Shown one piece after another: positions 1-64,000 of a DNA stretch of 64,000 nucleotides. Below the pieces are notes generated by a model, which was given only the letters and a program-made list of their open reading frames with translations, was not told the origin of the DNA and did no database searches. Source of the stretch: Verrucomicrobiota bacterium. Lineage in GTDB: Bacteria > Verrucomicrobiota > Verrucomicrobiia > Limisphaerales > CANJSG01. How positions within the stretch are numbered: position 1 is the stretch's first letter; the number at the start of each line of letters is the position of its first letter. The position numbers and the translations under genes were made by a program. The stretch is from NCBI GenBank assembly GCA_038209745.1, contig JBBQXJ010000011.1, positions 1 through 64,000 of the forward strand, in the 5' to 3' direction.

Positions 1-1070
1 CGTCCGGTATCTTCGGCGAAGACGCTCACCGTGCCATCCGCCGCGATCCTGTGGATGCGGCTGTTCGGAATGTCGGTGAAGTAAACCTCGCCCTTCGCAT
101 TGGCCGCCGGACCTTCGGTGAAGCGATAGCCGGAGCCGACCCGTTCCCAGTGGCTGTCGCCGACGAGTTTTGCCACGGGCTGCTTCGATTTGCCCTCAGG
201 ATTGGCTTTGATCTCGGCCGGATAATCGCGCCAGAGCCAGCGGAGCGCCTCGGGGAACACCGCCGTGGCGTGCTTCCCGTTGTGGCCGCCGTCGCCCCAT
301 GCGTGGTTCACGTCGTAGCCGGAGAAGACCAGCGCGCGCTCCATCATCTGGTTCTCCATCCACCAATCGCCGGCGTAGATGTTCTGGTCGTTGGAGCCGT
401 CCTGTAGAAAGAAGCGGATCGGCTTGGCCTCGGTCTTGCGCACCAGCGTGGCGAGACCTTCGGCGCCGCGCAGACCCACATAGGTGCCGACACTGGTGAA
501 GACGCGACGAAAGGCGTCGGGCCGTTCCCACGCCGCGTTGAAGGCGCAGATGCCGCCGCTGCTGGAACCGGCGATGGCGCGGTCGTTGCCGTTGGTGGAG
601 AGATTCAGCCCCTGTTCCTTGACGATGTGCGGGAGCAACTCATCGAGGAGGAAACGGGCGTAGTTGTCGCCGAGCCCGTCGTATTCGTAGCTGCGATTGT
701 AGCGGTCCAGCGCATTGGTCGAGGCGGCTCGCACCCGGCCGTGCATGACGAAGACGCCCACCATGGACGGGATCTCCTTCCGGGCGATCAGGTTGTCGAA
801 GACGTTCGGCGCCTGATACTGGATGCCATCCTGGAAGATCATCACCGGCGACGGCTTGGAGTTGTCGTGGCCGGCGGGCACGTAGACCCAATATTCGCGG
901 AAGGTTCCGGGGAAGACTTGGCTGTCGGTGAACTCGTATTGAGTGACCTTCCCTTTCGGCCCGCCGTCCTGCGATTTCGAATCCGGACCGGGCACGTAGT
1001 CGTCGGCCGCGTGGAGCGGTGATAAAAGGCAGGCGCAGACGAGGGTCAACGCGATCAGAAGGGACTTCAT
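1..1070 (-). CDS. Secreted esterase (Fes-like alpha/beta hydrolase) fused to SMP-30/gluconolactonase domain; 3' end runs off the window
   Basis: Manual translation from ATG at 1070: signal peptide MKSLLIALTLVCACLLSPLHA, then REYWVYVPA, nucleophile motif IAGSSSGG, GGHNGKH, then FTEGPAANAKGEVYFTDIP (SGL beta-propeller start). Missing from the ORF track because it is truncated. Confidence 0.8.
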   Translation of the reverse strand, partial: MKSLLIALTLVCACLLSPLHAADDYVPGPDSKSQDGGPKGKVTQYEFTDSQVFPGTFREYWVYVPAGHDNSKPSPVMIFQDGIQYQAPNVFDNLIARKEIPSMVGVFVMHGRVRAASTNALDRYNRSYEYDGLGDNYARFLLDELLPHIVKEQGLNLSTNGNDRAIAGSSSGGICAFNAAWERPDAFRRVFTSVGTYVGLRGAEGLATLVRKTEAKPIRFFLQDGSNDQNIYAGDWWMENQMMERALVFSGYDVNHAWGDGGHNGKHATAVFPEALRWLWRDYPAEIKANPEGKSKQPVAKLVGDSHWERVGSGYRFTEGPAANAKGEVYFTDIPNSRIHRIAADGTVSVFAEDTG

Positions 1071-1257
1071 GCCCGGGTGGTTCTCCGAACGAGCCTTGGG
1101 TGTCAATCTTGGAAGCACGACGCCCACGGACCAGTCCTCGATTCTTCCGGCATTCTGCATTCCACCACGTCCCGAAAGGCCGCGATCTGCACTGGGTCTG
1201 GCGCCCCAACTGTTCGACCGGCCCCGCAAGTTCCTGATCCTCAGTCAGCGGCCCTTT

Positions 1258-1273
1258 CGGCACCCTTGATGCA
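1258..1273 (+). promoter_or_regulatory. Possible sigma-54 (-24/-12) promoter
   Basis: CGGCAC-CCTTG-ATGCA with GG-N10-GC spacing just upstream of the ATG at 1288; the leader would be very short. Confidence 0.25.
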
Positions 1274-1287
1274 TGGACATGGATCGA

Positions 1288-1656
1288 ATGAAAACCCACC
1301 CGAACCTCCTTTGGACCGCGCTCGTTGCGTTTCCACTCCTCGCGGTCGGCCTGCCGGTTGGGGCCATCGAATCGAATCCGTCGACGACGGTCGCCGCCGC
1401 CAATGACGCCGCCAAATACCTCTCCGGCGCAGTCACGGCCAAGTCCGAAACGGAACTCTCCGTCAAATCGATGACGGGCGAATCCCACACGGTGGTCCTG
1501 TCCAAGTCGACCACCTATACCAAGGACGGCAAGGACGCGAAGGCGGACGACGTCAAAGTCGGCAGTTCGGTCCTCGTGACCCTGAAGACCAACAGCGACG
1601 GCAAAACCGAAGCCGAGAAAGTCACCATCAGCGAAAGCATGGCACCGAAGAAATGA
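1288..1656 (+). CDS. Small secreted protein, DUF5666/OB-fold-like
   Basis: Signal peptide, then LSGAVTAKS...TTYTKDGKDAKADDVKVGSSVLV pattern. Confidence 0.6.
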   Translation: MKTHPNLLWTALVAFPLLAVGLPVGAIESNPSTTVAAANDAAKYLSGAVTAKSETELSVKSMTGESHTVVLSKSTTYTKDGKDAKADDVKVGSSVLVTLKTNSDGKTEAEKVTISESMAPKK

Positions 1657-1849
1657 GGCGCTCCGGCGCGAAGATCGAAGCGGATCCTCCTGAAGCAAAG
1701 TGGCGCGCCGGCCATGCCAGCCGCCGCGCCACGAACCAACCCAACCATGCGGACAACCCTAGTATCCCATCCGCGACAGATCCATCAACGCGGCCTTGAC
1801 CAACTTGAGTCTGCGAACGGATTTGGTTGGAAAACCGGAAGGGGAGAAG

Positions 1850-1925
<76 letters not shown>

Positions 1926-1981
1926 GACCGGAAGGACAGCCCGTAGCTAAGCAGCCCGCCATCCGCTCGGGAAGTCCCCAT

Positions 1982-3223
1982 TCATGGAACCGAAAGCGAC
2001 TTCTCCGTTCCCGACGCCTGGAAGTTCCGGATAAAGTTCGTGCCGCACATCCCGGCGATCCGTTGGATGGTCGGCCATGCTTGGGAACGCCTCTCTTCGG
2101 AAAGTCGGATGCGGTTGCCGTGGTAGGTTTCAGGGAACGCGTTGGTGCCGAACTCGGTGAGCACGGTTTCAGTCCTGTTCGAAAGCTCTGTCCAATCCGC
2201 TGGTTCCAAAGGGGCATGCTTCACCAAGGTCGCGAACGCCAGGAAACGCACGGTTTGGTCGGCTTGGGCCATATTCTCCAGCAGGTCAGGCGCGGAGACA
2301 GCGCCACCGTGTTCGAGCAACGATCTTCCTGCCCAATCACTGATGTCCCGGTCCGGATGTCCCATCAACTTGGAGAGACGACGGCCGAACCGGGTCGAGC
2401 CCATCTTGTTCAGCACGACGAGGGCCGCCAGGACTTCATGGTTCGCTTCCGACTGAAGTTTGGAGCCGAGCATCGTTTCGATCTGTCCACGTTGCGGCGA
2501 ATGCCCGGCGAATTCCGCGAGCGCGTTCCAACGATCGAAATCACGACCGTGCTTCACCGCTTCAGCGATCCGCTGCTCGACCTCCGTCTTTGAGATGGGT
2601 GCTTTGGTGTAGTTGAAGTCGGCGTCGGATGGCTGCGGCGCGTAATTTTGCAACGTTTTCAGAAGAGCCTGTCCATTCGTCCCGGACGCATCGAAGACGA
2701 TCAATGACTCGTCGAAAACGGCCGGAAAAGACGGGTTGGAGCAATGCCAGCAAAGGGTGATCTCGGCCCGCTTGAATGGGCCGGTGTAGAATCGCAGGAC
2801 GTATCCCGGTTCATGGCATCCGATGGTCCCCGGGAGAAAAGTCTGCCCTCTCCACAGTGAGGCCAACTTCCGCGCCTCATCTCCGCGGACCGTCTTGCGC
2901 TTGAAAACAAACCTCTTGTCCTCGCTCCAAGGCCATCTCCGATAGCGCGCCGTCGTCCGGAATTACAGGTCCAAGGTTTCGGATACCCAAGGCCCGAGCG
3001 AGACCACCTCAGCCGATGTCACCCATGGCAATTCCGTTCCGTATCGGCGCAAAAGGTAGTCGTCGCCGTGGCGGGAGTATTGGTTGATTTCCCACGCCGT
3101 CGAAAGCATCCAGCCGAGGATCAGTAGACCGCCGGCTTTCCAGCCAAACTTCCACAGGCGTCTACCCAATGAAGCCTGCTTTGAATCCTGGGGTGACTGC
3201 CTGTCTTTGACGGTCGCCTTCAT
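1982..3223 (-). pseudogene. Membrane-anchored HEAT-repeat-like protein interrupted by one in-frame TAA (2963-2965)
   Basis: ORFs 2963..3223 and 1982..2866 share a frame and the 32 codons between them are open; N-terminal TM helix, CHEPGY..LCWHC motif, C-terminal HEAT-like repeats. Confidence 0.6.
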
Positions 3224-3254
3224 CTATTGAACAGACCGGATCGACGGCGAATGG

Positions 3255-6200
3255 TCACGACCACTCACAAAGCCCCTCCACATACGCCGCCGATCCGTCG
3301 CGGAGCCAGCCGTCGAGCTGGGCCTGGTCCTTGAGCTGTTGGCCGCGCAGCCGGGGGACCACGACGAACTGAGTGTTGATCTCGGGCAAGGCCGTCAGGT
3401 CGCTCCACAGCTTCTCGAACTGGGCGACGGGGAAGACGTCTTCCTGGCCGTGGCCCCAACGCTTTTTCACGTCCTTCACGGTGACGTAGGTCGGCAGCTT
3501 GGCGGCCAAGGTGCGGATGGCGGCGGTGATCTTTTCCTGGGCAGCAGCGGCCGCAGCCGAAGCCGAGGCGCCTGTGCCACTACCCGAAGCCACCACGTCC
3601 TCCCGCGTCAGTCCCATCGCGGTGAGGAACTGGTCGAGATCGATCCAGGTGGTCATGGAATTGTAGTAGCTCAACCGGAATTCGTCCTCTTCACGCGGCA
3701 TGGCGAGTCCTTCGACCAGACGCGGACGGCCGTTCACGCGGGCCAAGCCACCGCCACGGTCTTCCAACCGCCGGGTGATGACCTCGAAGGTCAGGCAGGC
3801 GCCGCTCTGGATGTGTTGGCCGAGCAACGCGGCGTCCGGGCTGGCGCCGAGGGTGTCGATGTTGTGCAGCATCAACCAACGGAGCCGCGGGCGCTCGGTC
3901 AACAGCTTCGCGAGGACGCCGTTGCGGAGCAGGTTCGGCAACTCGAAGAAATGGCCGACCGGATGCAGACATTGGAGCGGGACGTTGTCGGTGTAGTCGC
4001 CGCCTTCGCCGGTGGACTTCGCCCAGTTCATCAGCGCCGCTCGCAGGCTCTCGCGGACCTTCTGCTGTTGCACGTCGAGGACCTGTTGGGGCATTTCCTC
4101 CCACTGGAAACGCAGGTCGCGCACGGTGGGAATCATCCGCAGTCCGACGCTCCTGCCCTGAGAGAGATGCAGCGGGCCTTCGTAGCCATAGTGCTTCATC
4201 CGCGACAGGAACTCGGCGGTCGGGCCCTGGGTGAGGTAGCTGGTGGTGAAGATGTGGGGAATGGCCGCGCCATGGACGCGGCCGGCTTTGCGGGACTTGG
4301 CCAGGTGCGTCTCGATGAAGGTGCGGTGCTTTCCACCGAGCTTGGCGTAGGGATGCAGCGCCTTGCAGGTGCCGGCGCCGCCGGTCCAACGAGAACCCGC
4401 GCCGGCGGCCAGGGTGACCACGGCGAATTCGCCGTTGCGGAGAGCGGCTTCGCCGAGGGCGGCAGTGGCACCGGCGGCCTCGCCTGTGGCCGGCGCGGCA
4501 GGCGCCCCCGCCTGCCGGCCTGCGGTGCCGCAGCCCAGTCGGTATTCAGAGTCCTTGAGCCGCGCCTTCGACGGGTTTTCGGCGATGTACCGACCGAACC
4601 GTTCCCACTGGTCCCCGTCTCGCACGATGTGGTCGAAGGATTCGTCCTGCCAAACCGTGCTGTCGCTGAGACCCAGTTTTTTGAACGTGTGGGCGGTGAC
4701 GGATTTCCAGCCCTGGATGATCCCGCTCAGGGAATGTTCACCCAGCGGCCGGACCAGCACGTGGACGTGGTTGGGCATGACCACGTAGCGGCCGAGAGCG
4801 TAGTGTTGGCCGTCAAAGTGGCGGAGGCAGCGTTCCACTTCGTCCGCAGCGGCGGCGGTTCGCAGAAGGCAGACTCCGAATCCGTGATCGGTTTCCTCCT
4901 CGAACTTGGCGGTGAAGAGCGCGGTGGCTTCTTCAAGCGCTTCTTCGGAAACGGGCTGGGGAAGGCGTTTGAGGTGATCGGCTTTTTCGGCACGCCAGCG
5001 TTCCACCTTCTCCTTGGGCATCGCGTCGGCCAAGCGGAGGGTCACGAAGCAGGTGCAGCCCTCCTGCCGCCAGGGCGGGAGGTTGCGCTGGGAGATGGCG
5101 GCGGGGCGGTCTTTGTCGAAGGGGGTGAACAGCGAGACTTCGGGTGAACAGGCGGGGGCGCCTGTTTGACTGGTCCCAGGCGGGGGCGCCTGCGCCACTA
5201 CCACTCGCTGGCCGGCTGCGCCGCCCATCTGCGTTCCGTCCAAGCGCACCACGTCCCCGTCCTTCACATCTTCGATGCGGGTATCGGCGCGGAGGCGGTT
5301 TTGAGCGAGGCCGATGCGGCCTTCCCGCATGTCGGAGCGGATCTGCTCGTGCTGGGCCCGGTCGAAGCCATTGCGATCAAGCAACTCGTGCAGCGTGGCG
5401 CCGTCGGAACTGCCGGACTTGCCCCGGGGCATGAGGGCGTCGAAGAGCGTCTGGACCATGCCGCGCAGCTCGGGTCTGGTGCGGCAGGCGGCTCCGAAAA
5501 TATCGAGCTCGGTGCGGCGGCTGGCGGGCAGCTCGGAGCGTTCGGTGCGGAGGAGCTTGGGCAGGACGAGCGCGTAGTAGCCGGAGGGCATGAGCGCGTC
5601 TTCGCCGGTGAGCAGATCGGCGAAAGTGCCGTTTTCGTTGATGGCGTAGTCGAAGACGACGGGGTCCATCGCGAAGGGCAGCGAGGCGCTGAGTTCGCGC
5701 TTCGTCTCCAGCATGATCTCCTTCAACCGATCCTGGGCCTCCAGCTTGCGGTGCGGCGCGAAGATGAAGCCCATGCCGCCGCCGGACATGCCGCCGAGCA
5801 TCCAGAAGCCCCAGAAATCGCCGCCGAACTCGGCCTCGCACTTGGCGATGAGCTGTTCGGTGAAATAGGTCGAAGCCCAGGGAATGATGGTCTGGAGGGG
5901 CTCGCGGAAGTTGCGCGTGGTGGCGGCGCCTAGCGCCTTGATGTCGCCGCGCTTCAACGCGGAGATCACTTCGTCCAACACGGTCAACGCGTCCTGCCGA
6001 CCGGCCCACTCGGCGCTGGAACGGAGGAGGTATTTCTCCGTCACCATTTCGAGGATGGGGCCGACGTTCTGGGCCATGCCGCCGTGGACGACGACGAGGG
6101 AATCCATCAGCGCCTTGCGGGCGGACTCGGGGATTTCCTCGCGGCTGAAAACGTGGTGGACCGGCATCAGCCGGCCCCGGGAAACACCGAACTCGGGATC

Positions 6201-7472
6201 GCTCTCGGCCGAGGGAACGCCGGTGATCAGCTTGATGCCGGGCCAGACGCCGCCGGAATCCTGCCAACCACCTCCGGAGCCGCCGATCCATTCGCCGAGC
6301 AGCGCGCGGGCAAGGACGAGACGGCGATCGGGTTCGGACAAGGAACCCGTCAGCGCACGGCTTCCAGTCGTGGCCCAGCCGCCCTCGCCCGTGCGACTAC
6401 GATCAACAGCGGCCGTCTCTTCGCCGGTCGTCTGGCCGGTGGCCCTCATACAGACGCTGATGAGCGAGCCGAGAAGGTTGGTGCTGACGGCGAGACGGGA
6501 GCCTTTGGGGATGTCGTTGACGCTGGAGACGATTTCCAGACCGCGCCCTTCACCGACCATCTGGGCCAGCAGATCGGCCAGGGATTGACCGGAACCTTCA
6601 ATGCCCGGCGGCACGATGCCGGAGGCGATGACGGCGGCCTTCAGCAGGCCGAGGTAGTCCTTCGCGAAGTCGAAAACGTCGCCCAGCGAGGTGACGTCGG
6701 CGGTCGCCCCCAGATCGACGGAAGTGAGCCGCAGGACCGGCTCGTCGATCACCCGCAGCCACGCGCTGACGGGAGGACGCGGCGCGGCGTCGCGACCGTG
6801 GACACCGAGGTCGACTGAGATGTTGATGACCTTGGCGCCCTCGGGGAAATCCATGCCGAGGAAGAAGATGTCGGACCACGCGGAATGCGTGAGATCCATG
6901 CGGACGGGCGTCTGTTCGCGGAGGATCGGGAAGGTGCCGTCGGCGCCGCGCTGAAGCAGTTGCGGCCGGATGCGGAGCGGCTGATCGGCGGGATGGCCCA
7001 TGCGGAACATCCATTGATTGCCGCGCACGGTGCGCACGCTGCGCCGGACCTGGTCGGCCAAAGTCTGGAAAGCGAGCCGATGATAGGAAGCCGAGAGCGC
7101 GGAGCAGAGACCGTCGCTGGGGCCGAGCTTTTGTTGGTCGCCGAGGAAGGTGTCGATGGCTTCCTCGAAGCGGCGATGGAGGAGTTGCTCGAACCCGTGG
7201 AAGGGGATGAGGGCCGGGGGCTGGTTTCCGATTCCGGATGCCTGATACCGGATGCCGGAGACCAGCTTCGCGGGAAGATGGAAGCGATGGATGGAGGAGA
7301 GGAAAAAGAGCGCGCGGACGCGTTCGTAGAGGTTCTCGGCTTGGCGGCGGAAGACGTCGAGCTCCGTACAGGCGTCGAGCAGTTCGTCAACGGAAGCGGC
7401 TTGGGCGAAGGCTTCCAGCGACCGGTTGCGAACCGCGTCGTCCTGGGAGGTGATGATCGAGATCAGGTTCAT
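3255..7472 (-). CDS. GHMP sugar kinase (fucokinase-like) / UDP-sugar pyrophosphorylase fusion with in-frame RAYT insertion (1405 aa)
   Basis: Start MNLISIITS at 7472; kinase motifs PVRMDL..WSD, IPKGSRLAVS, GGGWQD, GGMSGGG; C-terminal LAAGAGSRW, HPVGH, HNIDTLG, GGGL, QFEKL. Confidence 0.8.
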   Translation of the reverse strand: MNLISIITSQDDAVRNRSLEAFAQAASVDELLDACTELDVFRRQAENLYERVRALFFLSSIHRFHLPAKLVSGIRYQASGIGNQPPALIPFHGFEQLLHRRFEEAIDTFLGDQQKLGPSDGLCSALSASYHRLAFQTLADQVRRSVRTVRGNQWMFRMGHPADQPLRIRPQLLQRGADGTFPILREQTPVRMDLTHSAWSDIFFLGMDFPEGAKVINISVDLGVHGRDAAPRPPVSAWLRVIDEPVLRLTSVDLGATADVTSLGDVFDFAKDYLGLLKAAVIASGIVPPGIEGSGQSLADLLAQMVGEGRGLEIVSSVNDIPKGSRLAVSTNLLGSLISVCMRATGQTTGEETAAVDRSRTGEGGWATTGSRALTGSLSEPDRRLVLARALLGEWIGGSGGGWQDSGGVWPGIKLITGVPSAESDPEFGVSRGRLMPVHHVFSREEIPESARKALMDSLVVVHGGMAQNVGPILEMVTEKYLLRSSAEWAGRQDALTVLDEVISALKRGDIKALGAATTRNFREPLQTIIPWASTYFTEQLIAKCEAEFGGDFWGFWMLGGMSGGGMGFIFAPHRKLEAQDRLKEIMLETKRELSASLPFAMDPVVFDYAINENGTFADLLTGEDALMPSGYYALVLPKLLRTERSELPASRRTELDIFGAACRTRPELRGMVQTLFDALMPRGKSGSSDGATLHELLDRNGFDRAQHEQIRSDMREGRIGLAQNRLRADTRIEDVKDGDVVRLDGTQMGGAAGQRVVVAQAPPPGTSQTGAPACSPEVSLFTPFDKDRPAAISQRNLPPWRQEGCTCFVTLRLADAMPKEKVERWRAEKADHLKRLPQPVSEEALEEATALFTAKFEEETDHGFGVCLLRTAAAADEVERCLRHFDGQHYALGRYVVMPNHVHVLVRPLGEHSLSGIIQGWKSVTAHTFKKLGLSDSTVWQDESFDHIVRDGDQWERFGRYIAENPSKARLKDSEYRLGCGTAGRQAGAPAAPATGEAAGATAALGEAALRNGEFAVVTLAAGAGSRWTGGAGTCKALHPYAKLGGKHRTFIETHLAKSRKAGRVHGAAIPHIFTTSYLTQGPTAEFLSRMKHYGYEGPLHLSQGRSVGLRMIPTVRDLRFQWEEMPQQVLDVQQQKVRESLRAALMNWAKSTGEGGDYTDNVPLQCLHPVGHFFELPNLLRNGVLAKLLTERPRLRWLMLHNIDTLGASPDAALLGQHIQSGACLTFEVITRRLEDRGGGLARVNGRPRLVEGLAMPREEDEFRLSYYNSMTTWIDLDQFLTAMGLTREDVVASGSGTGASASAAAAAAQEKITAAIRTLAAKLPTYVTVKDVKKRWGHGQEDVFPVAQFEKLWSDLTALPEINTQFVVVPRLRGQQLKDQAQLDGWLRDGSAAYVEGLCEWS
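3561..3583 (-). repeat. GTAG-type REP half-copy inside coding sequence
   Basis: Minus strand GTAGTGGCACAGGCGCCTCGGCT; translated as GSGTGASA in the host ORF. Confidence 0.7.
4462..4516 (+). repeat. Two REP hairpins at the downstream flank of the RAYT domain
   Basis: GCAG-TGGCACCGGCGGCCTCGCCTGTG (4462-4488) and GGCAGGCGCCCCCGCCTGCC (4497-4516). Confidence 0.75.
5147..5201 (-). repeat. Two REP hairpins at the upstream flank of the RAYT domain
   Basis: Minus strand GTAG-TGGCGCAGGCGCCCCCGCCTG (5177-5201) and AACAGGCGCCCCCGCCTGTT (5147-5166); 16-bp core is identical to 4499-4514 in inverted orientation. Confidence 0.8.
6367..6400. repeat. Degenerate REP palindrome inside the kinase domain
   Basis: GTCGTGGCCCAGCCG-CCCT-CGCCCGTGCGACTAC, a decayed form of GTAGTGGCACAGGCG...CGCCTGTGCCACTAC. 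Confidence 0.6.
7221..7262. repeat. Six imperfect 7-bp tandem repeats, in frame (42 nt)
   Basis: CTGGTTT CCGATTC CGGATGC CTGATAC CGGATGC CGGAGAC; encodes VSGIRYQASGIGNQ. Confidence 0.6.
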
Positions 7473-7495
7473 GGACGTGCGAAGCGGAGATGGAC

Positions 7496-8335
7496 TCAGC
7501 GGTTGGCCAGGAGATCGACGAGGCCGGTCAATACTTCGTCGCGGTCGCCGCCGGAGAGCGCAAGGGCGAGCTGGGCGGTGAGCAGACCGTATTTGTGGCC
7601 GATGTCGTAGCGGCGGCCATCGATCTCGAGGGCGAGGTAGCGCTCGGAGCGGACGGACTTGGCGAGGGCGGGGCTGAGATGCACGCCGCCTTTCGCGCCG
7701 TAGAGGCCGACCAGTTCGTCGAGCAGGTGGAACACGCCGGGAGTCAGAACGTGCATGCCGAAGAAGCAGAGGTAGTGGCCGGCGCGCAGGCCGGGAACGA
7801 TCAGTCGCTGCTCGGCCTCGGTGGGTGTCGGCTTCTCGATGACCGCGTCCACCTGGTAAACGTGGCCGTGCGAATCGGTCAGATGTCCGCCGATCGCGCC
7901 ATAGAAGGGCAGCTTGCTCTCGTGCGTGGCCTGGACGGCGGAGACGATGCACTCCTCGCGGCTCGCCAGTTCGACCAATTGTTGGGCGCAGCTCTGGGCC
8001 GTGCGGCTGAGGTAGACGTGGTCGCCGACCATGAGCAAAGCGGGTTTGCCCGCGGTGAAGTCCTTCGCGAGCCAGATTGCATGGCCGTAACCGAGACGGT
8101 CCTTCTGCTCCAGAAACTGGAGCCGCGGAGCATGCTGGCCGGCGGCGGCGCGATAGGCCGCCTCGTCGCCTGGCTGGATGACGACCGCGATCTCCTCGAT
8201 GCCAGCTTTGAGCGCTTCCTCGATGATGACGGCGAGGGCGGTCTTGGTGGCGCCGTCGCGGTCGACGAGCGTTTGGAGGGGGAGCGTGCGCTGGTTGGCG
8301 CCGGCGGCGGTGATGATGGCCTTGCGTATTTCCAC
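7496..8335 (-). CDS. GalU-like sugar-1-phosphate nucleotidyltransferase
   Basis: IRKAIITAAG, Q..RLGYGHA, VGDH, IEKP, RYDIG motifs; the usual G.GTR..P.TK motif is altered to GANQRTLP. Confidence 0.75.
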   Translation of the reverse strand: MEIRKAIITAAGANQRTLPLQTLVDRDGATKTALAVIIEEALKAGIEEIAVVIQPGDEAAYRAAAGQHAPRLQFLEQKDRLGYGHAIWLAKDFTAGKPALLMVGDHVYLSRTAQSCAQQLVELASREECIVSAVQATHESKLPFYGAIGGHLTDSHGHVYQVDAVIEKPTPTEAEQRLIVPGLRAGHYLCFFGMHVLTPGVFHLLDELVGLYGAKGGVHLSPALAKSVRSERYLALEIDGRRYDIGHKYGLLTAQLALALSGGDRDEVLTGLVDLLANR

Positions 8336-8466
8336 GGTTTTATCGTTCTGGTTTCAGAATCTTTCGGAGGCTCACAGACCGACTTGAGGGCGTCAACGCG
8401 GCCGAACCGACTGTCGAGGCCTCTTTCCGCTCGTCCTCGGAGGCGGCGCCTTCGCATACTCCGGGC

Positions 8467-8946
8467 ATGGTCCATGTTGGCATCGGTTATGACGTTCATC
8501 CGCTGGTCGCCGGGAGGAAGCTCATCCTCGGCGGCGTCGAGATTCCCCACACGAAGGGGCTGGAAGGGCATTCCGACGCGGACGCCCTGATGCATGCGCT
8601 CACCGACGCGGTGCTCGGCGCCCTGGGCGAGGGCGACATCGGGCACTTTTTCCCGAACACCGATCCACGCTGGAAGGACGCCCCCAGCTCGACGTTCCTC
8701 AAGGAAGCGGCCCGCCAGGTGAGTTTCCACAATGGCCGGATCGTCAACGTGGATGTCTCGCTCGCGTGCGAGGCGCCCAAGATCAATCCGCACATCGAAA
8801 AGATGAAGTTTGCGATCTCCGAGGCGCTCGGGATCAATCCGAAGCGCGTCGGCATCAAGGCCACGACCAATGAGCGGCTCGGTTTCATCGGACGCGAAGA
8901 AGGCATCGCCGCAATGGCCGTTGCCGCGGTGGACCTCCCGGAATAA
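8467..8946 (+). CDS. ispF: 2-C-methyl-D-erythritol 2,4-cyclodiphosphate synthase
   Basis: VGIGYDVH, GHSDAD, GDIG, KATTNE.LGF.GR.EG. Confidence 0.97.
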   Translation: MVHVGIGYDVHPLVAGRKLILGGVEIPHTKGLEGHSDADALMHALTDAVLGALGEGDIGHFFPNTDPRWKDAPSSTFLKEAARQVSFHNGRIVNVDVSLACEAPKINPHIEKMKFAISEALGINPKRVGIKATTNERLGFIGREEGIAAMAVAAVDLPE

Positions 8947-8951
8947 CGACC

Positions 8952-9224
8952 ATGCACAAGAACGAGATCGGGTGGACCCTGCGGCTGGAAGACGGCACGA
9001 AAATCAGCGCGTATGCCCAGCATCGCGGCGACCAATGGCTCATTTTCCACCAGGGGAAACGCTTCGACAACTGGGAACCCATCAAGGAACCGCCTTTGGA
9101 GGACTGGCTCGCCCTGCTCGACGCCGTCCGCCGCCGCATCGCGCGCAACATGCTCCAACCGGAGGAAGACGGGCGTCTGCTTAAGCGCATCCGGCAGGAG
9201 TTTCCCGCCGCGAAAGTGGACTAG
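8952..9224 (+). CDS. Hypothetical protein
   Basis: 90-aa ORF directly after ispF with genome-typical codon usage. Confidence 0.6.
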   Translation: MHKNEIGWTLRLEDGTKISAYAQHRGDQWLIFHQGKRFDNWEPIKEPPLEDWLALLDAVRRRIARNMLQPEEDGRLLKRIRQEFPAAKVD

Positions 9225-9297
9225 ACTTTCGAAGGACCAGGGCCGGGGCCCCATATCCAGACGAGCCGTTCGGCCTTTGATTTCAACGCGTTGTGCA

Positions 9298-10092
9298 ATG
9301 AAGAATGCCCCGCTGATCCTCATCACCCCGAGCGTCGAGCCCAAGGGAAGGGAGTTCGCCGATCCTTCCTGCAGCCTGTCGGACTGCTACACCCGCTCGA
9401 TCGTGCGCGCCGGAGGCATCCCATGGATCATGAGCCGGGAGACGGATCCCGCCGTGATCGCCGAATCCGTCCGCCGCGCCGACGGCGTCATGCTGACCGG
9501 CGGCGAAGACATCAATCCCGCGCTCTATCGCAAGTCCACGACCGCAAAACTGGCCGGCAAGCTCGGCCCGCTCGATCCCGCCCGCGACTTCGTGGAGGTC
9601 GCCGTCATCGACGAGGTTTTCCGCCAAAGAAAGCCGCTGCTCGCCATTTGCCGGGGCCACCAACTCCTGAATGTCGCGCTCGGCGGCACGCTGCTGGTGG
9701 ACATTCCGACGCAGCGTCCGGAGGCGATCAACCACAACCGGTGCGACCTAAAGGATGAACCCGCCCACGAGGTGCGACTGGATCCAGACAGCCTGTTGGC
9801 GGCCGTTTGGGGAACTTCCACCGCAGGCTCCGGACGACGCAAATCAAGAAGAGGCCCCGTTTTCCAAGTCAACTCAGCCCACCACCAAGCCGTCGACAAG
9901 ATCGCGGCGCCGCTGCGCGTTACCGGCGTCTGCCCCGAAGACGGCATCGTCGAGGTGATGGAACTCCGGGAGCCATTGCTTCCTTACTTGTTGTCGATAC
10001 AGTGCCATCCGGAACGATTGGTTGACCGATCCCCGGGATTCTTGGAACTTTTTCGGACATTTACTCTGTCGTGCACAAATCGCGGCCAATAA
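9298..10092 (+). CDS. Peptidase C26 / gamma-glutamyl-gamma-aminobutyrate hydrolase family glutamine amidotransferase
   Basis: LTGGEDI, LAICRGHQLLNVALGGTL, VNSAHHQA, QCHPE. Confidence 0.9.
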   Translation: MKNAPLILITPSVEPKGREFADPSCSLSDCYTRSIVRAGGIPWIMSRETDPAVIAESVRRADGVMLTGGEDINPALYRKSTTAKLAGKLGPLDPARDFVEVAVIDEVFRQRKPLLAICRGHQLLNVALGGTLLVDIPTQRPEAINHNRCDLKDEPAHEVRLDPDSLLAAVWGTSTAGSGRRKSRRGPVFQVNSAHHQAVDKIAAPLRVTGVCPEDGIVEVMELREPLLPYLLSIQCHPERLVDRSPGFLELFRTFTLSCTNRGQ

Positions 10093-10096
10093 CTCT

Positions 10097-11437
10097 ATGA
10101 AGGCAAAGGTCATGGTCGTAGACGACTCGGACGAAATCCGGGTCTTGGTAAACACTATTCTCCAACTCGGGGGCTACGATCCTTTGCTCAAGGCCAATGC
10201 CGCCGAGTTGAAGGAAAGCCTTTCGTCCGGTCCCCAGCCCGACATCGTCCTGCTGGATCTCGTCCTGCCCGACGGCGACGGACTGGAGCTGCTGCCCCAG
10301 ATCAAGCGCCAGTGGCCCGAGACCGAGGTCATCGTCCTCACCGGCTTCGCCACCTTCGATCTGGCGGTCGAAGCGACCAAACGCGGCGCCTACCACTTCC
10401 AGGCAAAGCCCTTCGACCACAAGTCGCTCCTCATCATGATCGAGCGCGCGCTCGAGCATAAGCGGCTCAACGAAGAGGCCAGTTCCCTCCGCCGCGCGCT
10501 CTCCACCATGAGCGGCGGCATGTCGCCCATTTTCCAGAGCCCCTCGATGAAGAACGTCCTCCGGACGCTCGAACGTGTCGCCCCCAGCGACGTCTCCGTC
10601 CTCATCGTCGGAGAAAGCGGAACTGGCAAAGAGGTCATCGCCGATCTTCTCCACGCCATGAGCCCGCGGAACAAGGGCCCCATGATCCGGGTCAACTGCG
10701 CCGCCTTCCCCCGCGAACTCATCGAGAGCGAGCTCTTCGGCGCTTTGAAGGGCTCCTACACCGGGTCCACCCAGGACCGTGAAGGCCTTTTCCGCCAAGC
10801 CGAAGGCGGCACCCTCTTCCTCGACGAAATCTCCGAGATGCCCGCCGACACCCAGAGCAAGCTGCTCCGCGTCCTCCAGGACAAGGAAGTCCGACCCGTC
10901 GGCGGCAAGTCCCCCTACAAGATCGACTGCCGCGTGATCGCGGCCACCAACCGGCCCGTCGACCAGGCCATCAAAGAGGGCAAGCTGCGCGAAGATCTCT
11001 ACTACCGAATCAGCACCGTCAGCATTTCGCTGCCCCCGCTTCGGGAACGCCGCGAGGACATCCTCCCGTTGGCCAACGCCTTTCTGAAGCGTTTCGCCGG
11101 CCAGGCCGGCCGCGACATCACGTGCTTCAGCCCCGCCGCCGCCGAAATGCTCCGGACCTTCGATTGGCCCGGCAACGTCCGGCAGCTCCAGAACGAGGTC
11201 CAGCGCACCGTCCTCATGGCCGAGGGCAACCTCGCCGACGTGCAGGACCTCTCCATCACCACCGTGCTGAATCCGGCCGAAGTGGAAGACCTGACCCTGA
11301 TGGAAGCCATGGAGCGCAACACCATCGTGCAGGTGTTGAAGGAAACCGGCGGCAACAAGCTCGAAGCCGCCAAGCGCCTCGGGATCGGCCGCCAGACGCT
11401 CTACAACAAGATCAAGATGTATTCGATCGAGACCTGA
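10097..11437 (+). CDS. NtrC-family sigma-54-type response regulator (REC-AAA+-Fis HTH)
   Basis: VVDD/LLDL receiver, GESGTGKE, LFLDEI, WPGNVRQLQN, C-terminal HTH; GAFTGA loop reads GSYTGS. Confidence 0.92.
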   Translation: MKAKVMVVDDSDEIRVLVNTILQLGGYDPLLKANAAELKESLSSGPQPDIVLLDLVLPDGDGLELLPQIKRQWPETEVIVLTGFATFDLAVEATKRGAYHFQAKPFDHKSLLIMIERALEHKRLNEEASSLRRALSTMSGGMSPIFQSPSMKNVLRTLERVAPSDVSVLIVGESGTGKEVIADLLHAMSPRNKGPMIRVNCAAFPRELIESELFGALKGSYTGSTQDREGLFRQAEGGTLFLDEISEMPADTQSKLLRVLQDKEVRPVGGKSPYKIDCRVIAATNRPVDQAIKEGKLREDLYYRISTVSISLPPLRERREDILPLANAFLKRFAGQAGRDITCFSPAAAEMLRTFDWPGNVRQLQNEVQRTVLMAEGNLADVQDLSITTVLNPAEVEDLTLMEAMERNTIVQVLKETGGNKLEAAKRLGIGRQTLYNKIKMYSIET

Positions 11438-11461
11438 TCGAACGCTCCTATTTCGTCGCTG

Positions 11462-11497
11462 AAAGGGCGGATCTTCGGATCCGCCCTTTTTCGTTTT
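11462..11497. terminator. Intrinsic terminator, probably bidirectional
   Basis: AAAGGGCGGATC-TTCG-GATCCGCCCTTTT between convergent genes. Confidence 0.8.
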
Positions 11498-11537
11498 CAG
11501 ATACAGTCGGGCAGAAGCCGACCCCGCCCGAAAAACA

Positions 11538-12464
11538 TCACCCCTCCGCCCCCTTGTCGCTGAACAGCGCCTCGGCGAACTCCCTCGCGTTGAACGGCTG
11601 GAGATCGTCCTTCTGCTCGCCCACGCCGATGAACTTCACGGGGATGCCCAGCTCCTTCTGGATGGCCACGACCATCCCCGCCTTGCTGGTGCCATCCAGC
11701 TTGGTGATCACGAGGCCCGTCAGCGGCACGATCTTGTGGAATTCCCGCGCCTGATTGAGGGCGTTCATGCCGGTGGTGGCGTCGAGCACGAGCAGCGTTT
11801 CATGCGGTGCGGTCGGGAGCTTCTTGGCCATGACGCGGTGCACCTTTTCCAGCTCTTTCATCAGGTTGCTCTTGGTGTGGAGACGGCCCGCCGTATCGAC
11901 GATCAGCCAGCGGGCGTTGCGGGCCTGCGCCGCGATGATGCCGTCATGGGCCACGGCCGCCGCGTCGCCTCCGTGCGCGCTGGCGATGACCGGCACGTCC
12001 AGCCGTTCGCCCCAGAGCTTGAGCTGCTCGATGGCGGCCGCGCGGAAGGTATCGCAGGCGGCGAGGACCACGCCCTGGCCCTGCTGCTTGAAGTTGTGGG
12101 CGAGCTTGGCGCAGGTCGTCGTCTTGCCGGTGCCGTTGACGCCCACGATCGAGAGCACGGTCAATCCGTCGGGACTCTCCTTCAGTCCGGGATTGGAGGC
12201 CGCCAGGCTCTTCTCCACTTCGGCGACGGCGATGTCCAACACCTGCGGGCCGGAAGAGCCCTTGGTCTCATAGGACTTCTTCACCGCCGCCAAGATCTGC
12301 TGGGTCATGGCCACGCCGAGATCCGCGCCCAGCAGCACCATCTCCAGCTCCTCCATCGACTCGGCCGTCAACCGCGGCGACCGGGTGACGATGCGCTTGA
12401 TCTCGTGGACAAGCTTCTGCTGGGTCTTGAAGAGACCCTCTTTCAGTCGTGTGAAGAAACCCAT
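11538..12464 (-). CDS. ftsY: Signal recognition particle receptor FtsY
   Basis: [32 protein letters not shown]. Confidence 0.97.
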
Positions 12465-12718
12465 GCGCGCAGGCTGCCGCGAAGACCGCGCCGAAGGAAC
12501 CGGAAAACACCGAGGGTCGGCCGCAGGTCGCGGCAGAGTTTCAACTCAAGAACCCCCCATGCGATCCGGGTCGACTGGATCGCCACGATGGTCCCAACAC
12601 TCCAAACAGATGCTCTTGCTCGATGTGGCGGCATCTCATCTGCCCGGCCCAAGGTCCGCAGTTTTGGCCTTCCTCGTGACCCACTGACTCGCCTCTCCCG
12701 AGGAGCATGGAGCGTCTT

Positions 12719-14530
12719 TTATCGGGGTTTTTTGGCGGAGTCGGTCTGGCGGCGGCGGCGATGTTCCTCGGCGATGGCGAGCAGGAGGTCGTTGCGCGAG
12801 ACGCCGCCGAGCAGTCGCCGGGTTTCGGCTTCGACGACGGGGAGGCGTTCGACGGGATGGGTCGCGAAGCTGGCGGAGGCTTCTCCGAGGGAGGCGTCGG
12901 GGGACACGGTGGGGAAGCTAGATTCCATGATGTCGGCCGCGATGACGACGCTGGCCATCTCGGGCTGGTCGAGGAAGGGCTTGACCGCCTCCAGCGGGAC
13001 CACGCCGCGGAACGCCCCGACGGAATCGACGACGTAGAGGTTGTTGATTCGCTGGCCGAGGAACGCTTTCGCCATCTTTTCCAGCGTGTCGGTGAGCGCG
13101 ACGCGCGGGGGATCGGGGCGGATGAGCGGAGCGACATTGAAGACGCGGGGTTCCGGTTCGGCCTCGGCTTTGCGGCGCAGCAGCTCCTGATAGAGCGAGG
13201 GCTTGTCCGAGCCGCCGGCGGTGAACCAGGCCACGGTGCTGGCGAGCAGCAGGGGCAGCATGATGTCGTAGCTGAGGGTGAGCTCGAACATCATGGCCAC
13301 GGCCATCAAGGGCACCCGGGTGGCGGCGGCGAGGAAGGCGCCGGTGCCGACCAGGGCGAAGGCCCGAGGATCGACCGCGCCCTGGGGCCAGAAGCGGTGG
13401 ACGGCTTCGCCGAAGAGATGACCCAGGCTGGCGCCCATGAAGAGGGTGGGGGTGAAGATGCCGCCGACGGCGCCGGAACCGAAGCTGGCGGAGGTGGCGG
13501 CCCATTTGCAGAGGACGAGCGCCACGAGGGCCAGTCCGGCCCGGTGGCCGCTGAAGATGTCGTTGATCACGCTCTGGCCATTGCCGCAGACGCCCGGCAC
13601 CCAGATGGCGATGATGCCGACTCCCAGGCCGCCGAGGGCGAGCTTGATCCAACCGGGGGCCTCAAGCTTGGAGAAGGCTTGTTCCGCCTTCCTCAGCGTG
13701 CCGATGAAGATCGGGGCGGCGATTCCGGCGAGCATTCCGAGGGCGGCGTAGGGCAGCAGTTCCCAGGGGGAGGCGAGGGCGAAGTCGGTGCCCGGGTAGA
13801 GCGGCTGGGCGTCGCCCACGATGCGGACGGAAACCATGGCGGCGACCGCGCTGACGACGAGCGGTCCGAGCGTCTCCATCTGGAGGGTGCCGAGGATGAT
13901 CTCCGCGACGAAGAGGGCGCCGGCAATGGGGGCATGGTAGGCGGCGGCAACGCCGGCGGAGGCGCCGCAGGCAGCGAGCAGGCGTAGACGTTGTTCCGGC
14001 CAGTCCATGGCGCGGCCGACAACGGAGGAAGCCATCGAGGCCAGTTGAACCATGGGACCTTCACGGCCGATGGAGCCGCCGGAGGCGATGCTGAAGGTGG
14101 CGGCCACGCTTTTGAGCAGGCTGGCGCGGACCGGGATGCGGCCATTGCCGAGGCCGATGGCCTCCATGTAGTCGGTGGTGCTCTTGGGGCGGGCGAGGCG
14201 CCGCCCGAGCAGCAGGACGGCTCCGGCGGCGGCCCCGCCGAGGGCCGGGGTGACGAGGCGGCGCCACGGGGGAAGATGGTCGAAGGATTCCACCACGTCG
14301 CCGTTCCAGCCGGTGAAGAGGGTGTGGACCCAGTTGAGGACTTCCTTGAAGCCACCGGCGACGAACCCGGAGAGCAGCCCGATGACGGCGGCCCAGAGCA
14401 GCAGGGTCTGCCATTCGGTGAGACGGAGACGTTCGTGCCGCCAGATCCTCCAGCGCAGGCGTCGGAGGAGCTTCAGCTTGCCGTCGGGCGGCGTTTTGGT
14501 TGAGGAAGGTGTCGGCGGATCCCCGGTCAC
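12719..14530 (-). CDS. clcB: ClC (ClcB-like) chloride channel/antiporter with C-terminal CBS pair
   Basis: GSIGREGP, GGIFTP, many TM helices, CBS domains. Confidence 0.85.
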   Translation of the reverse strand: MTGDPPTPSSTKTPPDGKLKLLRRLRWRIWRHERLRLTEWQTLLLWAAVIGLLSGFVAGGFKEVLNWVHTLFTGWNGDVVESFDHLPPWRRLVTPALGGAAAGAVLLLGRRLARPKSTTDYMEAIGLGNGRIPVRASLLKSVAATFSIASGGSIGREGPMVQLASMASSVVGRAMDWPEQRLRLLAACGASAGVAAAYHAPIAGALFVAEIILGTLQMETLGPLVVSAVAAMVSVRIVGDAQPLYPGTDFALASPWELLPYAALGMLAGIAAPIFIGTLRKAEQAFSKLEAPGWIKLALGGLGVGIIAIWVPGVCGNGQSVINDIFSGHRAGLALVALVLCKWAATSASFGSGAVGGIFTPTLFMGASLGHLFGEAVHRFWPQGAVDPRAFALVGTGAFLAAATRVPLMAVAMMFELTLSYDIMLPLLLASTVAWFTAGGSDKPSLYQELLRRKAEAEPEPRVFNVAPLIRPDPPRVALTDTLEKMAKAFLGQRINNLYVVDSVGAFRGVVPLEAVKPFLDQPEMASVVIAADIMESSFPTVSPDASLGEASASFATHPVERLPVVEAETRRLLGGVSRNDLLLAIAEEHRRRRQTDSAKKPR

Positions 14531-14678
14531 GGAGAGGATTCAACCGTCTTTCCCGCCGGACGGCAAAGCCGGGTTTGAGGCGCGACCACTGGAGGTTGGA
14601 CATTCCCGGGGCTTCACGGAGAATCCGCCCGTCCTTGGTTTGCACGACAGTCCCCTCCGCGGCCGGGCGCAGTCTCAC

Positions 14679-16325
14679 ATGAGCGAAATCCTAGTCATCG
14701 GGCACAAGAATCCGGACACGGACGCGATCTGTTCGGCCATCGGCTACGCGGAATACAAGCAGCGAACGGGCACCACCGACGCGGTCGCGGCCCGTTGCGG
14801 CGACATCAACGACCGGATCGATTTCGTGCTGCGAAAGTTCGGTGTGGCGCCCCCGAGGTTCGTGCCCGACGTGTCGGCCCGCGTGCGGGACGTGATGGCG
14901 GCGAACGTCGTGTCGGTGCTCCCGGACACGACCGTGGGCGAGGCGATGGGGATCATGGAGAACCACGGTGTCCGGGTGTTGCCGATTCTGGACGAAGCCC
15001 GGCGCTGCCAAGGGCTGCTGTCGCTCTTCAAGGTGGCCAAGTTCTTCTTCCCGGCGCCGAACCGCATCTTTGATTCACGGCGGGTGGCCGCTTCCGTCCG
15101 CAATCTCGCACGGACGCTCGGAGCGAAGATGCTCTTCGCGGTGGAGCCCGACCGACATGAGGAGCTCATCCTGATGATCGCGGCGATGAAGCAGGAATCC
15201 TTCGCCAAACGCATGCCCCAGTATCCCCCGGAGAAGCTGGTGGTGGTGGTGGGCGACCGCATCGGCGTGCAGGAGATCGCGGTGCGGGGCCGGGTGCGGG
15301 TGGTGATCGTGACCGGCGGCCTCGAGATCGACCCGGCGATCTTGGACCTCGCGCGGCGCAACGAGGTCAGCGTGCTGCTCTCGCCCCACGATTCGGCGAC
15401 GACCGCCATGCTTTGCCGTTCGGCCATCAGCGTGAGCTACATGATGAACGAACAGTTCCTCTCCTTCCGCGACGACGAGCGGCTGTGCGACGCGGAACGG
15501 TTGGCGGTCGCGTCGCAGTTCCAGGCGTTCCCCGTGCTGGGCGACAACGAGGAGGTCGTGGGAATCCTGAGCAAGACCGACTTCCTGAAGAAAGTGGACC
15601 GGCAGTTGATCCTGGTGGACCACAACGAACTCTCGCAGGCCGTCAACGGAGCGGACGAGATGCCGATTCTGGAGGTGATCGACCACCACCGGATCAACAC
15701 CTTTTCCACGACCTACCCGATTCTCTTCCGCAACGAGCCCGTGGGCTCGACCAGCACGATCGTGGCCGATTGTTTCTTCCGTGAAAACGTGGTGCTGACG
15801 CCGTCCATCGCGGGCCTGCTGTTGGCGGGGCTGGTGTCGGACACGTTGAACCTCACTTCGCCGACCACGACGGAAAAGGATTCCCTGGTCCTCGCGAAGC
15901 TCGAAAAGATCTCCGGCGTGGACGCGACCCGTTTCACCGAGGAACTCTTCGCCTCGGGGTCGGTGCTGACCTCACGGACCGTGGAGCAGGCGATCGCGAC
16001 GGACTGCAAGGAATACAGCGAGCGGGGCAAGAAGTTCAGCGTGGCCCAGATCGAGGAGATCGGTTTCGACCAGTTCTGGAAGCGACAGGATCTTGTGATG
16101 GCGGCGCTCGAGGCGTATCGGGCGAAGAACGGCTATTTCTTTTCGTGCCTGCTCGTGACCGACGTGGTGCGGCAGACTTCGGTGCTGCTGGTCACGGGCG
16201 ATCCGGCGTTCGAGAAACGGATCGACTATCCGGAGCTCGGCCCCGGCCTGCACGAGCTCGACGGCGTGGTGTCGCGCAAAAAGCAGCTCATGCCGTATCT
16301 CATCCAGTGCCTGAAAAAAATGTAG
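14679..16325 (+). CDS. ppaC: Mn-dependent family II inorganic pyrophosphatase with CBS/DRTGG insert
   Basis: GHKNPDTDA, LVDHNE, IDHH, SDTL, SRKKQ. Confidence 0.92.
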   Translation: MSEILVIGHKNPDTDAICSAIGYAEYKQRTGTTDAVAARCGDINDRIDFVLRKFGVAPPRFVPDVSARVRDVMAANVVSVLPDTTVGEAMGIMENHGVRVLPILDEARRCQGLLSLFKVAKFFFPAPNRIFDSRRVAASVRNLARTLGAKMLFAVEPDRHEELILMIAAMKQESFAKRMPQYPPEKLVVVVGDRIGVQEIAVRGRVRVVIVTGGLEIDPAILDLARRNEVSVLLSPHDSATTAMLCRSAISVSYMMNEQFLSFRDDERLCDAERLAVASQFQAFPVLGDNEEVVGILSKTDFLKKVDRQLILVDHNELSQAVNGADEMPILEVIDHHRINTFSTTYPILFRNEPVGSTSTIVADCFFRENVVLTPSIAGLLLAGLVSDTLNLTSPTTTEKDSLVLAKLEKISGVDATRFTEELFASGSVLTSRTVEQAIATDCKEYSERGKKFSVAQIEEIGFDQFWKRQDLVMAALEAYRAKNGYFFSCLLVTDVVRQTSVLLVTGDPAFEKRIDYPELGPGLHELDGVVSRKKQLMPYLIQCLKKM

Positions 16326-16423
16326 CCCTCGTCGGCCCGCGAACAAATTCTGCCCGACGGAGTGAAACTTTCGGTTGGATTCCCAAGTGTATTCGGGGGA
16401 AGTTGGCCCCGAAGCAAAGCCCT

Positions 16424-16777
16424 ATGAAACTCATTCTCTCGACCCACAACATCAAGCTCACCCAAGGGATCGAAGACCACATCATCCAGAAAATCGAAAA
16501 GCTCGACCACCTCGACCAAAAGGCGATCAACGCCCGGGTCATCGTCGAGCACGATCATACGCGGTCTCCCGAAAAAGCGTTCGGCTGCTCCATGCGTCTG
16601 GCGGTGCCCGGCCCCGACCTGTTCGCAGAAGATTTCGAAAGCGATCTCTATGCGGCCATCGACCTCGTGACCAAGAAGCTCGAGCAACAGCTTCGAAAGA
16701 AGCACAACAAGACCAAGAACCGGAACCACACCGAGGCGGCCAAGTCGAAGCGCTCCCGCCGCGACGCCGGCCTCTGA
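16424..16777 (+). CDS. hpf: Ribosome hibernation promoting factor (HPF/RaiA)
   Basis: KIEKL...DLYAAIDLVTKKLEQQLRK. Confidence 0.9.
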   Translation: MKLILSTHNIKLTQGIEDHIIQKIEKLDHLDQKAINARVIVEHDHTRSPEKAFGCSMRLAVPGPDLFAEDFESDLYAAIDLVTKKLEQQLRKKHNKTKNRNHTEAAKSKRSRRDAGL

Positions 16778-16794
16778 GTTTCTTTGTATTGACC

Positions 16795-16829
16795 CAGGAT
16801 CGGGAGGCGACTCCCGATCCTGTTTCTTT
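16795..16829 (+). terminator. Intrinsic terminator after hpf
   Basis: CAGGATCGGGAG-GCGA-CTCCCGATCCTG followed by TTTCTTT. Confidence 0.75.
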
Positions 16830-16835
16830 GCCCCG

Positions 16836-18092
16836 ATGCTGCTGCGCGCCAGAACAGTTCTTCCGGTCGCCACTCCGCCCGTTGAAGATGGGGCCGTTTT
16901 GGTCCAGGGAGACCGGATCGCCTCAGTCGGCAGGTGGGCCGATCTTCGGCGGGACTGGTCGGGTCCGACGGAGGACCTGGGCGAGGCGATCCTCCTGCCC
17001 GGTCTCATCAACGCGCATTGCCATCTCGACTACACCGACATGGCCGGGCAGCTGGTGCCAGGCCTCAACTTCACGGACTGGATCAAGACCATCACGATGC
17101 TGAAGGGCACTTGGACCGAGGAGGACTACCGGCGCTCGTGGCTCAATGGGGCGACCCAGCTGCTGCGCAACGGAACGACCTCCGTGGTGGACATCGAAGC
17201 AATGCCGGCACTGCTGCCGGAGCTACTCTCAGCGACGCCGCTGCGGGTTCATTCCCTGCTGGAAATGACCGGTGTCCGAAGCCGTCTTTCTCCCGTCGAG
17301 ATGCTCGCCGAAACAGAAAGGGCGGTCGACCGAATCGGAACCGTGCGCCGGTCGGCTGGGCTGTCACCGCATGCTCCCTATTCGACCGTGCCCGAACTGC
17401 TGCGCCTTTCCGGAGAGCTGGCCCGGAGGCGTGGCTGGCTGGTATGCACCCATGTGGCGGAGTCGCAGGCCGAATTCGACATGTTCATGTATCGTCGCGG
17501 GCCGATGTTCGACTGGCTCAAGAGCCAGCGGGATCCGGGCGATTGTGGTCATGGGTCGCCGGTGCGCGCCGTGGCTTCCCAGGGACTGCTGGGGCCGAAC
17601 TTCATCGCGGCGCATGTAAACCACCTTTGGATCGACGATGCCCGTTCGTTGGCCGCGTCGGGCTCCCATGTCGTCCACTGCCCTTCTAGCCGGGCCTATT
17701 TCGGCCACAAGATGTTCCCGTTCGCACAATTGGCGGACGCGGGCGTCAACGTATGTCTTGGCACCGACAGCGCAGCGAGCTTGCCTAAAACCCGCGGCGG
17801 AGTCCCGTCATTGAACCTCTTCGACGAGATGAGGATCTTCGCCGCGAACCACGTTGGGGTATCACCCGAGACAATTGTCCGCATGGCAACAATGAACGGG
17901 GCGAAAGCGATGGGACGAAGCGGTGACCTCGGCCAGTTGACGGTTGGGACGGTCGCGGATCTGGCAGTCATTGGAGGCTCTGCAACCAAGGATCGCTACG
18001 AAGCCGTTGTGTGCCGCGGCGGAGGCGATTTGCGGGTCATGATCGGCGGCGAGTGGGTGGCCGTTGCCCCGATCGGTGAAGGCCGTTCCTAA
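16836..18092 (+). CDS. Amidohydrolase (MtaD / aminodeoxyfutalosine deaminase-like)
   Basis: PGLINAHCHLD, PHAPYS, HVAES, HCP.S, LGTDS. Confidence 0.85.
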   Translation: MLLRARTVLPVATPPVEDGAVLVQGDRIASVGRWADLRRDWSGPTEDLGEAILLPGLINAHCHLDYTDMAGQLVPGLNFTDWIKTITMLKGTWTEEDYRRSWLNGATQLLRNGTTSVVDIEAMPALLPELLSATPLRVHSLLEMTGVRSRLSPVEMLAETERAVDRIGTVRRSAGLSPHAPYSTVPELLRLSGELARRRGWLVCTHVAESQAEFDMFMYRRGPMFDWLKSQRDPGDCGHGSPVRAVASQGLLGPNFIAAHVNHLWIDDARSLAASGSHVVHCPSSRAYFGHKMFPFAQLADAGVNVCLGTDSAASLPKTRGGVPSLNLFDEMRIFAANHVGVSPETIVRMATMNGAKAMGRSGDLGQLTVGTVADLAVIGGSATKDRYEAVVCRGGGDLRVMIGGEWVAVAPIGEGRS

Positions 18093-18097
18093 AAACA

Positions 18098-18122
18098 GAA
18101 AAGGCGGGCCGAGGCCCGCCTT
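18098..18122. terminator. Intrinsic terminator between convergent genes
   Basis: AAAAGGCGGGCC-GA-GGCCCGCCTT. Confidence 0.7.
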
Positions 18123-18141
18123 GAATGGAAATCGAGGGCTA

Positions 18142-18543
18142 CTATTCGGCCGCTGGCTTCTTCTTTGTCTTCTTAGCCTTGTCGCTTTCGGGTTTGGGCC
18201 CGATCCGTAGGCTCTTGAGCTTGAGTTTGCCGTCCTCCTCCACCACCGATCCACCGATCACCTCTCCGACGACGATGTCCGAAAACATGGCCGGTTTCCC
18301 GTCTTTGGTGATTTTTGTTTCGGAAGTGACCTGGAGCACCTGCTTCTTCTCCCCGCTGAGAGTGAGGATTTTCATCGCGCTGTCGATGACGGCAACCTTG
18401 CCGGCAACGGGTCGAGCCTTAGGTTTGGCGGGTGCCTTTTTAGCGGGAACACTCGTGTCGACGGCCATGGCCGAGGGTACGAGGAACGTCGTTCCGGCGA
18501 GGGTGAACAGGGCGATAGCCAAGGTAGCAAAAAATCGTTTCAT
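18142..18543 (-). CDS. Small secreted Lys-rich protein, DUF5666/OB-fold-like
   Basis: Signal peptide; GKVAVID...TKITKDGKPAMFSDIVVGEVI resembles 1288..1656; SD AAGGAG upstream. Confidence 0.65.
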   Translation of the reverse strand: MKRFFATLAIALFTLAGTTFLVPSAMAVDTSVPAKKAPAKPKARPVAGKVAVIDSAMKILTLSGEKKQVLQVTSETKITKDGKPAMFSDIVVGEVIGGSVVEEDGKLKLKSLRIGPKPESDKAKKTKKKPAAE

Positions 18544-18731
18544 GTGTTTGATGGGTTTCCTCTCCTTAAGGGTTAAACTGAATTGGACCGGCAGAACCGT
18601 TAGCCACTCGCGTCGACGGGTGCAAGGCTCAAATTAACCGGAGTCGCCCGAGAGACGTGTTTGCCTCCGGTCTGCCTGATTCCCGATTGCAGCGAGGGTC
18701 TGCGTCCGTTAGTCTTCTTTTCCTTTAATTT

Positions 18732-20105
18732 ATGACGCTGACTGAAAAAGTCCTGGCCCGCGCCGCCGGGAAAGCATCGGTTCAAGCCGGTGACAATATC
18801 TGGGTGAGCGCGGACGTATTGATGACCCACGACGTCTGTGGCCCGGGGACCATCGGCGTCTTCAAACGGGAGTTCGGCCAAGACGCCAAGGTCTGGAACA
18901 AAGATAGGGTGGTCATCATTCCCGACCACTACATCTTCACTGCCGACTCCAAGTCGAATCGGAACGTGGACATTCTCCGCGATTTTTCCAGAGAGCAGGG
19001 TTTGCCCTACTTTTACGACGTGATCGACGATCCGGAGGGGCAGTGGAAATTCGATCCATCCAAGGGGCTTTTGAAGCGCCAGTATGGGTCGAACTACGCG
19101 GGAGTCTGCCACGCGGCGCTGCCCGCGAAAGGCCACACCCGGCCCGGGGAAATCTTGTTCGGAACCGATTCCCACACCTGCATGGCGGGCGCGTTCAATC
19201 AGTTCGCCACCGGCATCGGAAACACAGACGCCGGCTTTGTCATGGGGACCGGAAAACTGCTCATCAAGGTGCCGGAGACGATGCGTTTCCGATTGGAAGG
19301 CAAGCTCCAACCGGGAGTGATGGCCAAAGACATCATCCTTCATGTGATTGGTGAAATCGGTTTTGATGGAGCGACTTATCGGGCGATGCAGTTCGACGGT
19401 TCAGGGATCGCCAGCTTGTCGATGGACGACCGGATGACCATCGCCAACATGGCCATCGAAGCGGGCGGCAAGAATGGTATTTTCCCCTTTGACTCCCGCA
19501 CGGCTGAATATGTCGAAGCGCGGACGCAACTGAACGGCACCAAATCTCGCTACGAGCCGGTTGAGGCCGACTCGGACCAACGCTTCGTCTTCGAACTGGT
19601 TGTCGACCTTGATCGCCTCGAGCCAACCGTGGCTTGCCATCCCGACCCCGGCCAGAGGAAGCGGGCGAAAGACATGTCGGACGTCAAGTTGGACCGAGCT
19701 TATGTCGGTTCCTGCACCGGCGGGAAAACGAGTGATTTCGTGGAATTTGCCCGCATATTGAACGGCCACAAAGTCAGCATCGACACCTTCGGGGTGCCTG
19801 CGACCCCGGATATTGTCCGAGAGCTCCAGTCCACCCGCTGGGGAACCCGGACCATCTGGCAAATCCTTGAAGAGGCCGGCGTCAGAATGACCGAGAACGC
19901 GGGTTGTGCCGCCTGTCTCGGTGGCCCCGTGGATACGTTTGGTCGCATGAACCAGCCCGGTCTCAAGTGCATCAGTGCCACCAACCGCAACTTTCCGGGA
20001 CGGATGGGACACAAAGAGTCGCAAGTTTTCTTGGCTTCCCCAGCGACCGTCGCAGCGAGCGCAATCACCGGTAGAATCACCGACCCCCGAGAATACGTGT
20101 CATGA
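18732..20105 (+). CDS. leuC: 3-isopropylmalate dehydratase large subunit (aconitase family)
   Basis: MTHD, IPDH, GTDSHT, GSCTGG, CAACLG, STNRNFPGRMG-like motif. Confidence 0.85.
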   Translation: MTLTEKVLARAAGKASVQAGDNIWVSADVLMTHDVCGPGTIGVFKREFGQDAKVWNKDRVVIIPDHYIFTADSKSNRNVDILRDFSREQGLPYFYDVIDDPEGQWKFDPSKGLLKRQYGSNYAGVCHAALPAKGHTRPGEILFGTDSHTCMAGAFNQFATGIGNTDAGFVMGTGKLLIKVPETMRFRLEGKLQPGVMAKDIILHVIGEIGFDGATYRAMQFDGSGIASLSMDDRMTIANMAIEAGGKNGIFPFDSRTAEYVEARTQLNGTKSRYEPVEADSDQRFVFELVVDLDRLEPTVACHPDPGQRKRAKDMSDVKLDRAYVGSCTGGKTSDFVEFARILNGHKVSIDTFGVPATPDIVRELQSTRWGTRTIWQILEEAGVRMTENAGCAACLGGPVDTFGRMNQPGLKCISATNRNFPGRMGHKESQVFLASPATVAASAITGRITDPREYVS

Positions 20106-20176
20106 ATCAGCGATTTGACTTCAGCAGTCTCAAGCACCTGCCGATACTATGCCGGCCGGCAACAGCAGCTTTTGGT

Positions 20177-20204
20177 TTGACACAATCCATCGAATTCCTA
20201 TTTT
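20177..20204 (+). promoter_or_regulatory. Putative sigma-70 promoter
   Basis: TTGACA-16 nt-TATTTT upstream of the FecR-domain gene. Confidence 0.4.
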
Positions 20205-20242
20205 GCCGGCGGTAACACGGAACATTTCTGGAGCAAATTTCT

Positions 20243-21064
20243 ATGAACAAAACAGCAACTCTCTCGGTTTACGCCGCTGCGGTGGGTCTCTTTGCAGTCT
20301 GCGGGGGCCTCTCTGATGCCATGGCTCAGGTCAAGTCGGGCAAGGCGAAGGTGACTGCGGCAGGCGAGGGTTCGCGCTATTCGACCTCCGCTGATGTTTG
20401 GCTTCCACTCAAAACGGGCAGCTCGCTGCCAGAGGGTGCCATCATCGCGACGGCCGCCGCTCCGTCGGATCTCAGAATCGACAATTCGGTCGTCCGCGTT
20501 CAACCCAACTCCACCCTCAAGCTGGACAAGCTGGCTGGCGGCAGTGCTGCGGGCGTCCGAGTGATCGACACCCAGCTAAACCTAGCGGACGGAGCCATTG
20601 GAGCCAACATCCGCAAGCTGGCCGCTGGTGCCCGCTACGAGGTCAAGACCCCGGGCGGCGTGGCAGGTATCCGTGGAACCAAGATCGCCGTCAAAACGAT
20701 GGTCTTGAACGGCAAACGCATCACGATCTATTCCGCCGTCGAAGGCACCTGTGATGTCGCCGAAACCACTCCCGCTGGCGTTGTAACCGTGGTCCTTAAC
20801 ATGGGTGAATCGTTCATCACGGGTGACGTAACCGCAGGCGAATCTGTCAATATTCCCGGATTTGGGCAGGTCACCATCACCGGCAAGCCCATGGCCACTC
20901 CTTCGGCATACGCGGCGACATTCGTGATCCCGCAATTCCCCTCGGGCCAAACCGGCACTACCACCACTGTAACGGTGCCAAATCCTGAAGACCACACTTC
21001 ATCGACTGTAGGTCGGCCGGGAACTCCTTCTCCCGGAAATGGCGGCTCTGAAGGCGGACAGTAA
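20243..21064 (+). CDS. Secreted FecR-domain protein
   Basis: Signal peptide; VRVQPNSTL...YEVKTPGGVAGIRGT. Confidence 0.8.
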   Translation: MNKTATLSVYAAAVGLFAVCGGLSDAMAQVKSGKAKVTAAGEGSRYSTSADVWLPLKTGSSLPEGAIIATAAAPSDLRIDNSVVRVQPNSTLKLDKLAGGSAAGVRVIDTQLNLADGAIGANIRKLAAGARYEVKTPGGVAGIRGTKIAVKTMVLNGKRITIYSAVEGTCDVAETTPAGVVTVVLNMGESFITGDVTAGESVNIPGFGQVTITGKPMATPSAYAATFVIPQFPSGQTGTTTTVTVPNPEDHTSSTVGRPGTPSPGNGGSEGGQ

Positions 21065-21120
21065 CGGCTGATAGTTTTCGAAACCCGGAGCAACTACCGT
21101 TGTTCCGGGTTTTTCCATTT

Positions 21121-23412
21121 ATGCGACGCGTCCAAGCAACTCTCCCGGTTGCCATCACTGCCGCCGTAATCGCGCTGGTGGCATTGCTTGAGTGGCTTCC
21201 TAGTTGGTCAAAATCGGCGGCTTGGCTGCAACGTCCGGAGTGGGTCACCTACGATCTCCGGATGAAGATGGCCGCTAGACGGACCACGCCTGAAGAATTC
21301 GGTTCGTCGCCTTTCGGCTTCGTTTTGATCAGCGATTTGAGCATTCGCACAATCAACGACGGGGATTTGGGTTATAGATCCGGCCTGTTTTGGCCAAAGC
21401 ACCTCTACGGATACCTTGCTGAAGAACTGGCGACGGAAGGTGCCACTGCGGCCGGGTTCGATGTCCTTTTCGGTGAAGAGCGCACGGATCAGCCAGCCCG
21501 TTGGCCCGACGGTGCGGTTATGACATCCGATGGCTCGGTGGTGACTTCTGATAAACTGTTTGCGGATTTGTTGAGCCGGACGGCGATCGGGATTCTGGCG
21601 TCCACTGATGGCCTGATGCCGGCGAACATTTTCCGAGAGTCGGGAGCGCAGATCGGTGACATCAGCGCCCAAGCAGACGACGACGGGATTTTGCGAAGGG
21701 CGCACCCTTTTCACGACTATCCTCGGTTGTGGCGTTCCGAAGTTCAAAAATGGGCCGCCTACCAAAATGCCGATTTAGCGAAAGCCGTCATTGAACGAAA
21801 CAGAATCGTGGTTCCTGGCGTCAGAGGAAACACCAATAAATATCACCTGCCTCTAGATCAAAATGGCCATTTCTCCGTCACGAACAACGGAGGGAAAGTC
21901 TTCTCTTACGAGGAAAAGCCGTTTGAGTCTGTTCGCGTTTGGCATATGGGGCTGATCTTGGCCGCAAAACGGCTCGGGCTCGATCTCTCACGTGCGAAGC
22001 AAAAGGCAGGAGCCCTTTTCATTCCCGGCACAAACGGGTTGAGCAGAACCATTCCTTTGGCGCAGGACGGCACCTTTTTGATCAACTGGCGCGCTTCCCT
22101 GCGAACCACGAATTCTATCCTGAAAGAATCGTTCGAAGGCGTCTTGGCCAAAGGGATTCAGCGTCAGATGGACCCGCCAGCCGAGCCCGCAGCGAATTCG
22201 TGGTCGAATCGACTGGCGATCATCGGTTCGGTGGCATCCGGAAACGGCGTCACTGATCGTGGTCCGACACCTCTTTCGCCCCAGGACTTTCTGGTCGGGA
22301 AGCACTGGAACATAGCCGACATGGTCTTCCGCGAGCGATACATACGCCAGACGGGCACGCTCGCGACGATCGCGTTGATTGCCGCAATGGCTTTGCTCGC
22401 CGCAGGCATCAGTTGGAAGTTCGGGGCTCTCGAGTCGGCACTGTCAGTGTTGGCCCTATGTTCGATCTATGTGGTCGTGGCGGTCTGGCTTTTCATTCAG
22501 GCTGGATGGTGGATTCCGATCGTCCTTCCGGTGGGTGGTGGAATGATCGGGAACTACGTCGCTCTGGTGACCTATCGGTTTCGGACGGAGCAAGGCGAAA
22601 AACGCCGAGTGAAGTCGGTCTTTTCCAAGATCGTTTCTCCGAACATCGTCAACGAGCTGCTCAATACGGAGAATCTGAAGCTCGGCGGTTCTCGCCGGAA
22701 GATCACGGTCTACTTTTCGGATGTTCGTGGATTTACCGCGTTTATGGACGCTCGCGAAAAGGAGACCGACGCCTGTATCCGTGACAACTCGCTTTCTGCG
22801 GAAGCTGCGGACCTTTATCGGGATGAACAGGCGGCAAAGAACCTGCGAACGATCAATTCCTACCTCGCAACCATTGCAGACACGGTTAAGCGACACGACG
22901 GCACGCTCGATAAATACATGGGTGATTGTGTGATGGCGTTTTGGGGAGCACCAACGCCCCAGGAAGACCACGCGTTGCGGTCGGTGAATGCGGCGATCGA
23001 ATCCCAGCGCGCCATCGAGGCTCTGAACGAACTCTCGCGAGTGGAGAACGCGCGCCGCGTCACAGACAATGCGCGCCGCGCCGCCGATGGACTGCCTCCT
23101 TTGCCGGAACTCCCAGAAATCTCGCTGGGCACGGGCATCAACACGGGCTTTGTGACCGTCGGTTTGATGGGCTCCGACGCGCACATACTCAATTACACGG
23201 TCTTCGGCAGCGAGGTGAACCTTGCAAGCCGCTTGGAAGGCTTCTCCGGACGCGGGCGGATCATCATCGGCGAGGCCACGTTCGAGGAGCTCGTGAGGAC
23301 CGATCCTGAGCTCGCCGCCAAGTGCGTCTCAGTCGAAGTGCAGGGCCTCAAGGGCTTCACAAGCGGAATCCGAGCCTACGAGGTGCCTTGGCGTATCCCG
23401 CTCTCTGCGTGA
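21121..23412 (+). CDS. CHASE2-domain class III adenylate/guanylate cyclase
   Basis: N-terminal TM, CHASE2 (GFDVLF, DDDGILRR), 3 TM helices, FSDVRGFT, DKYMGDCVMAFWGAP, YTVFGSEVNLASRLE. Confidence 0.9.
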   Translation: MRRVQATLPVAITAAVIALVALLEWLPSWSKSAAWLQRPEWVTYDLRMKMAARRTTPEEFGSSPFGFVLISDLSIRTINDGDLGYRSGLFWPKHLYGYLAEELATEGATAAGFDVLFGEERTDQPARWPDGAVMTSDGSVVTSDKLFADLLSRTAIGILASTDGLMPANIFRESGAQIGDISAQADDDGILRRAHPFHDYPRLWRSEVQKWAAYQNADLAKAVIERNRIVVPGVRGNTNKYHLPLDQNGHFSVTNNGGKVFSYEEKPFESVRVWHMGLILAAKRLGLDLSRAKQKAGALFIPGTNGLSRTIPLAQDGTFLINWRASLRTTNSILKESFEGVLAKGIQRQMDPPAEPAANSWSNRLAIIGSVASGNGVTDRGPTPLSPQDFLVGKHWNIADMVFRERYIRQTGTLATIALIAAMALLAAGISWKFGALESALSVLALCSIYVVVAVWLFIQAGWWIPIVLPVGGGMIGNYVALVTYRFRTEQGEKRRVKSVFSKIVSPNIVNELLNTENLKLGGSRRKITVYFSDVRGFTAFMDAREKETDACIRDNSLSAEAADLYRDEQAAKNLRTINSYLATIADTVKRHDGTLDKYMGDCVMAFWGAPTPQEDHALRSVNAAIESQRAIEALNELSRVENARRVTDNARRAADGLPPLPELPEISLGTGINTGFVTVGLMGSDAHILNYTVFGSEVNLASRLEGFSGRGRIIIGEATFEELVRTDPELAAKCVSVEVQGLKGFTSGIRAYEVPWRIPLSA

Positions 23413-23475
23413 GCCGTCGCGGATTACCCCGGAACTTTCCGTGCAAACCGAATCTCCACTTTTAGCGTTTTTCCG

Positions 23476-23961
23476 ATGCGTACGGTCTTCTATCGCGGCG
23501 ATTTCGATCCGATGGCCAAAGCCCATCCCAAGGTGGTGCAGCGGGCCGCCCGATTGTTTGATCGGGTGATCGGCGCGGTGGCCAACAATGAAAGCAAGGC
23601 GCCCATTTTTTCCATCCAAGAACGAGGGTCGCTGGTGCAGGAATGCATCTTGGATCCGCAGGACGCGGCTACCAACGGTTTCGCAGACTTGCTCGACACC
23701 TATGCGGAAAACCTCGGTGCACAGGCCGTGATCCGTGGCCTGCGCGCCGTCTTGGACTATGAGTTTGGATTCCAGTTGGCGCTGCTGAACCGAAAATTGA
23801 ACGGACACATGGCAAAGCTCTTCATGATGCCGAAGGCGACCTACACCTTCGTCAACTCGCGGCTTGTGAAAGAGAGCGCTCGACTCGGTGGGGATGTAGC
23901 GCAGTTTGTTCCATCGACGGTTGTCGCCGCGGTACACAAAAAAATCGGGACGCTCCAATGA
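23476..23961 (+). CDS. coaD: Phosphopantetheine adenylyltransferase homolog with degenerate active-site motifs
   Basis: IRGLRAV.D, LALLNRKL, FMMP, GGDV..FVP and synteny with yceD-rpmF; YPGSFDP.TNGH reads YRGDFDPMAKAH. Confidence 0.8.
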   Translation: MRTVFYRGDFDPMAKAHPKVVQRAARLFDRVIGAVANNESKAPIFSIQERGSLVQECILDPQDAATNGFADLLDTYAENLGAQAVIRGLRAVLDYEFGFQLALLNRKLNGHMAKLFMMPKATYTFVNSRLVKESARLGGDVAQFVPSTVVAAVHKKIGTLQ

Positions 23962-24452
23962 AACTTCTAAACGTAGGACTTCGACAACTGGAGACCGGCA
24001 CCGCCCTCGTAACTGGAGAGGTCTCCGCTGCGGATCTTGATCTCGAAGTAGAGGACGAACTGGTCCATCTCAAACATCCCATCCAAGTCGACCTGGAGGT
24101 TCAACGCCTCGAAGAGTCCCTCCTCGCGCGGGGAAGCGTTCTGGTGGTTCTTTCCTGCGAATGCGCCCGCTGCCTGAAGCCCTTCGAGATCCCCTTGGAG
24201 CTGGATCCCTACGACCTGTTTGTGCCCATGGATGGAGAGGACGCGGTCACTCCGGACAATGATTCTGTGGACTTGACTCCATTTTTGAGGGAAGACATCT
24301 TGCTCAGGTTTCCGCAGCATCCGCTGTGTGAACCGAATTGCGGTGGATTGGCCCGCATGCGGCCAGATTCAGCCAATAAATCCGAAACGACCAGCAAGGC
24401 AACGGACAAACCGTCGCTAGCCTGGTCCGAGTTGAACAAGTTAAAATTCTGA
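23958..24452 (+). CDS. yceD: DUF177/YceD family protein
   Basis: CARCL, DL...LREDILL..P..PLC...C.GL; located before rpmF. Confidence 0.9.
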   Translation: MKLLNVGLRQLETGTALVTGEVSAADLDLEVEDELVHLKHPIQVDLEVQRLEESLLARGSVLVVLSCECARCLKPFEIPLELDPYDLFVPMDGEDAVTPDNDSVDLTPFLREDILLRFPQHPLCEPNCGGLARMRPDSANKSETTSKATDKPSLAWSELNKLKF

Positions 24453-24456
24453 ATTT

Positions 24457-24645
24457 ATGGGCGTCCCTAAGCGCAAACCTTCGAAGAGCCGGCAGCGTAT
24501 GCGCCGAGCCTACAACAGCGTTCTCACGCTTCCACGCCTGAGCCCCTGCCCCCAGTGCAGCGCTCCTTTCCAGTCCCACCGGGTCTGCCCCTCCTGCGGC
24601 TGCTATAACGGTCGGCAGGTGATCAACATCGAAGCCGTCGCCTAA
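24457..24645 (+). CDS. rpmF: 50S ribosomal protein L32 (Zn-ribbon form)
   Basis: MGVPKRKPSKSR, CPQC, HRVCPSCG. Confidence 0.97.
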   Translation: MGVPKRKPSKSRQRMRRAYNSVLTLPRLSPCPQCSAPFQSHRVCPSCGCYNGRQVINIEAVA

Positions 24646-24698
24646 CGAATCTGCAAAGAGCGCGATCTGGCCCGAGGCTGTCCGCGCTCTTTCCATTT

Positions 24699-25739
24699 AT
24701 GCGCATCGCGGTCGATGTCATGGGCGGCGACCACGGCATCGGAGTGGTCATTGACGGAGCGCAGCTTGCGTTGGCCGCTGTTCCCGGCATCGAGCAGCTT
24801 GTCCTCGTCGGCGGTTCCGACGAAATCCATGAAGCCCTCAAAAAGAGGGGCTTCAACGACCGTCGCATACTCGTGGAGAACGCCACGGAGGTCCTGACGA
24901 TGCAGGACAAGCCCATGGACGTGTTGCGCAGGAAGAAGAACTGCTCGATGGCCCGCGCCATCGGTTTGGTGCGAGACAAAAAGGCGGACGCCATCGTTTC
25001 TCTGGGCAATACCGGCGGGCTTTTCACTGGTTCGACCGTCCTTCTCCGTCCGATCGAAGGGGTTAAACGAGGTGCCATCGCGACGGTCATTCCGACCCAG
25101 CACAACGAGTTCGTCTTGCTTGATGCCGGAGCGAACATCGAGTGCCGTCCCTTGCATCTCGCGCAGTTCGCCGTCATGGGCAGCATCTACTCCCGCGAAA
25201 TCCTCGGTTACAAACGCCCGCGTGTCGGGGTGTTGAGCAACGGGACCGAGCCGGGCAAAGGCACGGAACTGACCCAGGAGGCCCTGCTTCTAATCGCCAA
25301 GTTGGATTTGGAATTCATCGGCTACGTGGAGGGACACGATCTGTTCGAGAACAGGGTCGAGGTCGTTGTCACGGATGGTTTCGTCGGCAACATCGTGCTC
25401 AAGACCATCGAGAGCCTCGCCAAGGGGATGGTCCATTGGTTGAAGGACGAATTCTCGAAGAATCCGAAGCGCATGCTTGGGGCGCTCCTGGCGAAGAACG
25501 CGCTACGTTCCATCAAGCGCCGCATGGATCCGGACGCCTACGGCGGAGCCCCGTTGCTGGGCTTGAACGGCAACGTCCTCAAGGCGCATGGTTCCGCGAA
25601 AGAACGCTCCATCATGAACGCCATCCGTGTGGCGACGGAGTCGGTCCAACACGGCATAAACGACATTATCCGAGCCGAGATCGCACGTGCCGATTCCGCC
25701 CTACCGGCCGAGGCGACGGCCGAGCGACCCACGCCATGA
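24699..25739 (+). CDS. plsX: Phosphate acyltransferase PlsX
   Basis: IAVDVMGGDH, LDAGAN, DGFVGN, YGGAPLLGL. Confidence 0.97.
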   Translation: MRIAVDVMGGDHGIGVVIDGAQLALAAVPGIEQLVLVGGSDEIHEALKKRGFNDRRILVENATEVLTMQDKPMDVLRRKKNCSMARAIGLVRDKKADAIVSLGNTGGLFTGSTVLLRPIEGVKRGAIATVIPTQHNEFVLLDAGANIECRPLHLAQFAVMGSIYSREILGYKRPRVGVLSNGTEPGKGTELTQEALLLIAKLDLEFIGYVEGHDLFENRVEVVVTDGFVGNIVLKTIESLAKGMVHWLKDEFSKNPKRMLGALLAKNALRSIKRRMDPDAYGGAPLLGLNGNVLKAHGSAKERSIMNAIRVATESVQHGINDIIRAEIARADSALPAEATAERPTP

Positions 25740-26743
25740 ATTCAACATCCCTTCCCTCCGTCGGCCGCTCGTGTTCCATCACCGGCTCCGGCAGCTATGT
25801 GCCCGAGAAGATCCTGACCAATGCGGAGCTGGAGCGGATGGTTGAGACCTCCGACGACTGGATCACCAGCCGGACAGGAATCAAGGAACGCAGGATCGCA
25901 GCGGCAGACGAATTCACCTCGGACATGGCGGCCAAGGCCGCATTGCGCGCGATGGCCTCGGCCGGAGCCACCGCCGAACAGATCGACATGATCATCGTGG
26001 CGACCATCACCCCGGACATGCTCTTCCCTTCGACGGCCTGCTTGGTGCAGCAGAAGATCGGGGCTCGCAAGGCGATCGCGTTCGACATCGAGGCGGCCTG
26101 TTCGGGCTTCGCCTACGCACTGGAGATTGGCCGTCAATTCGTCCAATCGAGCGCGATGGACACGGTCTTGGTGGTCGGCGCTGAGAAGCTTTCCAGCATC
26201 ATCGACTGGACCGACCGGGGAACGTGTGTGCTCTTCGGGGACGGAGCCGGAGCCGCGATCCTCCAACATCGGCCGGGAAGCCGGGGCATCCTCAGCAGCT
26301 GTCTCTGCGCGGATGGATCCAAGGGCGAACTCCTCTGCATGCCGGCGGGCGGCAGCCGGATGCCGGCGACTCCCGAATCCGTTTCCGCCCGCCTTCACTT
26401 CCTGCGGATGGACGGCAAGGAGACCTTCAAGAACGCGGTCCACTCGATGGTGTCATCCGGGCTCGAGGCGCTCCGACGCGCCGGGCTCACGATCAAGGAC
26501 GTCAAACTCGTCATTCCGCACCAGGCGAATCGCCGGATCATCGACGCGGTCGGTGATCGTCTCGATGTCGCCCCCGAACAGGTCTTCGTGAATGTGAATC
26601 GTTACGGAAACACCTCGGCCGCGTCGGTCGCCATCGCGCTGGACGAAGCCGCTTCCCAAGGGTGCCTGGCGCGGGGCGATCTGGTCTTGCTGCTCGTGTT
26701 CGGCGCCGGACTGACCTGGGGTGCTACGGTCGTCGAATGGTGA
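25736..26743 (+). CDS. fabH: Beta-ketoacyl-ACP synthase III
   Basis: AACSGF, LFGDGAGA, PHQAN, GNTSAAS. Confidence 0.97.
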   Translation: MNSTSLPSVGRSCSITGSGSYVPEKILTNAELERMVETSDDWITSRTGIKERRIAAADEFTSDMAAKAALRAMASAGATAEQIDMIIVATITPDMLFPSTACLVQQKIGARKAIAFDIEAACSGFAYALEIGRQFVQSSAMDTVLVVGAEKLSSIIDWTDRGTCVLFGDGAGAAILQHRPGSRGILSSCLCADGSKGELLCMPAGGSRMPATPESVSARLHFLRMDGKETFKNAVHSMVSSGLEALRRAGLTIKDVKLVIPHQANRRIIDAVGDRLDVAPEQVFVNVNRYGNTSAASVAIALDEAASQGCLARGDLVLLLVFGAGLTWGATVVEW

Positions 26744-26801
26744 CCGGGCGGCGACGGCCGTTTGACGGTCGAAGACCGGATGATACGCTTAAGAGTCATT
26801 C

Positions 26802-27116
26802 ATGAGCGCCCGCCGTCATCCACTTCAGCTCGCTGGTTTCTCCTGCGGCGGCAAGGATCTGCTCCTCCGGGTGGCGCCGTGCGACGTCCAGTTTGGCGAC
26901 TTTGGACTGGAGTTCCGTTCACCCTTCTCCCTCCCGCTTTGGATCGAGCTTGAAGTGGAACTGAGCACTGGAGCAGGGAGTCGGCCCAGTGTCCGTCAGG
27001 GCGTCGTGGTCCTCTGTGAGCCGGTCGGTCGCGGTTGCAACCGGGTGGCGTTGCTGTTTGTCGACGGGAAGTGCGACCGACGGGTCGAGCCCTCCGCCAA
27101 TTCGCGTGACAACTGA
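26802..27116 (+). CDS. Hypothetical protein, possibly PilZ-like beta-barrel
   Basis: GLEFRS...EVEL...GVVV.C...VALLF pattern; upstream of pilT. Confidence 0.45.
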   Translation: MSARRHPLQLAGFSCGGKDLLLRVAPCDVQFGDFGLEFRSPFSLPLWIELEVELSTGAGSRPSVRQGVVVLCEPVGRGCNRVALLFVDGKCDRRVEPSANSRDN

Positions 27117-27154
27117 CTGGCTTCGGTCAGGACGCGTTTGTAGGTTCCGGTCCC

Positions 27155-28243
27155 ATGGAAACGTTCCACCGCATCCTTGCCGCCGCAGTTGAAGGCGGCG
27201 CCTCGGATATCCACATCAAGGTCGGCACTCCCGTCGCCTTTCGTATCAACCGCCAGCTGATCGACATCGAGGGACCCATTCCCACGGTCGAATGGATCGG
27301 CAGCGTCCTCGAAAAAGTGATCCCGAAGCACGTCCATGCGCGCTTCGAGACCAACCGCGAAACGGACTTCTCCTATTTCCTTCCGGGGGTCGGGCGTTTC
27401 CGGACGAACGTGTTCCAGCAGCGTGGATCCATGGCGATGGCCATGCGCTACGTTCGTTCACAGGTGCCGGATGCCGTACAGCTCGGGCTGATGCCCATCA
27501 CAAACAATCTGGCGGATGCTCCGCGCGGCATCGTCCTGGTGGCGGGCACGACGGGCTCCGGCAAGTCCACCACGCTGGCGTCGATGATCGAGCACATCAA
27601 CGGCAACAGCCGCCGCCACATCGTCACGCTCGAAGACCCGATCGAATATGTCTTCGAGGACAACCAGTCGATCATCGAACAGCGGGAAGTCGGTCTGGAC
27701 ACGCCGTCGTTCGCCAGCGCGCTCAAGAACGCCCTTCGCCAGGACCCGGACGTCATCATGATCGGCGAGATGCGTGATTCGATCAGCTTCGCCGCCGCCA
27801 TGAACGCGGCGGACACGGGCCATTTGGTTCTTTCGACGGTGCATACCACAAACGCCTCCCAGTCCGTCACCCGCGTGTTGGACTACTTCAAGGCCGAAGA
27901 GCGCGACCAGGTGCGCCGCCAACTTGCCGGCACTTTGAAGGCCGTCATCTGCCAGCGCATGGTACCGAAGATCAGCGGGGGCGTCGTGCCGGCCCAGGAA
28001 ATCATGATCAACACCGGCACGGTCCGGAAGCTGATCGAGGACAACCGGCTGGAGAAGCTGGCGGCCGCCATCGAGACCGGGGGCGAGGACGGCATGCAGG
28101 ACTTCAACCAGGCTCTTTTCAAGCTGGTGCAGGATGGTGTCGTGTCGAAGGAAGAGGCGCTGGAGCGGGCGACCAATCCTGCCGCGTTGGAGATGAATTT
28201 CCAGGGCATCTTCCTCAGCCAGGGCAAACGAATCCTGGGCTGA
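27155..28243 (+). CDS. pilT: PilT/PilU-family type IV pilus retraction ATPase
   Basis: ASDIH, GTTGSGKSTT, TLEDPIE, LRQDPD, GEMRD, TGHLVLSTVH. Confidence 0.9.
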   Translation: METFHRILAAAVEGGASDIHIKVGTPVAFRINRQLIDIEGPIPTVEWIGSVLEKVIPKHVHARFETNRETDFSYFLPGVGRFRTNVFQQRGSMAMAMRYVRSQVPDAVQLGLMPITNNLADAPRGIVLVAGTTGSGKSTTLASMIEHINGNSRRHIVTLEDPIEYVFEDNQSIIEQREVGLDTPSFASALKNALRQDPDVIMIGEMRDSISFAAAMNAADTGHLVLSTVHTTNASQSVTRVLDYFKAEERDQVRRQLAGTLKAVICQRMVPKISGGVVPAQEIMINTGTVRKLIEDNRLEKLAAAIETGGEDGMQDFNQALFKLVQDGVVSKEEALERATNPAALEMNFQGIFLSQGKRILG

Positions 28244-28276
28244 ACCGCCGCCTTCGCCGTCGCTCAAACGCAACAA

Positions 28277-28313
28277 GACCGGAAGCGCCAGTGCTTCCGG
28301 TCCTGTTTGTTTG
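28277..28313. terminator. Probable intrinsic terminator
   Basis: GACCGGAAGC-GCCAGT-GCTTCCGGTC followed by T-rich tract. Confidence 0.6.
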
Positions 28314-28336
28314 TAAGGGCTGCGCGGTGGGTTGGA

Positions 28337-29299
28337 TCAGAAGTAACGGACGAAGTTCTTGGCCTTTAGCCGGTCGATCCATTTCTTCAGAAGTCTCTCC
28401 TGCTCCTGACCGCGAAGCTCGCGTTCGATCTCGTCCTGCACGTCGGCCAGCGGCCGCGTGTAGCTGATGCGGGAATCCTCCGCATACAGAATGTAGGCGC
28501 CGCCCGGGAGGTCGATCACCGGGCTGAGTTCACCGGCTTTGAGATTGAAGGCGACCTCGGTGAGCTCCTTGTTCAGAAAGTTCCGATCCACCCAGCCGCG
28601 ATCACCGCCAGTGGTCCGGGCCGAGCCATCCGAGTAGACCGCGGCCATCTGGGAGAAGGGCGCTCCATCGAGCAGCTTGGCGTGGACCTCTTCGGCGATC
28701 TTCTTGGCCAACCCTTTGGGGGCGCCGGCGGGCTGGTTGATGGAGATCATCCGGAGCTTCACCTGGTCGCCTAGCTGATAGTCCTTCAGGTGTTCCTTGT
28801 AGTGGTTCTCGATGCGGGTCGGGGAAATGACGATCTTATCGGAGTTGAGGTTCCGTTGCCGCAGCAGGCGCTCGATGAGCTGGTCTTTGCGCTCCTGGCG
28901 GAACTGTTCCCGGGTCTGGCCGCGCTCCTTCAACGTTTTGGCAAAACTGATCGTGTCGCCAAATTCCTCGCGGATCTGGTCGTTGATGTAGTCGTCCACG
29001 TAGGCTTCCGGGAGCTGGAATCCTAGGGCGGCGAAGTCGGCGAGGATGAGCTTGCCCTGCACCAGCTCCTCGACCCGGAGCTGTCGGAGCTGGCGGATCT
29101 GTTGGCTGATGACCTCGGGCTGGTTCCGATAGCGCTGGATAATGTCCTGCGCGGCCGGAGCGATCCGGGTCTCGATCTGCTGCTCGGTGATGACATCGCT
29201 GTTCACGATCACGCTGATGCCGTTCAACAGCTCGGGTGCCGCCGAAGCGGAGAGGCTGATGACAAGACCGGCGAGGAGCGCTGCAACCGTTTTTCTCAT
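28337..29299 (-). CDS. surA: SurA-like chaperone / parvulin PPIase
   Basis: Signal peptide, VIVNSDVIT, A..YS....GGDRGW rotamase domain. Confidence 0.8.
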   Translation of the reverse strand: MRKTVAALLAGLVISLSASAAPELLNGISVIVNSDVITEQQIETRIAPAAQDIIQRYRNQPEVISQQIRQLRQLRVEELVQGKLILADFAALGFQLPEAYVDDYINDQIREEFGDTISFAKTLKERGQTREQFRQERKDQLIERLLRQRNLNSDKIVISPTRIENHYKEHLKDYQLGDQVKLRMISINQPAGAPKGLAKKIAEEVHAKLLDGAPFSQMAAVYSDGSARTTGGDRGWVDRNFLNKELTEVAFNLKAGELSPVIDLPGGAYILYAEDSRISYTRPLADVQDEIERELRGQEQERLLKKWIDRLKAKNFVRYF

Positions 29300-30090
29300 G
29301 CGTTGGGCGGCATACTAGGAATGGACCCGGGTCCGCCAAGCGGAATCTCCCCCACCGAGCCGGAAGTCACTGAACCGGGTTCGATGAACTTCATGAATTC
29401 CAGCCCGGGCGCCGCCTGTAGCCGGAAACCCGCCCCGTTCCATTCGAACTCCAGCGCTGCGGCGTGCAGCAGATGGTTCGCGGTCAGCAGCGCGGCCTGC
29501 CGGGTCGCGTCCAATCGGTTCTCGACGAGAGCGAGGTAGTGCTCCGGATCGCCGCCGTAGAGCTTGTCCCCGACGATCGGATGCCCGCGATGGGCAAGGT
29601 GGATGCGAATCTGGTGCTTCCGTCCTGTCCTCGGCAAAACCAGGAGCAGAGCGAAGCGGCCCTCGTTCCGGAGAAAACGTTTCAGAACCGTGTAGCCCGT
29701 CGCGGCCTGCCGACCATCGGGCCGCACGCAGTCCTTGATGGCGACCACACTGGCCTCGTCCTTGCCCAACGGAGCGTCGATCTGCCCGGCGTCATCCGAG
29801 GGATGACCATGGACGACCGCCAAGTAGGTCTTCTGGACTCGGCCCAGTTCCCACATTCGCCCCAGTTGCCCGGCCGCGTCGGTGCTCTTGGCGAGCAGGA
29901 CGATGCCACTGGTTTCCCGATCGAGACGGTTGACCAGTCGAGGCGCCGAACCCGCTCCACAATGCATCCGGGCCCGACTGATGAGCGAAGACCAGACGTC
30001 GCCCTTGGTCGGGTGACAAACCAGATCGGCCGGCTTGTTCACGGCCAGCAGGGTCGGGGTTTCGAGAATGACGTCGAGCGAGGGGCCCAT
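29296..30090 (-). CDS. RluA-family pseudouridine synthase
   Basis: VNKPA, NRLDRETSG, TGRKHQIR.H, GD.LYG; start uncertain. Confidence 0.9.
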   Translation of the reverse strand: MGPSLDVILETPTLLAVNKPADLVCHPTKGDVWSSLISRARMHCGAGSAPRLVNRLDRETSGIVLLAKSTDAAGQLGRMWELGRVQKTYLAVVHGHPSDDAGQIDAPLGKDEASVVAIKDCVRPDGRQAATGYTVLKRFLRNEGRFALLLVLPRTGRKHQIRIHLAHRGHPIVGDKLYGGDPEHYLALVENRLDATRQAALLTANHLLHAAALEFEWNGAGFRLQAAPGLEFMKFIEPGSVTSGSVGEIPLGGPGSIPSMPPNA

Positions 30091-30192
30091 CGATGGCCCG
30101 AGCATCGTAGGCAGGAACCTCCCGGCCAACCCCGGAGTTTGCGGGCCGCCGGAGGCTTGTGCGGCCGCCTTCAGCCGCTATGATCCGCCAAG

Positions 30193-30837
30193 GTGAAACG
30201 CCGCATCATCATCCTATCCGTCCTGATGCTCCTGCTCGCGGTGACGCGCATTCCGGGGCTGGCGCCGTGGAATTTCAGCCCAGTGTACGCAATGGCCTTT
30301 TGCGCCGGAGCCTTCTTCAGGGGGAGATGGCAATGGGCCCTGCCGCTGGGCGTGATGTTGGCGACGGATATCGGGCTGAACCTCTATCACCAGAAGCAGG
30401 TGGCCGGGAGCGACTACTTCACCGGCACGGCGCTCTTCTATCTGCTGGGCAACTACGGCGCCTACGCAGTGCTTTTTGCCTTGGGCCGCTGGCTGGGCAA
30501 GTCGGACCGAAGGAATCCGCTGGGCCTGATCGGCGGCGGCATCCTCGGGGCGCTGGCGTTCTACTTCATCACCAACACGCTTTCCTGGTTGCTGAATCCG
30601 TTCCACCAGCCCGAATACACCCGCGATCTGGCCGGTTGGATCATCGCTCTGACCAAAGGTGCGGGCGGCTATCCGGAGACCTGGACCTTCTTCCGCAACA
30701 CCCTGATGAGCGGCGGACTGTTCACCGCTCTGTTCGTCGCCGCCGCCGAGGCCACCGAGCCGGAACGCGAACCCGAGACCGACGCGGGCGCGGAGCCCGA
30801 ATCTCCGGTCGGCGCCGAGCCGGAACAGGGCGTCTAA
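30193..30837 (+). CDS. DUF6580-like putative membrane transport protein
   Basis: WNFSPV.AMA, FYFITN, FFRNTL; multiple TM helices. Confidence 0.7.
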   Translation: MKRRIIILSVLMLLLAVTRIPGLAPWNFSPVYAMAFCAGAFFRGRWQWALPLGVMLATDIGLNLYHQKQVAGSDYFTGTALFYLLGNYGAYAVLFALGRWLGKSDRRNPLGLIGGGILGALAFYFITNTLSWLLNPFHQPEYTRDLAGWIIALTKGAGGYPETWTFFRNTLMSGGLFTALFVAAAEATEPEREPETDAGAEPESPVGAEPEQGV

Positions 30838-30840
30838 CGC

Positions 30841-31308
30841 ATGGGGAAGTTCGGCATCATCTCGGACACCCACGGATATCTTGATCCGCAGGTGCTCGAA
30901 ATCTTCGCCGGAGTCGACCGCATCTTCCACGCGGGAGACATAGGTTATCCCGCCGTCATCCTCGAACTGGAGGGCGTCGCCCCGGTGACCGCCGTGCTGG
31001 GGAACAACGATGCAGGGCTGGACTTTCGCGAGACCGAGGTGGCCGAGGTCGGTGGATTGAAAATCCTCGTCCATCACATCGTGACTCCTGGATTCCCCGG
31101 CGAGATCCTGGCCCATCGACTCGAGCGCGAGCGTCCCGACATCGTGCTCTTCGGGCATACGCACCGCCCCTGTGCCGAACGCCACGGCGGCGTCTTCTTC
31201 CTGAATCCCGGCTACTCCGGCCGGCCCCGGATGAACACCCCGCGCAGCGTCGCGTTGATCGAACTCGGAGCCGACGGGTTCAGCCACCGGTTCATCTCCC
31301 TTGCCTGA
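30841..31308 (+). CDS. YfcE-family metallophosphoesterase
   Basis: SDTHG, HAGD, GNND, FGHTH, NPG. Confidence 0.9.
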   Translation: MGKFGIISDTHGYLDPQVLEIFAGVDRIFHAGDIGYPAVILELEGVAPVTAVLGNNDAGLDFRETEVAEVGGLKILVHHIVTPGFPGEILAHRLERERPDIVLFGHTHRPCAERHGGVFFLNPGYSGRPRMNTPRSVALIELGADGFSHRFISLA

Positions 31309-31456
31309 CGCGGTCCCGGCCGGCGTTTGTCAGTTTTGAGAAGACCGCCTCCGATCTTTCCCCGCCAATCTTCCGGAATCCGCTCAAGGTTCATCCCTGC
31401 CCGCCGTTAATTCCCGTGGACTGCGAACTGCTTGGTTTGTGGCTCCAGACAACGCT

Positions 31457-32518
31457 ATGGGTTGGGCATTTTTGAATCGAAGCAATAAACGGCGGGACCA
31501 GATCGTTTCCATCGATCTGGGGGGACGCAGCACGAAGGCCGTCCTTCTCCAACGGCGCGCCGGTGGCTTCAGCCTTGCCCGCTACTGTGTCGCCGAAGCG
31601 GTGACCGGGGAGGATCTCCTGGACCCGGCCAAGCTCGGAGAACACCTGAAGACCGTGACCGCCGCGCTTGGAAGCAAGACCAAGAAGGTCGTGATTTCTA
31701 TCGGTGTCGCCGAATCGGTGCTGCGCTCGACCGAGATGCCACAGGTGCCGGTTTCGGACATGCGCCACATGTTGAAGCTGAACACCAAGAGCCACCTTCA
31801 GCAGGAACTTCCGGACCATGCGTTCGACTGCTGCATCATGCCTCCTCGGCCCGACGCGCCCAAACCGGAGCCCGGCAAAGGAAACAGGTTCAAGGTCTGG
31901 GTCGGCGCCGCACCCAATGCGGTGATCGCCAAACTCCAATCCGCCGTAAAACACGCGGGGTTGGAGCCGGATCAGGTCTCAATAGGCTCGCTGGGCCCGG
32001 TCAATTCCTTCGAGTCCGCTTTCCCCGACATCTTCCACGGCGACGTGATCGCCTTGGTGGACCTCGGCTACAAGAGCAGCAGCATCAACATCCTGTCGAA
32101 GGGTGAACTCGTCCTCAGCCGCGTGGTCGGGCTGGGAGGCGACAGGCTCACCGCGACGCTCGCCGAGCTGATGAACATCACCTACGCCGAGGCGGAAGGG
32201 ATCAAGATCGGCATGCCCCAGGAGGTCGAGAGCACGCTTGCGCCCAGCCTGGCCGCTCTGGCCCGTGAACTTCGCGCATCGATCGACTTTTTCGAGACCC
32301 AGAGCGATCAGCCGGTCGGGACGATCTACTTCTCGGGCGGCGCGGCCCGGTCCGACTATTTCATCCAGACGCTGCAGGCGGAGTTGGTTCTTCCCTGCCG
32401 GACATGGAATCCGGCTGCGGGCCTCCAGTTGGAGCTCGTGCCCGAGCAGGTCGCCGAGCTGGAACACGTCGCCTCCCAGTTGGCGGTCGCCATCGGCGCG
32501 GCAACACCCCTTTTCTAA
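31457..32518 (+). CDS. pilM: Type IV pilus assembly protein PilM
   Basis: Actin-like fold motifs IDLG, VDLG, EAE.IK, SGG.A, LAVAIG.A. Confidence 0.85.
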   Translation: MGWAFLNRSNKRRDQIVSIDLGGRSTKAVLLQRRAGGFSLARYCVAEAVTGEDLLDPAKLGEHLKTVTAALGSKTKKVVISIGVAESVLRSTEMPQVPVSDMRHMLKLNTKSHLQQELPDHAFDCCIMPPRPDAPKPEPGKGNRFKVWVGAAPNAVIAKLQSAVKHAGLEPDQVSIGSLGPVNSFESAFPDIFHGDVIALVDLGYKSSSINILSKGELVLSRVVGLGGDRLTATLAELMNITYAEAEGIKIGMPQEVESTLAPSLAALARELRASIDFFETQSDQPVGTIYFSGGAARSDYFIQTLQAELVLPCRTWNPAAGLQLELVPEQVAELEHVASQLAVAIGAATPLF

Positions 32519-32524
32519 AACTTC

Positions 32525-33208
32525 ATGCCTATTCGCATCAACCTGCTTGCCGAAGTCCAGATGGCCGAGGAGATGCGGCGCAAGGACCCGGTCAAACGGT
32601 CCATCTGGGGAGCGGCCCTCCTCGTTCTCGCGGTCGGTCTCTGGTGCGGCCAAAAACAGACCCAGCTCATGCTGGCGAAGTCCGAACTGGCCCGCATGTC
32701 GGCGACGTGGGCGGCGGAGGAGAAGAACTTCCAGAAGGTGAACGAAATGCTGCGCGCCACAGGGGATCTCGAGAAACGCTTGGTGGCGCTCGTGCGGTCC
32801 TCGACCAACCGGTTCCTCTTGGGATCCACGCTTCATCAGCTCCAGCTCACGCTTCCGGACGACCTCCAATTCACCCGCCTCCGCACGGAGCAGGGATTCC
32901 TCGTCACTGCGGCGGAACCGCCCAAGAAGAACGGAAGCAAGATGGTGCCGGGTCGGCGCGCCTCGTCGACGGAGAATCTCCGGATCGTGGTCGACGGGAA
33001 GGACTACGCCGCGATCGAGACCCAGAACTACAACGTTTTCAAACTGGCCCTGTCCACCAACGCCCTGTTCGCCGTCCCGCTGAAGGGAGTCGGGGGGTTC
33101 AAACTGTCCAACTTGTCCCAGCCCGTCGCCGATCCGGCGAAGAACGGCAAGACATTCGTCGCCTTCTCGTTGGAGGCGCGTTTCCCGGAGGTCGTACGCG
33201 ATGAGTAA
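32525..33208 (+). CDS. pilN: PilN-like protein
   Basis: IRINLL N-terminal motif, TM helix, coiled coil. Confidence 0.7.
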   Translation: MPIRINLLAEVQMAEEMRRKDPVKRSIWGAALLVLAVGLWCGQKQTQLMLAKSELARMSATWAAEEKNFQKVNEMLRATGDLEKRLVALVRSSTNRFLLGSTLHQLQLTLPDDLQFTRLRTEQGFLVTAAEPPKKNGSKMVPGRRASSTENLRIVVDGKDYAAIETQNYNVFKLALSTNALFAVPLKGVGGFKLSNLSQPVADPAKNGKTFVAFSLEARFPEVVRDE

Positions 33209-33815
33209 GATGTCCCGCGAAAAGAAGAGCCAGATCATCCTGATCGTGATGATGGCCGTCACCGTCTGTTTCGGCCTCTATTTCGGCATCATCCAGATCC
33301 AGGGCGACCGGATCAACGCGATGAACCGTCGCCGCGACGAGATGGTGGAGAAGCTCACCAAGGCCGAACGTGCCCTGAAGAACAAGAAAGCCTTGGAGAC
33401 CGAGCTCGCCGCCCGCCGCGCCGAGCTCGACACCATCGAGCGCACCATGGCTTCGGGCGACCTCTACTCCTGGATCATCGGCACGATGAACCGGCGGGCC
33501 ACCCGGTTCGACCTGAACATTCCCACCTACGGACGCGAAACCATCGGCGAGATCGGGATCGTCCCCGAGTTCCCCTACAAGGCGGCGACGTTCCTGCTTC
33601 GCGGCACGGGGACCTTTGAGAATCTCGGTCGATTCGTGGCCGACCTCGAGAACGACCGCCCCTTCTTCCGCGTGCAGAATCTCGACGTTTCCCCCGCCCC
33701 CGCAGGCTCGGGCGGGGAGTATCTGGTCCAGTTCAGCTTTGAACTGGTCGCCCCTATCCGCCCTGCCCAAACGGTCATTGCGAACAATGAAAACGTCACC
33801 GCAAAAGCTCCTTAG
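33201..33815 (+). CDS. pilO: PilO-like protein
   Basis: TM, coiled coil, G.F..LG.F...LE. Confidence 0.7.
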   Translation: MSKMSREKKSQIILIVMMAVTVCFGLYFGIIQIQGDRINAMNRRRDEMVEKLTKAERALKNKKALETELAARRAELDTIERTMASGDLYSWIIGTMNRRATRFDLNIPTYGRETIGEIGIVPEFPYKAATFLLRGTGTFENLGRFVADLENDRPFFRVQNLDVSPAPAGSGGEYLVQFSFELVAPIRPAQTVIANNENVTAKAP

Positions 33816-34257
33816 CCTCTCGGCCCTGCTCCTCGTCTGGTCGGCGTCCACCGCGACGGTCCGGGCTGCCGGAGCGAATCTTCCGGAGATCACCGCGCGC
33901 ACCAACTCCATCGCCACGGTCGTGACCCTCCGGAAGTCCATCTTCAATCCCGATGTCCCCGGTGCCCGCAATCCCTTCTACCCGGACGCGGTGCGCGTCG
34001 TCAGGAAAGCGGGCGGCGACGAAACGGAGATCTCCGTCACGACGTTCTCCCAGCTCACCCTGCGCGGCATCGTCTCGGGACGGAGCGCCATCATCAACAA
34101 CCGCAATTTTGTGACCGGGGACGAAGCCGAAGTCCGGCTGCCCGGAGGTCGCCAAGCCAAGATCAAGGTGATCAAGGTCAACGAGGACAGCGTCGTCATC
34201 ACCATCGGCGGCCAGAAGGAATCCAAGACGCTCTACGCCAAGGGCGCGGCTCACTGA
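33787..34257 (+). CDS. PilP/GspC-like periplasmic protein
   Basis: Signal peptide, RNPF.P, LTLRGIV...AIIN; lies between pilO and the secretin. Confidence 0.6.
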   Translation: MKTSPQKLLSLSALLLVWSASTATVRAAGANLPEITARTNSIATVVTLRKSIFNPDVPGARNPFYPDAVRVVRKAGGDETEISVTTFSQLTLRGIVSGRSAIINNRNFVTGDEAEVRLPGGRQAKIKVIKVNEDSVVITIGGQKESKTLYAKGAAH

Positions 34258-34324
34258 AGCGGGAGACCCGGCACACCCAATTTTCTCACGGAAAAGTGGA
34301 ATCAAACTAGCTAAGGGAACAAAT

Positions 34325-35881
34325 ATGAAGGATCCGATTTTGAAAGCATGTCACGCCGTGGCGCTCGCCACCGCCTTGTGGTGGCCGCTGGGAGCCGAAG
34401 CGGCCGCCGAGCCCGCGACGGCACAAGCCTCCGCCGACATCGGCGGTCAACAGATCAACACAACCTCGGGCGAGATTCTGCAATCGGTGCAGATGGACGG
34501 CGCCCTCCTGACCGACGCGCTCAGCTCGCTCGCGCGACAGGCCGGGATCAACTTCCAGTTCGACCCGCGACTGAGCGCCGGCGGCGTCGGCACGGACGGC
34601 CAGACGAACCAGATACCGAACGTCTCGTTCCGCTTCGAGAACGTGACCGCCGCCCAGGCGTTCGTCGCGATCCTCGACAACTACGGCCTCCAGTTCACCG
34701 CCGATCCGCGCACCAAAATCGGCCGCGTCAGCATCAAGGACGCGAAGGAGCCGCTGGTCACCCGCACCTTCCAGCTGAAATACAGCAGCCCGACCAACAT
34801 GATCGCGCTGCTCCAGCCCTCCCTCCAGGACACCCGCGGCCGCATCCTTCCCGATGGCCGCACCTCCAAGCTCGTCGTCCTGGCCACCGAGCGTGAACTC
34901 ATCAACATCGCGACGCTCATCGACAAGCTCGACACCGCCACCCGTCAGATCTTGATCGAAGCCCGCTTCTTGGAGACCAGCTACAGCCCCGATTCCATCA
35001 AGGGACTCGACTGGTCGGGCACCTTCGCCGCCCAGAACCTCAAGTTCGGCAATACGATCCCCAGTGTGGCCCCTGCTTCTACCGTTCCCGCCGGCTCAGG
35101 GCCTGGAGTGATGCTTTCCAAGGCTCCGCAGGCCTATCTGTCCACGATGGGCAGCCCGGCTCCCGGTCTCTTGAACGCCGACGGACTCAGTGCCGTTCTC
35201 TCCTTCCTCAACACGGACCAACAGTCCGAATCGATCGCCGCGCCGCGCGCCGTCACCATGGAAAACGTGTCCGCCGATCTATCGGTCGTCCGCAACGTGC
35301 CGATCTTCGAACAGGAGCAAGGCGCGTCTTCCGCTGGCGGCACCGCTCCCATTTCAACCAAGCCGAACTACGAGAAGAAAGTCGCCGACCGAATCGTCAA
35401 CGAAGTCGGCATCAAGCTGGTCGTCACGCCCTCCATCGCGGCCGGGACCAATGTGCTCCTCAATCTCAAGCCTGAGATTTCCGACTTCGACGGACAGGCT
35501 TCTTCCACCTTCAACGGCGAGCTCAACACGTCCCCGATCTTCAAACGGAGCCGGCTGGACACCGTCGCCATGGTGCCGAGCAGCTACACCCTGGTGCTCG
35601 GCGGTCTGATGAGCGACTCGAACACCAAGACCCTCACCAAGGTGCCCATCCTCGGCGACATTCCCGGACTCGGCCGCGCCTTCCGCAGCGACAAGAAGAG
35701 CAGGAACAAGCGCAACCTCTTGATCTTCGTCACGCCGACGATCCTTGGATTGGAAGACTTCCAGAACAACGGCCGTCCGACCGAGTTCCTCCAGTCCAGC
35801 CCGAACCTCTCGATGAAGAACACTTTCGAAGATCCCTACGACAGCGCGGAAGCCAAAGACTGGACCAAACCCGTCAACTGA
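34325..35881 (+). CDS. Secretin (PilQ/GspD family)
   Basis: N3 domain (F.LKY...LD...RQILIEARF), VGIKL.VTP, KVPILGDIPGLG..FR, LLIFVTP. Confidence 0.9.
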   Translation: MKDPILKACHAVALATALWWPLGAEAAAEPATAQASADIGGQQINTTSGEILQSVQMDGALLTDALSSLARQAGINFQFDPRLSAGGVGTDGQTNQIPNVSFRFENVTAAQAFVAILDNYGLQFTADPRTKIGRVSIKDAKEPLVTRTFQLKYSSPTNMIALLQPSLQDTRGRILPDGRTSKLVVLATERELINIATLIDKLDTATRQILIEARFLETSYSPDSIKGLDWSGTFAAQNLKFGNTIPSVAPASTVPAGSGPGVMLSKAPQAYLSTMGSPAPGLLNADGLSAVLSFLNTDQQSESIAAPRAVTMENVSADLSVVRNVPIFEQEQGASSAGGTAPISTKPNYEKKVADRIVNEVGIKLVVTPSIAAGTNVLLNLKPEISDFDGQASSTFNGELNTSPIFKRSRLDTVAMVPSSYTLVLGGLMSDSNTKTLTKVPILGDIPGLGRAFRSDKKSRNKRNLLIFVTPTILGLEDFQNNGRPTEFLQSSPNLSMKNTFEDPYDSAEAKDWTKPVN

Positions 35882-35901
35882 TCGCGCAACGACCTCTCTG
35901 C

Positions 35902-35938
35902 AAAAACGCCCCGGAGCAATCCGGGGCGTTTTCTTTTC
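35902..35938. terminator. Bidirectional intrinsic terminator
   Basis: AAAAACGCCCCGGA-GCAA-TCCGGGGCGTTTT. Confidence 0.85.
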
Positions 35939-35943
35939 CCGAC

Positions 35944-37239
35944 TCAGCCCAACGCCTTGGCCGCGATGTCGCGGCGGAGATGCTGACCCCCTTCGAAGTG
36001 GATCAGATCGGCGGCTCGGTAGGCGGCGTCACGGGCTTCCTGGAGCGAATCCGCCCAAGCGGTCACCCCCAGCACCCGGCCGCCGTTGGTAACGGTCTTG
36101 CCATCCTTCAGCGCGGTGCCGGCGTGGAACACCTTGGTGTTGGGCAAGGCGCCGGCTTCCGCCAGGCCGAAGATTTCTTTCCCCTTGGGATACGTCCCGG
36201 GATAGCCGGGCGCGGCGATGACGACGCAGACGGAAGCCTGTTTCGACCAGTGGAGCTCCATCGCATCCAACCGGCCTTCCACGCTGGCGAGCAGCAGTTC
36301 GACGAGGTCGCTGTCCAACCGCGTGAGGTAGGTCTGGGTCTCCGGATCGCCGAAGCGCGCATTGAACTCCAGCACCTTGGGCCCGTCCTTGGTCAGCATC
36401 ACTCCGGGATAGAGGATGCCGCGAAAGTCGATGCCTTCGGCCGCACAGCCCTTGAGCCAGGGCAACAGGATTTGGCGACCGACGGCGGCGAGTTCCGTTT
36501 CGTCGAGAAACGGCGCCGGCGAATAGGTGCCCATCCCGCCGGTGTTCAATCCCTCGTCGTGGTCGAAGGCGCGCTTGTGGTCCTGGGCGGTGGGAAACAA
36601 CTTCGCCGTCCGTCCATCGCACAGGGCGTGGAGCGAGATTTCCATCCCTTCGAGCATCTCCTGGAGGACGACCCGTGAGCCTGCACTGCCGAAGGCGCGT
36701 TCTACCAGGATCTCGTCGATGGCCCGGTCCGCCTCTTCCACCGTCTGGCAGAGGATGACGCCTTTGCCCAAAGCCAGACCGTCGGCCTTGACCGCAACTT
36801 TTCCATGCAGACCCGCCGCGAACGCCTTGGCCTGTGCGGGATCGGAAAACGTCCCGGAGATCGCGGTGGGGATGCCGTGCTTCTCCATGAAGTCCTGCGA
36901 GAAGGCCTTGGAAGCTTCGAACTGGGCGGCCTTTTTGTTCGGTCCCCAGATCTTCAATCCAGCTGCTTGGAACGCGTCCACCACTCCGGCCCCAAGGGCG
37001 CCATCAGGACCTACCACCGACAGGTCCGGTCGGTGTTCCGTCGCCCATTGGATCAGGGCGGGGATGTCTTCGGCGCCGATCGGGACGTTCTCCACGGCCG
37101 CGTCGTTGGCGGCGAGCCGTTCGAGGGCGGTGCCGGCGTTGCCCGGGGCACACCACAGGTGGGTGACGCGCGGAGAGCGCGCCAGCTTCCAGACCAGGGC
37201 GTGTTCGCGTCCACCGGAACCGATGACGAGGATCTTCAT
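35944..37239 (-). CDS. purD: Phosphoribosylamine-glycine ligase
   Basis: GSGGREHA, KADGLALGKGV, NTGGMG, EFNARFGDPE. Confidence 0.97.
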   Translation of the reverse strand: MKILVIGSGGREHALVWKLARSPRVTHLWCAPGNAGTALERLAANDAAVENVPIGAEDIPALIQWATEHRPDLSVVGPDGALGAGVVDAFQAAGLKIWGPNKKAAQFEASKAFSQDFMEKHGIPTAISGTFSDPAQAKAFAAGLHGKVAVKADGLALGKGVILCQTVEEADRAIDEILVERAFGSAGSRVVLQEMLEGMEISLHALCDGRTAKLFPTAQDHKRAFDHDEGLNTGGMGTYSPAPFLDETELAAVGRQILLPWLKGCAAEGIDFRGILYPGVMLTKDGPKVLEFNARFGDPETQTYLTRLDSDLVELLLASVEGRLDAMELHWSKQASVCVVIAAPGYPGTYPKGKEIFGLAEAGALPNTKVFHAGTALKDGKTVTNGGRVLGVTAWADSLQEARDAAYRAADLIHFEGGQHLRRDIAAKALG

Positions 37240-37416
37240 GTGCCGGCGGATGAAACCGGAAAGAGCATGGGAGGGCAAAGGCGTTTCTCCGGTGACCGGG
37301 GCCGGCCCGTCCGCGATTCTTCCCCGGGGAGTCGGGTCTCAATTCGGACTCGGCCGAGATCCTGCTAAAGGCGGGTTATGGGACGGTTTTGACAATCGCC
37401 CCTCCTAGACGACGCC

Positions 37417-38394
37417 ATGAAAAAGGTTCTCCTGATCCTCACGTTGACCGTCGCGGCCGGATGGTTCTGGTTCAACCGGGCTGCTGCCAGCGACGAGACG
37501 CTGCTCCATCCCGAAGATGCCGAATACTTCGGCCACGTCGGTCGCCCGGCCGACGTGGCGTTCACCGCCCTCGATGGACGAAAAGTCAACGTGGCGGAGA
37601 TGAAAGGCCACGTGGTGCTGCTTGATTTCTGGGCGACGTGGTGCGGGCCCTGCATGAGGGAAATGCCCCGAGTGAAGGCGACCTTCGAGAAGTATCACGC
37701 CCGCGGCTTCGAGATCGTGGGCATCAGCTTCGACCGTGATCGGCAGGCATTGCAGGGCGTGGTCCAGGAAGCCGGCATCCCCTGGCCGCATTACTTCGAA
37801 GAAGGCCAGGGCAAAAACCTGTTCGGTCTCAAGTTCGGCATCCGGCACTACCCTTCCATGTGGCTGGTGGACAAGAAGGGCATCGTCCGGTTCATCAGCG
37901 CGGGGCGCGACATGGAGGAGAAGATCGCAGCCCTTCTCGCCGAAGATCCCGACCAGAAGCCTCTCTCTTTGACGAATCCCGTCGGGTTCTTGGATCGGGC
38001 CAAAGAAGTCGTCGCCTCCGTGAAGTCCCACCACGAAACCGATTCGCCCACGGACTCTGGGTCTTCGGGCGGGGCGACATCGCTGGTGGCGGCCATCTCG
38101 CGTTTCGCTTCGAACACGCCCCGATCGTCGGACGACCGACCGGCCGGTCTGCATGCGGTTCGGCTCAAGGGAGTCCTGGCTTCGGTCTCAAGGCCTATGG
38201 CGATGCTGGAGGCCGACGGCCATGCCTTCTCGCTCGTTCCCGGCGAAGAGATGAAAGTGAAGATCGGCGAACTGATCGTGCCGGTCCGATGCGACGCGAT
38301 CAATGGCGCCCGCGTCACCCTTTCGACGAGCAACGGGGTGGTGAAGAGCGAACTGCTGTTGGCGCAGAGGGTCGGAATCGATCCTCAGCCCTGA
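37417..38394 (+). CDS. TlpA-family thiol-disulfide oxidoreductase with extra C-terminal domain
   Basis: N-terminal anchor, DFWATWCGPC; C-terminal VRLKGVL...MAML domain. Confidence 0.85.
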   Translation: MKKVLLILTLTVAAGWFWFNRAAASDETLLHPEDAEYFGHVGRPADVAFTALDGRKVNVAEMKGHVVLLDFWATWCGPCMREMPRVKATFEKYHARGFEIVGISFDRDRQALQGVVQEAGIPWPHYFEEGQGKNLFGLKFGIRHYPSMWLVDKKGIVRFISAGRDMEEKIAALLAEDPDQKPLSLTNPVGFLDRAKEVVASVKSHHETDSPTDSGSSGGATSLVAAISRFASNTPRSSDDRPAGLHAVRLKGVLASVSRPMAMLEADGHAFSLVPGEEMKVKIGELIVPVRCDAINGARVTLSTSNGVVKSELLLAQRVGIDPQP

Positions 38395-38509
38395 TCCCCG
38401 GGCAGACCTTCCAGGAGGCGACTGTCGCTGTCTTGATGGCGGCCCAGCGACAAGACTCGTTCGCGGGATCGACATTGATCGGAGGCTCGGCACCACCGAA
38501 GCTCCGGCG

Positions 38510-39169
38510 ATGCCCAAATGGGCCAAAACCATCGTCGCTCTTCTCTTGTTGCCGCTCTGCCTTGGAGCGGTGCGGACGCTTTGGTCGGTGGTGTCGGCCT
38601 CCGGGAGCGCCCAGACCGCGTGGGTGGCGCTACTCGGCGGCGTGGCCTGTTGGATCGTCGTGTTCCTCGTCCTGCCCCGGCCAATGTGGCTCTACGTCGT
38701 GGGCCATGAACTGACGCATGCGATCTGGGTCTGGCTCTTCGGCGGCAAGGTCAAGAAATTCAGGGCGTCGTCGAAAGGCGGGCATGTCGTCGTCAGCAAG
38801 AACAACTTCCTCATCGCGCTCGCGCCCTACTTTTTTCCCATCTACGCCGTGCTGCTGGTGTTCGTCTTTCTGGCCGGACACCTGGTCTGGAACTGGTCCG
38901 CACTGACGCCCTGGTTCCATTTGCTGCTGGGCGCCGCCTACGCCTTCCATGTGACGCTCACGGCCCATGTGCTGAGAACGCGGCAAAGCGACATCTCCAG
39001 CCAAGGCTACGTCTTCTCGGCGGTGGTGATCTTCCTCGGAAACGTCCTCGTGCTGATGGTCGCCGTGCCGCTCCTGACGGGGCGGACTGGGTTGCTGGGC
39101 GTGCTCGGCTGGTGGATGCGCGACACCGGCTCGATCCTCCGGCGTCTTGGCGGCATGATCGCGGGCTAA
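38510..39169 (+). CDS. Membrane protein with HExxH motif (M50-like metallopeptidase)
   Basis: HELTH, ALAPY, several TM helices. Confidence 0.65.
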   Translation: MPKWAKTIVALLLLPLCLGAVRTLWSVVSASGSAQTAWVALLGGVACWIVVFLVLPRPMWLYVVGHELTHAIWVWLFGGKVKKFRASSKGGHVVVSKNNFLIALAPYFFPIYAVLLVFVFLAGHLVWNWSALTPWFHLLLGAAYAFHVTLTAHVLRTRQSDISSQGYVFSAVVIFLGNVLVLMVAVPLLTGRTGLLGVLGWWMRDTGSILRRLGGMIAG

Positions 39170-39477
39170 TGGCGCATCGATTCCTTGTCGCCCGTCTATT
39201 TGGCGACTTGATCGAACCGGTTTCGAACCAGGCCGACTTGGTCAACTGTGAGGGGCTTCGGGGGCAAACAATCCACGTCGTCGCCGCCCTTGAGCACGGC
39301 TTCCAGACGGTCCGGACGCAGTTCGCCCTTTTGCCGCCTCCTCCCCATGGCGTCCAAAGCGAAACGCCTCCAGGATCGGACGAATGTCCCTGAAGCAGGC
39401 GACACCGACGGTCGGGGCGGCGGGCGGCAGGTTGCTGACGTCAACCTTGCCGATGTCCCATTTTTCATCTGGGACGG

Positions 39478-40026
39478 CTACGCGGCCGACGCCGGGGCCG
39501 ACTGCGATTCCACCCAACGAGCCATGAGCCAGAGGGTGTCCGACAGGCGGTTCAGGTAGACGAGAATCTCCGCGTTGCTGAGCCCCCCGGCATCATGGAG
39601 CGCGCAGACGCGGCGCTCGGCCCGGCGACAGGTGGTGCGGGCGACGTCGAGAGCCGCCGAATTCACCGAGTCTCCCGGAGTGGCCCAACCCTTGAACGAC
39701 ACGTTCTGCGCCTCGATCCCCCGCACGAGGCCGTCGAGCTTTTCGGTGAGCGCAGAGCCGACGAGGGTGAACCCGTCGGCGGCATAGCGGGGAAGGTCTT
39801 CGATGCCCGTCGCGAGCTCCCCCATGACGGTCACGAGATCCTTTTGGACGACGAGAAGATTGTCGCGGATGAAGGCGTGGGCCGCCGTCGCGCGGGCCGT
39901 GCCGAGCGCGGAATTGACCTCGTCGACGCTGCCGTAGGCTTCGACGCGCGGGTGGCACTTGGAGACACGCCGATTATACATCAGACCGGTCAGGCCGGCG
40001 TCTCCCGTTTTGGTGGCGATGCTCAT
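39478..40026 (-). CDS. PduO-type cob(I)alamin adenosyltransferase
   Basis: TKTGD.G.T, YGSVDE.NS, R..CRRAER, YLNRLSD. Confidence 0.92.
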   Translation of the reverse strand: MSIATKTGDAGLTGLMYNRRVSKCHPRVEAYGSVDEVNSALGTARATAAHAFIRDNLLVVQKDLVTVMGELATGIEDLPRYAADGFTLVGSALTEKLDGLVRGIEAQNVSFKGWATPGDSVNSAALDVARTTCRRAERRVCALHDAGGLSNAEILVYLNRLSDTLWLMARWVESQSAPASAA

Positions 40027-40345
40027 GAAGTTGGGAAGATACGCCTCGGAATCCGAGCTGCAACCGACGAAGGAGCGGATTCACCGAAGTGGGAACGTGA
40101 GAATCCCGGAGACCGCGGTCCGCAGGTTTGCGAGCCGTTTTCGGGACGGTGGCCAGGCACGTGCCTGATCTTGCGGCAGTGTCCCGGAGCGGTGGATCAA
40201 TGCGGAACATTCTCCCGGTCGGGACATCTCCACCGCAGGGATTTGATCGTCATTCCGAAGACCCGGAACGCGCTGGCATCCGTGCTGCTGAATCGGAGGC
40301 AACGATCGGGACCCAACGATCTCCACCTCCGACAACGAAGCAGAC

Positions 40346-41221
40346 ATGAACGAACTCATCTCACCGGGCACGGAACTTTTGGACGGCCCGTCCGCCTCCA
40401 TCACTTCGGCGCCGCCCTATCTGACCAGGCCCATCAAGATCCCGAAAGGCCCCTTTCGCTGCAGGATCCACCTGCCCATCGGCGCGGGATACGAGGTGCA
40501 GGCTTCGACCGATCTGGGCCAGTGGACCGTGGTCACGCGGAACACTTCGGCGGATGAATCGGTCGAATTCCTCGACGCCCAGGCGAGCGGTCTGCCCGCG
40601 CGGTTCTATCGTGTGGTGGTGGGCGGAGCGTGCTCGCGCAACATCGTCGGCTATGCCGGAACGGTCGCGCCGCAGGGCTTCGCGATGATCACGAACCCTT
40701 TCACAAACGACGACAACACCATCGCCTGGCTCCTGCCCCGCGTCCCCGAGAACACCACTCTCTGCAAGTTCGACCCCCGCTTGAGCCGGCTTACGAACAA
40801 CTCGTTCAAGGGCGGCAAATGGAGCTTCGGCGGCGAACGGCTCGATCCGGGTGAGGGCGCCCTTTTCTTCAATCCGACCTTTGATCCGATCCATATCGAT
40901 TTCGCCGGCGAGGTCCAGCAGGGCGTGCTGATCAACCAGCTGGACGCCGGATTCTCGATGCGGGGCTCCATGCTCCCCCGCTCGGGCAGGATCTGCGCCG
41001 ATCTCGGTCTGCCGATCCAGGAGGGCGATGTGATCCACGTCTTCGACCGGAAGGAGCAGCGCTACCAGGTGCTGAAGTTCCCGATGAAGAACTGGCACTC
41101 GGCCCAGCCTGCGCTTGGTCTGTGCGAGGGCTTCTGGCTGGGCAAGGCGACCGGCAGCAAGTGGGTCCAGAAGGTGGAGCCCCCCGTCGCGATCTCCACC
41201 GGGGTCCGTCGGCCGGCGTGA
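40346..41221 (+). CDS. Hypothetical protein with YxVQASTDL..W/RFYRV module and S.NIVGY domain
   Basis: Long ORF with typical codon usage; motifs resemble those of verrucomicrobial extracellular proteins. Confidence 0.65.
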   Translation: MNELISPGTELLDGPSASITSAPPYLTRPIKIPKGPFRCRIHLPIGAGYEVQASTDLGQWTVVTRNTSADESVEFLDAQASGLPARFYRVVVGGACSRNIVGYAGTVAPQGFAMITNPFTNDDNTIAWLLPRVPENTTLCKFDPRLSRLTNNSFKGGKWSFGGERLDPGEGALFFNPTFDPIHIDFAGEVQQGVLINQLDAGFSMRGSMLPRSGRICADLGLPIQEGDVIHVFDRKEQRYQVLKFPMKNWHSAQPALGLCEGFWLGKATGSKWVQKVEPPVAISTGVRRPA

Positions 41222-41357
41222 CGGTTTGTCCCGGCACGCGGGCCTTCGACCCGCGCTTGAACCGGGCCGCAAGTCGGGGCTTCGTCCTGTCTCGCGGAAA
41301 AACAAGAGCGGGCGCGGCCAGCGATGGCCGCGCCCGCCAGGTCGTTTGGAGCCCGGG

Positions 41358-42680
41358 TCAGGGCTGGGGGTCGACTCCCGGCGGGAGCGCGGGCTGGCCG
41401 GGGAGGAAGTCCGAATCCTGCTTGAGATAGAGGGTCTGCGTGGGGAACGCGAACCCGATGCCGGCCGCGTCGAAGCGCGTTTTGATCTCGATGTTGAAGG
41501 CCTGCATCGCGTCGAGATACTCCTTGTAATCGGTCGATCTGAACCAGTGGATGACGACGATGTTCAAGGACGAGGCGGCGAAGGAGTTGAAGGAGATCCA
41601 GACGTTCTCGGTCTTCTCGTTCTTGTAGACCGCCGCCAAGATCGCCAGGGCTTCCCGCACTTTTTCCGTCGGCGTGTCGTAGGTGACGCCGATGTTCATC
41701 ACCGTCTTGATGTTCGGGCGACGGGAGACGTTGGTGATGGTGGCGTTGCCCATCGTCTTGTTCGGAACGGTGATCAGATGTCCGTCGAGGTTGCGGACAC
41801 GGGTGGAGCGGATGCCGATCTGCTCGACCGTGCCGTCCACCGAGTCGAGCTGGACGCGGTCACCGACCTTGAACGGCTTGTCGAGGAAGACCGTCGCGGC
41901 GCCGAACAGATTGGCCACCGTGTCTTGCGCGGCCAAACCGAGGGCCAGTCCGACGACGGACAGCGAGGCCAGCACACTAGTGATGTTCATGCCGAGATTG
42001 TCCGAAGTGAGCAGCACCGCGATGACCACGATGAAGGTCTTCATGGCGCCGCGCAGGATCGGCAGCAGCTGGTCGTGCAACGAATCCGGATCCCGCGCCG
42101 CCATGTTCTTCGCCCATTTGCCCAGAAGCAGATCGACCAGCTTCAGCAGCAGGTAGGTGACGGAAAACGCGACGATCAGCAGGAAGCCCTTGTTGATGAA
42201 CCCCTCGGCCCAAGCGGGCCAGGCGAACAGCTTCAGCCCGATGTTCAGCAGGATTATGAAGACGATGATCTTCGCTGGGCCGCGCAGGAGCTCGATGAAG
42301 ATGTCGTCCAGGTCCGTTTTCGTCTTCTTGGTCCAGGCCTTCAGCCAGACACCCAGAAGGAGGTCGAAGACTTTCGAGAGCAGATAGGCGAGGACGACGT
42401 AGACGAAGAAGGCGACGTATTGCCAACGCGGATTGCCCATGAACCGGGGTTTCAACGCCGGAATCTCGTCGAGACCAAACCGCAGGAAGACGTAGTTGGA
42501 ACTGTTTGGATCCGGGGCCTGAAGGAGTTCGATGAGCGTCCTCGCATTGGTCGACGAGAGCGAGTTGGTGTCGGAGGACGAGGTTTGATTGGTTTGGGCG
42601 GAAGCGCTGGAGAGGCAGATCGCGACCATCACGATCAGGACCAGCGCTGATTTGAGCAGGGTTTGAATTGGCAGGCGCAT
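41358..42680 (-). CDS. mscS: Small-conductance mechanosensitive channel (MscS family)
   Basis: GLA.QDT..N.F, PFKVGD, G.VE.IGIRST, IGFAFPTQ. Confidence 0.9.
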   Translation of the reverse strand: MRLPIQTLLKSALVLIVMVAICLSSASAQTNQTSSSDTNSLSSTNARTLIELLQAPDPNSSNYVFLRFGLDEIPALKPRFMGNPRWQYVAFFVYVVLAYLLSKVFDLLLGVWLKAWTKKTKTDLDDIFIELLRGPAKIIVFIILLNIGLKLFAWPAWAEGFINKGFLLIVAFSVTYLLLKLVDLLLGKWAKNMAARDPDSLHDQLLPILRGAMKTFIVVIAVLLTSDNLGMNITSVLASLSVVGLALGLAAQDTVANLFGAATVFLDKPFKVGDRVQLDSVDGTVEQIGIRSTRVRNLDGHLITVPNKTMGNATITNVSRRPNIKTVMNIGVTYDTPTEKVREALAILAAVYKNEKTENVWISFNSFAASSLNIVVIHWFRSTDYKEYLDAMQAFNIEIKTRFDAAGIGFAFPTQTLYLKQDSDFLPGQPALPPGVDPQP

Positions 42681-42765
42681 ACGGAGGCAATTTTAGGACC
42701 TCAATTCTCCGAGGCAAGAGATGGAGTCCCGGGGGAGGGTTGAACCGCCGAACAGGGGAAGCTCT

Positions 42766-42971
42766 TCACCCTCCCGCGACGATCCGCACGATCTCCAAGC
42801 GGTCGCCATCGTTGAGCGTGCGACCGGGAAATTCGGAGGGCGCCACCGCCTCGCCATTGTGCTCCACCACGACGCTGCGGGGCGGAAGGTTCCTGGCGAT
42901 CAGGAACGCTTCCAACGTGCAGGGCGTGGGGGCTTCGACGGGTTCGCCGTTGGCGATGACGGAGCCCGGAT

Positions 42972-42975
<4 letters not shown>
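42766..42975 (-). CDS. thiS: Sulfur carrier protein ThiS
   Basis: ANGE, VVEHNG, GDRLEIV..VAGG C-terminus. Confidence 0.85.
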
Positions 42976-44024
<1,049 letters not shown>

Positions 44025-44120
44025 GGGGAAAGGCTAACGAGACACTGTCCCAGCCGGAAGTCCCGTAATTCCAAACGAGAGCGGCTGGCAATGTGTCGAA
44101 GTATGTCTTAAACCGACGGG

Positions 44121-44741
44121 GTGCCGAACGAACCCGAACGCCTCCTCGTCTCCCGCTGTCTGGCGGGCGAGGCCGATGCTTGGGACGAGATGTTTTCGGC
44201 GCACTATTCCGCGACGGCCCGGTTCATCTTCCAGATCTCGGGCGACTTTTCCCGGGAAGACGCCGAAGAGATCGCGCAGGAGACGTTCCTCTCCGTAGTC
44301 CAGCATCTGCATGGATTCCAGGGCGGGAGCCAGCTGCAGACGTGGATCTTCCGCATCGCCGGGAACAAGGCGCGGGATTTTCTGGAGAAACGGAACGCGG
44401 CCAAGCGCGGCGGAGGCCAGCTCGCGTTGTCGCTCGACGCGGAGGATCCGGAATCCGGCCTTTCGCTCGATCCGGCGGCGCCGTTGCCGTCTCCCGACGT
44501 CCTTCTACAGCAGGCCGAAACGGCCAAGATCGTGACCGACGCCCTGGCGGCAATGGAGGTCCCGTGTCGCGAGGTGATCGAGCTGCGCTACTTCGGTGAT
44601 CGCAGCTACGAGGAGATCTCCGGAGAACTGGGGCTCAGCGTGAAGACGGTCAGCTCACGCCTGAGCAAGTGTCTGGACCGGCTGGAGGGAATTGCGCGCC
44701 GATTGTTTTCCCGGAAGAACTCGCCGCCGAATCCCGTCTGA
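44121..44741 (+). CDS. ECF RNA polymerase sigma factor
   Basis: DAEEIAQETF, TWIFRIA.N, SYEEI...TVSSRL. Confidence 0.9.
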   Translation: MPNEPERLLVSRCLAGEADAWDEMFSAHYSATARFIFQISGDFSREDAEEIAQETFLSVVQHLHGFQGGSQLQTWIFRIAGNKARDFLEKRNAAKRGGGQLALSLDAEDPESGLSLDPAAPLPSPDVLLQQAETAKIVTDALAAMEVPCREVIELRYFGDRSYEEISGELGLSVKTVSSRLSKCLDRLEGIARRLFSRKNSPPNPV

Positions 44742-44756
44742 CCCGGGGCGAACCCC

Positions 44757-45758
44757 ATGCCTGAAGAACCGAAACAACCGATCGAAGAACTGCTGGAGGC
44801 CCACGCCTTGAGGCGGCGGGCCGAAGGAGGCCAGTTCGAATTGCACGAGGCCACCCGCCATTTGTTGCGTGGTGAGGCGCTCCGCCACCACAGACCCGAG
44901 GCCACCGTAGAGCGGTCCGCTCCCGCGCGTTCGGCGTGGTTTTTCCTGTGGACCCGCTTGGCGGGGGCGTTCGGGTTTGTCGCGCTGGCGGGTCTCGCGG
45001 TGTTGGTCATCCAGCAGTTGGCTCCGCCGCATAGAAGCGATTTGGCCCGGTTGGAACCTACGGCCACCAGCAGCCGGTCCATCCTGGCCGCGCCCGGCAG
45101 CACCATCGCGCCGGCTGCCCTCTCGAAAGCCATTCTTCCGGCGGGATCCTCTCTGTCGGTCACGGAAACGGCTCCAGCGGCGCCCGCCTCGATCATGGCG
45201 GCGGACCGCAGCCGGGACCTTTCTTCCGCCGACCTCCGTCAATCCCCATCCCCGGCGCCGGTCCGAGTGGCCAGCCTCGCTGCGGAAACCCGCGACTCGA
45301 AGATGGAAGCGAAGGCCAAATCCATGACCGTTCCGGCGGCGAATGCACCACCCACGTCCGCAGCCCTAGCGGCGGGACCGCTTTTGGGGACGGTGTTCCG
45401 CCGGGTGGAGACGGCCGACGGGCTGAGGCGCAACCTCCAGTCTCCAAGATTGCCCTCCGTATTGAAGTCGTTCAACGCATCGTTGCTCGGCAATCGGCTG
45501 CGGTTGGAGGAGGCTGACGGGTCGGTCTACCTCGGTGATGTTGACCCGAGCGACGGGGCCTTTTCCTTGGTGGGCACGAACCGCGCGACAGGCTTGGTCG
45601 TTCGGTTCAGCGGACACGCGACGATGGCGCCGGCGCTGGTCGGTTTGGCGGGCGTTTCCCGGACCGGTTCGGCTGTGTCCGTGCCGAAGATTTTGGAGGG
45701 GACGGTCGCTCTGGGTGATCGGCAGCAGTGGAGGCTCCGGGCCGAAGCCCGGCCTTGA
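44757..45758 (+). CDS. Putative membrane-anchored anti-sigma factor
   Basis: Follows the ECF sigma gene; short N-terminal domain, one TM helix, long extracytoplasmic part. Confidence 0.55.
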   Translation: MPEEPKQPIEELLEAHALRRRAEGGQFELHEATRHLLRGEALRHHRPEATVERSAPARSAWFFLWTRLAGAFGFVALAGLAVLVIQQLAPPHRSDLARLEPTATSSRSILAAPGSTIAPAALSKAILPAGSSLSVTETAPAAPASIMAADRSRDLSSADLRQSPSPAPVRVASLAAETRDSKMEAKAKSMTVPAANAPPTSAALAAGPLLGTVFRRVETADGLRRNLQSPRLPSVLKSFNASLLGNRLRLEEADGSVYLGDVDPSDGAFSLVGTNRATGLVVRFSGHATMAPALVGLAGVSRTGSAVSVPKILEGTVALGDRQQWRLRAEARP

Positions 45759-45761
45759 ACC

Positions 45762-46418
45762 ATGGCCAAATCTCCGATCCCAGACCGATTCCTGCATGAA
45801 CGGGAGCTGCTCTCCTCCGGAACTTGGCCCGTTGCGGGCGTGGATGAAGCAGGGCGCGGCCCTTTGGCGGGACCCGTGGTCGCGGCGGCACTGATGTTTC
45901 CTGAGAAGTGGGTCCGTGACGGTTTGCCCGCGCCGCTGCGGAAGGTGAACGACTCAAAGCAGTTGAGTGAAACAGTCCGCGAAGAATTGTTCGCCGAGCT
46001 CACTGGCCGCTCGGAGATCCGGTTCGCCATCGCGCAGGTCGAGGCACCCCGCATCGACGAAATCAACATCCTCCAAGCCACCCACTGGGCGATGAACGAG
46101 GCGTTGACCGCCTTGATCGAAGTTCCGACGCACGCGCTGGTGGATGGTCTGCGGGTGAAGTCGCTTCGATTCCCACAGACACCTCTGGTCAAAGGGGATT
46201 CAAAGTCGTTCTCCATCGCGGCGGCCAGCATTCTAGCCAAGGTCACCCGCGACCGCCGCATGGTCCGCTACGACCGGGAATTCCCCGGCTACGGATTTGC
46301 CATCCACAAGGGCTATCCAACGCCCGATCATCTCGACGCGTTGAAGCGCCTTGGCCCAACGCCGATCCATCGCCGCAGTTTTGCCCCGCTCAGGGCGGTG
46401 CAGTTGACCCTGTGCTGA
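45762..46418 (+). CDS. rnhB: Ribonuclease HII
   Basis: GVDEAGRGPLAGPV, DSK, KGD, IAAASILAKV.RD, HRRSF. Confidence 0.97.
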   Translation: MAKSPIPDRFLHERELLSSGTWPVAGVDEAGRGPLAGPVVAAALMFPEKWVRDGLPAPLRKVNDSKQLSETVREELFAELTGRSEIRFAIAQVEAPRIDEINILQATHWAMNEALTALIEVPTHALVDGLRVKSLRFPQTPLVKGDSKSFSIAAASILAKVTRDRRMVRYDREFPGYGFAIHKGYPTPDHLDALKRLGPTPIHRRSFAPLRAVQLTLC

Positions 46419-46448
46419 GGCGGTTACGACGGGCGGGAGGCTCCCAAG

Positions 46449-46500
46449 TTGACACGGCGAACCGGGTGGTTAATCTATTTCCAGACAAAGTTGGTCTTCT
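46449..46500 (+). promoter_or_regulatory. Sigma-70-like promoter with candidate Rrf2/IscR operator
   Basis: TTGACA-16 nt-TAATCT, followed by AGAC-AAAGTTG-GTCT (GAC-N7-GTC dyad, 46483-46497). Confidence 0.55.
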
Positions 46501-46512
46501 TTCTCCGATAAC

Positions 46513-47031
46513 ATGCAAATCACACGCGCAGGCGAATACGGAATGCTGGGCCTCATGGCTCTGGCCCGCCGTCCTTTGGGTGATATCGTGATGCTGGATA
46601 TCATCGCCAGCGAAGAGGAGATTCCCGTGAGCTTTCTCGGGAAGATCTTCCAGAATCTGACCAAGGCGGGATTCGTCCGCTCGGCCCGTGGATCCAAAGG
46701 CGGCTTCAGTCTGCTTCGATCCCCGGAGGAAATCACCGTGCTGGAGGTCATCGAATCCATCGAAGGCAAGATCGCGTTCCAGCGATGCCAAGAAGACAAG
46801 CCTGACTGCACCCACATGGGCGGCTGCGCCCTGTGCGGGCTTTTCAGCGAAGCTCAGGACAAGGTGAAGGAAGTCTTCGCCCGCACCACCGTGGCCTCGT
46901 TGACCCGGCAGCACACTCCCTTTTCGGACCATCAGGAGCAACACGGTCTGACCGGCCCCAAACACCAACCCGGCAAACCGGTTCCCGAGCATCTGATCCA
47001 GCTTTCCAAATCACCCCAAACCGTTAACTGA
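46513..47031 (+). CDS. iscR: Rrf2-family Fe-S regulator (IscR-like)
   Basis: S.RG.KGG, C-x6-C-x5-C ligand cluster; first gene of the Fe-S operon. Confidence 0.75.
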   Translation: MQITRAGEYGMLGLMALARRPLGDIVMLDIIASEEEIPVSFLGKIFQNLTKAGFVRSARGSKGGFSLLRSPEEITVLEVIESIEGKIAFQRCQEDKPDCTHMGGCALCGLFSEAQDKVKEVFARTTVASLTRQHTPFSDHQEQHGLTGPKHQPGKPVPEHLIQLSKSPQTVN

Positions 47032-47039
47032 ACAATTTT

Positions 47040-47468
47040 ATGAGCGACACCTATACCCTCTACAACGACACGGTCATGGAGCATTTCATGAACCCCCGGA
47101 ACATGGGCGACATCAAGGATGCCGACGGCGTCGGCGAAGTCGGCGCGGCGGCCTGTGGCGACATCATGAAGATCTCCCTCAGGATCAAGGACGGGAAGAT
47201 CGAGGACGCCCGCTTCAAGACCTTCGGCTGCGGCTCGGCCATCGCCAGCTCCAGCATGGCCACCGAACTCATCAAGGGCCGGACCATTGACGAGGCCATG
47301 AACTTCTCCAACCAAGAAGTCGTGGACGCCCTCGGCGGTCTGCCCCCGGTGAAGATCCATTGCTCGGTGCTGGCCGAGGAAGCCCTCAAGGCCGCGCTGG
47401 AAGACTACGTGAAGAAGCACCCTGAACTGGCGGCGAAGGCTCAGAAGACCGAAGCTGCAGTCGCTTAA
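47040..47468 (+). CDS. iscU: Fe-S scaffold IscU/NifU
   Basis: NPRNMG, ACGD, FKTFGCGSAIASSS, LPPVKIHCS. Confidence 0.95.
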   Translation: MSDTYTLYNDTVMEHFMNPRNMGDIKDADGVGEVGAAACGDIMKISLRIKDGKIEDARFKTFGCGSAIASSSMATELIKGRTIDEAMNFSNQEVVDALGGLPPVKIHCSVLAEEALKAALEDYVKKHPELAAKAQKTEAAVA

Positions 47469-47552
47469 GACTTCGGAAGCCTAGTGCGTGAAGCGAGTCG
47501 GATTGACGGGAGATCCCGATCATCCGGCGCGTAGATCACGCACTCACTTTTT

Positions 47553-48818
47553 ATGCGCCAAGTATTTCTAGACCATCAGTCCGCCACCCCGGTTCTGCCG
47601 GAGGTGTTCGACGCGATGAAGCCCTATTTCACCGAGTACTTCGGAAACCCTTCGTCGCTCCATCAACATGGGCTCCGCGTCCGCGACGCGCTCAAGAAGG
47701 CCCGCCAGCAAATGGCCGCGTTGATCAATGCCGACAGCGAAGAGGAGATCTTCTTCACCTCGGACGGCACCGAGTCCGCCAACCTTGCGATCAAAGGCGT
47801 GGCCTATGCCAATGAGCGCAAGGGCAAGCACCTCGTCGTCTGCGCCACCGAGCATCCGAGCATCATGTTGTCGGTCGAGTTCCTGGAGAAGCAGGGCTGG
47901 ACCTGCACCCAGGTGCCCGTTGATGCGGAAGGCGTCATCAATCTCGAAGCGCTGAAGGCCGCCATCACGAAGGAGACGACGCTCGTCGCCGTCCACTATG
48001 TGAACCACGATATCGGCACCATCCAGCCCATCGTCGAGGTGGGCCAGATCTGCGCCGAAAAGAGCGTCCCGCTCTACGTCGATTGCGAAGCCAGCGCCGG
48101 ATGGATGCCGATCGATGTGAAACAGTTCGGCGCCGCGTTGGTCAGCTTTTCGCCACATCGTTTCTACGGACCCAAAGGCGTGGGTGTCCTCTATCGCAAC
48201 AAGAAGGCCCGGATCGTCTCCATCATCCACGGTGGCGTGCAGGAAGGCGGCCGGCGTGCCGGCACTGAAAACATTCCGGCCATCGTCGGTGGCGGCGTGG
48301 CGGCGGAGATCGCCCTGCGCGAGATGCCCCAAAGAATCTCCCACGTCGCCAAGCTCCAGACGCGCCTTTGGGAAGGGCTGAAGTCCAAGGACAAGTTCAT
48401 CAAGTTGAACGGTCCCGAACCCGGCCCAAAACGGATCGCGACAAACCTGAACATCTCGACCGAGTTCATCGAGGGCGAAGGCCAGCTCCTGCTCTGCGAC
48501 ATGAACGGCATCGCCGTCGCCAGCGGATCGAGCTGCGTCAGCAAGAGCCTGAAGATCTCCCATGTGCTCGCCGCGATCGGTCTCGACCACGCGTTGGCCC
48601 AGGGGAACATCATCATGACCCTCGGCAAGGACAACACCGAGGAGGAGATCGACTATGTGGTGGAGACGTTCGGCAAGATCATCACCCGGCTCCGCGGCAT
48701 GTCCCCGATGTGGGATGAGTTCGAGCGCGGCGTGATCGATTCCGTCATCGCGCCGACCGGGCGGGGCAAGTCCTTCAGCCAGCACGCCGCCGAGATTTCG
48801 GGCAAGGCGGCCCATTGA
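47553..48818 (+). CDS. iscS: Cysteine desulfurase IscS/NifS
   Basis: GNPSS, TES.N, R.GTEN, SGSSC; the usual PLP lysine position in S.HK reads SPHR. Confidence 0.88.
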   Translation: MRQVFLDHQSATPVLPEVFDAMKPYFTEYFGNPSSLHQHGLRVRDALKKARQQMAALINADSEEEIFFTSDGTESANLAIKGVAYANERKGKHLVVCATEHPSIMLSVEFLEKQGWTCTQVPVDAEGVINLEALKAAITKETTLVAVHYVNHDIGTIQPIVEVGQICAEKSVPLYVDCEASAGWMPIDVKQFGAALVSFSPHRFYGPKGVGVLYRNKKARIVSIIHGGVQEGGRRAGTENIPAIVGGGVAAEIALREMPQRISHVAKLQTRLWEGLKSKDKFIKLNGPEPGPKRIATNLNISTEFIEGEGQLLLCDMNGIAVASGSSCVSKSLKISHVLAAIGLDHALAQGNIIMTLGKDNTEEEIDYVVETFGKIITRLRGMSPMWDEFERGVIDSVIAPTGRGKSFSQHAAEISGKAAH

Positions 48819-48892
48819 TTCCATTGCAGGCGGCTCACCACAAATGGGTTGCCGCTCCTTTTCCTTCCAACCTTTGAACCCTGTCCGCTGAG

Positions 48893-49924
48893 ATGCTCTC
48901 CCAAGATTCCATCCTGAACGCCCTGAAGACGGTCAAATACCCCGGCTTTTCACGCGACATCGTTTCCTTCGGCATCGTGAAACAGGCGCAGGTCGATGCC
49001 GGCGCCGTGACGATCCTCATCCAGTTGACCAGCGGCAGCCCGCAGGTCGCGCAGCAGCTCAAGGCCGATTGCACGAAAGCTCTCACCGCTGTGACCGGCG
49101 TGGAGAAGATCGCCGTCGAAGTGCTGATGCCGACGGCCGGCGCTCCGGCGCCGACGGCGACGAACAAGATGGCGGGCATTGGCCGGGTGGTCGCGGTGGC
49201 TTCCGGCAAAGGCGGCGTCGGCAAATCCACCGTTTCGGTCAATCTCGCCTGCGCGTTGGCCCATTTGGGACTGCGCGTCGGCCTGCTCGACTGCGACATC
49301 TACGGCCCCAGCATTCCCCTGATGATGGGCGTCAATGCGAAGCCCAACGTCAACGAGGAGGAGAAGCTCGTGCCGCTGGAGAGCCACGGAGTCCGCCTCA
49401 TGAGCATGGGCTTCCTGGTGGATCCCGATCAGGCGGTGATCTGGCGCGGACCGATGATCCAAAAGACGATCCAACAGTTCATCACCCAGGTGGCCTGGGG
49501 TGAACTGGACATCTTGCTGGTTGACCTGCCGCCCGGCACGGGCGATGCGCAATTGTCGCTCTGCCAGACTGTTCCGCTCGATGGCGGCGTGGTCGTGACC
49601 ACCCCCCAGGAGGCTTCGCTGGGTGTCGTGCGCAAGGGCATCCAGATGTTCAACAAGGTGAACGTGCCGCTGTTAGGAATCGTGGAAAACATGAGCTACT
49701 TCACCGCGCCCGATGGAACGCGGGTCGAGATCTTCGGCCATGGCGGAGGCAAGGCGGAGGCGGAGCGACAGAAGACTTTGTTCTTGGGAGAAGTTCCCAT
49801 TTTCACGGCAATCCGGGAAGGCGGCGACAACGGGCTTCCCGTCGTGGTCGTGGGTCCGGAAACGCCGGCGGCGCGACCGTTTTTCGGCGTGGCGGAGGCA
49901 CTGCGCGCGCGACTGTCCATTTGA
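48893..49924 (+). CDS. mrp: Mrp/ApbC Fe-S carrier ATPase
   Basis: SGKGGVGKST, DIYGPS, DLPPGTGD, ENMS. Confidence 0.92.
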   Translation: MLSQDSILNALKTVKYPGFSRDIVSFGIVKQAQVDAGAVTILIQLTSGSPQVAQQLKADCTKALTAVTGVEKIAVEVLMPTAGAPAPTATNKMAGIGRVVAVASGKGGVGKSTVSVNLACALAHLGLRVGLLDCDIYGPSIPLMMGVNAKPNVNEEEKLVPLESHGVRLMSMGFLVDPDQAVIWRGPMIQKTIQQFITQVAWGELDILLVDLPPGTGDAQLSLCQTVPLDGGVVVTTPQEASLGVVRKGIQMFNKVNVPLLGIVENMSYFTAPDGTRVEIFGHGGGKAEAERQKTLFLGEVPIFTAIREGGDNGLPVVVVGPETPAARPFFGVAEALRARLSI

Positions 49925-50058
49925 GTAATTCTGGACAGTGCAAGATGCCACACACAGGTCGGGAGACCTGAATCGGGGGGCGACCAGAGCAAATTCCGCA
50001 TTGCACTGAGGGTGGGCGCCACTACCTTTTGCGGATCTAAGAAAGTTCCACGCCTCCC

Positions 50059-50295
50059 ATGTCGAATACCAATCAAGACAGGGTATCAGGGAATGATTTG
50101 GTCAAACGCTCCTCGCTCTACCGTGAATATCAGGCCGAGCGGGAGGAGATCCTGAAACACAAATGGATCGAGTCCGAAAAAACCGGCCAAGACATTGGCT
50201 TTGAGCGGGCGCTGACCGACTGGATCATCCATCACCGCGCCCAATGGCGCCGCACCCGCCTGCAGCAGCTGCAACAGGAGGGAGGCCGGGCTTGA
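50059..50295 (+). CDS. Small conserved protein (DUF4032-like)
   Basis: EREEILKHKWIESEK.G.DIGFE.AL.DW. Confidence 0.7.
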   Translation: MSNTNQDRVSGNDLVKRSSLYREYQAEREEILKHKWIESEKTGQDIGFERALTDWIIHHRAQWRRTRLQQLQQEGGRA

Positions 50296-50353
50296 TTGCC
50301 CGAGACCTTCGCGGGCCGGCCGTCCCTTCGGCGCCTCCCTCGATTCGCTCTCC

Positions 50354-50773
50354 GTGAAGCTGTCCGTCAAAAGCGACTACGCTTGCCGTGCCGTCCTGTG
50401 GCTTTCCCGCCATTACAGCGGCGGCGGTGCCCGACGGGTTGAGGAAATGGCGACCGAGCACGGCATCTCCCCGAACTATTTGGTCCAGATCCTCATCGAG
50501 ATGAAGTCCGGGCAGATCGTGAAGAGCGTCCGCGGCAAGGATGGGGGCTACCTTCTGGCCCGCCCACCCGCCAAGATTTCCATGGGCGACGTCCTCCGCT
50601 GCATGCACGGGGAGATCTTCGAGTCCCCCGCCATCAAAGACGCCCAGTGCCCGTCCGAACTCCGGGAAGCCTGGAAGAAGCTCCAAGCGGCAGTGACCGA
50701 CGCCGCCAACGGAATCACCTTCCAGCAGTTGCTGGAGGACGGCGCGGAAAAGAACCGGATGTTCTACATCTGA
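50354..50773 (+). CDS. Rrf2-family regulator (CymR-like)
   Basis: MKLSVKSDYA, S.RG..GGY.LA. Confidence 0.85.
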   Translation: MKLSVKSDYACRAVLWLSRHYSGGGARRVEEMATEHGISPNYLVQILIEMKSGQIVKSVRGKDGGYLLARPPAKISMGDVLRCMHGEIFESPAIKDAQCPSELREAWKKLQAAVTDAANGITFQQLLEDGAEKNRMFYI

Positions 50774-50795
50774 CGTCCACGTCGGACCTCATCCG

Positions 50796-51320
50796 GTGAA
50801 TCGCTCCAGCAGCCCGTCGCCACTCGAAATGCCTCCACCACGAGGGAGCCGGGCCGCTAGCGAACGCGGTTGGCGGTCATGGATCAGCCATTGGGGACCG
50901 GTCGCGGTGATGATGGTGGTGATCTTCTCCGCTTCGACCGATCTCGGCCGCATGGAGAACTCCTCACGCCTCATCGGCCCCGTTGTCCGCTTCTTCGTCC
51001 CCGATATCGGCGACGCGTCGTTTGCTGCCGTGGTGTTCGCTGTCCGGAAATGTGGGCACCTAACCGAGTATGCCATTCTGGCCGGCCTTCTCTGGCGGGC
51101 CATTCGTAAGGCGATCCGACACGATTCGCGGCCATGGCAATGGCGAACCGCCGCGCTGGCGGTATCGGTGGCCGCGATCTACGCCGTGACCGACGAGGTG
51201 CACCAGAGCTTCAATCCCCACCGCATGGGCCAATGGCAGGACGTCGTCCTCGACACTTGCGGGGCCAGCGCCGGCGTGGCCGCCATCTGGTTCGTGAGGA
51301 AGCGCCGGAAGCCTCGCTGA
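50796..51320 (+). CDS. VanZ-family membrane protein
   Basis: RKCGH..EY..L, DE.HQ.F...R, DV..D..G; start uncertain. Confidence 0.8.
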   Translation: MNRSSSPSPLEMPPPRGSRAASERGWRSWISHWGPVAVMMVVIFSASTDLGRMENSSRLIGPVVRFFVPDIGDASFAAVVFAVRKCGHLTEYAILAGLLWRAIRKAIRHDSRPWQWRTAALAVSVAAIYAVTDEVHQSFNPHRMGQWQDVVLDTCGASAGVAAIWFVRKRRKPR

Positions 51321-51377
51321 ACAAAGTCTTTTCCCGGCACGCTGTTTGGTGTTCTTTTCCGGCGGAATTTCCCCCGA

Positions 51378-53813
51378 ATGATTCGCCCGCTGACGCTCGT
51401 GGCCGCATGCTACGCCGTCGGCATCTTCGCCGGCCGGATTCTGGAGCTGCCGCCCGCGCTGTTTCTCGCGGCCGCCACCGGATTCTTCGCGTTGGCTGTG
51501 ATGTCCGACCGGTGGCGATCGCCGTGGGTCTTCATGGTCTTCGCCATGCTCGGCGCCGCGCACGAGGGTATCGCGGCCCAACCACTGGCTTCGTCGGATC
51601 TCCGCCATGTGCTCCGCTCCGAGCCCCAGATCGCCACTGTCCGGGGGCGTCTGCTCGGTCCACCCGTGCTCAAACTCCTGGCCGTCGAAGGCGACCTGAA
51701 GGAACGATCCACCGGCCGCATCGCCGTTACGGCCATTCGGACCAAAGCCGATTGGCGGCCGGCCTCCGGAGTATTGGTCGCAACCGTGGCGGGCAATCTG
51801 GAAGGAATTTTCCACGGCGGCCAACGGGTGGAGATAACTGGCGTCGTGGAACCGCCTCCGGGACCCAAGGCCCCTGGCCTCTTCGACTACCGCACTTTTC
51901 TCGGGAACCAAGGGATCCACTTTCTCCTGCGCTTCGACGATGTCCGCGAGTGGACGCTGGCGCCGGACAACACGGTGGTCGGGCCAGGCTTTTCCGAGCG
52001 GTTCATCGCGTGGGCAAGAACGACACTGGCCAGGGGCCTTCCCGCCGACAAGGCCACCTCGCTGCTGTGGGCCATGACGCTGGGCTGGAAAGCCGCGCTG
52101 ACCGACGAGGTGGCGGAGCCCTTCATGCGGTCGGGCACACTCCATATCTTCGCCATCAGCGGCCTCCACATCGCGCTCATCGCCGGCATCCTGGTGAAGC
52201 TCGCGGTCCTCATGCGGGTGCCGCGTCGTTGGTGTTTCGTTCCGGTGATGGCCCTGATGTGGTTCTACATCGGGGCGACGGGCTGGCAGTCGTCCGCCGT
52301 GCGTTCCGGAGTGATGATGAGCGTGATCCTGCTGGGCTGGGCGTTGAATCGTCCGCCGGACCTGTTGAATTCGCTGTTTGTCGCCGCGTTCTGCATCCTC
52401 GCTTGGGAACCGCTGCAGCTGTTCCAGGCCTCGTTCCAGTTGTCGTTCTCGGTGGTGCTGGCCATCGCGCTGATCGGTTCGACCCTCGAAGCGCGTTTTC
52501 GCCACTGGTTCGAGCCGGACGCGTTCCTCGCCCGGGATCTCCGGTCTCGCTGGAAGCGCACCGGTGACGCGGCCCTCCGCTGGTTCGCAAAGGGCTTGGC
52601 GGTTTCGTTCGCCGCGTGGATCGGGTCGCTGCCGTTGACGGCCTACTATTTCCATCTCCTGACGCCGGGGAGCCTATTGGCGAATCTCGTGATCGTCCCC
52701 GTATCCGGCGTCGCCCTCGCGGGCGGAGTCGCCAGCCTGGTCTGCGGTTCCTGGATCCCGGCCGTGTCGGAAGTGTTCAACCACGCCGCGTGGGCCTGCA
52801 TGCAGATGATGATCCTGAGCAGTAGCAGGGTCGCGGATCTTCCGGGCGCGGCCTGGTTCGTGCCGTCTCCCACCCTCTTGGAAATGGTGTTGTTCGCCAG
52901 CGCCGTTGTCGCCCTTGGATTTGGACGGTTCAAGGCAGGCTGGCTGCGACAGCTCGGAGTCGCGTCGGTGACGCTGTTGATGCTCAGTCTTTCGGTCAGA
53001 ATCTGGAACGACAGCCGCCAGATTCATCTCACGATTCTTCCACTCAACGGCGGCCACTCCGTTCACGCGGATGCGAACGGGCGTGCCTGGGACCTTCTCG
53101 TGGACACCGGTGACGCCACCACTGCGGACATTATTCTGCGACCGTTCCTCCGCGCCCGAGGCGTCAACCACTTGTCCCGGCTCGTATTGACCCACGGGGA
53201 TGTGCGCCACGTCGGCGGCGCGCCTCGTATTGTCGCAGCGTTCAGCATCGGCGAAGTGGACCTTGGCCTGCCGAGTTTCCGCTCGCCGGTTTATCGCCGG
53301 GTGGTTTCAGAGATCGAGGCGCCTTCGTGCCGGGTCGCCCGGATGGGTCCGGGTGACAACATCGCGGGTTGGGCCGTCCTCCATCCGTCTTCCAACGACC
53401 AAATCAAGCTGGCGGACGATGGCGCGATGGTCCTGCAGGGAACGCTTCATGGAGTCCGCTGGTTGCTGTTGTCGGACCTCGGCCGCGAGGGGCAGGAAGA
53501 ATTGGTGCGCGGCCACGGCGCGAACTTGCGCTCGGACATCGTCGTTACCGGGTTGCCGACGCGAGGCGAGCCGCTGAGCGACGCCCTCATCGATCTCATC
53601 GAGCCGCAACTGATCGTCGTTGCCGATTCGGAACATCCGGCGGCCGAGCGGGCGCGGCCAGAATTGGTCGATCGCTTGGCCCGGCGAACCTGTCCGGTGC
53701 TCTTCACCAGAACCGAAGGCGCTATCTCCGCCGACATGGAGGCGGATGGATCCTGTGAACTGCGAACGATGACCGGAACATTGTTTCATCTAAACGCCCG
53801 TCCCCCGCCTTGA
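51378..53813 (+). CDS. comEC: ComEC/Rec2 DNA-uptake competence protein
   Basis: OB-like domain, HIFAISGLH, FQLSF, C-terminal degenerate MBL domain. Confidence 0.9.
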   Translation: MIRPLTLVAACYAVGIFAGRILELPPALFLAAATGFFALAVMSDRWRSPWVFMVFAMLGAAHEGIAAQPLASSDLRHVLRSEPQIATVRGRLLGPPVLKLLAVEGDLKERSTGRIAVTAIRTKADWRPASGVLVATVAGNLEGIFHGGQRVEITGVVEPPPGPKAPGLFDYRTFLGNQGIHFLLRFDDVREWTLAPDNTVVGPGFSERFIAWARTTLARGLPADKATSLLWAMTLGWKAALTDEVAEPFMRSGTLHIFAISGLHIALIAGILVKLAVLMRVPRRWCFVPVMALMWFYIGATGWQSSAVRSGVMMSVILLGWALNRPPDLLNSLFVAAFCILAWEPLQLFQASFQLSFSVVLAIALIGSTLEARFRHWFEPDAFLARDLRSRWKRTGDAALRWFAKGLAVSFAAWIGSLPLTAYYFHLLTPGSLLANLVIVPVSGVALAGGVASLVCGSWIPAVSEVFNHAAWACMQMMILSSSRVADLPGAAWFVPSPTLLEMVLFASAVVALGFGRFKAGWLRQLGVASVTLLMLSLSVRIWNDSRQIHLTILPLNGGHSVHADANGRAWDLLVDTGDATTADIILRPFLRARGVNHLSRLVLTHGDVRHVGGAPRIVAAFSIGEVDLGLPSFRSPVYRRVVSEIEAPSCRVARMGPGDNIAGWAVLHPSSNDQIKLADDGAMVLQGTLHGVRWLLLSDLGREGQEELVRGHGANLRSDIVVTGLPTRGEPLSDALIDLIEPQLIVVADSEHPAAERARPELVDRLARRTCPVLFTRTEGAISADMEADGSCELRTMTGTLFHLNARPPP

Positions 53814-53880
53814 GGACGCATCCAAAATGGCCCGGCCATTCCACTTGCCCCTCGGCGTTGCCCTCCGCAAATTGGACCCA

Positions 53881-54348
53881 ATGGAACTGGTAATCACATT
53901 GCTGCTGGCTGGTTTCATTCTGCTTGTCCTTGAAACTTTCCTGCCCGGCATCGTCGCCGGCGCCGCCGGCGTCGTCTGCATCCTGATCGCGAACGCCATG
54001 GCCTACTCCAAGGTCGGCGTCGAAGCGGGTAACTGGACCCTCGCCTTGTCGGCGGCTATGCTCGTGGGAGTCTCGGTGGCCTACGTGAAGTTTCTTCCGC
54101 AGAGCCCGTTCGCGCGCCTGTTCATCTCCAATCGCGTTTCCGCTGATCCGAAACCCGCCGAGACCGGTCTTCTCGGCCGAGTCGGAGTGGCTGAGACAGT
54201 TCTCCGGCCCTCCGGCGTCGTGATCATCGACGGTCGCCGCATCGATGTTTCCAGCGACGGCCCGTTGATCGAGAAGGGTGAAACCGTCAAGGTCATCCTC
54301 GTCGAGGACATGCGGGTCGTCGTTTCCCGCGAATCCAGCAACTCTTGA
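53881..54348 (+). CDS. NfeD-family protein
   Basis: E.F.PG, TM helices, G.A.T.LRPSG OB domain. Confidence 0.85.
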
Positions 54349-54361
54349 GCTCAATTTTATC

Positions 54362-55402
54362 ATGAACCAGATCCCGCCTCTTTTCGCCGTCGTCGACATC
54401 GCCACAATCATCTACATCATCGTCGGCGTCTTCGCCTTCGGCATCGTGGTCTGGGGATTGAGCTTCTTCGCCATCTGGCTCCGGGCCGTCGCCTCCGGCG
54501 CGCCCGTGGGCCCGTTCGAGTTGGTCGCTTTGCGCCTCCGCAGCGTGCCGGTCGGAATCGTCGTCGACACCCGCATCACGGCCGTCAAGGCCGGCATCCC
54601 GCTCACGATCGACGACCTCTCCACCCACTACCTCTCCGGCGGCAACATCGAGATGGTCGTCCTTGCCCTCATCGCCGCCCGTAAGGCGGGCATCCACCTC
54701 GATTTCGACCGGGCCTGCGCCATCGATCTCGCCACCAAGGGCACCGGAAAGACCGTTCTGGAAGCGGTGAAGACCTCGGTAAACCCCAAGGTTATCGATT
54801 GCCCCGCGCCCTCCTCCGGCAAGACCACCATCGATGGCGTGGCCAAGGACGGCATCATCGTCAAGGCCCGCGCCCGCGTCACCGTCCGGACGAATCTCGA
54901 CCGGTTCGTCGGCGGCGCCACCGAAGAGACGATCATCGCCCGGGTCGGCGAGGGCATCGTCACCACCATCGGTTCGGCGGAGAGCTATAAGATCGTCCTT
55001 GAGAACCCCGACCGCATCTCCAAGAACGTTCTGGGCAAGGCGCTCGATTCCAACACCGCGTTCGAGATCCTCTCCATCGACATCGCCGATGTGGACGTCG
55101 GTGAGAACGTTGGCGCCAAGCTCCAGGCAGAACAAGCCGAGGCCAACAAACTCATCGCCCAGGCCCATGCAGAAGTCCGACGCGCTGCGGCCGTGGCCAC
55201 CGAACAGGAGAACATCGCCCGCGTGGCCGAGATGCGCGCCCGGGTGATCGAGGCCGAGGCACAGGTGCCCCTCGCCATGGCCGAAGCCTTCCGCAGCGGC
55301 AACCTTGGTATCATGGACTACTACAAGATGCAGAACATCCAGGCCGACACCAGCATGCGACAAAACATCGCTGGCGGTAAACAAGGCACCGAGAATTCCT
55401 GA
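54362..55402 (+). CDS. floA: Flotillin-like protein FloA (YqfA)
   Basis: [40 protein letters not shown]. Confidence 0.92.
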
Positions 55403-55417
55403 TCTGGGCCCGGCTCC

Positions 55418-56122
55418 ATGAATCCGATGACCGCCGAAATTCAAAACATCACGAACCAAGGTTTTGGCCTCTTGGCCGCAGGCTACGGGTTTGTGGTTTT
55501 TGTGCTGATCTTCGTGGCCATCTCCGTCCTGTCGGACTGGGTCAAGAAGAAGCAGCGGAAGGAGTCCGAGAACAGTTTCGATCCCAACGGCTTCAACGCC
55601 GGCAAACCGCAAAACACCCCATCCAACAGGGAGGCCCGGCCTCTGAGTGTTTGGGAAGAGGAGATCCGGAAGATGCTTCGTGGCGAGCAATCGCCGCCGC
55701 CGGTTCCGCCGCCGAGGTTGCCCGTCGCCTCCCAACGCGATCCGTTCACCTATGGCAACGAAGGCGACACGGAGGATACCGTGCCCACGTACCTCACATC
55801 GATGGAACGGCCGGACACGGCTTTCGATCGAGGTTCCCATATCGAGGAGCGCGTGCGTTCAAGGATGGTTGACGCCGGGAACCACTCCGATTCCAACGCC
55901 GCGTTCGCGAGGGCCGACCGGATCGACACCTCGGTGGCCGCCCGCATGGCCGCCGCCGGGATGATCCACAGGTCGACCTCGATGAGTCCCACCGCCGGGC
56001 CGAAACCGTCGTCCAGAAATGATCTCCAGGCTTTGGTGGAGGCGCTCAGGGCCCCCGTCCATGCCAAGGGAGCGATAGTCGCCTCGATCATCCTTGGGCC
56101 GCCGAAAGCGCTCGAGCGCTGA
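55418..56122 (+). CDS. Hypothetical membrane protein (YqfB-like position)
   Basis: N-terminal TM; C-terminal AIVASIILGPPKAL; follows floA. Confidence 0.65.
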   Translation: MNPMTAEIQNITNQGFGLLAAGYGFVVFVLIFVAISVLSDWVKKKQRKESENSFDPNGFNAGKPQNTPSNREARPLSVWEEEIRKMLRGEQSPPPVPPPRLPVASQRDPFTYGNEGDTEDTVPTYLTSMERPDTAFDRGSHIEERVRSRMVDAGNHSDSNAAFARADRIDTSVAARMAAAGMIHRSTSMSPTAGPKPSSRNDLQALVEALRAPVHAKGAIVASIILGPPKALER

Positions 56123-56219
56123 GGCTGGTTCCACCTTCCTGGTTGCACGAAGGCATTCTGCTTTCCGTTAGATGCCGCTTCCCCTTTCAACTTCAGACCG
56201 CATAGATTGATCGGACCTT

Positions 56220-56599
56220 GAGAGGGCGGAGGATCGCTCCGGCGCAAGCCGGGGAGGAAAGTCCGAACACCATAGGGCGCGATGCCGCGTAACCGACCGC
56301 TTCGGCGGCAGGATACACGCGGGAGAGCCGCTGGGAACGGCGGTTCGACGGACAGTGCCACAGAGAACATACCGCCTGGGGCGCAAGCCTCCGGTAAGGG
56401 TGAAAAGGTGGGGTAAGAGCCCACCGCGCCGAGCGCAAGCGGAGCGGCACGGAAAACCCCATCGGGTGCAAGGCCAAATAGGGGACCTCGGAGCGGCCCG
56501 CTCCATGGCGAAAGCCGGGTCCCGGGTATCGGCCGCTTAGACAAATGATCCTCTCCGCCGGGCAACTGGCGAAGACAGAAATCGGCTTACAGCCCTCTC
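56220..56599 (+). ncRNA. rnpB: RNase P RNA (class A)
   Basis: GAGGAAAGTCC near 5' end, CAGTGCCACAGA, GGTAAGAGCCCACCG, ACAGAAATCGGCTTA near 3' end, terminal P1 helix GAGAGGGC/GCCCTCTC. Confidence 0.95.
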
Positions 56600-56701
56600 A
56601 AGGTTTCGCCGAACCCGGACCCTTCCCGCCGTTCCGCCTCCCAATTAAAGAAAAGGCTCGCCTCGCCTCCAATCATTTGAACATTTGCCCGAAACCCTAT
56701 T

Positions 56702-57289
56702 ATGCAATCTTGGATCGCCCGCTACATCGACGCGCAGAAAGCCGCATTGGATTCCGTGGACCAAGCCGCCGTCGCGCGTCTGATCGACAAGCTCCGTGAA
56801 ACCATCCTCGCCGACCGCCAGATCTTCGTCCTCGGCAACGGCGGTTCCGCGTCCAACAGCTCCCATTTCGCCACCGATCTCGGCAAGAGCGCATCGAACG
56901 GCGTTTTCCCCGTCACCGGCAAACGGTTCCGCGTTCTCTCTCTCTGCGACAACGTCAGCTGGATCACGGCCCTCGGAAACGACTTCTCCTACGAGGACGT
57001 GTTCCTCGGCCAGCTCATGAACTACGCCCGCGCCGGCGACATGGTCCTCGCCCTCAGCGTCAGCGGCAGCTCGCCCAATCTCGTGAAAGCCTGCGAATGG
57101 GCCAAGAAGACCGGCCTATTCACCGCTGCTCTCGTCGGTGGAAAACGCGGCAAGTTGGCCGAAATCTGCGACGAAGCCCTCGTGGTCAAGGACACCCATT
57201 ACGGCCGCGCCGAAGACGCCCAGATGACCATCGCCCACATGCTCTGCTACGCCTTCATCGAGCATCCCGAGTGGGTCCGCCACGAGTAA
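56702..57289 (+). CDS. SIS-domain sugar-phosphate isomerase (GmhA-like)
   Basis: GNGGSA...HFA.D, TA.GND, S.SG.SPN. Confidence 0.85.
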   Translation: MQSWIARYIDAQKAALDSVDQAAVARLIDKLRETILADRQIFVLGNGGSASNSSHFATDLGKSASNGVFPVTGKRFRVLSLCDNVSWITALGNDFSYEDVFLGQLMNYARAGDMVLALSVSGSSPNLVKACEWAKKTGLFTAALVGGKRGKLAEICDEALVVKDTHYGRAEDAQMTIAHMLCYAFIEHPEWVRHE

Positions 57290-57300
57290 TCGGCCAAATC

Positions 57301-57435
57301 GGCGGGGACGTGTTGCCGCGCAGCCCAAGCATACGGCGGAACCGAGCGCAGCAACGTTTCCGGCCCGTGCTGCTTTCTGGAGTGGTGCCGTTTCTTTCGA
57401 CCTTTGGCCTTCGCGCTTCGGGATTGCTTTCGGGT
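57301..57435. repeat. Degenerate REP-like pair and TTCG-heptamer-like remnant
   Basis: GGGACGTGTTGCCGCGC / GCGCAGCAACGTTTCC inverted pair; CTTTCGACCTTTGGCCTTCGCGCTTCGG periodic stretch. Confidence 0.4.
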
Positions 57436-57611
57436 ACCCATTTCTACACGCGATTAGAACGTTTTTCCTCTTCCCGCACTTCGGAACCACGCCCAACATT
57501 TCGGCCCTAACGATGTCGTCGAGGCACAGGACAGGTCCCGGAAGAACCGGCGCATTTGCGCGTCGGCGTTCCCCGATTGTCGCAGCCACCCGCTGACAAC
57601 CCGCTTTCCCC

Positions 57612-58589
57612 ATGAGAATCCTCCTCACCACCACTTCCTTCCAGGACACCCCCGGCGCCCACCACGACCTGCTCGCGCAGACCGGCTGGGAGATCGTCCG
57701 CGCCCGCGGCCCGTTGAACGAGGCCGACACGTTGGCGCTCGTCGGCGACGTGGACGGCTACATCTGCGGCGACGACATGATCACCCGCGCCGTTTTCGAG
57801 AAAGCCCGTCCGCGCCTCAAGGTCCTCAGCAAATACGGCATCGGAGTGGACAAGATCGACGTGAAGACCTGCACCGAGTTCGGCATCCCGCTGCTCTTCA
57901 CCCCCGGCGTCAACCACACCACCGTCGCCGAGCACACCTTCCTGCTGCTCCTCGCCCTGGAGAAGCACCTCCTCTTCCACACCGACTCCACCCGGGCCAA
58001 CACCTGGAAGCGCAAGACCGGCCATGAACTGCTGGAGAAGACCATCGGCATCGTCGGCCTCGGCCGCATCGGCAAGGAAGTGGCCATCCGCGCCCGCGCC
58101 TTCGGCATGAACGTCATCGCCTTCGACGTTTATTGGGACGAGAAGTTCGCCGCCGCCCACGACGTGAAACGCGCCGCCTCCATCGACGACGTCTTCGCCG
58201 TGGCCGACTACCTCTCGCTCCACACCAATCTCACGCCCGAGACGCGCGACATGATCAGCGCGAAGAGCTTTCCGAAGATGAAGAAAGGCGTGCTCATCCT
58301 GAACTGCGCTCGCGGCGAGATCGTCCACACGGCCGACATGGTCGAGGCGTTGAAGTCCGGCCAGGTCGGCGGCTACGGCACCGACGTGTTGGACGAGGAA
58401 CCGCCCACGCCCGACCACCCGTTGCTCAAGCTGCCCAACGTCGTCTGCACCCCGCACGTCGGCTCACGCACCTACGAGAGCGTCGTCCGCCAGGCCACGG
58501 CGGCGGTGAAGAACCTGATCCTCGCGATGAACGGCGAGAAGCCGCTGGCGCAGATCAATCCCGAGGTGCCGGTGACGAAAGCCCTCTGA
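57612..58589 (+). CDS. D-isomer-specific 2-hydroxyacid dehydrogenase (PGDH-like)
   Basis: G.G.D.ID, GIVGLGRIG, NCARG, DV...EP, TPHVGS. Confidence 0.9.
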   Translation: MRILLTTTSFQDTPGAHHDLLAQTGWEIVRARGPLNEADTLALVGDVDGYICGDDMITRAVFEKARPRLKVLSKYGIGVDKIDVKTCTEFGIPLLFTPGVNHTTVAEHTFLLLLALEKHLLFHTDSTRANTWKRKTGHELLEKTIGIVGLGRIGKEVAIRARAFGMNVIAFDVYWDEKFAAAHDVKRAASIDDVFAVADYLSLHTNLTPETRDMISAKSFPKMKKGVLILNCARGEIVHTADMVEALKSGQVGGYGTDVLDEEPPTPDHPLLKLPNVVCTPHVGSRTYESVVRQATAAVKNLILAMNGEKPLAQINPEVPVTKAL

Positions 58590-58649
58590 GAAATCACCAC
58601 CGGAACCCGCGTTGACGCGCCAACGCCGAAACATATCCTTCCCAACCAA

Positions 58650-58865
58650 ATGAAAACCTACACCGCCGTCGTCGAACGTTGCCAGGAAACGAACCTCTTC
58701 GTCGGTTACGTTCCCGGCTTTCCGGGCGCCCACTCGCAGGGAGCGACGCTGGACGAATTGGGCGACAACCTGCGCGAGGTCGTTGCCATGCTGTTGGAGG
58801 ATGGCGAGCCCAAGCTGGAGTCGGAGTTCATCGGCACCCAGGCCATCGAGGTTGCGGGGACATGA
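58650..58865 (+). CDS. hicB: Short HicB-family antitoxin
   Basis: YTAVVE...YVPGFPGAHSQGATLDEL..NL.E. Confidence 0.9.
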   Translation: MKTYTAVVERCQETNLFVGYVPGFPGAHSQGATLDELGDNLREVVAMLLEDGEPKLESEFIGTQAIEVAGT

Positions 58866-59086
58866 GCAACATCCCCGTCCTGAAGCCGCGCGAAGTCGCC
58901 CGTATTCTGGAGGCGCTCGGCTTCGTCGAAGTGCGACAGCGCGGTTCCCACAAGCAATATCGCCGCGCGGACGGACGAGGCACCACGGTCCCGTTTCATC
59001 CCGGACGCGACCTTTCACCGGCGCTGCTCCGCCAGATTGCGAAGGACATCGGGACGACGCCTCAGGAATTCATCAGCCATCGGTGA
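58862..59086 (+). CDS. hicA: HicA-family mRNA interferase toxin
   Basis: LE.LGF...RQRGSH, TTVPFH; ATGA overlap with hicB. Confidence 0.9.
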   Translation: MSNIPVLKPREVARILEALGFVEVRQRGSHKQYRRADGRGTTVPFHPGRDLSPALLRQIAKDIGTTPQEFISHR

Positions 59087-59108
59087 CGGTCCCTGAGTGA
59101 ACGAGATG

Positions 59109-59204
59109 AACATCGAACAACCAACGTCGAACTCCGAACGTCCGAGGCGCGGCCTTCGAGGCGTTCCTTCGACGTTGGGCGCTGAGTGTTCAGCGTTCGA
59201 TGTT
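59109..59204. repeat. Inverted pair of heptamer tandem arrays
   Basis: AACATCG AACAACC AACGTCG AACTCCG AACGTCC ... TTCGACG TTGGGCG CTGAGTG TTCAGCG TTCGATG TT. Confidence 0.75.
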
Positions 59205-59216
59205 TCCCGGTTTGAG

Positions 59217-59441
59217 CAACCCAAAGGGTTGCCGGCCATTAGCTGGGGGTTGAACGAAGCAACACCCCCGGTTCAGCGGGATTGGAAGGCTGCACCCCGG
59301 CGGGGTGCCAGCAAAGCTTCTGGATTCCTGGGCCATTTGGCACCCCTTCAGGATGCCGTTGTCTGGGGCGGGTCAACCGGGGGTGTCGTCTCGCTCCGCG
59401 CTCCTCAACCCTCGGCTACCATCTGCCAAGCCTCCGGGTTG
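59217..59441. repeat. About 225-bp nested inverted repeat (REPIN/MITE-like)
   Basis: CAACCC..TAGCTGGGGGTTGA / TCAACCCTCGGCTA..GGGTTG; ACACCCCCGGTT / AACCGGGGGTGT; GGGGTGCCA / TGGCACCCC. Confidence 0.7.
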
Positions 59442-59473
59442 GAGCTTCAACAAACTTCTGCCGTTCAAGCCAC

Positions 59474-60274
59474 ATGAGCACGTTCCTGTTGAAGTGGAAA
59501 CCCAGTGTCTACCCTTGGCTGGAATTGCCGGAGTGCGTCGACCAAGTTCGACATGAGGGGAGCTGTCTCCTGAGATGGTCATGCGGAAACACAAAGAAGA
59601 TCAAAGCTGGTGACCGGGTCTTCCTTTTGCGCCGTCCCAACCCACCAGCCGGCATCATGGGTGCAGGAACTGTTACCAAGGGTTCCTACGAAGATGAGCA
59701 TTATGCTCGTCCAAGTGAGACGGCTGTCTACGTAGAGGCTCGTTTCGACTCGCTTATCAATGTGACGACGGAAAGCGCAGTCCTCTCTGTGTCTCGACTG
59801 AGCCAGCCAGATCTTTCTGGAGGCCCTTGGACCATTCGCGGTTCAGGCAAAACAATACCTTCGCCAGTTGCAGAAAAGTTGGAACATGTTTGGCAGCAGC
59901 TCTTGGATGTCCGAGCCAAGTATTCTGCTCCCTTACCGGAGGAGATTGCGGTCCCCCAGAAATTTACCGAAGGCGCCATGCGGCAAATCACGGTGAACGC
60001 CTACGAAAGAGATCCGGAAGCCAGACGCCTCTGCATCGAACATCACGGATGGCGCTGTGCGGTTTGCAAATTCGACTTTGAAGAACGCTACGGCGAGTTA
60101 GGACGAGGATTTATCCATGTCCACCATCTTAAGCCGCTGTCTGAGACTCAGCGACCCCACGAAATTTCTCCAATCGACGATCTTCGACCAGTTTGTCCCA
60201 ATTGCCACGCCATGCTGCATCGTCCGCCGGAGGTCATGGCCATTGAAACGCTGGAGACATTGCTTCGTCGCTAA
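59474..60274 (+). CDS. EVE/PUA-like + McrA-type HNH endonuclease
   Basis: N-terminal FLLKW...WSCG...GDRVFL..GI.G.G; C-terminal YERD..AR..C, CAVC, IHVHH..PLS, CPNCHAMLH; more AT-rich than neighbours. Confidence 0.8.
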   Translation: MSTFLLKWKPSVYPWLELPECVDQVRHEGSCLLRWSCGNTKKIKAGDRVFLLRRPNPPAGIMGAGTVTKGSYEDEHYARPSETAVYVEARFDSLINVTTESAVLSVSRLSQPDLSGGPWTIRGSGKTIPSPVAEKLEHVWQQLLDVRAKYSAPLPEEIAVPQKFTEGAMRQITVNAYERDPEARRLCIEHHGWRCAVCKFDFEERYGELGRGFIHVHHLKPLSETQRPHEISPIDDLRPVCPNCHAMLHRPPEVMAIETLETLLRR

Positions 60275-60295
60275 AACTGTTTTCCCCATTTTCCC

Positions 60296-61393
60296 ATGCC
60301 TGACACCTACTACATCGTCCCCCCCGCCCTGCACGAAGCCCTTGTGAAGAAGGCCTACCTGGCCCGTGGCTACACCGAGGACGAAGCCGACGACGCCGCG
60401 CGCTTCTGCCACAACGCCTCCACCTACGGCATCCGCACCCACAACGCCATCAAGGCGCTCCACCTCGACGATCTCTTCGGCAGCAAGGTCGGCCGTTGGA
60501 CGCCCGGCGCGCAGATCGAGAAGCTGCCGTCCCGCTTCGCCGCGTCCGAATTCTGGAACGGCCACAACAAGCTCGGCCAAGCCGTCGCCTTCCGCGCCAT
60601 GGCCCGCTGCATGGAGCTGGCCGACCAATACGGCGTGGGCATGGTCAGCGTGGACAACGCCACCCATTATCTCTGGGGAGGCGGCTACGTGATGGACGCC
60701 GCGCTCAAGGGCTACATCGCCTACACCAACTGCACCTCCTCCACCTCCGAGGTCGTGCCGTTCGGCGGCAAACGGGCGACGATGGGCACCAACCCGCATT
60801 CTTGGGGCTTCCCCACGCAGGCCGCGGTCGGCTTCCCCATCGTCATCGACTGGGCCACGTCCACCGTCGCGATGGGCCGGGTGCAGGTGCTCAAGCGCGA
60901 GGGCAAGAAGCTTCCGCCCAACTGCGCCGTGGACGCCGACGGCAATATGACCGACGACCCGAACAAGGTCGTGGCGCTGCTCCCCTTCGGCGCGCACAAG
61001 GGCTACGGCCTCGGTCTGATCGACGAGCTGTATGCGGCCTACATCGGCGGTTCGTTGCCGTCGATCCGGGGCACGTCGCTCGGCGACAAGGGCGAGAAGC
61101 GCGGGTCCACTTTCTTCTTCCAGTGCATCCATCCCGACGCGATGAAGGGCAACGACTACGTCGGCGGCCGTTCGCAGGCCGAGAACGTGAAGACCTGTAT
61201 CCAGGACGTGCTCGGACCCGGCAACGAGAAGTGCCTGTTGCCCGGCGAACCCGAAGCCCGCGCCGGCGAACTGACCAAGAAACACGGCGGCCTCCTCTTC
61301 ACCAAGGCGGAGATCGAGGAGTTCAAGCACGTCGCCGAAACCTGCGGCGAAACCCCGTGGAAGCCCGAAGACTTCAAGACCGTCGAGATCTGA
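60296..61393 (+). CDS. Ldh_2-family oxidoreductase (YbiC/AllD/YiaK/ComC superfamily)
   Basis: G..TH, GTNP, D.ATS, PFG.HKGYGL, LPGE.E. Confidence 0.88.
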   Translation: MPDTYYIVPPALHEALVKKAYLARGYTEDEADDAARFCHNASTYGIRTHNAIKALHLDDLFGSKVGRWTPGAQIEKLPSRFAASEFWNGHNKLGQAVAFRAMARCMELADQYGVGMVSVDNATHYLWGGGYVMDAALKGYIAYTNCTSSTSEVVPFGGKRATMGTNPHSWGFPTQAAVGFPIVIDWATSTVAMGRVQVLKREGKKLPPNCAVDADGNMTDDPNKVVALLPFGAHKGYGLGLIDELYAAYIGGSLPSIRGTSLGDKGEKRGSTFFFQCIHPDAMKGNDYVGGRSQAENVKTCIQDVLGPGNEKCLLPGEPEARAGELTKKHGGLLFTKAEIEEFKHVAETCGETPWKPEDFKTVEI

Positions 61394-61397
61394 TTCC

Positions 61398-61512
61398 TTA
61401 ACCACAGATGGACACAGATGGACACAGATCCGAAGTAGGACAGGCATCTTGCCTGTCCCGAGGTCTGAGCGTGCCCGCAGCCAGTGGACGCCCCCTCACC
61501 CGGGCCCTCTCC
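61398..61512. repeat. Cluster of three different repeat stubs
   Basis: (CACAGATGGA)x2.7 at 61403-61429; GTAG-GACAGGCA-TCT-TGCCTGTCC at 61435-61458; CCCCCTCACCCGGGCCCTCTCC at 61491-61512. Confidence 0.7.
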
Positions 61513-61514
61513 GT

Positions 61515-62089
61515 GTTCGCCAGCAAGACATGACGCCGCGCTTGCTCAACAAAGTCTGCGCACATCCTGTGGCACTTTCATGGGTCCTTGGTGCTTGTGC
61601 TCTGGATGCCGCCGTCATCGTCCTGCTCTCGAAAGAGGTGTCCCTCACCGCCATTGTTTCCGACCGGCAAGCTGGGCTGTTCTTGGCGTTTGGACTCATC
61701 CCAGCAACGCTGCTAGGATATTTCGTGGGGATGTTTACTTGTTGGCCGTTTGTTCGCCCCGTTTGCAGTAGATTCAACGGAGCACCATTCAAAGCAGGCG
61801 ATCACGTTGTGATTCTATCTGGGCCTCTGAGAGGAGGCATGGCAGACGTGGAGGAGATCACGGCCAGTCAGGGCGGTTGGGATGTTGTCTGGCTTGATCT
61901 CGGTCCAGACCGCAGGAAGAAGTTCAGCAACATCTTTGAGGAGTATTCATTGCTGAAAACCAATGGCGGACAAGACACTCCACCCAAGAGCCGCCCGCCC
62001 TCTCAGTTGCCTGCGTCACCGGAGGTTCAGTCGCCCGATTCGCTGCGAACGCCTTCTTCCGGCGACTGTAGGTGAGCTTTGCGTTCAGC
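61515..62089 (+). mobile_element. Solitary integron-type gene cassette with attC site
   Basis: Begins G|TTCGCC (61515); attC 61965-62089: R'' GGCGGAC, L'' CTCCACC, stem AGAGCCGCC/GGCGACTGT, L' GGTGAG, R' GTTCAGC. Confidence 0.65.
61530..62075 (+). CDS. Cassette-encoded hypothetical membrane protein
   Basis: Two TM helices plus KOW/SH3-like FKAGDHVVILSGP; ORF reads through the attC; atypical codon usage. Confidence 0.6.
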   Translation: MTPRLLNKVCAHPVALSWVLGACALDAAVIVLLSKEVSLTAIVSDRQAGLFLAFGLIPATLLGYFVGMFTCWPFVRPVCSRFNGAPFKAGDHVVILSGPLRGGMADVEEITASQGGWDVVWLDLGPDRRKKFSNIFEEYSLLKTNGGQDTPPKSRPPSQLPASPEVQSPDSLRTPSSGDCR

Positions 62090-62186
62090 CGAACAACTTC
62101 CGCGCTTCGCATGAATTGTCCGAACAAGCAGCCGAGCCGGTTCCCCCATCTGTGGTTCTCCCTTTTAACTGCATCCCACAAAGACC

Positions 62187-63284
62187 ATGCCCATCCCTCT
62201 TCGCGACAAATCCCAGTGCGCCTTCGACCAGATCTCGCTCGGCGAGGTCATGCTCCGCCTCGATCCCGGTGAAACCCGCGTGCGCGTCGCCCGCCAGTTC
62301 ACCGCCTGGGAAGGCGGCGGCGAATACAACACCTCGCGCGGTCTCCGGAAATGTTTCGGCTACAAGACCGCCGTCTGTTCCGCCTTCGTCGACAACGAGG
62401 TCGGCCACCTGATCGAGGACTTCATCATGCAGGGCGGCGTCGCCACCGACTTCCTCAAGTGGCGCGAAGACGACGGCATCGGCCGCACCGTCCGCAACGG
62501 CCTGAACTTCACCGAGCGCGGCTTCGGCCTGCGCGGCGCGGTCGGCGTGCCCGATCGCGGCAACACCGCCGCCAGCCAGCTCAAGCCCGGCGACTTCGAC
62601 TGGGACCACATCTTCGGCAAGCTCGGCGCGCGTTGGTTCCACACCGGCGGCATCTTCGCCGCCCTTTCGGAATCGACCGCCGCGTTGACCGTCGAAGCCG
62701 TGAAGGCCGCCAAGAAGCACGGCGTCGTGGTCAGCTACGACCTGAACTATCGCCCCTCGCTCTGGAAGACGATCGGCGGATTGAAGAAGGCCCAGGAGGT
62801 CAACCGCGAGATCGCGCAGCAGGTCGACGTTATGATCGGCAACGAAGAGGACTTCACCGCGTCGCTCGGCTTCGAGGTGAAGGGCGCCGACGAACACATC
62901 AGCCACATCGAGACCGACGCCTTCAAGGCGATGATCGAGACGGCGGTGAAGGAGTTCCCGAACTTCAAGGTCGCCGCCACCACGCTGCGCCGCGTCATCA
63001 CCGCCACGGTGAACGACTGGAGCGCGATCCTCTGGCACGACGGCCAGTTCCACGAGAGCCGCAAATATCCCGAGCTGGAGATCCTCGACCGCGTCGGCGG
63101 CGGCGACAGCTTCGCCAGCGGTTTGCAGTTCGGCTTCCTGGAGTTCAACGACGCCCAGAAGGCGGTGGACTACGGCGCGGCCCACGGCGCCTTCGCCAGC
63201 ACGACCCCCGGCGACACCTCGATGGCCACCCGCAAGGAAGTCGAGAAGCTGATCAAGGGCGGCAGCGCGCGGGTGGTGCGGTAA
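62187..63284 (+). CDS. kdgK: PfkB-family sugar kinase (KdgK-like)
   Basis: GEVMLRL, GGGE.N, SYDLNYR..LW, DRVGGGDSFASG. Confidence 0.85.
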   Translation: MPIPLRDKSQCAFDQISLGEVMLRLDPGETRVRVARQFTAWEGGGEYNTSRGLRKCFGYKTAVCSAFVDNEVGHLIEDFIMQGGVATDFLKWREDDGIGRTVRNGLNFTERGFGLRGAVGVPDRGNTAASQLKPGDFDWDHIFGKLGARWFHTGGIFAALSESTAALTVEAVKAAKKHGVVVSYDLNYRPSLWKTIGGLKKAQEVNREIAQQVDVMIGNEEDFTASLGFEVKGADEHISHIETDAFKAMIETAVKEFPNFKVAATTLRRVITATVNDWSAILWHDGQFHESRKYPELEILDRVGGGDSFASGLQFGFLEFNDAQKAVDYGAAHGAFASTTPGDTSMATRKEVEKLIKGGSARVVR

Positions 63285-63294
63285 GCACCGCTCC

Positions 63295-63319
63295 GTAGCG
63301 GCGAACGGGAGTTCGCCGC
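63295..63319 (+). repeat. GTAG-footed hairpin (REP-like; could also act as terminator)
   Basis: GTA-GCGGCGAAC-GGGA-GTTCGCCGC. Confidence 0.5.
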
Positions 63320-63368
63320 CAATATCTCGAATCCGGCAAAAAGACGGATGTCGAATCGGTCGCCCTTC

Positions 63369-64000
63369 CTATTTTCGAGCAAGAAACCGTTCCCGCCAGA
63401 TCGCCCGTGATGTTTTCCCGCGAGCGTCGGCCTGCAGCGTCTCCGTGATCCACCATTCGCGCGGCACCTGCCAGCCGGCGAGACAGCCGAGCAAATGCTG
63501 CCGAAGCGTTTCCGCGTCCACGATTGAGGAGGGATGCACGATGGCGACGACCTTTTCGGAACGGTCCCGGTCAGGAACGCCCAACACGAGGCAGCGCTTC
63601 ACCACCGGATGCTGTTCCAAGGCGCGTTCCACGGTCTCGGGATGGAGCTTGCGGCCGGCGACGTTGATCACGTCTCCCGCTCGGCCTCGGAGAAAGACCC
63701 CACCATCGATGATCTCCGCGAGATCCGACGTGCGGAAGACACCTTCCGACAATGTTTCCACATCGGCCGGCAGATAGCCTTGGCCGACGGCCGGGCCCCG
63801 GACTTCCAAGCAGCCGGCATCGCTGAGGCCGAGCTCGGCGCGATGCATCGCGCGACCGACGAAGGCGTCTTCGCAGCGGGGTTCATCCGCTGCGTCGTAG
63901 GCGATGCCGCCGCATTCCGAGGAGCCGTAGAAGTTGTGGACCTTCAATCCGTGCTTCACGTGGATCGAATGCTCCAATGCGACCGGCATGGGCGCCCCGG
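63369..64000 (-). CDS. AMP-dependent acyl-CoA synthetase family, C-terminal part (5' end off window)
   Basis: AGAP, FYGSSECGG, FRTSDL, GR..DVINVAG.K..P..VE, GK..R. Confidence 0.85.
   Translation of the reverse strand, partial: GAPMPVALEHSIHVKHGLKVHNFYGSSECGGIAYDAADEPRCEDAFVGRAMHRAELGLSDAGCLEVRGPAVGQGYLPADVETLSEGVFRTSDLAEIIDGGVFLRGRAGDVINVAGRKLHPETVERALEQHPVVKRCLVLGVPDRDRSEKVVAIVHPSSIVDAETLRQHLLGCLAGWQVPREWWITETLQADARGKTSRAIWRERFLARK

Follow-up and report, generated by a model that had tools for sequence, protein, structure and literature searches.

A stop-free RAYT cassette with REP ends nested in-frame in a putative two-part sugar-activating enzyme of Verrucomicrobiota

Introduction

RAYTs are usually viewed as single-copy, free-standing, vertically inherited "domesticated" transposases, the benefit of which to the cell is debated. 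In the window (i.e., the whole 64,000-nt stretch of Verrucomicrobiota DNA analysed here), an HUH/Y1 transposase domain is found inside the open reading frame (ORF) of a sugar-nucleotide enzyme, raising the question of what such a domain is doing there and how it has persisted. An earlier note on this DNA had proposed a frame-preserving element giving a kinase-transposase-pyrophosphorylase protein, and had offered two readings, namely an intein-like element without splicing motifs and a domesticated ssDNA nuclease tethered to a sugar-nucleotide enzyme. Herein, we examine the anatomy, reality, conservation, and history of this insert in order to weigh these readings.

Results

A two-part host ORF

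The ORF listing calls a minus-strand frame of 1565 aa from a GTG (3255..7952). The first 160 residues, which are Arg/Pro-rich, look spurious, and alignment with 120 homologues points to ATG 7472-7470 as the host start; this would give the 1405-aa ORF to which the nested segment had originally been assigned (Table 1). Translation of the minus strand reveals no stop within these 1405 codons.

The UDPGP domain of the C-terminal half is clear from both Pfam and PDB profiles, whereas the kinase half is recognized from partial matches only. The GHMP kinase identity claimed for the latter is backed by a partial match to NCBIfam PRK13412 (58 bits, far under cut-off), a profile that aligns with the part of Fkp carrying the L-fucokinase (5yys; also 9iip), and a GHMP_kinases_N match in a distant homologue (P0159), but the Pfam scan of the window protein itself returned no GHMP kinase call. 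Compared to Fkp, a bifunctional sugar-1-kinase/NDP-sugar pyrophosphorylase, the domain order of the window protein is reversed. A promoter/terminator scan of positions 3000-8200 yielded no promoter-like sites and a single terminator-like site, on the opposite strand and fewer than in shuffled sequences. Two plus-strand ORFs overlying the cassette (3339-5147 and 5166-5933) lack any Pfam match and were thus taken as high-GC shadows.

Table 1. Coordinates of the host ORF, the nested cassette, and its parts.
Feature	Position	Strand	Remarks
Host ORF	3255..7472	(-)	1405 aa + stop; fucokinase-like part, nested cassette, and UGPase-like part, in that order
N-terminal host half, aa 1-742	5247..7472	(-)	contains the fucokinase/GHMP-like region
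Variable left linker	5202..5246	(-)	RLDGTQMGGAAGQRV; in-frame ATG 5228 and GTG 5204; length differs among congeners
Cassette	4464-5201	(-)	738 nt = 246 codons, stop-free
Outer left REP	5177..5201	(-)	foot GTAGTGGCG + hairpin CAGGCG-CCCC-CGCCTG; translated VVAQAPPP
Inner left REP hairpin	5148..5165	(-)	ACAGGCG-CCCC-CGCCTGT; translated TGAPAC
RAYT (HUH/Y1 transposase) domain core	4539..5126	(-)	Pfam Y1_Tnp, AF2 model, fold match, dN/dS
HUH motif MPNHVH	4761..4778	(-)	both His in 81/81 cassette-bearing proteins
WQDESFDH motif	4629..4652	(-)	W, E, F, and D each in 81/81
YIAENP motif with catalytic tyrosine	4572..4589	(-)	Y in 81/81
Inner right REP hairpin	4496..4517	(-)	coding-strand core CAGGCGGGGGCGCCTG; translated RQAGAPA; inverted vs left REPs
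Decayed outer right REP	4464..4487	(-)	ACAGGCGAGGCCGCCGGTGCCACT; intact in G006 as ACAGGCGGGGGCGCCTGTGCCACT
C-terminal host half, aa 1005-1405	3258..4460	(-)	UGPase-like nucleotidyltransferase; Pfam UDPGP and PDB profile matches to UGPases

REP ends that read as linkers

The cassette is positioned in the linker that joins the fucokinase-like and UGPase-like halves. In it, a REP hairpin doublet comes first, then the RAYT (HUH/Y1) domain, and finally a second REP doublet, which is inverted and the outer copy of which has decayed. The 16-nt core CAGGCGCCCCCGCCTG reported for these ends was reproduced exactly at 4499-4514 (+), 5149-5164 (-), and 5177-5192 (-), and the arms at 4498-4514 and 5177-5193 (17 nt each) are 100% complementary. 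Folding of the ends as single-stranded DNA gives two hairpins on the left (z = -4.06, with 0 of 200 shuffles doing equally well) and one strong hairpin on the right. Two hairpins per side, as initially described, are indeed present in two relatives (G006 and G005), but not in the window, where the outer right REP (4464-4487) is the decayed one.

With the minus-strand frame open throughout, the segment is confirmed to be without a stop of its own, and its REP ends translate into the Gly/Ala/Pro linkers that had been noted, which upholds the proposed kinase-transposase-pyrophosphorylase protein. Given the lack of a stop and the in-frame linker position, the RAYT would be made as an internal domain through translation of the host gene, tethered by its REP-encoded linkers. 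Internal initiation at in-frame ATG/GTG codons before the RAYT core is also possible, with GTG 5198 as a candidate start in addition to ATG 5228 and GTG 5204.

A divergent RAYT domain

Both profile and fold place the segment among the Y1/RAYT proteins. Pfam Y1_Tnp (PF01797) scores 23.3-23.5 bits, just above the Pfam cut-off of 23 (28 bits in the genome search), and is a precomputed annotation on most relatives; NCBIfam NF047646 (REP_Tyr_transpos) covers profile positions 34-136 of 146 at 53.2 bits, under its cut-off of 80. An AF2 model of the RAYT (pLDDT 85.7, with low-confidence linkers) has as its best solved match in Foldseek 4er8_A, i.e., the E. coli RAYT bound to a REP hairpin (E 8.8e-6, probability 1.00, TM 0.36/0.52), followed by the IS200/IS608/ISDra2 transposases. 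The modest TM scores are due to the linkers and an extra helical insertion; as modelled, the cassette RAYT belongs to a divergent subclass in which a helical segment is inserted. Among solved structures, the RAYT was reached by the fold search only: phmmer with the insert gave 0 matches, and the profile of A1 retrieved UGPases and Fkp only, without reaching 4ER8.

All three motifs first read from the segment (MPNHVH, WQDESFDH, and YIAENP) were located. The latter two agree with the motifs by which RAYTs are told apart from IS200 TnpA (WQ after the HUH; YI..NP), the class 2 motifs used for comparison being drawn from PMC6006769. Two ordinary 154-aa IS200-type genes are present elsewhere in the window genome.

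Reality of the junctions

The window genome is a 140-contig draft, and REPs break short-read assemblies; the contigs of X1, X3, and X14 indeed end near them. The same picture could in principle come from a contig that is a chimera, or from misreading two or three genes as a single one, but we consider such an artefact exceedingly improbable. Misassembly at the junctions is contradicted by a contig from a different study (X2, record 14; 3275 nt, 11 differences) that runs unbroken over 4200-5500, the same architecture recurs in 80 other proteins of many sources and in the contigs of 4 congeners, and the full 1405 codons are stop-free. One contig of X1, which joins 4344 to 5299 (954 nt skipped), was considered as an empty allele and rejected, with one side being just 23 nt at ~90% likeness.

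Selection on the cassette

The dN/dS of the RAYT core, proposed early on as a check, is that of purifying selection: 0.076-0.175 compared to 0.08-0.135 for the host parts (6 congener pairs). The HUH histidines, the tyrosine, and the W, E, F, and D of the middle motif are each invariant in cassette-bearing proteins (Table 1), conservation from which the RAYT domain appears to be kept by selection, with a working active site.

Of 59 near-invariant columns, 4 are altered in the window copy relative to consensus (H>P in LPHW, Y>C, F>L, and L>W; set median 2, maximum 6), its end branch is 0.22 vs 0.03-0.07 for its sisters, and one of its REPs is lost; this copy may be under somewhat relaxed constraint. 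These deviations, the long end branch, and the decayed outer right REP also speak for a dead passenger, i.e., an inactive transposase retained because frame-breaking would kill the UGPase half, with the window copy now decaying. We judge this explanation unlikely, as frame constraint alone would not conserve residues, yet an intact HUH and Tyr are kept by the window copy as by 81/81 proteins; moreover, pairs that include the window copy still have a dN/dS of 0.12-0.175, and its four deviations lie within the range of the set.

The REP-A family in the genome and genus

Allowing ≤1 mismatch, the core occurs in 21 copies in the whole genome vs 0 for a reversed control, and hence more often than by chance. 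These REP-A elements have a (G)TAGTGGC foot and stems of 6-9 bp. Of the 18 copies outside the cassette, 13 fall within frames that Pfam supports, including those for ValRS, IleRS, LeuRS, MutS, and a UvrD-like protein (an NHL case being the least certain). None of the other Y1 genes of the genome (C137, C12, C23) is on a contig with a REP-A match.

The family is polymorphic: G000 and G003 have the IleRS REP doublet, which is missing from G001, G002, G004, and G005. Across related genomes that are 78-93% complete, REP-A counts are 18-28 in the four carrying the cassette of the window (cassette A), and 11 in the one carrying a second cassette (cassette B), while the empty genomes have 10 and 2; REP-A is thus not confined to cassette-A genomes. 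In its own genome, G002, the REP of cassette B shows no enrichment (7 matches vs 2-12 in other genomes).

Distribution and turnover of the cassette

The segment is far from universal: among the 121 near orthologues examined, 81 are filled and 40 are empty, always at the same site. Within the genus (7 genomes), four genomes carry cassette A and two are empty, while in the one with cassette B the site is occupied by another RAYT/REP lineage. Y1_Tnp is found in 0 of 22 distant long homologues, and basal ingroup branches are filled in the outgroup-rooted tree, which rests on long outgroup branches. Together, these two findings suggest a single old capture on the stem of the ortholog group, followed by losses and swaps; in line with this, eight RAYTs from this host enzyme cluster with one another (support 82).

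Such long retention could also be that of an exapted domain, captured once and kept as a tethered ssDNA-binding or nuclease domain for the host enzyme or the cell, with no role in REP mobility and with patchiness arising through loss alone. The filled basal branches fit this explanation, as do two deep host clades in which 68/68 rows are filled, purifying selection equal in strength to that on the host halves, and the clustering of the RAYTs of this host enzyme (n=8, support 82). Against it stand a congener whose site holds another RAYT/REP lineage and an insert tree that departs from the host tree. With regard to this conflict, three host clades were put to AU tests, which reject insert monophyly (p 4e-4, 5e-4, and 2e-48, for groups picked once the FastTree trees had been seen). 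In the G005-G003 comparison, the insert has 74 differences over ~700 nt and the left host flank 97 over 2160 nt, with a step at the junction. Between close relatives (7 filled vs 12 empty), host-flank differentiation is only slightly raised beside the junction (excess 0.02-0.04), which speaks neither for nor against recombination in the flanks. The flanking REPs also remain matching inverted hairpins of a dispersed family, polymorphic in congeners, further weighing against exaptation.

RAYTs nested in other genes

A phylum-level search, suggested by the earlier note, did find RAYTs nested in other genes. Of 14 frames tested in other genomes of the phylum, 12 encode Y1_Tnp together with host domains in a single open frame, the hosts being PriA, XseA, Eco57I/MmeI-type enzymes, a DUF1156 methylase, a radical SAM protein, a Mur ligase, and a glucuronyl esterase. 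Inverted REPs flank both sides in all five of the nested RAYTs examined. The regex screen for these loci missed 10 of 29, and the list of host genes is thus a sample. A role tied to sugar-nucleotide chemistry is made less likely by the nesting of related RAYTs in genes as unrelated as those for PriA, XseA, and restriction-modification enzymes. On balance, exaptation for the host is an improbable account.

Discussion

Of the two readings put forward at the outset, the element-like one (intein-like, without splicing motifs) is favoured because of presence/absence and replacement in congeners, conflicting trees, and REPs and RAYTs in unrelated genes; a nuclease for sugar-nucleotide chemistry fits less well. 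The cassette is thus probably a REPtron living inside the frame of its host, with an active-type RAYT domain, captured once and later lost or exchanged.

In the proposed mechanism, a stop-free 738-nt REPtron would reside in the flexible linker of a putative sugar-1-kinase/UDP-sugar pyrophosphorylase. The RAYT domain would most likely bind single-stranded REP hairpins, cutting and rejoining them and thereby maintaining and spreading its own REP family; we infer that it would do so while embedded in the 1405-aa protein. In this genome, most surviving members of that family are insertions read in-frame in large housekeeping proteins, where they occupy loops and linkers. Because the UGPase half lies downstream and would be lost to any frameshift, stop codon, or imprecise deletion in the cassette, the cassette would be shielded, much like an intein, from the decay of mobile DNA. 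Its history would be one of a single stem capture and long inheritance, with later loss in some lineages and exchange at the same site. More tentatively, and with considerable doubt on our part, HUH/Y1 REPtrons of the PVC group might be intein-like elements without splicing, each free of stops and divisible by three in length with its hairpin ends counted. They might lodge in linkers of large housekeeping proteins, rely on transcription and translation of the host gene, be protected by the cost of careless excision to that gene, and achieve precise same-site exchange between lineages by their own single-strand cut-and-rejoin chemistry (i.e., homing) and not by ordinary homologous recombination.

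What would be new is a RAYT unit read in-frame as an extra domain of a two-part sugar-activating enzyme. Compared to the usual view of these transposases, a stop-free RAYT in a housekeeping enzyme, selected across a wide Verrucomicrobiota group yet lost or swapped in congeners, provides a different picture of persistence, in which an element is hidden in a reading frame too costly for the cell to break. In terms of annotation, JGI labels such 1400-aa enzymes "REP element-mobilizing transposase RayT", and over-long Y1 proteins were dropped by at least one published survey. For protein evolution, the cassette represents a natural domain insertion that brings its own flexible linkers.

Comparison with known systems

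Rickettsia palindromic elements are a further case of intragenic, in-frame palindromic repeats. In Di Nocera 2013 (PMC3733652), intragenic GTAG REPs are described in frame in Opitutus terrae and other species, where these short, stop-free hairpin repeats lengthen loops of tRNA synthetases, helicases, and repair proteins by 10-30 residues. Foot and stem are likewise read through in known proteins in the window genome (ValRS, IleRS, LeuRS, MutS, and the UvrD-like protein). As described there, the inserts are small repeats only, whereas here a transposase gene with both of its ends constitutes the in-frame insert. In a search of open-access main texts, no RAYT nested in-frame in another gene was found.

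The cassette shares with IS200/IS605 elements (IS608, ISDra2) a Y1 HUH transposase and subterminal hairpins at both ends; its transposase differs in being larger and single-copy, with a helical insertion, WQ and YIxxNP motifs, and REP ends.

Inteins with homing endonucleases are likewise selfish or semi-selfish coding inserts in the frame of a conserved host gene, shielded in that imprecise loss kills the gene, and patchy in close relatives, with different lineages at a single site. They contain a splicing domain, whereas the cassette protein matches only UDPGP and Y1_Tnp in Pfam at E <= 0.01, with no Hint domain; the insert should thus remain in the mature protein. In place of intein junction residues, the cassette has junctions that are variable Gly/Ala/Pro linkers, and in place of a double-strand homing endonuclease it has a single-strand HUH transposase, for which homing is a proposal.

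The cassette also resembles REPtrons (E. coli TnpA-REP, PDB 4ER8), as described in Di Nocera 2013 (PMC3733652), Quentin 2018 (PMC6006769), and Corneloup 2021 (PMC8266576). Like the cassette, these have the HUH/Y1 fold and motifs, a single copy of a lineage in each genome, REP hairpins of the GTAG type that flank both sides in inverted orientation and belong to a dispersed genomic family, and a REP sequence particular to each RAYT lineage. A free-standing RAYT gene would have its own start and stop, whereas here host domains lie on both sides. These REPtrons are free-standing and extragenic, whereas the cassette is stop-free, sits in the frame of another gene, and would be translated as an internal domain, with a REP-A family that is itself mostly intragenic.

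Identity of the insert and integrity of the locus

The host gene encodes a two-part, fucokinase-like/UGPase-like enzyme within a minus-strand open frame, the opening 160 residues of which are Arg/Pro-rich and look spurious; initiation at the internal ATG yields a 1405-aa protein (P0001) that aligns end to end with its homologues. Its C-terminal 400 residues match UDPGP (Pfam) and solved UGPases. For the N-terminal half, the match to the fucokinase portion of Fkp is partial: NCBIfam PRK13412 scores 58 bits, far under its cut-off, and there are profile matches to 5yys and 9iip (also the Fkp fucokinase part). One distant homologue displays a GHMP_kinases_N match.

The earlier note had described a transposase segment with motifs MPNHVH, WQDESFDH, and YIAENP between the two host halves, together with three exact copies of CAGGCGCCCCCGCCTG; all were recovered where it had placed them, and its observation is confirmed overall. 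The Y1_Tnp match is barely over the Pfam cut-off (23.3-23.5 vs. 23; 28 bits in the genome search), and the NCBIfam RAYT equivalog falls under threshold (53 bits vs. a cut-off of 80). An AlphaFold2 model of the insert, for which 57 sequences were aligned, averages a pLDDT of 85.7, with low confidence only in the REP-encoded linkers; among solved structures it comes closest to 4ER8 (E 8.8e-6), a complex of the E. coli RAYT with a REP hairpin, followed by the IS200, IS608, and ISDra2 transposases. Among 81 cassette-bearing proteins, in which insert identity drops to about 40%, both HUH His residues, the Tyr, and the W/E/F/D of WQDESFDH are invariant. Across six congener pairs (Nei-Gojobori), dN/dS is 0.076-0.175 for the RAYT core vs. 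0.08-0.135 for the host parts. The insert is thus a RAYT under selection. The copy in the window is slightly odd: it shows 4 departures among 59 near-invariant columns, against a median of 2 and a maximum of 6, and sits on a long terminal branch of the insert tree.

The locus is real DNA and not an artefact: a 3275-nt contig from another study's run spans 4200-5500 unbroken, with 11 differences; contigs from the remaining runs stop at the REPs, as is usual for short-read assemblies. The same architecture occurs in 80 further proteins from several sources and in the contigs of four congeners.

In single-stranded form, the left-end hairpins of the cassette fold well (z = -4.06). In congener cassettes, the ends are ~55-nt inverted repeats of one another, with two REPs per end. 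The main proposal of the earlier note, i.e., a frame-preserving element whose ends double as peptide linkers, is supported.

Coordinates and features of the host gene, the cassette, and related elements (L-numbers denote contig stretches beyond the window; G000 is the window's own genome)
Feature	Location	Strand	Remarks
Host-gene open frame	window 7952-3255	-	
Start codon of P0001	window 7472-7470	-	ATG
Cassette, REP foot to REP foot	window 4464-5201		738 nt, exactly 246 codons, stop-free
Cassette left end (coding-strand order)			two hairpins: GTAGTGGCG-CAGGCG/CCCC/CGCCTG + ACAGGCG/CCCC/CGCCTGT
Cassette right end			one intact inverted REP copy and a decayed outer copy; outer copy intact in congeners
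ORFs adjoining host gene	window 640-2866; 7490-8793		no Pfam match
Host-gene neighbours: peptidase C26/GATase protein, sigma-54-dependent response regulator	window 9013-11437	+	
Copy of second REP type	window 61439-61457	-	GACAGGCAAGATGCCTGTC; 1 mismatch vs. flanking REP of cassette B (G002)
Pfam-supported genes with in-frame REP-A (G000): ValRS, IleRS, pyruvate carboxylase, MutS, UvrD-like helicase, LeuRS, NHL protein, DUF3516 helicase	L016:509-3865; L016:4093-7107; L017:499-4224; L018:475-3546; L020:5-3559; L021:4-2223; L022:4-2175; L024:595-2499		
Y1-type protein, 325 aa (G000, contig C23)	L070:1147-2124	+	free-standing; HFH motif MSNHFHILV, YIDLNP
RAYT homologue (G004)	L015:1426-3363	-	own REP family, CGCGGAGCATTGCTCCGCG; at end of 646-aa open frame without other Pfam match
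RAYT homologue (G006)	L014:265-1203	+	own REP family, GCAAGCCGGAGGCTTGC
XseA with nested RAYT (G245, another genome of the phylum)	L028:1288-2784	-	

Distribution and history of the cassette

Of 121 proteins surveyed (P0001 plus its 120 best homologues), 81 have an insert of 251-413 aa and the other 40 a linker of 14-27 aa, with the site constant throughout. Among the seven genomes of the window's genus, four contain the same cassette (A), one contains a different RAYT lineage (cassette B) that also has different REPs within identical host flanks, and two have an empty site in which inspection by eye shows no REP remnant. A host tree computed without the insert columns requires at least 8 changes between filled and empty states, places the window's protein as sister to an empty protein (94% identity), and conflicts with the insert tree. 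AU tests covering 44 of the 80 inserts rejected insert monophyly for three host clades with good support (p 4e-4, 5e-4, and 2e-48), these clades having been picked after the trees were seen. Between two cassette-A congeners (G005 and G003), 97 of 2160 nt differ in the left host flank and 74 of about 700 nt in the insert, with the step at the junction.

A scan of 22 long distant homologues, whose identity to an empty orthologue is 31-55%, found Y1_Tnp in none. With nine of these as outgroups, the near group has filled basal branches, and its empty forms are nested (FastTree; long outgroup branches). Eight RAYTs from across the diversity of this host cluster against RAYTs of other contexts (support 82). 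The simplest reading is (i) one old capture, (ii) long vertical persistence, then (iii) loss in one subclade along with cassette exchange among relatives. Such exchange could proceed via recombination in the host flanks or via the element's own chemistry; around cassettes A and B, the flanks are recipient-type right up to the cassette, a pattern tilting towards an element-limited event.

REP-A and other Y1 genes in the genus

The REP family sharing its core with the cassette A ends (REP-A) occurs 21 times in the genome at ≤1 mismatch vs. 0 for a reversed control, frequently as doublets ~28 nt apart, similar to the cassette ends. Outside the cassette (n = 18), 13 copies lie within Pfam-supported frames, namely ValRS (3), IleRS (2), LeuRS (2), pyruvate carboxylase, MutS, a UvrD-like helicase, a DUF3516 helicase, and, with the least certainty, an NHL protein (2). 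A further 4 are in frames that Pfam does not match, and 1 is on the 5' edge of a frame encoding an oxidoreductase. The in-frame copies in Pfam-supported genes are mostly between Pfam domains, with intragenic REP-A translated as QAPPP, GAPAC, RQAGAPA, or GGGACAT.

G000 and G003 have the IleRS doublet, which G001, G002, G004, and G005 lack, and two congeners have additional in-frame REP insertions in the host gene itself, G005 in its C-terminal half and G006 in its N-terminal half; since these vary among congeners, the REP-A family has been moving, or undergoing deletion, within the genus. The four cassette-A genomes have 18-28 REP-A copies each, the cassette-B genome 11, and the two empty genomes 10 and 2, an association with cassette A possession that, across seven related, incomplete genomes, is suggestive only.

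In G005 (L004), the UGPase half of the host gene has about 38 additional residues; the corresponding site in G000 reads SGSGTGASASAAAAAA, possibly a decayed remnant. In G006 (L005), a REP doublet, VAQAPPPVASETGAPAC, lies near residue 70 of the host protein.

The remaining Y1 genes of G000 encode two 154-aa IS200-type proteins and one 325-aa HFH-type protein, and the contigs carrying these three genes have no REP-A match. The 325-aa protein, with no detectable flanking inverted repeats around its gene, is of a class different from the nested RAYT. The other RAYT homologues in congeners (see table) are 37-42% identical.

Nested RAYTs elsewhere in the phylum

When 401 genomes sampled from the phylum were searched with the RAYT core, 107 gave matches at E ≤ 1e-15. 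About one-third of the ~150 matches listed sit in open frames of ≥500 aa (hand count); free-standing relatives of 200-350 aa are likewise common among the matches listed. Of 14 long frames put through Pfam, 6 have Y1_Tnp flanked on both sides by host domains (PriA, 3; XseA; MmeI/Eco57I-type enzymes, 2), 6 have host domains on one side only (XseA, an Eco57I-type enzyme, a DUF1156/D12 methylase, a B12-radical SAM protein, a Mur ligase, and a glucuronyl esterase), and 2 have Y1_Tnp alone. Inverted GTAG-type REPs, of a sequence individual to each, were present on both sides in all five nested cases inspected. The nested RAYT is thus not confined to one case.

In the XseA frame of G245, Pfam detects just the first 72 positions of Exonuc_VII_L ahead of the RAYT, and the open frame stops about 80 residues beyond it; here, the cassette may have split or truncated its host gene.

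Comparison with known systems

Both "REPtrons" (RAYTs with flanking REPs) and intragenic GTAG REPs read in frame have already been published; the portions consulted of Di Nocera 2013 (PMC3733652) place the greatest number of the latter in the verrucomicrobium Opitutus terrae and make no mention of a RAYT inside another gene. In the consulted portions of Quentin 2018 (PMC6006769), over-long Y1 proteins were dropped as "gene fusions or annotation errors." Full-text searches of the main texts of openly available papers turned up no account of a RAYT nested in frame in another gene. The cassette's way of life recalls that of inteins, but Pfam shows no splicing domain in it. It displays most of the defining features of a REPtron and would operate like one, differing in that its RAYT is not a free-standing gene.
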